Virus record (IMG/VR): IMGVR_UViG_3300020045_003074
Span: 1-27,140 of that record
Source: a virus
Lineage: Duplodnaviria; Caudoviricetes
Direction: 5' to 3' (one strand)
Length of the DNA stretch: 27,140 nucleotides
The number at the start of each line of letters is the position of its first letter. Position 1 is the first letter of the stretch. The notes below the pieces were generated by a model that worked only from the letters and a program-made list of their open reading frames with translations, did no database searches and was not told where the DNA came from. Positions 1 to 27,140 of this stretch are shown here, one piece after another. The translations under genes were made by a program, and so were the position numbers.

Positions 1-20
1 ACTTGTGTTCTATTCTTCAA
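1..20 (-). CDS. Probable start of a further cassette ORF (TTG, MKNRTQ...), truncated by the window edge
   Basis: GGAG RBS followed by TTG just inside attC-1 on the minus strand, the same layout as the other cassettes. Only 6 codons are visible. Confidence 0.35.
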
Positions 21-43
21 TTTATCGCACTCCGGTTTGTTTC

Positions 44-122
44 AGCTAACAAGGCGTAGCAACATCACTACACTTCGTTTCGTTCGACACGCTTCGCGTG
101 CGGTTGTACATGGGCGTTATGA
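44..122 (+). repeat. attC site 1
   Basis: R'' AGCTAAC (44-50), spacer AAGGC, L'' GTA[G]CAAC pairing with L' GTTGTAC, R' GTTATGA (116-122). Internal hairpin CACGC-TTC-GCGTG. Confidence 0.85.
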
Positions 123-380
123 CTCAAGCTCGAACACATGAAAAACTAAATCGCCATTCTGCAACTGGAACGTTGAAATGTATTTGCCGAGGTTGCTGGG
201 CATAGGATTACCAGTCCCGTAAATAGCTATTTTTCTAGTGCATTTTGCGCTGCCTTCAATGCACATAAACCACAAGACAAGATCATCTTTTTGAATTTGA
301 CTTGTCAAAATCGTAGCGCCAGCGGGGATTTCAATATTTTGTCTATCTCTTATTTGCAGTTTTACTTTCCAAATAACCAT
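117..380 (-). CDS. Cassette ORF, 87 aa conserved phage hypothetical protein (DUF7352-like)
   Basis: Pattern IWK..L....Q.I.IP.GA.IL..Q.Q.....LW...R.I.IYGTG.P....YI.T.Q...G.LVFHVFE recalls a widespread small phage family. Stop TAA overlaps R' of attC-1. Confidence 0.8.
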   Translation of the reverse strand: MVIWKVKLQIRDRQNIEIPAGATILTSQIQKDDLVLWFMCIEGSAKCTRKIAIYGTGNPMPSNLGKYISTFQLQNGDLVFHVFELES

Positions 381-406
381 TTTTAAATCTCACTTCGTTG
401 GGTTAG

Positions 407-490
407 TCATAACCAGTCGCAGCAACGGACGGGTCAAGAATTTCGCACTTTTCTGGCTGTTAAAAGCCGCCGTTGTGCTCGGCGTTATGC
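407..490 (+). repeat. attC site 2
   Basis: R'' TCATAAC (407-413), spacer CAGTC, GCA[G]CAACGG[A]CGG pairing with CCGCCGTTGTGC (two extrahelical bases), spacer TCGGC, R' GTTATGC (484-490). Confidence 0.9.
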
Positions 491-676
491 GTATTGAGCG
501 CACGCTTCACAGCAGCGGTTATTTTCCATACCCTTGTAAGGCGGCGGAACAAACTGTTTTCCGCAATCAAAACATTCGCGGCTTTCGTGTAGTTCTTTTG
601 GGTCGCACACGCTGCAACCGCTACACCCTCTCGCCGCACATTGAAACGCAGTTCTTTTTTCGTGGTCATGCTGCAT
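485..676 (-). CDS. Cassette ORF, 63 aa Cys-rich putative zinc-binding protein
   Basis: AGGA RBS. CxxCxxC, CFDC and CEAC motifs. TAA overlaps R' of attC-2. Confidence 0.7.
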   Translation of the reverse strand: MQHDHEKRTAFQCAARGCSGCSVCDPKELHESRECFDCGKQFVPPPYKGMENNRCCEACAQYA

Positions 677-702
677 AATTCAGTTTCCTATCGTAGTTGT
701 TT

Positions 703-788
703 GCATGACAAGGCGTTCCAGCACGGATGCCGCAAGAATTCGCCTTGTAGTTGTTTTTGTTCTGGCACCGCTGAACTCGGCGTTATGA
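703..788 (+). repeat. attC site 3 (R'' degenerate)
   Basis: R'' GCATGAC (AAC changed to GAC), spacer AAGGC, GTTC[C]AG[CA]CGG[A]TGCC pairing with GGCACCGCTGAAC, spacer TCGGC, R' GTTATGA (782-788). Confidence 0.85.
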
Positions 789-974
789 CTATTCAGTTTC
801 AAAAGTTTCGCCACACGAATTGCAGCGGTAAATATCCAATCGAGTTTTATCTGGCTTGTGAAACACATTGCAACCACAATTACATCTATAAGATTTACCA
901 GCAAGATTCACCATGAAGCTTTCAAGCTTCCCATCTTCTGTTTTTACTGCATTTTTATATCTATCAAAATGCAT
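789..974 (-). CDS. Cassette ORF, 61 aa zinc-ribbon-like protein
   Basis: GGAG RBS. RCNCGCNVF...YRCNSCG zinc-ribbon pattern. The ORF fills the cassette. Confidence 0.75.
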   Translation of the reverse strand: MHFDRYKNAVKTEDGKLESFMVNLAGKSYRCNCGCNVFHKPDKTRLDIYRCNSCGETFETE

Positions 975-993
975 ATATCACTCCGTTAATTGG

Positions 994-1077
994 TCATAAC
1001 AAAAAGTTGCAGCCGATGGAATCACCAAAGGCTATTTAATTACCCTCATACAGCCACGCCTGAACTTGGCGTTAAAT
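994..1077 (+). repeat. attC site 4
   Basis: R'' TCATAAC (994-1000), spacer AAAAA, GTT[G]CAGCCG[A]TGG pairing with CCACGCCTGAAC (one mismatch), spacer TTGGC, R' GTTAAAT (1071-1077). Confidence 0.85.
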
Positions 1078-1080
1078 TGT

Positions 1081-1287
1081 TTAGCAGGTTACTTTTGGCA
1101 AAGGTAGATCAGGGTTTGCCAACCAAGGAGCTTTTTCGTATTGGCTTGGTTTTTCTTGGCTTTGAGTCTTTAACTCAAGCTCTTTAATTTTTGCGGTTAG
1201 CCGTTCTTTTGAGAATTCCACAAATGGAGTATTTGGCGCTGTTCTGAAACAAAGCACTCCGTTTACAATAGCTTCTTCGTAGTACAT
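1081..1287 (-). CDS. Cassette ORF, 68 aa phage hypothetical protein (MYYEEAIVNGVLCFRTAP...)
   Basis: GGAGAG RBS before ATG at 1287. The upstream TTG at 1308 lies inside the attC, so 1287 is the preferred start. Confidence 0.75.
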   Translation of the reverse strand: MYYEEAIVNGVLCFRTAPNTPFVEFSKERLTAKIKELELKTQSQEKPSQYEKAPWLANPDLPLPKVTC

Positions 1288-1299
1288 ATTATCTCTCCA

Positions 1300-1385
1300 A
1301 TTTAACAAGTCGCTGAAAGAGCGACGGAATTAGAATTTTACATTAACGTGGCCTTGGTGTGCCGCGCTTTAGCTAGGCGCTATCT
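1300..1385 (+). repeat. attC site 5 (array-terminal, R' degenerate)
   Basis: R'' ATTTAAC (1300-1306), spacer AAGTC, GCT[G]AA[AG]AGCG[A]CGG pairing with CCGCGCTTTAGC, spacer TAGGC, R' GCTATCT (GTT changed to GCT). Confidence 0.85.
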
Positions 1386-1550
1386 CTCCACCCCTTGCGC
1401 AATGGTTAAATTCTCTATTGCCAGGGCGATAACATCATCCATCGTTAATGGTTTTTTGTTTTTTTTTTCTCTCGCTTTGTTTATTTTGTGCTGCTGAATA
1501 TCTAAAAACGCCTTTGTGGTCGGGTGTAACCTTACTTGTGTAGATGCCAT
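1380..1550 (-). CDS. 56 aa putative ribbon-helix-helix (Arc/CopG-like) regulator, absent from the ORF track
   Basis: Manual translation: MASTQVRLHPTTKAFLDIQQHKINKAREKKNKKPLTMDDVIALAIENLTIAQGVER. GGAGG RBS. Beta strand plus two helices pattern. Occupies the cro-like position. Confidence 0.7.
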   Translation of the reverse strand: MASTQVRLHPTTKAFLDIQQHKINKAREKKNKKPLTMDDVIALAIENLTIAQGVER

Positions 1551-1577
1551 ATAGCCTCCGTTCGTTGATTTAAAGCA

Positions 1578-1606
1578 ATTGTATATGTAATCTTTTTGTA
1601 TGTAAA
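1578..1606 (-). promoter_or_regulatory. Leftward sigma70 promoter driving the RHH gene and cassette ORFs
   Basis: TTTACA-17 bp-TACAAT on the minus strand. Confidence 0.75.
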
Positions 1607-1610
1607 GGTG

Positions 1611-1638
1611 TTGACAGAAAAAAGATGTGTGTTATCTT
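1611..1638 (+). promoter_or_regulatory. Rightward sigma70 promoter for the recombination operon
   Basis: TTGACA-16 bp-TATCTT with a TGn extended -10. Confidence 0.7.
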
Positions 1639-1669
1639 TAAGCAACACAAACAAACAGGGGTAAACAAG

Positions 1670-1987
1670 ATGGAATGCGCAGTAAGATTGGCTGAGATTA
1701 ATAACGATACACAAACAGATTCGCAAGAGCAGGCAGCCTATAGCGATATAGATGTGCAGTATTCCTACATACTTAATCGCCTACTATCCGGCAAAAAAGT
1801 TTACACCTTCTCGGCCAGCTTTAGCTTAGCCGATATATTAGAAGGCCAGCATGTTGAGTTTGAAGACCTTGTAAATCAGGATCATGATTTTATGTATGAG
1901 TACAGAACGGGCGGCCTAGATGAAAGCCTGCGCACATTAATCGAAACGGAAGCGCATAGAATCGCGCAAAGCATTGTAGGGGAATGA
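1670..1987 (+). CDS. Acidic hypothetical phage protein (105 aa)
   Basis: AGGGG RBS before ATG 1670. The ORF-track start at 1625 lies within the promoter. Confidence 0.7.
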   Translation: MECAVRLAEINNDTQTDSQEQAAYSDIDVQYSYILNRLLSGKKVYTFSASFSLADILEGQHVEFEDLVNQDHDFMYEYRTGGLDESLRTLIETEAHRIAQSIVGE

Positions 1988-1988
1988 T

Positions 1989-2225
1989 ATGAACGACTTA
2001 TTTATAGATAACTTGGCAATCTTGGCGGCTTATGCGCTACCGATTCTTTCTGTGTTGTGCTTAGGCGCATTTATTGGCGATAAAGTAATGGATTATCAAG
2101 ATGCGGCCGTAAAGCGCTGTAAGTATGGATTGGTGCGTGTAGGTTCGGCATTAAAGCCTAGCGCAAAGAAATGTAAATTTAATGTAATTGTTCGCACAGC
2201 TTTGGCAAAGTTGCGTTTTAACTAA
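1989..2225 (+). CDS. Small hypothetical protein with an N-terminal hydrophobic helix
   Basis: AGGGG RBS, tight operon spacing, one hydrophobic segment. Confidence 0.65.
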   Translation: MNDLFIDNLAILAAYALPILSVLCLGAFIGDKVMDYQDAAVKRCKYGLVRVGSALKPSAKKCKFNVIVRTALAKLRFN

Positions 2226-2235
2226 GGGGTAATGT

Positions 2236-2985
2236 ATGAACGAAGTCACAATACAACAACAATCGGCTTTGCCAGTAGTGAGCAAAGAAACAGATATGAT
2301 GATGCAATTAATACAACAAATTGCGTTAAATCCTGATATTCCTGTTGAAAAGATGCAAGCTGTTATCAACATGAAAATGCAAGTTTTTGATAAGAATGCA
2401 GAAATCGAATACAACAAGGCAATGATACTTGCACAGCAGGAAATGCTGCCAGTTATTAAAACTGCTAAGAATACGCAAACAAGCAGCACTTACGCAAAAA
2501 TGGAAAACATAGCCAAGCAATGTAAGCCGATCTGGACTAAACACGGCTTTGCTTTACAGTTTGGCACCGCTGACTGCCCTATTGCAGAACACTACCGCGT
2601 TACCTGCGAAGTGTCTCATGCGGCTGGATTCAATAAGAAGTATCAGGCTGATTTGCCTGTTGACGATGAAGGCATTAAGGGACAAAAGAACAAAACAGGT
2701 TGCCACGGTTTTGGCAGCACAATGTCTTATGCTCAGCGCTATCTAACAATCATGATCTTCAATATCACTCTTGAAGGCGCTGATAATGATGGTAATAGAC
2801 CACCACAACATCCACAGCAGCTACCAGCCAGACAAAAAACGCCAATATCTGATTCAAAGTTTGCAGAAGTAATTTCAAGAATTAAATCAGGCGAGGTCAA
2901 TATTCTTCGGCTAACTATTAACCATGAATTAACAGCGCCACAAAAAACAATCCTTTTATCAGAATTCCCTGAGGCTCAAATATGA
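2236..2985 (+). CDS. erf: ERF-family single-strand annealing protein
   Basis: YAKMENI...KPI...HGF, HAAG and the GSTMSYAQRY.....FNI motif are typical of the Erf domain. Confidence 0.85.
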   Translation: MNEVTIQQQSALPVVSKETDMMMQLIQQIALNPDIPVEKMQAVINMKMQVFDKNAEIEYNKAMILAQQEMLPVIKTAKNTQTSSTYAKMENIAKQCKPIWTKHGFALQFGTADCPIAEHYRVTCEVSHAAGFNKKYQADLPVDDEGIKGQKNKTGCHGFGSTMSYAQRYLTIMIFNITLEGADNDGNRPPQHPQQLPARQKTPISDSKFAEVISRIKSGEVNILRLTINHELTAPQKTILLSEFPEAQI

Positions 2986-3635
2986 TCCGGTGCAGCTCGA
3001 TTGACAAAATAATGACTAATCCTCAGAAAAAGACTGAGGAGTTTTCAGAAACCGCTAAGGGCGCGATGATGGAAACCGTTAGAGAGATTTTATTCGGTGT
3101 GCGCAAAAACTTGGACGATGTGCAAGCAATTCAAAAGGGGCGCATGTGTGAGGATGCTGGAATCCAACTTTACAACGATGTTTTTTTGTATGACCTGAAA
3201 AAAGTCGAGAGTGACGGACGCCGAAACAATGGCATCATCACAGGAGAGCCTGATTTAGTCGCTGCGCACTCTAAAAAGGGCGTTGATATAAAGGTGGCTT
3301 GGTCATTGCTAACGTTCCCCTTGTGCGCTGAGGATGCCGACAAGAAGGGCTATGAGTGGCAGGCTAGGGGCTATATGTGCCTGTTTGACTTGCCTGAGTG
3401 GGAGATAGCCTACTGTGCAATAGATACGCCCGATGAGCTTTTAAAACCTTGGGATGATCGCACAATCCATACGATTGACAGCGCCATACCTGCGCACCAC
3501 CGAATCACAGTGGCGCGCTATACCCGCGATATGGACATAGAGAAAGCCATGCTAGACAAGTGCAAAAAAGCCAACATATGGATTGAAAACGCGGTTAAAC
3601 AGTTCGCCACTGAGCACGACCAATACATTAAATAA
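2982..3635 (+). CDS. Lambda-exonuclease/YqaJ-like PD-(D/E)XK exonuclease
   Basis: IRCSSI, KG..CE, ITGEPD, DIK and YEWQARGYM motifs. Coupled to erf by an ATGA overlap. Confidence 0.85.
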   Translation: MIRCSSIDKIMTNPQKKTEEFSETAKGAMMETVREILFGVRKNLDDVQAIQKGRMCEDAGIQLYNDVFLYDLKKVESDGRRNNGIITGEPDLVAAHSKKGVDIKVAWSLLTFPLCAEDADKKGYEWQARGYMCLFDLPEWEIAYCAIDTPDELLKPWDDRTIHTIDSAIPAHHRITVARYTRDMDIEKAMLDKCKKANIWIENAVKQFATEHDQYIK

Positions 3636-3649
3636 CTAAGGAAATAATC

Positions 3650-4690
3650 ATGACTACCGAAACCAAAGAATTGGCCTTTATGCCACCAAAAGAAACAGCA
3701 ATGGTAGTTTTTACCGGTGCAAATTCTATTGACCCGTACCTTGCGCATATCCGCGCTGAAATTGATGCGTTTATTCCAGACCTGACAACCAAGAAAGGCC
3801 GTGACGCAATTGCATCCATGGCTTACAAGGTTTCTCAGTCTAAGAGCGCGCTGGAGGCAGTTGGTAAGGCGCTTGCTGATGAAGCAAAGGAAATCCCAAA
3901 GAAGATCGACGCAACCCGTAAGCATGTAAAAGACACGCTCGACTCATGGCGTGACGAGGTGCGCAAGCCTTTGGACGACTGGCAGGCTGAGCAGGACGCA
4001 ATCGAAGCCAAGCGCATTTCCGATGAAGCGGCAGCAGAAGCCGCACGATTGGCAGAAATCGCAGCGCGAGAACTTCAAGATCAGGTTGACCGAGACCATG
4101 AACTAGCATTGTTCATGTATGCCGAGCACCTGCGCCAAAAAGAAGAGGCAGCAAAGCAGGCAATCATTGACGCTGAAAACGAAGCAAAGGCGCAGAAGGA
4201 GCGCGAAGAACGTATCGCAGCCGAAGCCGCTGAAAACGCCCGTATTCAAGCTGAGCACGCAGCAGCAGCCGAACAGCAACGAATCAAAGACGAAGCCGCA
4301 AGGCAAGCAGCAGAAGCGCAAGCGGCCATTGAGCGTGCGCAACGCGAAAAGGCCGAAGCAGAAGCCGAATCTATACGCCAGCAACAAGCCGCTGAGCAAG
4401 CCAAAGTCAAGGCATTACTAGATGCTGATAACGCAGCTAAAGCGGCTCTAGCGAAAGCTGAGGCCGATAAGCAAGCAGCTATTGAAGCAGAGCGTCAACG
4501 CGTAGCTGCTGAGCTTGCACAACAAGCGATAGAATCATCACGCCGTGAAAAAGATACAGCAAACAAAAAGCGCGTAAACAATGAAATCCTGCAAGACTTT
4601 ATCGCTGCCGGACTAAGCGAAGATTGCGCAAAAACAGCTATAACCGCAATGGCTAAAAATCAAGTGCGCAACGTTAAAATTAACTACTAG
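3650..4690 (+). CDS. Phage coiled-coil protein (often annotated TolA-like)
   Basis: PDLTTKKGRDAIASMAYKV..SK...GK N-terminus and Ala/Glu/Arg-rich coiled coil, a family common next to lambdoid recombination genes. Confidence 0.8.
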   Translation: MTTETKELAFMPPKETAMVVFTGANSIDPYLAHIRAEIDAFIPDLTTKKGRDAIASMAYKVSQSKSALEAVGKALADEAKEIPKKIDATRKHVKDTLDSWRDEVRKPLDDWQAEQDAIEAKRISDEAAAEAARLAEIAARELQDQVDRDHELALFMYAEHLRQKEEAAKQAIIDAENEAKAQKEREERIAAEAAENARIQAEHAAAAEQQRIKDEAARQAAEAQAAIERAQREKAEAEAESIRQQQAAEQAKVKALLDADNAAKAALAKAEADKQAAIEAERQRVAAELAQQAIESSRREKDTANKKRVNNEILQDFIAAGLSEDCAKTAITAMAKNQVRNVKINY

Positions 4691-4699
4691 GAATAAATT

Positions 4700-5188
4700 A
4701 TGTCAGGCGTAAATAAAGTCATCATCGTAGGCAACATCGGCCAAGACCCTGAAGTGAAATACATGCCTTCCGGCGGCGCGGTTACCAACGTCAGCATTGC
4801 CACCTCAGAAACCTGGAAAGACAAAGCCACAGGCCAACCGCAAGAGCGTACCGAATGGCATCGCGTGGTGTTCTTTAATCGCTTGGGCGAAATCGCGGGC
4901 GAATATTTGAAGAAAGGCAGCAAAGTTTACGTTGAAGGTTCTCTTCGTACTCGAAAATGGCAAGCGCAAGACGGCACTGACCGTTACACCACTGAAATTG
5001 TAGCCAGCGAGATGCAAATGCTGGACGGGAAAAGTGATCGCACGAATGAAGCGCAACAGCAATCCGCGCAATCTGGCCGCGTAGTTACTGATTTTGGTAG
5101 TGGCCACTCGGAATCAGGATTAAGCCGCACACAAATAGCCCAACCACCAGCGGGCTTTGACTCATTCAATGACGATATACCGTGGTGA
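4700..5188 (+). CDS. ssb: Single-stranded DNA-binding protein
   Basis: [17 protein letters not shown]...ATSETWKDK...TEWHRVVFF...[14 protein letters not shown]. Acidic tail DDIPW. Confidence 0.97.
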
Positions 5189-5196
5189 GGTGAAAT

Positions 5197-5364
5197 ATGC
5201 TAGCAGACGAACTACCAGAAATAATCCACAACGTAAAAGATACGCAATTCAGTATTGCGCGCCATTACGGTGGGGTAAAAATTAATGGACACATGTACAT
5301 CTATAACCCAAAAGATGACACGTTGATAAAGTCAATCGGAAAAGTTGAGAGAAAAAAGAAATGA
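5197..5364 (+). CDS. 55 aa hypothetical phage protein, absent from the ORF track
   Basis: GAGGTG RBS. Translation MLADELPEIIHNVKDTQFSIARHYGGVKINGHMYIYNPKDDTLIKSIGKVERKKK. Its stop overlaps the next ATG. Confidence 0.75.
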   Translation: MLADELPEIIHNVKDTQFSIARHYGGVKINGHMYIYNPKDDTLIKSIGKVERKKK

Positions 5365-5663
5365 TGATTCAAATTAGAGAAGAAGAGCTAAAGAAGCTCA
5401 AAAACAAACTGAATAACTATAGGCAGCAAGAGCGAACACGCGCAAAAAAACTGGAGGCGGCCAAAGAAAAAGCTGCATTCAACGACACAGATAAATTAAT
5501 AATGGTAGAAGGAGTTCTTTTGCAGGTTTTAAATAAGCCAGACTTGGCTATCATCACTCAAATTGTCTTTTCAAAATTACAAGATGATGAGTTTTGGAAC
5601 AAACACAAACACGACTCAATCGAAAAGATAAACAAAGCGCTGAAAATGTCGGTGATGAACTAG
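5361..5663 (+). CDS. Hypothetical protein, 100 aa
   Basis: ATGA coupling to the upstream ORF. Ends at a terminator. Confidence 0.65.
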   Translation: MMIQIREEELKKLKNKLNNYRQQERTRAKKLEAAKEKAAFNDTDKLIMVEGVLLQVLNKPDLAIITQIVFSKLQDDEFWNKHKHDSIEKINKALKMSVMN

Positions 5664-5681
5664 CCCCTTTCGGGGCTTTTT
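5662..5681 (+). terminator. Intrinsic terminator between convergent early and late operons
   Basis: AGCCCC-TTTC-GGGGCT followed by a T run. Confidence 0.8.
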
Positions 5682-6837
5682 ACAATCCTGGTGATGTTAG
5701 CCCGCTAGAAGTAAAACCGGATGAGGTTAGGCCGGCAGATGTTAAGCCACCGCTTACAACCACGCCGCCGCCATCGGTTATCGTGACTCGGTAATAATAC
5801 ATTTTACCAGCATCCGCACCGCCAGAAACCCATAGCCATAGGTCAAATGAGCCTGCATTTGTAGTGCTGAAATCTGTGCGCGGAAGAACAACTAAATCCG
5901 ACATACCGACCGGAACAGTGTGATACATCACATCGCCAGACGATACGATTCTTCCAGTAGCTAGTTTTATCGCTCCGCCGATTGTGTTTGAGTTCGACGT
6001 TATCGGGTTTAATGCCTCCACATCGGTAAAGGTTGCATCAGCCTCAAGCGTGGTTGATGCAACAGCCGATGCGCTTCCATCGTCAAACGTTAGCGATAGA
6101 TCGCAGGGAACCATTGGGTATAATGCACCATCAACCCACGGCGAAATTGTTGCACTAGTATCGGCAGTGATACCGCTCACAGTAACGCCAGCTTTATCTG
6201 TGGTGATTGATGTTATACCGGTTAATCCGGAAGTGGTAAAATCGAAAGCACCCCCGACAATCACAGGTTCATCTATCGAATCAATAGAAGCTCCAAATCC
6301 CTCAACCGTAAACGAGTCAACAAAATCAGTAGCAGCTTGCCTCCCATGAATTCCAACTAAATTACTAGACGCTAGCGTCACTAGCGGATCAATATTTATC
6401 AATCCCGTTACGTTAACGCCATCTTTTTGTGCTGTCAGCCTATTCGTTATCGCATCATAGATTAGCGATAATGATCCACTAGAGAAAAACGATACGGCAA
6501 CGCTCGCAAGAAGTGTGAATGTGCCAGCAACGCGCTTAAATAATTGCAGCTCGCTGGAGTCGTAGCGAAGGCAGAAAAAGTTATCAATATCGATAACATT
6601 AACGCAGCAGACCATCGAGCTGCTTTGTCCGCCGCTTGCGTAGACTGTAGTGATTTTATGACTGGCAGATCCCGCATTCATTGTTGCTAACGAATGACTT
6701 CCTGTCGATATAGTCAAATAACCATTGGCATTTACAACCAGTTCACCTACCGACCCAAAGGCTCTCGTTATTCCTACCACAGACCCAATATCAGTACCGT
6801 TGGCATAGCCATTTAAACTGTATATTGTTGTTGCCAT
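5680..6837 (-). CDS. 385 aa beta-rich accessory or structural protein with C-terminal GLTS repeats
   Basis: Long Gly/Ser/Thr/Val-rich ORF, lectin/beta-sandwich-like N-terminal half, coupled to the upstream gene. Confidence 0.75.
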   Translation of the reverse strand: MATTIYSLNGYANGTDIGSVVGITRAFGSVGELVVNANGYLTISTGSHSLATMNAGSASHKITTVYASGGQSSSMVCCVNVIDIDNFFCLRYDSSELQLFKRVAGTFTLLASVAVSFFSSGSLSLIYDAITNRLTAQKDGVNVTGLINIDPLVTLASSNLVGIHGRQAATDFVDSFTVEGFGASIDSIDEPVIVGGAFDFTTSGLTGITSITTDKAGVTVSGITADTSATISPWVDGALYPMVPCDLSLTFDDGSASAVASTTLEADATFTDVEALNPITSNSNTIGGAIKLATGRIVSSGDVMYHTVPVGMSDLVVLPRTDFSTTNAGSFDLWLWVSGGADAGKMYYYRVTITDGGGVVVSGGLTSAGLTSSGFTSSGLTSPGL

Positions 6838-7904
6838 TACTTAATTACCTCTATGTCCGTAGCGCTTGAAACAATATCCCAGCCGTTAGAATCGTAGCCA
6901 GTGATTACGCGTTTTTTAAGAGTGTGAACACCTTCGCTTAATCCGGCCAAGCTTAATTTGGCAGATATGTTCCCGTTCCATGAAGTCCACTGTAAATTCT
7001 CGCGGAATGTACATGTCTCAGAGGACGCTGTGTCACATAGATCTATCCGCTCATCACCGATAATAATCGTAGAACTATCAGTGAATAACTCGATTAGATC
7101 CGGCTTTGTGCCTTCGTCGGCTGTCACGCCAAAATTTCCATAATATTCTTGATGCAATAGATGATTAAATCGCTGCGAATCCGAATACACCATGGTGTTT
7201 TTTACATCACGCAGTATTGTATTAATATTACCGCGCCTGCCCCTAACAATTATCCTACCGTCTGCGACACCTTGTGTTCCGGTGAACACAATAATCTCAG
7301 CCATATGCCAAGTATTATCGCAAGTGGTTGTGCTCTGAGCAGCACCATAAATACTAAAACCGCCGTCACACGCATTGAACAGTCTGTTCTCATCAACGTA
7401 CTGACCACCAGCGTAACTATTTACATGATATTTGATTTCAGGATGCTGACCGTCAAGAATAGTATCGGTGTAGTTAAGTCGACCAAGTTTTCGCTGAAAA
7501 TAATAAGGATAAGGATTTCCTGCCAATCTTAAATTCGACTTCTGACAAAATGACCAATACACCCAAGTATTTTCAGGGATAGCTGTTGGTAAGTGATGTT
7601 TTACAATGCTGTCGTAATGATCATTATCCTGAGTGGTTCGTAATACTTTGCCACGTTCAGAATCATTTACGACAGTTGGAAGATACCCCAAAGGTTCATC
7701 AAAAACATAGTTGCTAGCATTAGCTGGCGTTGTCCCGACTGTCGCAGATTCAATAATCGGCTTAGAAAATGCTTTGTAATTAGTGTTCGTACCAAATGAT
7801 CCGGTAAAAGTTACCGTATCACCGTGATAGTAAGCATCGCTAACAATTCCCTTTAGTTTTCCGTCAGCAGGATCTCGAGTAGCGGAAATTGGTATATTTG
7901 TCAT
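6837..7904 (-). CDS. 355 aa putative carbohydrate-active beta-jelly-roll protein (polysaccharide-lyase/ConA-like)
   Basis: Aromatic-rich. NTWHMAEI...GT.GVADG pattern resembles polysaccharide-lyase-like folds. Function is inferred. Confidence 0.6.
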   Translation of the reverse strand: MTNIPISATRDPADGKLKGIVSDAYYHGDTVTFTGSFGTNTNYKAFSKPIIESATVGTTPANASNYVFDEPLGYLPTVVNDSERGKVLRTTQDNDHYDSIVKHHLPTAIPENTWVYWSFCQKSNLRLAGNPYPYYFQRKLGRLNYTDTILDGQHPEIKYHVNSYAGGQYVDENRLFNACDGGFSIYGAAQSTTTCDNTWHMAEIIVFTGTQGVADGRIIVRGRRGNINTILRDVKNTMVYSDSQRFNHLLHQEYYGNFGVTADEGTKPDLIELFTDSSTIIIGDERIDLCDTASSETCTFRENLQWTSWNGNISAKLSLAGLSEGVHTLKKRVITGYDSNGWDIVSSATDIEVIK

Positions 7905-8365
7905 TGTTTACCGTCCTGCAAATTATGTGATGAGACTGTGCGCGCATAGGCTAGGCACAATGCGTGATTAGATTCTAATTCTGCGAGTCTGATTTCAAAG
8001 TCGGTAGCAGCTCGTTGAATGCCGGGATCAAGCTCGGCGTATCCTTCTGCAATTCCACCGGAAGCTTCGGCCTGGGGCAGCTTGCAGGCTGATTTGACGC
8101 GCACGACACGCTTACAAGCGCCAGAAGCAATACAGTCATCACGTTTTTTAATCTCATCTTTTGCGGCCTCTAGTTGTGTATTTGCGGCAATGCGCGCTTG
8201 CTCGGTTTCGTTTGCGACTCGCTCAATTTCAGCGGCTTTTTGTTCGTGCGCCTTGATAGCGATTTCTTGCAATTCTACTTTTTCTTTTAAGTGATCGTAG
8301 TGCATCGCAAACGCAATAAACGCAACGAGTACAGCGGCAATGGCGGCAAATTTAATATTTATCAT
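7901..8365 (-). CDS. Rz: i-spanin (Rz-like)
   Basis: N-terminal TM helix, coiled coil, RVVRVKSAC and terminal L..Y motif. Follows the endolysin. Confidence 0.85.
   Translation of the reverse strand: MINIKFAAIAAVLVAFIAFAMHYDHLKEKVELQEIAIKAHEQKAAEIERVANETEQARIAANTQLEAAKDEIKKRDDCIASGACKRVVRVKSACKLPQAEASGGIAEGYAELDPGIQRAATDFEIRLAELESNHALCLAYARTVSSHNLQDGKQ
7975..8157 (-). CDS. Rz1: o-spanin lipoprotein (Rz1-like), embedded in Rz
   Basis: Signal peptide with lipobox-like ALVSVS-C, Pro-rich mature part, fully nested in another frame of Rz. Confidence 0.8.
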   Translation of the reverse strand: MRLKNVMTVLLLALVSVSCASNQPASCPRPKLPVELQKDTPSLIPAFNELLPTLKSDSQN

Positions 8366-8886
8366 GCCAGCGCCTCATATGCTTTTTGTAGTTGAACATT
8401 GTACGGAACAATGCCCAATCTATGAGCCTGTGCTGCGTATCCTGATCCGTTGTAAATGTAGGCCATCATATGCCAGTCTTTTTCCTGAAACGCCTTGAGC
8501 AAGCGCGCATCAGTCATGATGAATTTTTCTAGCGCTTTGATTTGGTTCTCTTCTGAGACTTTGAAGTCGTCCCACATTGCGCCCACATTGGCATAGCCTA
8601 ATCGCTTCCAATGAAATCCCATTATCTGAGGCAAGCCGATTGATGTAGCTTTCATCGCGGCTTCACGATCTATCGCAAATGCTGCGTTAAATGCTTCCCA
8701 TTCTTTAGCTTGGCGTTCAACACCATTAACCGACCATGCACCACTAGGCGCAAAGTTAGCCATTTTTTTAAACCATGCAGGTTCAAATTGGATGAGTATT
8801 TTTCCGGTCTTTGAGTCAAAGCTTTTGCCGCCAGACTCAACTTTAATAAATGCTTGTAATAGTCTTGGCTCAATTGCTGCTGTCAT
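8362..8886 (-). CDS. Endolysin, N-acetylmuramidase (DUF3380 family)
   Basis: VESGG..F, ILIQFEP.WF, ATSIGLPQIMGF, YNG.GY motifs. Confidence 0.92.
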   Translation of the reverse strand: MTAAIEPRLLQAFIKVESGGKSFDSKTGKILIQFEPAWFKKMANFAPSGAWSVNGVERQAKEWEAFNAAFAIDREAAMKATSIGLPQIMGFHWKRLGYANVGAMWDDFKVSEENQIKALEKFIMTDARLLKAFQEKDWHMMAYIYNGSGYAAQAHRLGIVPYNVQLQKAYEALA

Positions 8887-9070
8887 TGCTCGACCCCTTT
8901 ATTTTTTGGTAAGTATTCCCGCCAATGTAAGCGCCTACAGTGCCAAGCTCAACCATTGCGTAGGTTGATCCATCTATTTTACCAAACCAAGCCAATAGAG
9001 CCGTTGCGCATCCACAACCGAGAGTAATTAGAAATCTCCTGCCGCCCCATTGGATTAGAAAATCATTCAT
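8870..9070 (-). CDS. Small two-TM membrane protein, holin-like
   Basis: GGRRFLITL...GKIDG..Y.......GAYIGGN. Directly upstream of the endolysin. Confidence 0.7.
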   Translation of the reverse strand: MNDFLIQWGGRRFLITLGCGCATALLAWFGKIDGSTYAMVELGTVGAYIGGNTYQKIKGSSNDSSN

Positions 9071-9309
9071 TTTCTAAACTTCTCGAATAAATATTTAATG
9101 AGCCTAAAAACGCCGATCTTTTCAAGTATTAAAAGACTGATCCAAACGCACCCGATTATTTGCATCCAACTCGCCCACGGAAAAATCCAGCCGTGCTGTG
9201 TAATATCAATCAAGCCACCCTTTGTTGCCTCGGCCGAAACAACCAGCCCACCAGCTCCAACGCCAGACACCACTTTATTTTTTAGAATCTCTATAAAGTC
9301 TGATAGCAT
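9067..9309 (-). CDS. Small membrane protein, holin/antiholin candidate
   Basis: Hydrophobic segments, basic C-terminus, located in the lysis cassette. Confidence 0.6.
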   Translation of the reverse strand: MLSDFIEILKNKVVSGVGAGGLVVSAEATKGGLIDITQHGWIFPWASWMQIIGCVWISLLILEKIGVFRLIKYLFEKFRK

Positions 9310-9752
9310 TAAAAATTCCCTTTAATGTGATGTGTATCGTGGCCGACACGCTGAGCAGGATATACACGCACAATAGCCAGAAATGCGCGTCCGACAATGT
9401 TTGATATGGCATCCCTGAGCGTCCTATAGATTGGTGTTTGAGTTGCTAGAAAGAGTAGCTCAATTCCAAACGCTAACAGCATAAAATCATCATGGAGAAT
9501 GTAAAAAATATCTTGCTGATTGTCCCAATTCACAATTATCTGCGCCTGCCATATCACGCAGGCCGACTCTACGCACTGAATGACTGCAGACCACATCGCC
9601 CGACTCAATAGCGCACATACGATAACTAGAGCGGTACTAGCAGCAATACTAGCTACATGAACATAAAACGGATCGGGCACTAGCAAATGCCACGGCATTG
9701 CATAAAATAAAACGCACAAAAAAGCCGCAACTAGCGCGGCATTCTTTTTCAT
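9309..9752 (-). CDS. Multi-pass membrane protein, 147 aa
   Basis: About four hydrophobic segments. Coupled to both neighbours. Confidence 0.7.
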   Translation of the reverse strand: MKKNAALVAAFLCVLFYAMPWHLLVPDPFYVHVASIAASTALVIVCALLSRAMWSAVIQCVESACVIWQAQIIVNWDNQQDIFYILHDDFMLLAFGIELLFLATQTPIYRTLRDAISNIVGRAFLAIVRVYPAQRVGHDTHHIKGNF

Positions 9753-9805
9753 TTGCGTACTCTCACTTTTGAGCCGCTTTTGTTTCCTGATTTACGTGTT
9801 GCCAT
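9749..9805 (-). CDS. 18 aa basic micropeptide MATRKSGNKSGSKVRVRK
   Basis: Perfect AGGAGG RBS. Its TGA overlaps the ATG of the next gene (ATGA). Confidence 0.6.
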   Translation of the reverse strand: MATRKSGNKSGSKVRVRK

Positions 9806-9832
9806 GATAGCCTCCTGTTTTTAGGTTAGATC

Positions 9833-9861
9833 ATTATACACAAGTATTTTTTGATAGCGAA
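9833..9861 (-). promoter_or_regulatory. Possible promoter for the lysis cassette
   Basis: Consensus TATAAT (9833-9838) with a weak -35 (TTCGCT) 17 bp upstream. Confidence 0.45.
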
Positions 9862-9926
9862 CCGAGTGCCTGCGTATAGCGTTAGACGCTAGTGGCCAGC
9901 CAATAAAAACGCCGTTGTATTTCATT

Positions 9927-10064
9927 TTATTTGCGATCTTCTGCGCGATAAGTGCAGCCAGTTCGCAAAATTAAATCGTTAGTATTTGCTGTGGTAGTAT
10001 TTGAGCTAACAATATTAGCTGCATGAATCGGCAAACCTTTTTCGTCAATTATAAAATTAATCAT
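9927..10064 (-). CDS. 45 aa hypothetical protein downstream of the tailspike
   Basis: GGAG RBS. Translation MINFIIDEKGLPIHAANIVSSNTTTANTNDLILRTGCTYRAEDRK. Confidence 0.45.
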   Translation of the reverse strand: MINFIIDEKGLPIHAANIVSSNTTTANTNDLILRTGCTYRAEDRK

Positions 10065-10079
10065 AAAAACTCCAATAAA

Positions 10080-12146
10080 TTAAAGATCATTAACTTCGAT
10101 GCTCGTGTAAGCAGTATTGTTTGATGTGTTTGTGCCCACATCGTAAAGCAAAACCCTAAAGCTAGATGACGTGCGCGAATCGACAACATACGACTTATCA
10201 GAGGTAACGCTAATCCCGTACCTGTCATCTTTTCGTGTAGTCGCTAAATTTACTGTCACGTTGCCCGTAGAGTTGCCCGTAAAGGTTAGACCATTTGTAC
10301 CCGAAAAAGTAGTGACGGATGCGCCAGAACTAGAAAAAGCACCAGACGCCACGGTCTTGCGGCTGTAATTACTTGTAGCTCCAACAATATTTGGCCTAGA
10401 CGCTCCAACAATATTTGGCCGCTCAATTTTATTGTTGTTCGCCCCAGCTCTTTCGTAGATTGTGTTTTGCGCAAAAGAGGCGCTCGATTGATTTATTTTA
10501 ATGTCTGAAAAAGTGTTTCCAGTGCATCCGCTATCGACATCTATTAGGACGTGGCCTGCTGATTGGCGACCGCAATCTATAATTTCTTCGTCATCAAATC
10601 GGCCATCTGTCACCGCGGTTAAATAAAGAGCACCGCCAAGCAAGTTGTAATATTTGTTTTTATACACCGCTGGACGACGGCAATCATTCATTTTTACGGC
10701 TTGCGTATCGGTAAGAGTTTGCCCAAGCCCAGTATTTACTCTGTTTTCTGATACTGTGGCGTCATCTACGCCAGTAAAATCGACTAAATTACCAGTCCAC
10801 ACAGCCCCACCAGCGGCGGGGGTTACGTGGTTTTTGCCCACTGAAATCGAATATACGTTTCTTGCTGAGGCGTGTTTTCTACCACGAATAGGAATATTCA
10901 TTCCCGAAAATTCATTGTCAAATATTCTCACGTCCCTGATTATATCGGTGTCTGTTGTGCCATCAACATCAACACCGATGCATCCTGTATTGCCCTCACC
11001 ATTGAAAATATTTGTGTGGATGGAGCAGTTTCCGGCAAGCTTTGCAATTCTCACGCACTTTCCGTTAGCCGTTGGGAAAAAGTCATTATGAACAATGCGA
11101 CTGTCACCACCACCAAGCAATAGGTCGACGCCAATATTGGTGGAAAACATGCACTCTTCGATATTTGCCACACCATAGCCAATATATTTAATGCCCGCCG
11201 CCGTTGCTGTGCCGTTGTATGCTCTAACCTTATAAAAAGTATTGTGCATACAGTAATCGCTAAGGATACCTACCGAGGCAACCCCACCCAAATCAAATGC
11301 AATATCTTTAACAGTAGTATAAAAAGGAGCAATTGCGCTTAGCGATGCGTTGTACTGCAAGCACAGCATGTGATCCATTGATAAAACGGCAACGCTAGGC
11401 TTAATAATGCAATTGCCTGCACCCCTAATCACTGACTGCACGTGATCCGCGTAATGGATCGCCGACCCTGACCCAACTGCCGCAAGTGCTCTCTGTGGAC
11501 GGTAATAACATGGGACGCTTATTTGTATCTCGCCAATACAGCACAGATCAACGCCTTGACCTAGCCCAATGTAATCAAGCGCTTTTTGCAAATTCTGGCC
11601 GAACTGTTTAGTGTTTACCTCGCCATTTACCGGCTGCAATTTCCACCGCCCACCGTCAGCCGACACAATCACGCCGCCGCCATCGTCGGGGCTTGATACA
11701 TCTGCAACATCTAGCCAGTATGACGCCGCGCCGCCATCGCCTGCGGTGTAGTAGCCTGCAGTGCGAGCGGTTTTATTAACTTTAGAAACCTTCCTTAGCT
11801 CTACAATATTTTCAGGCTGCGCGGAATGCACAACATACTGATTTGTCGCTGTTGTTCCGTTATCAAGCGCAATGTCACCTGAGCCAGCCGCTAAGCTAGT
11901 AATCTTGTAAAGATCATAGCCAGTCTCTTCAACTTGCACATAAACAGGAAAATCAGGGTCAGCAACAAGATTGGCAGCTTGCAAAAGCTCAATAGTTGGG
12001 TAGATAAAGATTTGCGTTTCATCTTTAATCTGCTTAAAAAAATCAGCCTTTGATATTTTCTTGTTCGTAGCCTGGCCAAATGCTGGCACGTAGTCAGAAG
12101 ATAATAGCGTGCTTGTTTGCGTGAATTGGCTTTGCTTTCTGTCCAT
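10080..12146 (-). CDS. Tailspike / depolymerase with right-handed beta-helix
   Basis: TAGYYTAGDGGAA.Y...DDGG.VI....GGRW motif followed by pectate-lyase-like beta-helix repeats. Confidence 0.88.
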   Translation of the reverse strand: MDRKQSQFTQTSTLLSSDYVPAFGQATNKKISKADFFKQIKDETQIFIYPTIELLQAANLVADPDFPVYVQVEETGYDLYKITSLAAGSGDIALDNGTTATNQYVVHSAQPENIVELRKVSKVNKTARTAGYYTAGDGGAASYWLDVADVSSPDDGGGVIVSADGGRWKLQPVNGEVNTKQFGQNLQKALDYIGLGQGVDLCCIGEIQISVPCYYRPQRALAAVGSGSAIHYADHVQSVIRGAGNCIIKPSVAVLSMDHMLCLQYNASLSAIAPFYTTVKDIAFDLGGVASVGILSDYCMHNTFYKVRAYNGTATAAGIKYIGYGVANIEECMFSTNIGVDLLLGGGDSRIVHNDFFPTANGKCVRIAKLAGNCSIHTNIFNGEGNTGCIGVDVDGTTDTDIIRDVRIFDNEFSGMNIPIRGRKHASARNVYSISVGKNHVTPAAGGAVWTGNLVDFTGVDDATVSENRVNTGLGQTLTDTQAVKMNDCRRPAVYKNKYYNLLGGALYLTAVTDGRFDDEEIIDCGRQSAGHVLIDVDSGCTGNTFSDIKINQSSASFAQNTIYERAGANNNKIERPNIVGASRPNIVGATSNYSRKTVASGAFSSSGASVTTFSGTNGLTFTGNSTGNVTVNLATTRKDDRYGISVTSDKSYVVDSRTSSSFRVLLYDVGTNTSNNTAYTSIEVNDL

Positions 12147-12160
12147 TATTTATATCTCAA

Positions 12161-13318
12161 TTAGATTAATCTTGTCGCAACAATAAGCCCGCGAAGTATT
12201 GATGTTGCCAATGGATCACTTACTTTTTGCGCCCACTCAATATAAACGTCTTGCGTGCTTGCTGTTATTGTCACCATTCCACCAAACTCAATAACCTGCT
12301 CTCTGGCAGCAGCAGCTGGATCAGTTGATATGCCATTTATGCTTACTCCATATTCAGTGGCAGAAGTTGGAGCTACTGAAGCGGTTGTTTCCTGCAAAGT
12401 TGATAAATAGCTCCCAGCTACAAATGTTCCGGTCGTATTAATTCTTAATTTTATACCGGCTGTCTTGCTTACTCCATTTGGCTGCCAAACAATCATGCCT
12501 TTAATCTGATAAGTACCCTCCTGCAAATCAGTAATTTCAAGCCCAGCATCTTTTTCAAATGTTGTTGATGATGCAATATCTTTTCCCGTGCTATATTTTG
12601 TTCTTGATGTGCCAACGCCAAGATACAAATCTGTTTCTACCGAAGCAGCCGAAAACGCTCCTACAACATCCGCATCGCCAGTTACATCAAGATCACCGTC
12701 AACAGAAAAATTTCCGTCTATAGAGTTATTAAAAGTAATATTTGCCCATTTTGAGCTAGGCGGCGTGTCTTCGTTATCATCTTCTAGAGAACGATAAATA
12801 AATCCACCGTCAACAACAATATCATTTTCATTGTATGTTTTATTTGTGTTGAAACCTGTGAGAAAGTAAACCATCTCCCACTTTGTTAATGTGGTAGAAG
12901 GCTGCTCGCCCTTGCTTGTTGGAGCACCAAAAAGCTTGTAATAGTTGCCGTCTGCAGGGTCTTTTGCAAACTCGCCAACCTCATAAGTTTCGGCAGCATT
13001 CCATAACTCCCACTGTCCGGTTAATTCTGACAATGAAACATCATCGCGAGTCCACTGTAACGCACCGTCAGAGCTTGTGTTTTCAGGATTAGCAGCGTAG
13101 AACTTAACCGAGTAAAGCCCCTCGCCAAAGCAGGCAGGCACACGGCCTTGCCCGTCTAAAATCAATGGGTTTGTATTGGGCACGGTATTATCAGACTTTG
13201 AATAGGTAGCCTTTAACGCCGCGTAGTTTTTGTTTTCGTAGAAATACATTCTGCCAGATGATGCAATGGCGCCATCGTCTAAAAAGAACTGAGGTACTGG
13301 GTTTGTGAAACGACTCAT
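12161..13318 (-). CDS. Tail fibre/tailspike adaptor with P22-like particle-binding N-terminus and two CBM5/12-like repeats
   Basis: QFF...G....SG..YFYE.......TY.......NTNP.ILD..GR N-terminus. WNAAETYEVGE and FNTNKTYNENDIV...G.IY repeats. Confidence 0.75.
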   Translation of the reverse strand: MSRFTNPVPQFFLDDGAIASSGRMYFYENKNYAALKATYSKSDNTVPNTNPLILDGQGRVPACFGEGLYSVKFYAANPENTSSDGALQWTRDDVSLSELTGQWELWNAAETYEVGEFAKDPADGNYYKLFGAPTSKGEQPSTTLTKWEMVYFLTGFNTNKTYNENDIVVDGGFIYRSLEDDNEDTPPSSKWANITFNNSIDGNFSVDGDLDVTGDADVVGAFSAASVETDLYLGVGTSRTKYSTGKDIASSTTFEKDAGLEITDLQEGTYQIKGMIVWQPNGVSKTAGIKLRINTTGTFVAGSYLSTLQETTASVAPTSATEYGVSINGISTDPAAAAREQVIEFGGMVTITASTQDVYIEWAQKVSDPLATSILRGLIVATRLI

Positions 13319-15195
13319 TTATTGGCTTCCTCTAATTTCTTTATCTGTTTGTCATTGCTTTGGCGGCTGCTTTCTTGAAATTTCTTTGCTCTCTGACGGG
13401 CCAACAGCTCGCTCATTGACTGATATTTTCTTTCATTATTTACCCCCTTAGCCTTCTGAATAATTGCAGATCCAACATTTAGCGCTGTTTCTTTTTTTGA
13501 CTGCATAACGCCTTTTGCAACCTCAGACGCCAATGAAGTATCCGCCGCAATTCCAAACTGTTTATCCAAAGTATCGGCAAACTTAACCAGTGCAGGAATA
13601 TTCCCAGCCCCTTCTGCTCCGTACCGTGAAGCAACATCGTTTATATTTAATGCCGCCTCTCGTACTCGCTCAGCACTTTGAGCATTGCTTAGCATTCTTC
13701 GTGATAGCTTGCCAATTGCCTGAGGCGCATAGTCTTTGCGTAAATCAATTTTCTTGCCAACTAGCTCTTGCATCGCATCAATTGCGGTTTTTGTGTCAGC
13801 GTAAACAGTATTAGCTTGGTTGTAGGCTGGGAAATTATCATCAAGCAATGTATCAAGATCATGTCTAAGATTTTTTACTATTCTATCTGTATTACCTTTC
13901 AGTCCGCCCATTTGTGAGCCGTAGCTAGCCTGTGTATCAATATAACCTTTTAGTCTGTGAACATCGTAAGCACTTGGGGCTTTTGTGTTGTACATTCTAT
14001 TTACAAGATTTTTAACTACACCCTGCGCAGATCTTATTTCAGGGGTATTCCCCTCAAGATATGACCCTCTAAAATCAACCGTTACGCCTTCTTTGCTTGG
14101 CGATATATTCACCCCCAAGTCATCAGATATAGAGGTTATAAATCTGTCGACCGCAGGAGCAACATCTACCTTTTCATTCTTCAAGGCTTTTGCTGCTTCA
14201 TTTATTGCGGCTCCAGAATCTCTGTTAATTTTTCGAATGTAGTCTAGCTGTGTCGCTATCTCATCGCCAAGCTCTGAAATTGGTCTGTTGCTTGCTTTGA
14301 ATGTGTCGTCTTTTGTCCCTCTGTTGGCAACCTCTAGCATGCGCCTTGCTATTGTTGCAGACTTCGGGTCTAAGTTTTTTACGGCCTGAACCGTTCCTGC
14401 CTCCCACTCTTGGCCAATAGCTTTTTTAGCAATTGCGTCATCAATAACAGAGTAGGCTTGCGGCAAAAGGTTGCCGCGCGCGTCTTTTAGATTTGGGTTT
14501 GAAATTTTTAATTCATAAGGTGCTAGGCTGTTTTCAGTGCTTCCTTGCCTGATTTTATTAATAATATCTAGGCTTTTTGCTGATTTATTTGGCGCAAGAA
14601 TAGCCGCCTCATTTCTAACTGCTGATTCTGCCGATTGTATAGCGGGCTTAGATACCGCCGCGGCTCTTGGTGCGCCTACCGCTAAAGTAGGATCAAGCGC
14701 GCCTAGCGTTTCGCCAGTTTTTTGCATGTACTCTTGACCTGTTTGAGTAACAGGCATAAATGGTTTTGCTGCTGCTTGCGAGTATTCAATAGCGTAATCT
14801 TCGGCTGATTTTCCATTGTTAAAATCACGGCCGGTTAACCCGCCAAGAGCCTCGCCGCCAATGCCTCTTATGCTACCAGTAATATGGCCAGCAATAGCAG
14901 GCACAGCGCTAAGAAGAAGACCCGCCCCCGTTTCGCCAACACCGATTGCTTTATCCATAAAAGATGGCTGCTGCACATTTGCATATTGCGCCTGCTGTGC
15001 GGCCTGCTGCTGCTCATAGCCCTGCATGCCTTGGACTAAAGGCACATCTACAGAAGCTTCGCTATTTATTGGTGCTATTTCGGCTTGATCATATTGACCG
15101 CCGCGAATCATTTCAGCAAAACGCTTTGCCGAAGATGTATCGCCAGCCCTGTCAGCGTTTCTCAGAGCTTCCATCAATCGTTCTTTTGTGGCCAT
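13315..15195 (-). CDS. DNA ejection protein (P22 gp16 position)
   Basis: Large Ala-rich helical protein with an ALRNADRAGD..A N-terminus, third of three genes before the tail genes. Call is by synteny. Confidence 0.7.
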   Translation of the reverse strand: MATKERLMEALRNADRAGDTSSAKRFAEMIRGGQYDQAEIAPINSEASVDVPLVQGMQGYEQQQAAQQAQYANVQQPSFMDKAIGVGETGAGLLLSAVPAIAGHITGSIRGIGGEALGGLTGRDFNNGKSAEDYAIEYSQAAAKPFMPVTQTGQEYMQKTGETLGALDPTLAVGAPRAAAVSKPAIQSAESAVRNEAAILAPNKSAKSLDIINKIRQGSTENSLAPYELKISNPNLKDARGNLLPQAYSVIDDAIAKKAIGQEWEAGTVQAVKNLDPKSATIARRMLEVANRGTKDDTFKASNRPISELGDEIATQLDYIRKINRDSGAAINEAAKALKNEKVDVAPAVDRFITSISDDLGVNISPSKEGVTVDFRGSYLEGNTPEIRSAQGVVKNLVNRMYNTKAPSAYDVHRLKGYIDTQASYGSQMGGLKGNTDRIVKNLRHDLDTLLDDNFPAYNQANTVYADTKTAIDAMQELVGKKIDLRKDYAPQAIGKLSRRMLSNAQSAERVREAALNINDVASRYGAEGAGNIPALVKFADTLDKQFGIAADTSLASEVAKGVMQSKKETALNVGSAIIQKAKGVNNERKYQSMSELLARQRAKKFQESSRQSNDKQIKKLEEANK

Positions 15196-16397
15196 TAGTA
15201 TTTACCCAAAAGCTCTTCATCGGTTAATTCTTTGCCGTGGCTAGTATCGCCATGCATGTGCTTTCTAACTTGTTTTGGCGAATCAAGAGCGGCTTGTGTT
15301 TCTACTAGCATTTGATTAACTACAGCATTGTAAGCTTCTTGGCCTTGCGCATCATAAAGCATACGGTTAGCTTCTTGACGGTTACCTTCAGTCATTACGC
15401 CGCCGCCCACGGCGCTTGCATAAGCATTAACAAGGGATTGCGTTGCAGCGTGCAAGGCCGCCAATTTTGGGTCGGACAATTGCTTGCTTGTGTATTGAGA
15501 TAACTTGTTCCAAGGCACAAAGCTTTCTCTTGGGACTTCTTTAGATGCTTTAAGTGCAATATCAGCGAACAGATTCGCTTCTTGAACCCTAGACGCAATC
15601 TTCCCTTCCCGCGCCCCAAGCTCGAGAAATGTGCGATTGTCAGCATATACATTCTGCGTGTTCTGAAGAAGTTTTGTCGCGTCAATTCCTTTCTCTTTAG
15701 CTTTTACTGCAAGCCTATTTTGTACAGATCTAAGGTCAGCAGCACCTTGCGCACCACGACCAAAGTTTGCAAGAACTACCTTTGAAGGCTCGCCGTTCAG
15801 CAATCGGTCTGCCGCCAACTCGATAGCTTCAGGGCTTAGCCCGTTTGAGTCAGTTATCATCCCAAGCTTACGTCCAGCAGCTTCTTTTGCTGGGCCTTCT
15901 GGCATTTTGTTGTAGTATTCAATTTCTCGAATATTTGCCGATGAATTATCTCCCTCACCTTGAGGTCGAGACTTTCTCCAATTAAGCTCATCACGCTTCA
16001 AATCAATTTCAGCCTGATCTTTTGCGGTAATCACATCTTTAGGTATGGCACCGCCAGTCTGCGCAATCAGCGCATCAAGTGATTGGTCATCGAGCTGAAC
16101 GCTATTGATTTGTGCAGGGTCAATACCTACCGATTTAAGCATGTCTTGATTCAATGAATTTACAAAACCATATCGTTGGTCATTTGGTAGCTCTTTAACC
16201 TTTAGAGCAAGGCGATTAATAACTTTTAGGCGCTCTACCCCTTGCTCATAATCAGCGCGTGAAATCTGCTGCTGATTTTGCTGCATAGCTTGATCGTTAA
16301 GCTGCTTTGTTTGATACGCCTGTTGGCCTCCAGCAAGCGCGCCAGCTAAATCGACTTGTTGAGATTGGCCAGATAGTGGTGATAATGCCGAAACCAT
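15195..16397 (-). CDS. DNA ejection protein (P22 gp20 position)
   Basis: Gln-rich N-terminus, helical. Call is by synteny. Confidence 0.65.
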   Translation of the reverse strand: MVSALSPLSGQSQQVDLAGALAGGQQAYQTKQLNDQAMQQNQQQISRADYEQGVERLKVINRLALKVKELPNDQRYGFVNSLNQDMLKSVGIDPAQINSVQLDDQSLDALIAQTGGAIPKDVITAKDQAEIDLKRDELNWRKSRPQGEGDNSSANIREIEYYNKMPEGPAKEAAGRKLGMITDSNGLSPEAIELAADRLLNGEPSKVVLANFGRGAQGAADLRSVQNRLAVKAKEKGIDATKLLQNTQNVYADNRTFLELGAREGKIASRVQEANLFADIALKASKEVPRESFVPWNKLSQYTSKQLSDPKLAALHAATQSLVNAYASAVGGGVMTEGNRQEANRMLYDAQGQEAYNAVVNQMLVETQAALDSPKQVRKHMHGDTSHGKELTDEELLGKY

Positions 16398-16408
16398 ATA
16401 AACCTCAA

Positions 16409-17665
16409 TTAATATTGTGTTTTGCCAATGTTCCAGCCGCTATATTGTGGATTTAATTGCGGCGAAGTTGGCGGTGGTGTTGTGCCTGAAAGAAGCCCGC
16501 CAAAATTACCACCAAGCGCTGTATAAGCCCCAAGACCTTGCTGCAACCCCTGAAGCAAAGCAGGCGCGTTTTGCGAATTATAAACCGCCGCGCCTGATTG
16601 CGCTTGCCCTAAATTCTGTGCGAGCTGAGCCTGTTCCGAGCCTTGGCCAATCAGCGTATTTGCGCTCGTCGTGCCTTGGCCGGATAACAATTGCGCCAGC
16701 TGTGCCGCCGTTGATGTGTTCAGATTTGCAAGGTTTGCAGAGCCTTCTGTTTGCAGCCCAGCAATTCCAGAACCCTTGCCTGTTTGCATTCCTGCAATGC
16801 CTGCACCACGATTAGCTTGAAGCTCCGCAACGCCTGCGCCCTTAGCTGTTGATATGCCAGAAAGTAACTGAGCTAGCTGCTGCTGAATTCCTGATCGAGA
16901 GTTGCCCAGCCCAGCTTGAAGCTGAGCGATTGATTGTGTAGCAGCATCGCCGCGATTAGCGATTGAGCCTAGGCGATTAAATTGGTTATCAAAGTCAGTT
17001 TGCGCACGGCCAAATGCCTGCTCTTGAAGTGCTGCCATAACGCGAGGCGAGGCACTTAATCCACCGCCAAGTGCCGCTTGATTTCTAAGGAGCGATTGTT
17101 CTTGCTGTTTTGCTAGGAAGTCTTGACCTGGGGAGCTTTTGTAATTCTGAAATGCTGCCGATTGAGCTTCTGGACCAAGAGAGCCAGACAGCGCAGCCTG
17201 CAATTGAGATGCGCCTGCGCCCTGCTGTGATGTTGGCTGTAGAGTTGATTGCGCTTGCCCATAAGCACCGGTAATCATTTGATCTGCAGCTCCATAGCCG
17301 CCAGTCAAATCATTCTTTGCGGTATCGAAACCAGAGCCTAGAGTGTTGATTGCTTGATCGTATCCGCCGCCAAGCGAACCAATAGCCTGATCGTAACCGC
17401 CACCCAATGATTGGATCGCAGACTGATTTCCTGAAAGCAGATTTTGCTGCGCTTGATTAGCGCCAGAAGTTACCGCATCGCGAGCCTGAGTAAATCCTTG
17501 ATTGATTAGCGGTAATGCTTGCTCGGTGGCAAGTCTTGTCTGCTCTTGTGCGTTTTGAACGCCCTGAGCTTGAATTTTTGCAGCATCTTTTGCAGCGTTG
17601 GATTGCTTATTAGCGCTGTATATTCCCGCACCCGCTACTACTAGGCCAGTTGTTATTGCCGCCAT
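16409..17665 (-). CDS. DNA ejection/pilot protein (P22 gp7-like)
   Basis: GAGIYSANKQSNAAKDAA..Q N-terminus and SPGQDF...Q motif. Gly/Ala/Gln-rich. Likely start MAAITTG at 17665. Confidence 0.8.
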   Translation of the reverse strand: MAAITTGLVVAGAGIYSANKQSNAAKDAAKIQAQGVQNAQEQTRLATEQALPLINQGFTQARDAVTSGANQAQQNLLSGNQSAIQSLGGGYDQAIGSLGGGYDQAINTLGSGFDTAKNDLTGGYGAADQMITGAYGQAQSTLQPTSQQGAGASQLQAALSGSLGPEAQSAAFQNYKSSPGQDFLAKQQEQSLLRNQAALGGGLSASPRVMAALQEQAFGRAQTDFDNQFNRLGSIANRGDAATQSIAQLQAGLGNSRSGIQQQLAQLLSGISTAKGAGVAELQANRGAGIAGMQTGKGSGIAGLQTEGSANLANLNTSTAAQLAQLLSGQGTTSANTLIGQGSEQAQLAQNLGQAQSGAAVYNSQNAPALLQGLQQGLGAYTALGGNFGGLLSGTTPPPTSPQLNPQYSGWNIGKTQY

Positions 17666-18107
17666 AATGAAAAACCTTTGTATAGCTTGTTTCAGAGTGA
17701 ACATAGCCCATTCGCTCGTACATCCTGCCGACTTGTTCCGGCATAGACGACTGCATAGAAACCATTGTCCAGTATTTAATACCTTGCTCTTTCACTAACC
17801 CCTCCATAAACAGGAGAAGCGCTATACCGTTTTTGCCCTTACGGTGTTCGGGGTCTAACCACCAAGCTAATTCAGTCGCGCCGTAAGCCTTGGTGCTTCC
17901 AAGTATAAACGATTTAATCGCCGCACAAAAGCCAACATTTTCGCCATCTATTTCAACTACTGCCAAAAGCTCATGATCGAATGCCATTTGCACATAATGG
18001 CGCGTGTGCTCAGGCTCAAAAGGCTCGTTGAATTGCGTTTGATGCCAAAAATCAGCAGCCATTCCAAGGATTGAATCAAAATCGTCCTCTCTTGCAATAC
18101 GGATCAT
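17610..18107 (-). CDS. GNAT-family acetyltransferase (P22 gp14 position)
   Basis: MIRIAREDD, ELAWWLDPEHRKGKNGIALL, MYERMGY motifs. Confidence 0.88.
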   Translation of the reverse strand: MIRIAREDDFDSILGMAADFWHQTQFNEPFEPEHTRHYVQMAFDHELLAVVEIDGENVGFCAAIKSFILGSTKAYGATELAWWLDPEHRKGKNGIALLLFMEGLVKEQGIKYWTMVSMQSSMPEQVGRMYERMGYVHSETSYTKVFHYGGNNNWPSSSGCGNIQR

Positions 18108-18655
18108 GAAAAAAACACCGTTAACACAGTTCTTGCCTCAATACCTTCACCAAACCCACCAATAGGCATGGCGCAATGGAATAATGCGGCATCGAATAAA
18201 GCAGCAGAGTTCTCTCGCATATAAAAACTGTGTAATACGTCCCATTTTTCAGGAGAGTTTTGGTCACGCTCTGCAATTTTTACAAATTCTTCAGACTCAG
18301 GCTGATACGCCATCCCAGTTTCAAGGTGGCGAACTATCGCGGTTCCGCCTTCTTCATGACTGTTAAGATATATCATTAAACTATGAGAACCCATAGACAA
18401 ATCATTATGAACAATATGTGGGCAATGCACGCCTTCGGGCGATCTTCTCATAAACATGGTGATATTTGTAGGCTCTCGATTTATCAAATAAGCTATTCGC
18501 TCCAATATTTCGGATCTAATGATGCCTGGAATATCATCACAAATATTCGGATAAGTAACACCATCAATAGGATTGACAATATCGCGAAAGTTAGCAGTTT
18601 TTGCATGCTCTTTTAACTCATTAAAACTAGCGATAAAGTTATCGAGTTGAATCAT
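18104..18655 (-). CDS. 2OG-Fe(II) oxygenase-like protein
   Basis: HND (HxD), IYLN...GGT, N.A.LFDA..FH and R.V...F motifs. Confidence 0.78.
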   Translation of the reverse strand: MIQLDNFIASFNELKEHAKTANFRDIVNPIDGVTYPNICDDIPGIIRSEILERIAYLINREPTNITMFMRRSPEGVHCPHIVHNDLSMGSHSLMIYLNSHEEGGTAIVRHLETGMAYQPESEEFVKIAERDQNSPEKWDVLHSFYMRENSAALFDAALFHCAMPIGGFGEGIEARTVLTVFFS

Positions 18656-18900
18656 GTTAATTGCACCCAGCCGGTATTGAATGTTTCTGCGGTAGTCTTA
18701 AACCAAAGATCGCCGAGCACAGTGTCAAAGTAGTATTTCTTCTGCGCGGCAAATACTGCACCATTAGGAGCTACAATCCCATCCTGAATATCAAGCTTAT
18801 TTAAAAGTTCCGTTACACTCTCAATCCACCCAATAAACCTATCTTCGGCTACGCCGCTTGTTTTTGCTATCGGAAAGTCTCTAACTGGGTTCTGTATCAT
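18652..18900 (-). CDS. Small tail protein (tail-needle gp26 position)
   Basis: 82 aa, coupled to the gp10-like gene, C-terminal Y.D.....LWFK......GW motif. Confidence 0.6.
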   Translation of the reverse strand: MIQNPVRDFPIAKTSGVAEDRFIGWIESVTELLNKLDIQDGIVAPNGAVFAAQKKYYFDTVLGDLWFKTTAETFNTGWVQLT

Positions 18901-20360
18901 TGCGCATTCGCCATTATTTTGTTGATAGCTCTAGGGTATTGGCCAGAGTATTCAATTCTAAGCTGGCGAGCTATTGAGAAACTCCCCAGCCTATCCCAAA
19001 CTACGCGGCGGCCATACTCACCAATTGCACCAGTAGTTCGCGCAATCTTATTGGAGAACGTGTAGCCGCCATCACCAGACCATGAAAGGTTGATTTGGTC
19101 GTTATCACCTACGCCAACATCGGTGAATACTTCAATCGCCCATACATTACCTTTAACGCCTGAGTTACCAAGTGGCTGAGTATCAAGCACACACGCCATG
19201 TTTATTCCGTACTCAGTGCCTAGCTCGTCGGTGATCTCGCCTATACGCCCATCTATCGAATCACCTGCTATAACTCGGTTGTAAGCTTGCACAATAGAAC
19301 TAACACGCCAAGGGATATCAAGGTAATCCGAGCCAACCTGAACTCGTGAACGCTGCTCGTGCCATTGTGGTGTGCCAGACATTGAACTTGCCGCTAGATC
19401 ATACTTAAAGCAGTAGTCACCAACATTCAGCACAAGAAATTCAGCGCCGTTTTGCGAGTGCCTCAACATAAATGCGCGGTCTATATCCTCGTCGCTCATG
19501 TTTTGAAGGATGAAATCTATCGCTTCTGTGGATATGTTTTGCACCGAGCCGCCAGAGTATAGCCAGACAGATGCGTCAGCATTCTCGCCCCCATAGCCAA
19601 CCCAGACAAATGATTGCCTGAATGGAGTTTTAGAAAACTTGGTACGAAGGCCAATATCTATTGCTGCATTAGGGATTGGGCTGAATGTAAATTCAGCAGA
19701 CGCCGTATTGCTAAACGGGATCGTTAAGTTGTCGCCGAACACATAGAGCTGATTGCGGTACACCCCAAGACCTACAACTTTGCTTAGCTGTGGAACAGGG
19801 TAAGAATCCAAAGGATTGTAGGTAAGCCCATCGTTAAAATTAGAATGAAAAACAATATTTGAATCGGACTTGCTAAATACGAACACGCTATCTAAAGCAA
19901 CAACATCATCAACTGGGCCATCGAAATCTAGGCTAGTTATTTCAGCAACCGCACCACCTTCGGTATAAATGTAAGCCTTAACACCAGGCACAACAATACA
20001 AAGCTGTGAGGTTAATTTGTCCATCTGAACGCGGCCAGTTCCGGCAATCGTACCCAATGAAACAGACGAATAGCTAACACTTAAATCAGGATTGACTATA
20101 CGGTCAACGCGATAGAGCGTATTTCCATTCACAAAATATGGCTTTCCGTTAAGAATCTTTGCTCCACGGTTTACGCCAGCTCCAGCCGTTGCAATCTGAT
20201 TTAGTCCAGAGCAGTGATAAAGATTATCAGGATTTAACGCACCAGATTTAGCAAAGTTTGGATACCAGTTAATGCACCGTTGAGATGAGAATTGCGAAGA
20301 TCGCGACTTATAAAATCCGCCAGTAAATGGGATTGGGATTAGCCCTGCCTTTGAAGTCAC
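18897..20360 (-). CDS. Packaged-DNA stabilisation protein / tail hub (P22 gp10-like)
   Basis: 487 aa beta-propeller-like. LSWS.DGG.TF...G..GEY..RV.W.RLG motif. Confidence 0.88.
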   Translation of the reverse strand: MTSKAGLIPIPFTGGFYKSRSSQFSSQRCINWYPNFAKSGALNPDNLYHCSGLNQIATAGAGVNRGAKILNGKPYFVNGNTLYRVDRIVNPDLSVSYSSVSLGTIAGTGRVQMDKLTSQLCIVVPGVKAYIYTEGGAVAEITSLDFDGPVDDVVALDSVFVFSKSDSNIVFHSNFNDGLTYNPLDSYPVPQLSKVVGLGVYRNQLYVFGDNLTIPFSNTASAEFTFSPIPNAAIDIGLRTKFSKTPFRQSFVWVGYGGENADASVWLYSGGSVQNISTEAIDFILQNMSDEDIDRAFMLRHSQNGAEFLVLNVGDYCFKYDLAASSMSGTPQWHEQRSRVQVGSDYLDIPWRVSSIVQAYNRVIAGDSIDGRIGEITDELGTEYGINMACVLDTQPLGNSGVKGNVWAIEVFTDVGVGDNDQINLSWSGDGGYTFSNKIARTTGAIGEYGRRVVWDRLGSFSIARQLRIEYSGQYPRAINKIMANAQ

Positions 20361-20363
20361 AGA

Positions 20364-20825
20364 TTAACCCTCTAGTAAAATATGGTCGCCATCTTCGGTT
20401 AATATTGTCGTATCAGTGGCAGGGTAGAAAATAGCATCATAAACACCGCCGTCAGTGTTTCCTGAGCCAGTTGGCATAGTGTCGGAATACGATGTAACTG
20501 GTAATGTTTGGTGCTGGTTAAGCAGATTTGTCCAAGCTTGACGCTCGTTTTCTGCAATTATTTGGATTTGGTCAGTTGGTGGGTATTGTGACGCAAGTCT
20601 AGTTGCTAGTTTGAACGTTGCCCACTCTTCGGCATATGTTGGAATCGTTACTAGCTGTGACCCTGAAGTGATTACGGTAAATCCTAGACCTAGATAGTCA
20701 ACACCCAGCATCATTCGGTTAAGGTATCGAATACCCGTGGCCATATCATCGCCGCCTACTGGTTGCTCGGCAGCTTGTCGTCCAATCTCTTGCAGCGCGT
20801 CTCTAATCAGGTCTTCCGCTTTCAT
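20364..20825 (-). CDS. Head-tail adaptor (P22 gp4-like)
   Basis: DLIRDAL..IG...A...LN.MM...LA.RLA..Y and MPTGSGN motif. Confidence 0.88.
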   Translation of the reverse strand: MKAEDLIRDALQEIGRQAAEQPVGGDDMATGIRYLNRMMLGVDYLGLGFTVITSGSQLVTIPTYAEEWATFKLATRLASQYPPTDQIQIIAENERQAWTNLLNQHQTLPVTSYSDTMPTGSGNTDGGVYDAIFYPATDTTILTEDGDHILLEG

Positions 20826-21093
20826 TAATCACCGCCAATGCTTTATCTTTAACAGTTTCAAGGCTTCCGCGCTTATCAATCTCAACGCTGAAATGCTTCT
20901 TTACGTATGATTCTACAGCATCTTTAGAGTCTAGCCCAATGATATTAAGCTCGTGATTTTCTGTCTCGCTAGACCCTAGCTGTTCCGGTGTATCGCGAAA
21001 GCCCATGGCGCGCAATCTGTCTTGGTATCGCTCTTGGTGGCAGGTGATTTGAATGTAATCTTCAGGTGATCCGTGGAACATTGAAATATGCAT
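20803..21093 (-). CDS. Small conserved head-module protein, 96 aa
   Basis: AAGGA RBS. Located between coat and gp4. Helical C-terminal domain (KHFSVEIDKRGSLE). Confidence 0.7.
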   Translation of the reverse strand: MHISMFHGSPEDYIQITCHQERYQDRLRAMGFRDTPEQLGSSETENHELNIIGLDSKDAVESYVKKHFSVEIDKRGSLETVKDKALAVINESGRPD

Positions 21094-21117
21094 TTACAAA
21101 TCCTTACGCTTTGATTG

Positions 21118-21157
21118 TTGATTGATCTATTTTAAAGATATACATTGAATTTGTCGA
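21118..21157. promoter_or_regulatory. Overlapping divergent sigma70-like promoters
   Basis: Minus strand: TCGACA-17-TAAAAT (21157-21129). Plus strand: TTGATT-17-TACATT (21118-21146). Confidence 0.55.
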
Positions 21158-21187
21158 GTTTGAACAATTACACAAAAGGTATACATT

Positions 21188-21535
21188 ATGAACAAACAAA
21201 CAAAATTTGCTATTTTTTCATTAGCTTTTTCAATACTTGCTTTCTTTGTTGCGGCAAATTCAAAAGCTGATTGCGATGAAATCTATTTCAAAGTGGGCAC
21301 AGGCTATAAGTTTGACGAACAAACAAAAATCAGGCTCGATAGAGATAATAGCCGTGTTTACGAAATTGCCAACAGCCCTTATAGCGCAAGATTTGAAACA
21401 GGTGTTGAATGCGGGAATCTTACCTATGGACTGAGCCACCATTCGCAGTGGTCAACTGGAGCGCCATTTAATAAGACTGGCGAATACTATAAAACAGAGA
21501 TTTTTATAGATTATAAATTTTCGTGGAGTATTTAA
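21188..21535 (+). CDS. Moron: exported beta-strand-rich protein, 115 aa
   Basis: Sec signal peptide ending ANSKA, amphipathic beta strands, aromatic C-terminus (IDYKFSWSI), AT-rich, opposite strand to the late operon. Confidence 0.78.
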   Translation: MNKQTKFAIFSLAFSILAFFVAANSKADCDEIYFKVGTGYKFDEQTKIRLDRDNSRVYEIANSPYSARFETGVECGNLTYGLSHHSQWSTGAPFNKTGEYYKTEIFIDYKFSWSI

Positions 21536-21569
21536 ATAAAAAGCCCCCGATTAAGGAGGCTTTTTATTT
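21534..21569. terminator. Bidirectional intrinsic terminator
   Basis: AAATAAAAAGCC-CCCGATTAAGGA-GGCTTTTTATTT between the convergent moron and coat genes. Confidence 0.8.
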
Positions 21570-21579
21570 TAGTTAGTGA

Positions 21580-22848
21580 TTACACACCCCAACCACGACC
21601 TGCAAACAGTGGGTTGAAACATGCAAACGCTGGCAATGCATCGAAACGCACAAGGTTTTTGTTACCAAGGAAGTTTGAGCCGCGTGAAATACGGATAGAA
21701 ACACCGTTTTTCATGGTCATTACTGTGTCAGTGTTGCTCAGCTTTGGAAGCTTAACAAAACCAACACCAAACGCCGCTTTAGAGTAGAACAGGTTAGGCT
21801 GGTACTCGGTAGATGCAGAACCAAGAATGGTAATTACGTCACCAGAGGTCAATGCAGAACTAACGTTATTGTATTGGCCGTTTGCCTCATAAATCATGGC
21901 AGGCGCAACAGTAACAGTAAGCGCACCACCTGAAGCAGTACCACCAACAACAACAGTACCACGCACGGGAATCGGCAGGCCATTAGCGCCCATGACTACC
22001 TTGCGAGTTTTCAAGTTGATGTAGTAACGGCCAGTAACCTCGATAACCTCACCAGGTGTAATGGTGCCAGTTGCAGATAATCCAGTTAAAGACCAGTTTT
22101 GCAAGTACGAATCCTTAACAGATGCATAGGTTGCAGTTGGTGTAGCAGCCAAGGTGCCTGAGCGGTCTGTAGCAGTGCCAGAAGTGTAGGAGCTAAGCGC
22201 ATTTGAACTCAATGCACGAAGGCCGCCAAACTTGCTAGAAATCTGCGCATCTTGCCAAGCGTTAGTTACTAAACTTTCAGAGCCAGAAGCCAAGCCGTTT
22301 GTAAGCTTAGCCAGATTGGTTTCGCTAAAAGGATTCATAACATAGTTCTTGTCACCCATTACACCGATAGACTTCATCAGCGCGCCAGCACCAGCAATGT
22401 GATCCCATGAAGTTACTGGGGTGCCTGGGGTGCCGTAGGTTAAACCTGAGTTTTGAATCATAAATGTGCCAAGGTCGGTTTCAATATCTGAAACTAATTG
22501 GCTTGCGATTGGCTCAAGAGCCGCATCGAGTTCATTTAAGCGCAAGGCCTCTTCAAGAATGCCCCACTCAACATTTACGGTATAGACGCTTTGAACTGTA
22601 CCGATTGAGTTACCCATAACAATATCGTTAGGGGTTGCCGCGCTAATATCACCGCCAGCGGTTTTCTGGCTGCGGTATTGCATTGGGCGTTTGAATTTAA
22701 CCGACTCACCAAAATCAGGCGTGCCTAAACCGGCATCTGATAATGATTGTGTATCGACTGTGTTAAGTAAAACAACGTCAGCCTCGAAGCCTTTTTTAAA
22801 GCCCTTGGCGACCTTGAGCGTAATGTTACTATCTGTACTGTTAGCCAT
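21580..22848 (-). CDS. Major capsid protein (P22 coat family)
   Basis: 422 aa. GESVKFKRP.QY, L.P....L...IE and RFD.L...A..NP...G motifs. Follows the scaffold gene. Confidence 0.92.
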   Translation of the reverse strand: MANSTDSNITLKVAKGFKKGFEADVVLLNTVDTQSLSDAGLGTPDFGESVKFKRPMQYRSQKTAGGDISAATPNDIVMGNSIGTVQSVYTVNVEWGILEEALRLNELDAALEPIASQLVSDIETDLGTFMIQNSGLTYGTPGTPVTSWDHIAGAGALMKSIGVMGDKNYVMNPFSETNLAKLTNGLASGSESLVTNAWQDAQISSKFGGLRALSSNALSSYTSGTATDRSGTLAATPTATYASVKDSYLQNWSLTGLSATGTITPGEVIEVTGRYYINLKTRKVVMGANGLPIPVRGTVVVGGTASGGALTVTVAPAMIYEANGQYNNVSSALTSGDVITILGSASTEYQPNLFYSKAAFGVGFVKLPKLSNTDTVMTMKNGVSIRISRGSNFLGNKNLVRFDALPAFACFNPLFAGRGWGV

Positions 22849-22859
22849 GATTTAGCTTC

Positions 22860-23675
22860 CTATTCGTAGGTTGTGCCATCAGAATCAGTGCTAGAGCTTA
22901 TTGGGCGCGAGCCGTTTACTCTAGTAGGTGGTGATGGCGCTTTTGAGATTGGTTTAACGTTCAATTTGTTGCGAATGCTTCGCTCGATGAAAGAAACGGC
23001 TTTAGCTGGCGACATACCTACTACGTCCGCCAGAACATCAACATTTTGATGAAGAAATTTGACAATAGCTGGGCCATCATCATCCTCTAACAAGAATTCT
23101 GTCAGGTCTTTGCTGATCCCGTATTGCGTAACAGTATCAGCAGCAACTTTAAGGTCTTGAGGGTTAATCTTCAGCCTTTCAATGTTTTTGTTGTAAGTTG
23201 TAAGCAATGACCCTTGTTTTTCCTGCTCCAAGACTTCGCGTTGCTGTTTGCGTTGCTCGGATTCGGACTCAAACCTCATTTGATCTCTAATATATTGCTC
23301 ACGCGCACGCATTTGGTTTGCGTATACATCGGGGTCAATGAGTGGATCGGCAGAAGGCGCGGGAACCTCTTTAGGTGGCTCTGGCTCTTTCTGTTGTTGC
23401 TGTAACTTACGCTCGGCAGCTTCCGCTCTTCGTGCGTTTTCGTGCATTTTTCTGGTTAGCTCATCAACTCTCGCTTTAACAGCGGGATCTTTGATTTCAA
23501 CATAACCAGCTTTTACCGGCTTAACCTGCTCAGAACCTTGTGATTCTTCGCTTGACTCTGCTTCCTCGCTGGATTCCTCCGGCGATTCTTCTTGGCCTTC
23601 TTCAAGCTCTTCAGCTTCAAGTGAACCCTCGTCAATCTCTAAATCGTCTAGCTCGTTTTGGTCGCTATCTATCAT
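22860..23675 (-). CDS. Scaffolding protein
   Basis: Acidic N-terminus, R.DELTRK..E..R coiled coil, GPAIV..L..N and SKAP.PP motifs. Located between portal and coat. Confidence 0.88.
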   Translation of the reverse strand: MIDSDQNELDDLEIDEGSLEAEELEEGQEESPEESSEEAESSEESQGSEQVKPVKAGYVEIKDPAVKARVDELTRKMHENARRAEAAERKLQQQQKEPEPPKEVPAPSADPLIDPDVYANQMRAREQYIRDQMRFESESEQRKQQREVLEQEKQGSLLTTYNKNIERLKINPQDLKVAADTVTQYGISKDLTEFLLEDDDGPAIVKFLHQNVDVLADVVGMSPAKAVSFIERSIRNKLNVKPISKAPSPPTRVNGSRPISSSTDSDGTTYE

Positions 23676-23733
23676 GGCTTAACCTCTTATGGTCGCTGTT
23701 GTCAATAATACATCAATTTTTCATAGTTTTAAA

Positions 23734-25824
23734 CTATAGATCTTTTTGAACTCTTTGGACATTTTGCGCTTGCGTGTCGTAAGCCTGTTGAGCATCCGGC
23801 GATAGCGCTACATCTTTCTCTGCGCTTTCACCAATTGTCTTCAATATTTCCGCCATGCCTTTTAGCATGGTCATAGTGTCAAGCTGTACCTGCATTTGAT
23901 CCTGCTGGCCTTTCATTAGCAGCTCGACTTGCTGCTTTTGCTGGTCAAAGTCTAGCTTCTGCTGCGCCTGCTGAAGCGATATTGCTTTCATTTCTTGGGC
24001 TGCAAGTGCCGCATCCGCTTTCTTGTCTTCGGCTTTTGCCGCAATCAACATAGCGTCTTCAGTCGGTGGATTCTTTGCCGCTGCTTGAGCTGCCATAGCA
24101 GCAGCCTCTTTCTCATCATCAGTCCATTGAGATTCTGGGATCTCTCCCATCTTCATAAGCGTAACGCGGGCGCGCTCAGCCGCCTTATCCATTCCTGGCG
24201 AATCAAGCGAAGAAAGCAATATGTCTTTGTTTTGTGCAACAACTGAAGGGTCAATTTGACCAAGTGCTATGATTTGTTCGGCTGTTTTTTCTTGGCGGTT
24301 TTTAAATGCTGCGCCAATATCACAATAAACGTCATAAATGCCTTTCGATAGATCGTTAATCTTTTGGCCATCCATACCAACTTGATTAACAGTAACCATT
24401 TCATAGGTTCCGTCATCATTGAATATGCGGCGCTCTTGCTCAATGTCATATAGCTTTGGGTAGCCGTTTACAAGAATCTTACCAACATGACCGAGGGCAA
24501 CCTCTAACGCTTTGTAATACTCGATTGATCCTAGATTGCTATTATTGTCTAAACGCTCAATAGCAATGCCAGACTGAACAGCAGGGTTATCCCCAAGCCC
24601 AGCCGCAAACATTCCGGCGCTTGATTGAATACCTTGCTCGGATAGCTGAAACATCGAAGCCAACCCGCTATTCGTATTGTAAGCGCCAGGCTTATAGGGT
24701 GGCGGGATATTGGGATTAGGGTCAGGCGTATAGGTTAAAATCGGGCGTCCGGCGACATTGAGCCGTCCAGCGTCTTTCTCGTTGCCCGCCAACTGTGCGC
24801 GGGTCATCATAATTACATCTTTAGGAGCCAGCGCAGTCTCTTCAACGTAAGCTGATCCGGTGTAATTTCTAACTCGCTGCCAGTCCATTAGCGGTTCAAC
24901 AACGCCGCAAGAGATTGGCTTGTCTTCAACGATCATAAAGTTAGGCAGAACAGGCACAACTGGCAAGAAGTCAAAAACAGTATCTTCAGACTCGGTTAGA
25001 AACTTTGCACCGTCAAACCAGATTGAACATATTTTATGCGACACTACAACGCGCTCTTTAGCGCCTTTTGGCTTACCTATTGACTTATAATCTTCTTCGT
25101 TTAGCACGGTACCGTCTTGTAACTGGTAAAGCTTCTTGCGCTGCCTCTTCTTGTAGATTAGCTCTCCAATCCTAATGCCTGTACGCTTATAGTAGTAAGT
25201 GCTCCTAGGCTCAGAGTCGCCCAATGACTGCGCAGTCTCTTCGCTTTCCTCGCCAAATCTTTCTTCGTACTCTTCGCATGAAACTAAATGCTCAACCACC
25301 ACGCCATCAGCATCACTGCAAGTCCGGTCTTGATAGTTACCCAAGAACCACACTCGGTTAACAGAATCGGTAATGTGACGTATAAAGAAGTCTTGATCGT
25401 ATGATTCATTGTCGCCCCAGTCTTGATCCACTCGCAAGCAATCAAATCCGCAAATCATTTCCATTCGAGCAAGCATCGAGTAAACGTTAGTGGCGCGAGA
25501 GATAGATTCTGTGTTCTTGATTAAACCAGCGCACAACTCAGCCGTTTCTTTTGACGAGCCTTGACCCATTGGAGAAACGCGAATATTGAAATCATTCTGA
25601 GTCATTTCGCCATAGTATTTATTAACTATGGTCTTGGTGATGTCAAATGTATAGCGCGGGCGGCCATATGTCTCGAACTTCTGAAATATGCCATCCTCCC
25701 ACTGCCCGTTATCCTTCGTCACAAAGTTAATGCACTCGCGCATCTTTTCGCGGCGATCATGCTCAATCTCTTGCGCAGTATTGAGAGCGGCTATAACGTC
25801 TTTGTGTTCGCTGAAGTCAATCAT
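23734..25824 (-). CDS. Portal protein (P22 gp1-like)
   Basis: GQW...RP.YTF, G.V..L.D.QR..NY, SG.AI, DLS.G.YDV..D.G..F..R motifs and a Gln-rich barrel. ATG 25824 overlaps the terL stop. Confidence 0.93.
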   Translation of the reverse strand: MIDFSEHKDVIAALNTAQEIEHDRREKMRECINFVTKDNGQWEDGIFQKFETYGRPRYTFDITKTIVNKYYGEMTQNDFNIRVSPMGQGSSKETAELCAGLIKNTESISRATNVYSMLARMEMICGFDCLRVDQDWGDNESYDQDFFIRHITDSVNRVWFLGNYQDRTCSDADGVVVEHLVSCEEYEERFGEESEETAQSLGDSEPRSTYYYKRTGIRIGELIYKKRQRKKLYQLQDGTVLNEEDYKSIGKPKGAKERVVVSHKICSIWFDGAKFLTESEDTVFDFLPVVPVLPNFMIVEDKPISCGVVEPLMDWQRVRNYTGSAYVEETALAPKDVIMMTRAQLAGNEKDAGRLNVAGRPILTYTPDPNPNIPPPYKPGAYNTNSGLASMFQLSEQGIQSSAGMFAAGLGDNPAVQSGIAIERLDNNSNLGSIEYYKALEVALGHVGKILVNGYPKLYDIEQERRIFNDDGTYEMVTVNQVGMDGQKINDLSKGIYDVYCDIGAAFKNRQEKTAEQIIALGQIDPSVVAQNKDILLSSLDSPGMDKAAERARVTLMKMGEIPESQWTDDEKEAAAMAAQAAAKNPPTEDAMLIAAKAEDKKADAALAAQEMKAISLQQAQQKLDFDQQKQQVELLMKGQQDQMQVQLDTMTMLKGMAEILKTIGESAEKDVALSPDAQQAYDTQAQNVQRVQKDL

Positions 25825-27053
25825 CACCAACCCTCATAAACGATTTCTTTGTATTGCTGCACTACTTCAATTTCGCGCTGCATCATCATTACTACGTCAG
25901 CCATGTTAGGCGAATCAATACCTAGCTTTTTCATTTCCGGCTTGCTAAGTATTTGGGTTCTTCCGCCAGGCTTTAACGGTATTCTGCAAATCTCTGTCTT
26001 TAGTTTATCAATTTCTTTAATCGAAGACGAGAAGCTAATTAATTCTTCTACATTGTATATCTTTTTACCTTTCTTTACAGCTAGGTATGTTTTTAGCATT
26101 TTATCTGCCAGTGCGGTATAGAACTGAGATCGCCAATTAACGAAGGTTTCTTTGTTTGTCTTCTGGTTGCCCATCTCCTGCCCTGAAACTGGCATGTAAG
26201 CAAGGTCTGGTTTATCAGCACCAAACGACCCCTTAAACTGCTCTAGCTTTATTTTCTTTCCACCTATGCCTTGGTTTAGCTGGAAAGTTAATCCTGCACC
26301 AAGGCCGTCACAGTCCCACGTAAACGCGTCAGGCTTCTTAGTTAGCGTATAGGTTATTGCTGCTGCCGTCTTCTCGGTAACGTTTGCGCCTTCAATCTCG
26401 CAAACATCAAGAACAACTGAGCCATGCTGATAACCTATTGCAGCAGGGTCGCCGCCTTGGTCTGAAGGGTCATAAGCGCAGCGCTCTTGCCCTAGCGGAT
26501 CGAAACCAAGTGCCATATGCGCATCCACACAAGCGTCAAACCATTCCGGCTGAATAATAGCGTTCTCTACGGTTTCCAAGTAGTCACCGTGCCATTTGTG
26601 GCGATATTGAGCGGGCGACATATTCTGTTCGTCGTCTAACCGCTCTTGCTCAAGCCCAGATCCTAAGAACCACTTGCGCGGCATATCGGTGTAATTTGCT
26701 TGCACGATTATAACTGTGTCGTCTTCGTAGTATTCGCCTCTTGCTAAAACTGAATCAGCGCGAGCAAGGTATTTTTTAGCGATAGGATCACCGCGGCTTC
26801 CTCGGTTCATTGAAACCCATATCTCAGGCATCTTGATATCGGCTATATCTATTCCTAGCTTCATCATATCGTCAAAGTCTTTTGCAGAATTACGAAGTGA
26901 TGCGGTTAATACGCGAAGCGTGTTATCGCTTAGGTTTTCACCCTCTTCAATCCAAAGGCCGTCAACACCAGAAAGCATGCCCTTAATCGAAGTAATGTTG
27001 CGGGCAAGACCTCGAAAGAAAATGTACCCGCCTGACTCGTGCTCGATAGTCTG
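25824..27053 (-). CDS. terL: Terminase large subunit (PBSX-like), 5'-truncated
   Basis: FRGL.RN..SIK, Walker B WIEEG, NYTD, DPSD.G.D, D.DGLG and SPN.AD motifs. Walker A is missing because the sequence above about 27053 is an inverted duplicate. Confidence 0.92.
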   Translation of the reverse strand, partial: QTIEHESGGYIFFRGLARNITSIKGMLSGVDGLWIEEGENLSDNTLRVLTASLRNSAKDFDDMMKLGIDIADIKMPEIWVSMNRGSRGDPIAKKYLARADSVLARGEYYEDDTVIIVQANYTDMPRKWFLGSGLEQERLDDEQNMSPAQYRHKWHGDYLETVENAIIQPEWFDACVDAHMALGFDPLGQERCAYDPSDQGGDPAAIGYQHGSVVLDVCEIEGANVTEKTAAAITYTLTKKPDAFTWDCDGLGAGLTFQLNQGIGGKKIKLEQFKGSFGADKPDLAYMPVSGQEMGNQKTNKETFVNWRSQFYTALADKMLKTYLAVKKGKKIYNVEELISFSSSIKEIDKLKTEICRIPLKPGGRTQILSKPEMKKLGIDSPNMADVVMMMQREIEVVQQYKEIVYEGW

Positions 27054-27140
27054 TGAGGGTTGGTGATGATTGACTTCAGCGAACACAAAGACGTTATAGC
27101 CGCTCTCAATACTGCGCAAGAGATTGAGCATGATCGCCGC
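27054..27140. repeat. 87 bp exact inverted duplicate of 25750-25836
   Basis: Base-by-base reverse complement match that runs to the window end. Confidence 0.95.

Follow-up and report, generated by a model that had tools for sequence, protein, structure and literature searches.

Analysis of a 27,140-bp stretch of phage DNA, which is one whole virus record (about 69% complete) and is called the window here, suggests that the promoter-proximal end of a phage cassette array lies at its left end. We consider it probable that this array is an integrase-less, mirror-image phage integron, served in trans by the integron integrase (IntI) of the host. The window encodes podovirus-type head, connector and ejection proteins as well as lysis genes, and its early region contains Erf, exonuclease and ssb; the first two, recognized by family matches, are phage recombination genes coding for an Erf-like annealing protein and an exonuclease (2236..3635, + strand). 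No integrase gene was detected in the 27,140-bp window by gene calls and family searches. The contig break falls inside a fifth cassette, whose incomplete end occupies positions 1..116 (+ strand) at the start of the record, and the array is therefore incomplete on the left. Because of this break, the window has no attI of its own: the left end of the array, where attI is located in relatives, is missing, and what is said below about the attI of this phage is drawn from those relatives.

An anatomy scan of both strands of the window detected five attC sites and no others, compared with 0.05 hits per shuffled window (100 shuffles, same scan). The sites are located at 44..122, 407..490, 703..788, 994..1077 and 1300..1385 (sites 1 to 5; 79, 84, 86, 84 and 86 bp, respectively), and in all of them the + strand is the top strand. 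A covariance model trained solely on 40 bacterial attC sites recovered the same five on the + strand, with 30.8, 44.1, 36.1, 33.4 and 18.9 bits in site order, while the next best match reached 11.3 bits and no site was found on the - strand of the window. Both approaches thus confirm the five sites of 79-86 bp listed in an initial annotation of this DNA, which had proposed a covariance-model search and bottom-strand folding as checks. That annotation also ascribed full attC anatomy to every site. The R''-L''-variable loop-L'-R' inverted boxes and the extrahelical base in L'' are indeed present in all five, but two depart from the textbook form by single bases, namely site 3 (R'' variant TGAC) and the terminal site 5 (R' GCT, overlapping the stop codon of the adjacent anchor gene). 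The folding check came out only in part: among sites 2 to 5, for which the probability was computed, the recombinogenic fold is predicted to be favoured at sites 2 (0.62) and 4 (0.88) and to be poor at sites 3 (2e-5) and 5 (0.03), and when folded without constraints, sites 2 and 4 alone adopted the attC hairpin. Across phage units, the bottom strand is predicted to fold better than the top strand in 110 of 161, and the median predicted fold probability is 0.17 for phage attC vs 0.59 for host attC. With five sites (a CALIN has at least two attC) and no neighbouring intI, which is absent beside the array in complete relatives as well as in the window, the array is by definition a CALIN and not a complete integron; as judged from its sequence, it works like an integron.

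The core G positions of the five sites (116, 484, 782, 1071 and 1379) delimit four + strand cassettes of 368 bp (117..484), 298 bp (485..782), 289 bp (783..1071) and 308 bp (1072..1379), exactly as first annotated. In all four cassettes the starting core is the reverse complement of the cassette's own inverse core, without exception in cassettes 1, 3 and 4 and with one mismatch in cassette 2. Each cassette holds one ORF on the - strand: ORF 1 (87 aa, 117..380), the cysteine-rich ORF 2 (63 aa, 485..676), the zinc-ribbon-like ORF 3 (61 aa, 789..974) and ORF 4 (68 aa, 1081..1287). This is the attC bottom strand, so that all four genes are antisense to their sites, and the usual layout, in which a top-strand gene lies upstream of its own attC, was found in none of the four cassettes. 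The stop codons lie inside the core (ORFs 1 and 2) or at most 10 bases from it, the start codons lie just past the inverse core, and the cassette genes are read from the phage side, in the same direction as the flanking phage genes. The earlier picture of the array therefore stands for its sites and cassettes, and the antisense orientation of the genes is what it left unstated. Its assignment of a separate ribosome-binding site to every ORF holds clearly for ORFs 3 and 4; the motif is shorter in ORF 2 (AGGA) and weak in ORF 1.

The cargo is of phage type, as had been noticed at the outset. ORF 1 belongs to DUF7352/phrog_3848 and has homologues in 37 phage records, and ORF 3 belongs to phrog_5768. 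ORFs 2 and 4 have no family match; ORF 4 has 11 metagenomic homologues and no match among annotated phages. The families of ORFs 1 and 3 are also represented in other phages by plain genes that lack attC, the examples being Felix O1, a Vibrio phage, an unclassified siphovirus and seven viral loci. In Felix O1, where the ORF 3 homologue is such a non-cassette gene, one low-score scanner call was obtained 500 bp away from it. When viral contigs were scanned with single proteins, ORF 1 yielded no loci, ORF 3 yielded seven, none of them with attC, and Erf yielded one, also without attC. BLAST searches with positions 1-1700 of the window returned, among phages, only Felixounavirus-type homologues of ORF 3 and a few short matches, and against plasmids only chance matches.

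Since the hairpins are placed between co-transcribed small genes, and bacterial attC sites have been proposed as terminators (PMC8876359, in the part of that article available), the structures might instead act at the RNA level, as terminators or processing sites between early genes that merely resemble attC. We regard this as the least probable of the explanations considered here: each inverse core is complementary not to its partner in the same hairpin but to the core some 300 bp away, at the opposite end of the cassette to which it belongs, all five sites are recognized by the bacterial attC model, and an Rfam search of the window hairpins gave no match. A secondary RNA role beside the attC function may nevertheless exist.

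The mirror-image layout extends well beyond the window. We scanned viral contigs with two patterns, which returned 40 and 19 loci; in bacterial genomes, the first of them returned 126 loci from 17 of the 64 parts of the collection. Orientation was called by one scanner and a longest-ORF rule for viral and bacterial units alike, after 10 viral and 19 bacterial units had been set aside for having two or more core mismatches. By this procedure, inverted units outnumbered canonical ones by 125 to five among 132 viral units, whereas the 168 bacterial units comprised 145 canonical and 18 inverted ones. In an enlarged phage-type set, which takes in the four units of the window and phage-type contigs binned in bacterial genomes, 161 of 169 units were inverted and 5 of 169 canonical by longest ORF. 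Integrons of the host genus (see below) had 76 of 100 units canonical; the 17 scored as inverted resemble, when inspected by eye, cassettes without a real gene. The scan patterns were modelled on the window, and the phages are related to one another; the counts are therefore not unbiased frequencies, nor are the viral units independent. The core/inverse-core test is symmetric and thus blind to orientation; for orientation we rely on the extrahelical base together with the bacterial model and control. The arrays occupy different operons, sometimes two per genome, and their flanking genes are co-directional with the cassette genes. Phage attC sites, at 84 bp, are shorter than those of the host genus (131 bp) and belong to families of their own, which are common to different phages at 80-97% identity. 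The phage cassettes of this sample encode 168 proteins in 151 families, none of which matched any of 100 host cassettes.

Core-complementary ends, together with the presence of different cassettes at the same anchor, argue that the cassettes are real integron units. In 98 of 113 units, the core of site n and the inverse core of site n+1 are exact complements, and own-site core pairing was observed in 23 of 144 sites. In one relative (L219), which is 92% identical to the window over the Erf-exonuclease region, the same anchor borders a different set of three cassettes, and the stretch shared with the window starts only at position 1376, three positions ahead of the terminal core. Nine attC sites adjoin the anchor of G039, a long-tailed phage whose anchor protein is 96% identical; two other relatives (G037 and L220) possess the anchor gene with no site behind it. 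In contigs from eight sequencing runs, site bodies run into other sequence right after GTTA, and other attC bodies are joined at position 1385. The expectation that relatives would vary at the core was thus borne out by L219, G039 and the run contigs, in which other cassettes are present and the break falls at the core; in some contigs, divergence instead sets in within the left arm. Ten pairs of cassettes whose genes are at least 80% identical (three pairs come from one trio) were compared further. All ten kept the same core and had different neighbours on both sides, and in nine of them the gene's own attC was more alike than the other flank, although it reached an identity of at least 0.70 in only two. 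One gene, 97% identical in two cassettes, even carries unrelated attC bodies. Plain IntI shuffling, which would keep the body, does not explain such swapping of attC bodies.

A route that could account for this is homologous recombination by the phage itself: IntI would have built the array, but its modules would now be exchanged mainly by the Erf-like annealase and the exonuclease, for which shared attC arms would act as short linkers. The genes for both proteins lie 850 bp from the array, and such linkers would agree with the attC families shared among phages, the frequent switching of attC bodies by a gene and the divergence inside the left arm. Linker homology alone, however, would maintain neither the exact core/inverse-core pairing and the one-sided extrahelical base nor the host-type attI at 29 of 37 arrays (described below), and we judge this explanation unlikely, though a good deal less so than the other rivals. 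The IntI route and an Erf-type route can coexist.

The initial annotation had suggested that the phage uses a host IntI in trans or one encoded left of the window. The second option is not supported, given two relatives rated 100% complete and sharing the anchor (G039 and G037), in which no tyrosine recombinase, serine resolvase or reverse transcriptase was found. Matches to PF00589 were obtained in none of 10 virus records in one set and in 4 of 33 virus contigs in another, and none of the four proteins passed the IntI model, which gave 389 bits for a bacterial control. Serine resolvases and reverse transcriptases were absent in five of five cases, although an HUH enzyme or an unannotated small protein might still be present. 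These results also bear on the idea that another recombinase, from the missing 30% of the phage genome or from a helper element, acts on the sites. The contig is only about 69% complete, and in two contigs a phage integrase lies some 1 kb or less from an array; nevertheless, arrays are present in the two complete relatives that have no such enzyme, the array-adjoining phage integrases fail the IntI model, and the phage end site resembles the attI of host IntI clades. Such a recombinase is accordingly improbable.

The end site itself points to a host enzyme. A conserved site without a hairpin starts 29 of 37 arrays, its pattern ending, for example, in AATAAACT followed across the boundary by GTT; the other eight had no attI-like end, and most of these ended in an attC missed by the scanner. 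Both G039 and L219, which share the anchor of the window, have the attI-like site. A motif that we take from its consensus to be IHF-like lies upstream of 18 of the 29 phage attI-like sites vs 12% of random stretches. We built an attI profile from 30 phage-type sites and scored it on the DNA beside intI in 34 host-family loci. These sites were collected under a loose rule that fixed the last bases and placed no demand on the conserved columns from -11 to -21; three of the sites stem from contigs assigned to genome bins of the host genus. Of the 12 integrons belonging to two related IntI clades, 10 scored 14.9-24.1 bits beside intI, and the other 22 of the 34 loci stayed at or below 3.9 bits, against a background whose 99.9th percentile is 6.8 bits (25,341 GTT sites). 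For 5 of the 12 integrons in the two matching clades we could trace the first cassette, which proved canonical or core-matched. The conserved end site of the phage arrays thus matches the attI beside intI of two Cellvibrio integrase clades. Because the relatives encode no integrase and yet carry a near-copy of a host attI, the integron enzyme of the host is likely borrowed. A host IntI acting in trans is hence the best-supported enzyme, given relatives without a recombinase and a host-type attI, and this part of the early proposal survives as a deduction from sequence alone. A LexA-type box is absent before five of seven intI genes of the best-matching clade, and SOS control of the enzyme is therefore not assumed.

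The host of the phage is likely Cellvibrio, on the basis of a CRISPR spacer and of ssb. We searched 277 genomes in the family of a Cellvibrio sp. genome (G045), six of which matched positions 1-1700 of the window, while a profile of the anchor gene found nothing in these 277 genomes. Among these matches, a protospacer at 680..711 (- strand), with CC at its 5' flank, is identical in 31 of 32 nt to a CRISPR spacer of a genome placed in the same genus (G117), whose CRISPR array is presumably type I-F, as judged from its repeat. The spacer targets a leader common to the cassettes of several phages, and hence ties the cassette pool, rather than a single phage, to this host. Moreover, 10 of the 39 spacers of G117 match a co-binned podovirus that has 11 proteins in common with the window and an inverted array. 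The ssb of the window (4700..5188, + strand) is 89-93% identical in DNA (about 320 nt) to the chromosomal ssb of six genomes of the host genus, and four of these six supplied integrases of the matching clade. Of 61 genomes in the genus, 38 have an IntI that scores above the cut-off; the IntI of G117 itself has an internal stop. Phage attC arms come within two mismatches of host-genus arms in 37 of 169 cases, and of arms from other bacteria in a single case out of 169. The original interpretation is retained in part, namely for attC sites in a podovirus-type phage, phage cargo, variation at the core and a host IntI as the best-supported enzyme; the inverted genes, the host-type attI of relatives and the likely Cellvibrio host, all missed at that stage, are added to it.

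A piece of host integron that was passively captured and is inactive, or host DNA misassembled onto the phage contig, would also place attC sites beside phage genes. Captured pieces of this kind in phages have been published (PMC9892861, in the text available), two of the five window sites are degenerate, and no raw reads span the exact array. Against this, the cargo is of phage type and the phage cassette proteins match none of the 100 host cassettes, host arrays are canonical with long attC, and the junction between site 5 and the anchor was found again in independent contigs. Capture or misassembly is thus largely refuted and very improbable.

On its right side the array abuts the anchor gene (1380..1550, - strand), a conserved small phage gene of 56 aa with no Pfam match over the cut-off, whose stop codon forms the last core; the terminal core GCT of the window is GTT in some relatives. 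A ribbon-helix-helix-like nature of its protein (feature look-alike score 0.87) is only a lead. A sigma-70-like promoter candidate (1578..1606, - strand; 10 of 12 positions matching) faces the anchor and cassette genes, and divergent promoter-like sites occupy 1578-1638. The promoter scan of the region was not above chance (4 found vs 4.6 expected), position being the sole support for the candidate. A Pc upstream of attI would be unable to drive the cassette genes, since these face towards attI; the candidate promoter lies at the opposite end of the array.

Under the preferred reading of a mirror-image array served by host IntI, the host enzyme would fold the attC bottom strand, which is here the coding strand, excise cassettes by attC x attC recombination and insert them by attC x attI recombination at the promoter-distal end. 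A phage promoter near position 1600 would read the anchor gene and then all cassette genes, and position in the array would not silence cassettes, unlike in bacteria. Owing to the inversion, host cassettes, including anti-phage ones, would land antisense in a phage attI, and phage cassettes would be antisense in a host integron, so that two pools might be kept apart while one enzyme serves both. Host integron cassettes do include anti-phage functions (PMC12614218, as far as the available text goes). Should the replication fork travel in the direction of these genes, the bottom strand would be the lagging-strand template and excision would be favoured, an effect described for bottom strands in this position in the accessible portion of PMC5371416.

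Clusters of attC in phages are not new as such. Qi, Rajabal, Ghaly, Tetu and Gillings (2023; PMC9892861, cited here from the parts of the text available) reported 17 phage CALINs, which resemble the present array as attC clusters without an integrase in phages. In their work, 5 of 6 phage attC sites, including two attC of phage PH101, recombined with IntI1 and attI1, with a preference for the bottom strand; phages are treated there as carriers of cassettes between bacteria. The available text is silent on antisense genes (the figures or data files may display the inversion), on attI sites in virulent-phage CALINs and on any match with a host integrase clade. When the orientation of these arrays was checked in the present analysis, those of PH101 and ctTUS972 proved to be inverted and that of TJE1 canonical, the latter placed by short motifs, as the covariance model gave no match in TJE1 and P12002L; no attI-like end was recovered in PH101. 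The sedentary chromosomal integrons of Cellvibrio share with the phage arrays the attC anatomy, the cassette-specific core pairing, the attI sequence and attC arm families. They differ in that the phage array has no intI, carries its genes antisense to attC and is expressed from the far side with attI promoter-distal; in attC length (about 131 bp vs about 84 bp in phages); and in cargo, which is not shared in the compared sample. In attG insertion, IntI can deliver cassettes to GWT cores that lie outside integrons, and promoters already present there can then express the cassettes (Loot et al., 10.1101/2022.09.11.507474, available portion). A stop codon followed by C reads as a GWT core on the other strand, and to that extent the phage junctions are similar; however, the relatives of the phage combine long, ordered arrays with an attI-like site that is conserved and dedicated to this role, and the terminal core GCT of the window does not fit GWT.

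An unusual orientation within an integron is also known from the reverse integrons of Treponema denticola, in which the genes are canonical to attC and it is the integrase gene that has a flipped orientation with respect to the array. Full-text searches of a literature that contains few subscription papers turned up no account of inverted cassettes in phages combined with a host-matched attI. Phage attC clusters have already been published by Qi et al.; the gene inversion and the host-matched attI were not found in these searches. It should be mentioned that IntegronFinder 2 detects no attI outside class 1 (Neron et al., PMC9024848, in the sections available).

A wider interpretation, for and against which we see about equal grounds, is that such arrays are widespread 'counter-integrons' of phages that infect integron-bearing hosts, which would carry a copy of the host attI and no integrase, hijack the host IntI and maintain a private mirror-image gene pool, the inversion acting as a firewall against host defence cassettes and the swapping of bodies onto ordinary phage genes exposing the birth of cassettes. 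Integrons have been viewed as bacterial tools and, lately, as stores of anti-phage genes. Phages appear to run a cassette economy of their own on the host integrase, with a host-matched attI that is unseen by standard software. Phage genes that occur both free (Felix O1, Vibrio phage) and packed in cassettes with varying attC bodies give a handle on cassette creation, and inverted cassettes amplified from environmental DNA may come from phages. Cellvibrio is culturable, and the enzyme, the attI and the attC sites can be named, which makes the claim testable with existing assays.

Inverted cassette arrays, in which the genes lie antisense to the attC sites, were found in several phage records, and their units are not always single genes. 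In two relatives carrying the anchor gene of the window (a 56-aa gene at 1380-1550 on the minus strand, with its stop codon in the last attC core), units of 480-1210 bp between cores hold multiple genes (L219, reverse strand, 5310-6520; G039, 2609-3088), and the long intergenic gap present in some of these multi-gene units may hold a promoter. Inverted cassettes with DNA methyltransferase-like genes (233 aa), recognized by eye, were observed in L009, L019, and L044; they parallel the methyltransferases that Qi et al. noted (PMC9892861). Since an inverted array with different attC arms, including one DUF7352-like cassette, is present in a G+C-rich phage (L012 in G004), the inverted layout reaches beyond the host group of the window.

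For L270 (G144:C54) and L280, L282, a host-genus bin contains an array of phage type whose first site matches, nearly letter for letter, the attI of one clade of host IntI. G009, G028, and G003 each carry a pair of separate inverted arrays, and every one of these arrays has an attI-like end of its own (the conserved non-hairpin site that starts most phage arrays). Moreover, unrelated attC bodies are attached to genes of 89-97% identity in two pairs of records (G008 versus L221 and G032 versus L254), and in the former pair the divergence starts directly after the inverse core.

Over 4700-5030, the ssb gene of the window is 93% identical to the chromosomal ssb of some host-genus genomes, compared to 87.5% for the ssb of G039; this closer sequence similarity suggests a recent exchange of ssb between phage and host. 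In addition, the long-tailed G039 and the short-tailed phage of the window have the anchor gene, lysis genes, and array locus in common, which shows that modules are exchanged across virion types.

Adjoining the capsid gene, and opposite to the direction of the structural operon, lies a 115-aa gene (21188-21535, plus strand) with a signal-peptide-like start. The protein family search yielded no match for it; a 57% homolog is present in G030.

The base at window position 707, which spoils the inverse core (TGAC) of the third attC site (703-788, plus strand), is the sole mismatch between a spacer of the Cellvibrio genome G117 and its protospacer (680-711, minus strand), at protospacer position 5, and related contigs have the canonical base at the corresponding position. 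The variant could be a CRISPR escape change acquired at the price of a weaker attC. Furthermore, because a single spacer of the CRISPR array in G117:C3 (L253, L267) matches attC bodies in four different phage records over 24-31 nt, the attC families common to these phages may represent a shared CRISPR target.

Follow-up and report, generated by a model that had tools for sequence, protein, structure and literature searches.

How are gene cassettes read and moved in a phage array in which every cassette gene runs against its attC site? Integrons are described as bacterial gene banks, the holdings of which include phage defence, in the available text of 10.1101/2024.07.02.601686, and phage clusters of attC sites have already been published as CALINs in the virulent phages TJE1, PH101, P12002L and ctTUS972 (Qi et al. 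2023, PMC9892861), five such sites being recombined by IntI1 according to the same text. The window, namely the whole stretch of DNA that was analysed, is an entire viral contig of 27,140 bases, the left edge of which cuts into such an array. The initial annotation had proposed that its cassette ORFs are antisense to attC, are wired to a phage promoter at the distal end of the array and represent a phage-specific, inverted class. The reading favoured by the present analysis, with a probability of about two in three, is that of an integrase-less phage array of antisense phage genes, which is likely shuffled in trans by an IntI of the Cellvibrio type and likely read leftward. The locus works like an integron yet fails as a complete one, owing to the missing intI and the reversed reading.

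Architecture of the array

The contig belongs to a P22-like tailed phage, with the terminase, portal, head, ejection and lysis genes all on the minus strand and an ERF/exonuclease/SSB operon on the plus strand from about 1640. No Rfam match was obtained in 1-3000. A 115-codon ORF (21188-21532, plus strand) without a PHROG match abuts the late genes. The features of the array and its flank are as follows.

1..50, minus strand: truncated fifth cassette body, ending in R'' of site 1; array cut by the contig end
44-122, plus strand: attC-1; crossover G 116; L box pairs 7/7 with bulge; fold probability 0.006
117-380, minus strand: cassette 1 ORF, 87 aa, DUF7352 (PF24043, E 8e-23; phrog_3848); TAA at 117-119
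407-490, plus strand: attC-2, of cassette 1; crossover G 484; L box 7/7; fold probability 0.58
485-676, minus strand: cassette 2 ORF, Cys-rich, 63 aa; two homologues (92% and 76%); TAA at 485-487
703-788, plus strand: attC-3; crossover G 782; L box 7/7; fold probability 4e-6
789-974, minus strand: cassette 3 ORF, 61 aa, phrog_5768; homologue of Felix O1 ORF210
994-1077, plus strand: attC-4; crossover G 1071; L box 6/7; fold probability 0.53 for the bottom and 0.002 for the top strand
1081-1287, minus strand: cassette 4 ORF, 68 aa; GGAG ribosome site; 59 homologues
1300-1385, plus strand: attC-5, terminal; crossover G 1379; L box 7/7; fold probability 1e-6
1380-1550, minus strand: small regulator gene, putatively ribbon-helix-helix-like; fixed, not a cassette
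1606-1578, minus strand: predicted sigma-70 promoter TTTACA-17-TACAAT, leftward, 10/12 match; faces the regulator gene and the array
1611-1638, plus strand: predicted divergent promoter of the ERF/exonuclease/SSB operon, 10/12 with TG

It was confirmed that the plus strand is the top strand of all five attC sites and that the four cassette ORFs (4/4) and the fixed regulator gene lie on the minus strand; the attC polarity, the antisense ORFs and the complementary cassette ends are all seen directly. Sites 1, 2 and 4 display the complete attC architecture of R'' (AAC), 5-nt spacer, L'' with an extrahelical base, L', 5-6-nt spacer and R' (GTT), and sites 3 and 5 have decayed by one triplet change each, R'' being GAC instead of AAC in attC-3 and R' being GCT for GTT in attC-5, which overlaps the stop of the regulator gene. 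The geometry of the sites agrees with that of the aadA7 control as given in the supplement of PMC9892861. Misassignment of the top strand was considered and rejected, since the L boxes, with the bulge at the fourth base of the AAC-side arm, pair at 7, 7, 7, 6 and 7 of 7 positions when the plus strand is taken as top, as against at most 5 of 7 on the minus strand. Fold probability was higher for the bottom than for the top strand in four of the five window sites, the bottom strand was energetically more stable in two of five, and the energy and skew criteria were mixed and weak.

In the four cassettes, end complementarity extends over 9, 6 of 7, 8 and 9 nt. Across the 27 kb, our caller recovered these four cassettes alone, and shuffling bases 1-1700 100 times produced no call; by the same caller, the five sites, which lie within 1.35 kb on the plus strand with no neighbouring intI, constitute a CALIN (at least two attC within 4 kb on one strand). 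Of the traits by which cassettes are recognized, complementary ends were found in the window and varied array positions in the viral set described below. The canonical layout, in which the ORF lies on the top strand upstream of its own attC, is absent, 4/4 window ORFs being antisense, as are 190 of the 197 viral cassettes that could be classified.

Homologues from outside the contig support the minus frame of all four cassettes. ORF1 has matches in 24 phage records; its scan of the viral contigs returned no relative, and DUF7352 was found in one of 64 genomes of the genus, in that case without attC. Cassette 2 also holds a plus-strand ORF of equal length, so that its polarity rests on the two homologues. 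The 92% homologue extends 17 residues further at its N terminus than ORF2, and the changed R'' of site 3 forms the ATG of an 8-codon mini-ORF (677-706, minus strand) ending just before ORF2. Homologues of ORF3 without attC occur in L001-L007 and L203, and nearly all homologues of ORF4 align from residue 1. Of 14 loci with ORF1 or ORF3 homologues, 13 carry the gene bare in an ordinary operon; in the fourteenth (L066, another phage), the ORF1 homologue is an antisense cassette, so a homologue of ORF1 does occur with attC, and the initial annotation withstood this one refuting check.

The stops lie at or next to R', as had been claimed. The TAA codons of ORF1 and ORF2 fall inside GTTA of R', the TAG of ORF3 and the TAA of ORF4 lie in frame 2 and 3 codons ahead of the R' TAA, respectively, and the TAG of the regulator gene falls inside G-CTA of site 5. 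The GCT that replaces GTT in the last attC was observed in three contigs (at 1379-1382 of the window and in the terminal sites of L196 and L019), and it may lock the promoter-proximal end of the array.

Polarity in viral and host arrays

A scan of viral contigs, for which three patterns for attC and one for attI were used, gave 86 loci on about 53 contigs. A cassette was called between two same-strand sites with complementary facing ends, and its polarity was assigned by the longer ORF, provided that this filled half the body. Among the 217 viral cassettes so obtained (in 83 of the 86 loci), 190 were antisense, 7 were sense and 20 were unclassified, the 7 sense cases looking like near ties. 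Counted per locus, 81 of the 86 were antisense by majority, none was sense, 1 was tied and 4 were unclassified, although these counts are not independent because the loci overlap. The viral counts describe one site family rather than all phages, because the search patterns derive from it. In the host arrays beside IntI in the Cellvibrio genus, the attC arms of which are the same as those of the five window sites, 27 cassettes were sense, 2 antisense and 15 unclassified (n = 44), and the difference in polarity between viral and host cassettes was pronounced (Fisher p 3e-26). The polarity is thus real and general within this attC site family. A leading- or lagging-strand reason for it, considered in the light of the accessible text of PMC5371416, may apply.

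The viral and host arrays were found to differ in other respects as well, the median site length being 72 nt in phages versus 118 nt in hosts and the median cassette body 258 versus 463 nt. PHROG hits were obtained for 16 of 60 phage cassette proteins drawn at random from 189, as against 1 of 27 host proteins (p 0.017), and include methyltransferases, a polynucleotide kinase, an HNH nuclease and a Lar-like protein. When 190 phage cassette proteins were compared with 27 host cassette proteins, no match emerged. Accordingly, the arrays resemble the sedentary chromosomal integrons of Cellvibrio in their attC arm families, related attI, single ORF per cassette, complementary cassette ends and G|TT crossover, and differ from them by the absence of intI, the antisense ORFs, the promoter at the attC end, the phage cargo and the shorter sites and bodies.

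In GTDB genomes scanned with the first pattern, 25 cassettes were sense, 10 antisense and 11 unclassified (n = 46; 17 of 27 loci). Such antisense calls (10 of 46), together with the near-palindromic nature of attC sites, might be taken to mean that the window holds a captured piece of a bacterial array that was inverted by chance, or that its top strand was misassigned. However, 7 of the 10 come from a prophage and from a 3-kb contig in a Cellvibrio bin, which has cassettes in common with viral arrays; the cargo is of the phage type; and the inversion of a whole array leaves the polarity of ORFs relative to attC unchanged, on which ground a chance flip of a host array was rejected. Taken as a whole, this explanation is hardly credible. 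Short contigs from Cellvibrionaceae bins (L190 in G115 and L051 in G002) carry antisense arrays whose cassettes recur in viral contigs.

With respect to the published phage clusters, TJE1 was scored as sense and PH101 and ctTUS972 as antisense; in P12002L, the pattern matches did not coincide with the published sites. The sites of PH101, which two earlier patterns had missed owing to gap length and a later one recovered, are antisense to every annotated gene there. The proposal of a phage-specific inverted class therefore stands in so far as antisense cassettes prevail in 81 of 86 viral loci, compared with 27 sense and 2 antisense among 44 host cassettes, and fails as a rule for all phages, TJE1 being sense. 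The window array shares with the CALIN phages of PMC9892861 the several attC sites, the absence of intI and a cargo of small genes and DNA methyltransferases. The text of that paper calls the layout of TJE1 and PH101 typical and is silent on antisense ORFs and on attI in virulent phages, and its figures may show the polarity of PH101. In the literature covered, from which subscription journals and preprint supplements were absent, no paper was found on inverted phage cassettes or on phage attI-attC arrays without intI. In TJE1 (L062), the sense cassettes extend across the origin, and their ORFs run into or begin within attC. A Saprospiraceae array (L046) contains several cassettes of about 660 bases without a long ORF and one antisense ORF, and a single 37-kb viral contig (L027 and L034) has array segments at both ends, which represent two arrays or a single one divided by linearisation.

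An inverted insertion through the top strand, as outlined in the available text of PMC5027507, likewise yields cassettes that Pc cannot express and could explain the AAC-side attC swaps described below; it flips the ORF and attC together, whereas here the ORF is flipped against the hairpin asymmetry in nearly every cassette.

Probable leftward reading and the attI-like site

The predicted promoter was located at 1606-1578 as the initial annotation had placed it, and both of its hexamers are kept in three sister arrays, although the promoter search alone performed at chance level (4 sites found versus 4.6 expected). The assignment of the adjoining gene to the ribbon-helix-helix family is plausible: its structural model has an extended N terminus followed by helices at 10-29 and 37-47, a pattern that fits, and by features RHH clusters come up only at 0.87, but no Pfam, sequence-search or fold match confirmed it. 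L074 and L079 carry the regulator gene at 96% identity. In a further relative (L071), the regulator gene and the -35 box are present but attC is lacking, and a search of 277 genomes of the family with the regulator-promoter DNA gave one match, through attC only.

Three sister phages carry the same regulator gene and divergent promoters, and an attI-like site was found at the left end of the array in 3/3. Because this site lies opposite the promoter, the claim that the promoter occupies the distal end of the array holds. On the minus strand of the complete sister genome, the regulator is followed in turn by the array, attI, antirepressor, replication initiator, NinB, NinG and terminase, and a terminator-like hairpin and a weak promoter follow immediately past attI. 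The genes thus face attI and the conserved promoter stands at the other end, the reverse of a complete integron, where Pc is at the attI end. First ORFs were antisense in 4/4 readable attI-anchored viral loci, with the stop at or near the crossover; the set had contained one of these loci beforehand, and a fifth locus was truncated.

The left ends of viral arrays have in common an isolated G|TT site that closes with CTG|TTA. This motif also stands ahead of the opening cassette, a sense one, in a Cellvibrio integron (L111; IntI TIGR02249, 382 bits), and the site upstream of this IntI aligns with the phage left ends. With an attI matrix built from 11 of 25 host loci, picked by motif, 19 of 32 viral left ends fell within the top 1.5% of 4198 background sites, a partly circular test because the 11 loci were chosen after the likeness had been seen.

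A single leftward transcript would run from the promoter through the regulator gene and the cassettes to attI. Since it would be read toward attI, each new gene would join the promoter-distal 3' end, with the newest cassette last, and such promoter-distal addition would be the mirror image of a bacterial integron. A different view accepts the polarity and the use of IntI and denies the single operon, with transcription stopping at attC-5 and the cassettes read from internal promoters or scarcely expressed. It draws on the GC hairpin followed by UUGUU in the mRNA strand of site 5, on terminator-like minus-strand hits inside the attC sites of the sister array and on the chance-level promoter count. 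However, neither a minus-strand terminator nor a further minus-strand promoter was scored in window 1-1600, ORF3 and ORF4 carry GGAG ribosome sites, and the ORF leaders, with a median of 21 nt counted from the edge of the cassette, leave too little room for promoters. The no-operon view is accordingly considered quite improbable, and leftward reading through the array is retained as likely.

Proposed recombination in trans, turnover and possible cassette origin

No integrase was detected among the 35 window ORFs scanned on this incomplete contig, and the tyrosine recombinase domain (PF00589) was absent from 3/3 related viral records searched, one of which is the complete sister genome; an intI beside the array, as in a complete integron, is thus missing from both the window ORFs and that genome. 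It could be argued that a recombinase encoded in the missing part of the phage genome moves the cassettes, since the contig, at 27 kb, is incomplete and begins mid-array. The lack of such an enzyme in the three related records, together with attI and attC arms that are those of the host integron, makes this very improbable. Of 61 Cellvibrio-genus genomes, 39 had an IntI above the cut-off, and the host of the window phage is inferred to be of the Cellvibrio type. In one Cellvibrionaceae genome (G001), a prophage beside folD with integrase, portal, terminase and baseplate genes carries an attI-like site and four antisense cassettes, the IntI of this genome being encoded on other contigs. This prophage (L205, G001:C152) is temperate and, with its baseplate genes, unlike the P22-like window, yet it has the same attI-like and antisense layout. 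No array was found on G001:C125.

According to the accessible parts of the respective papers, IntI cleaves R' on the bottom strand once this has folded (PMC5027507), the PH101 sites recombine as bottom strands with IntI1 (PMC9892861), and IntI can use 5'-GWT-3' sites in genomes (10.1101/2022.09.11.507474). In the proposed mechanism, the window phage would carry attI beyond the contig end, where the array is cut off; host IntI would excise cassettes by attC x attC recombination and insert the circles at the phage attI (attI x attC). Host cassettes would then land antisense in the phage, and phage cassettes would lie antisense to the host Pc. This opposite landing polarity would keep two cassette pools apart on one recombination machine, separating viral from host cassettes functionally. 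If phages carry only att sites and use the host integrase, they would possess an accessory-gene shuffler of their own on the same machine.

The turnover of the cassettes is consistent with such shuffling. The three sisters have no cassette in common with the window, blastn among 22 bodies of the window and the three sisters gave no hit (a set including one false call across attI, with L196 under-called), and identity between two sisters and the window (91-94%) begins at the last R' box. To judge from these alignments, turnover between sisters is complete and starts at G|TT of the last site. The array would thereby offer a site-specific source of phage mosaicism. In Logan contigs from four runs, attC sites were covered more deeply than bodies, and other attC types were joined to the regulator gene, which fits shuffling and may also stem from other phages.

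Bodies shared between viral arrays were also compared. In 12/12 shared-body pairs, of which three have members in common, the neighbours differed on both sides, and only 2 of 12 kept their own attC at 85% or more; the mean likeness of the right-hand site was 0.69, as against 0.54 for left or random pairs. The attC identity often stops sharply at AAC. Common bodies with different attC cores were observed in L017/L088, L013/L019, L030/L051 and L077/L185, with identity ending at AAC in the three that were viewed. The low retention counts against strict bottom-strand recombination, which does not predict it, and the loss at AAC, as read from these comparisons, suggests that top-strand crossovers or homologous exchange also take part.

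The same low retention feeds a further explanation, by which the integron-derived sites now serve mainly as repeats for homologous recombination of the phage, with IntI in a minor part. The ERF and exonuclease genes adjoin the array, unrelated ORFs have leaders in common, and the phage sites fold worse than host sites (median fold probability 0.013 versus 0.27). On the other hand, the breakpoints between sisters coincide with the R boxes instead of lying within the repeats, GTT is kept in 266 of 269 sites (although the caller itself favours GTT), and attI is single-copy and kept in 3/3 sisters. Homologous recombination as the main process is therefore judged unlikely, and movement by a host IntI is maintained as the preferred reading.

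The last site, which overlaps the resident stop (G|TTA opposite TAAC) and fits 5'-GWT-3', recalls the attG insertions in the available text of 10.1101/2022.09.11.507474, as does the relative L071, in which the gene stands without attC. The phage arrays differ from these in being organised, with attI at one end, rather than scattered single insertions.

The formation of new cassettes is listed as an open question in the accessible text of PMC8618304. Of the 161 antisense ORFs examined, 133 share their reading frame with the R' TAA, and for 93 this TAA is the stop itself. Where C follows a stop codon, the opposite strand presents a G|TTA target, which, speculatively, hints at how such cassettes originate. 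On this basis, phages might act as cassette factories, in which host IntI excises between a resident attC and the G|TTA opposite the TAA of a phage gene, so that ordinary phage genes become new antisense cassettes, and crossovers at both R boxes then swap the attC cores between genes; the idea is tentative and on balance doubtful. If true, it would afford a direct handle on cassette birth and a second, viral pool of cassettes served by the integron machinery that the host itself directs against phages. Since ordinary phage genes are seen in bare form as well as in cassettes, and the in-frame fraction is 133 of 161, this specific origin can be tested. At the left edge of the window, bases 28-120 are 95-96% identical to a leader plus attC in L079 and L088, and the sequence beyond them appears to differ, so that leaders may be modular too.
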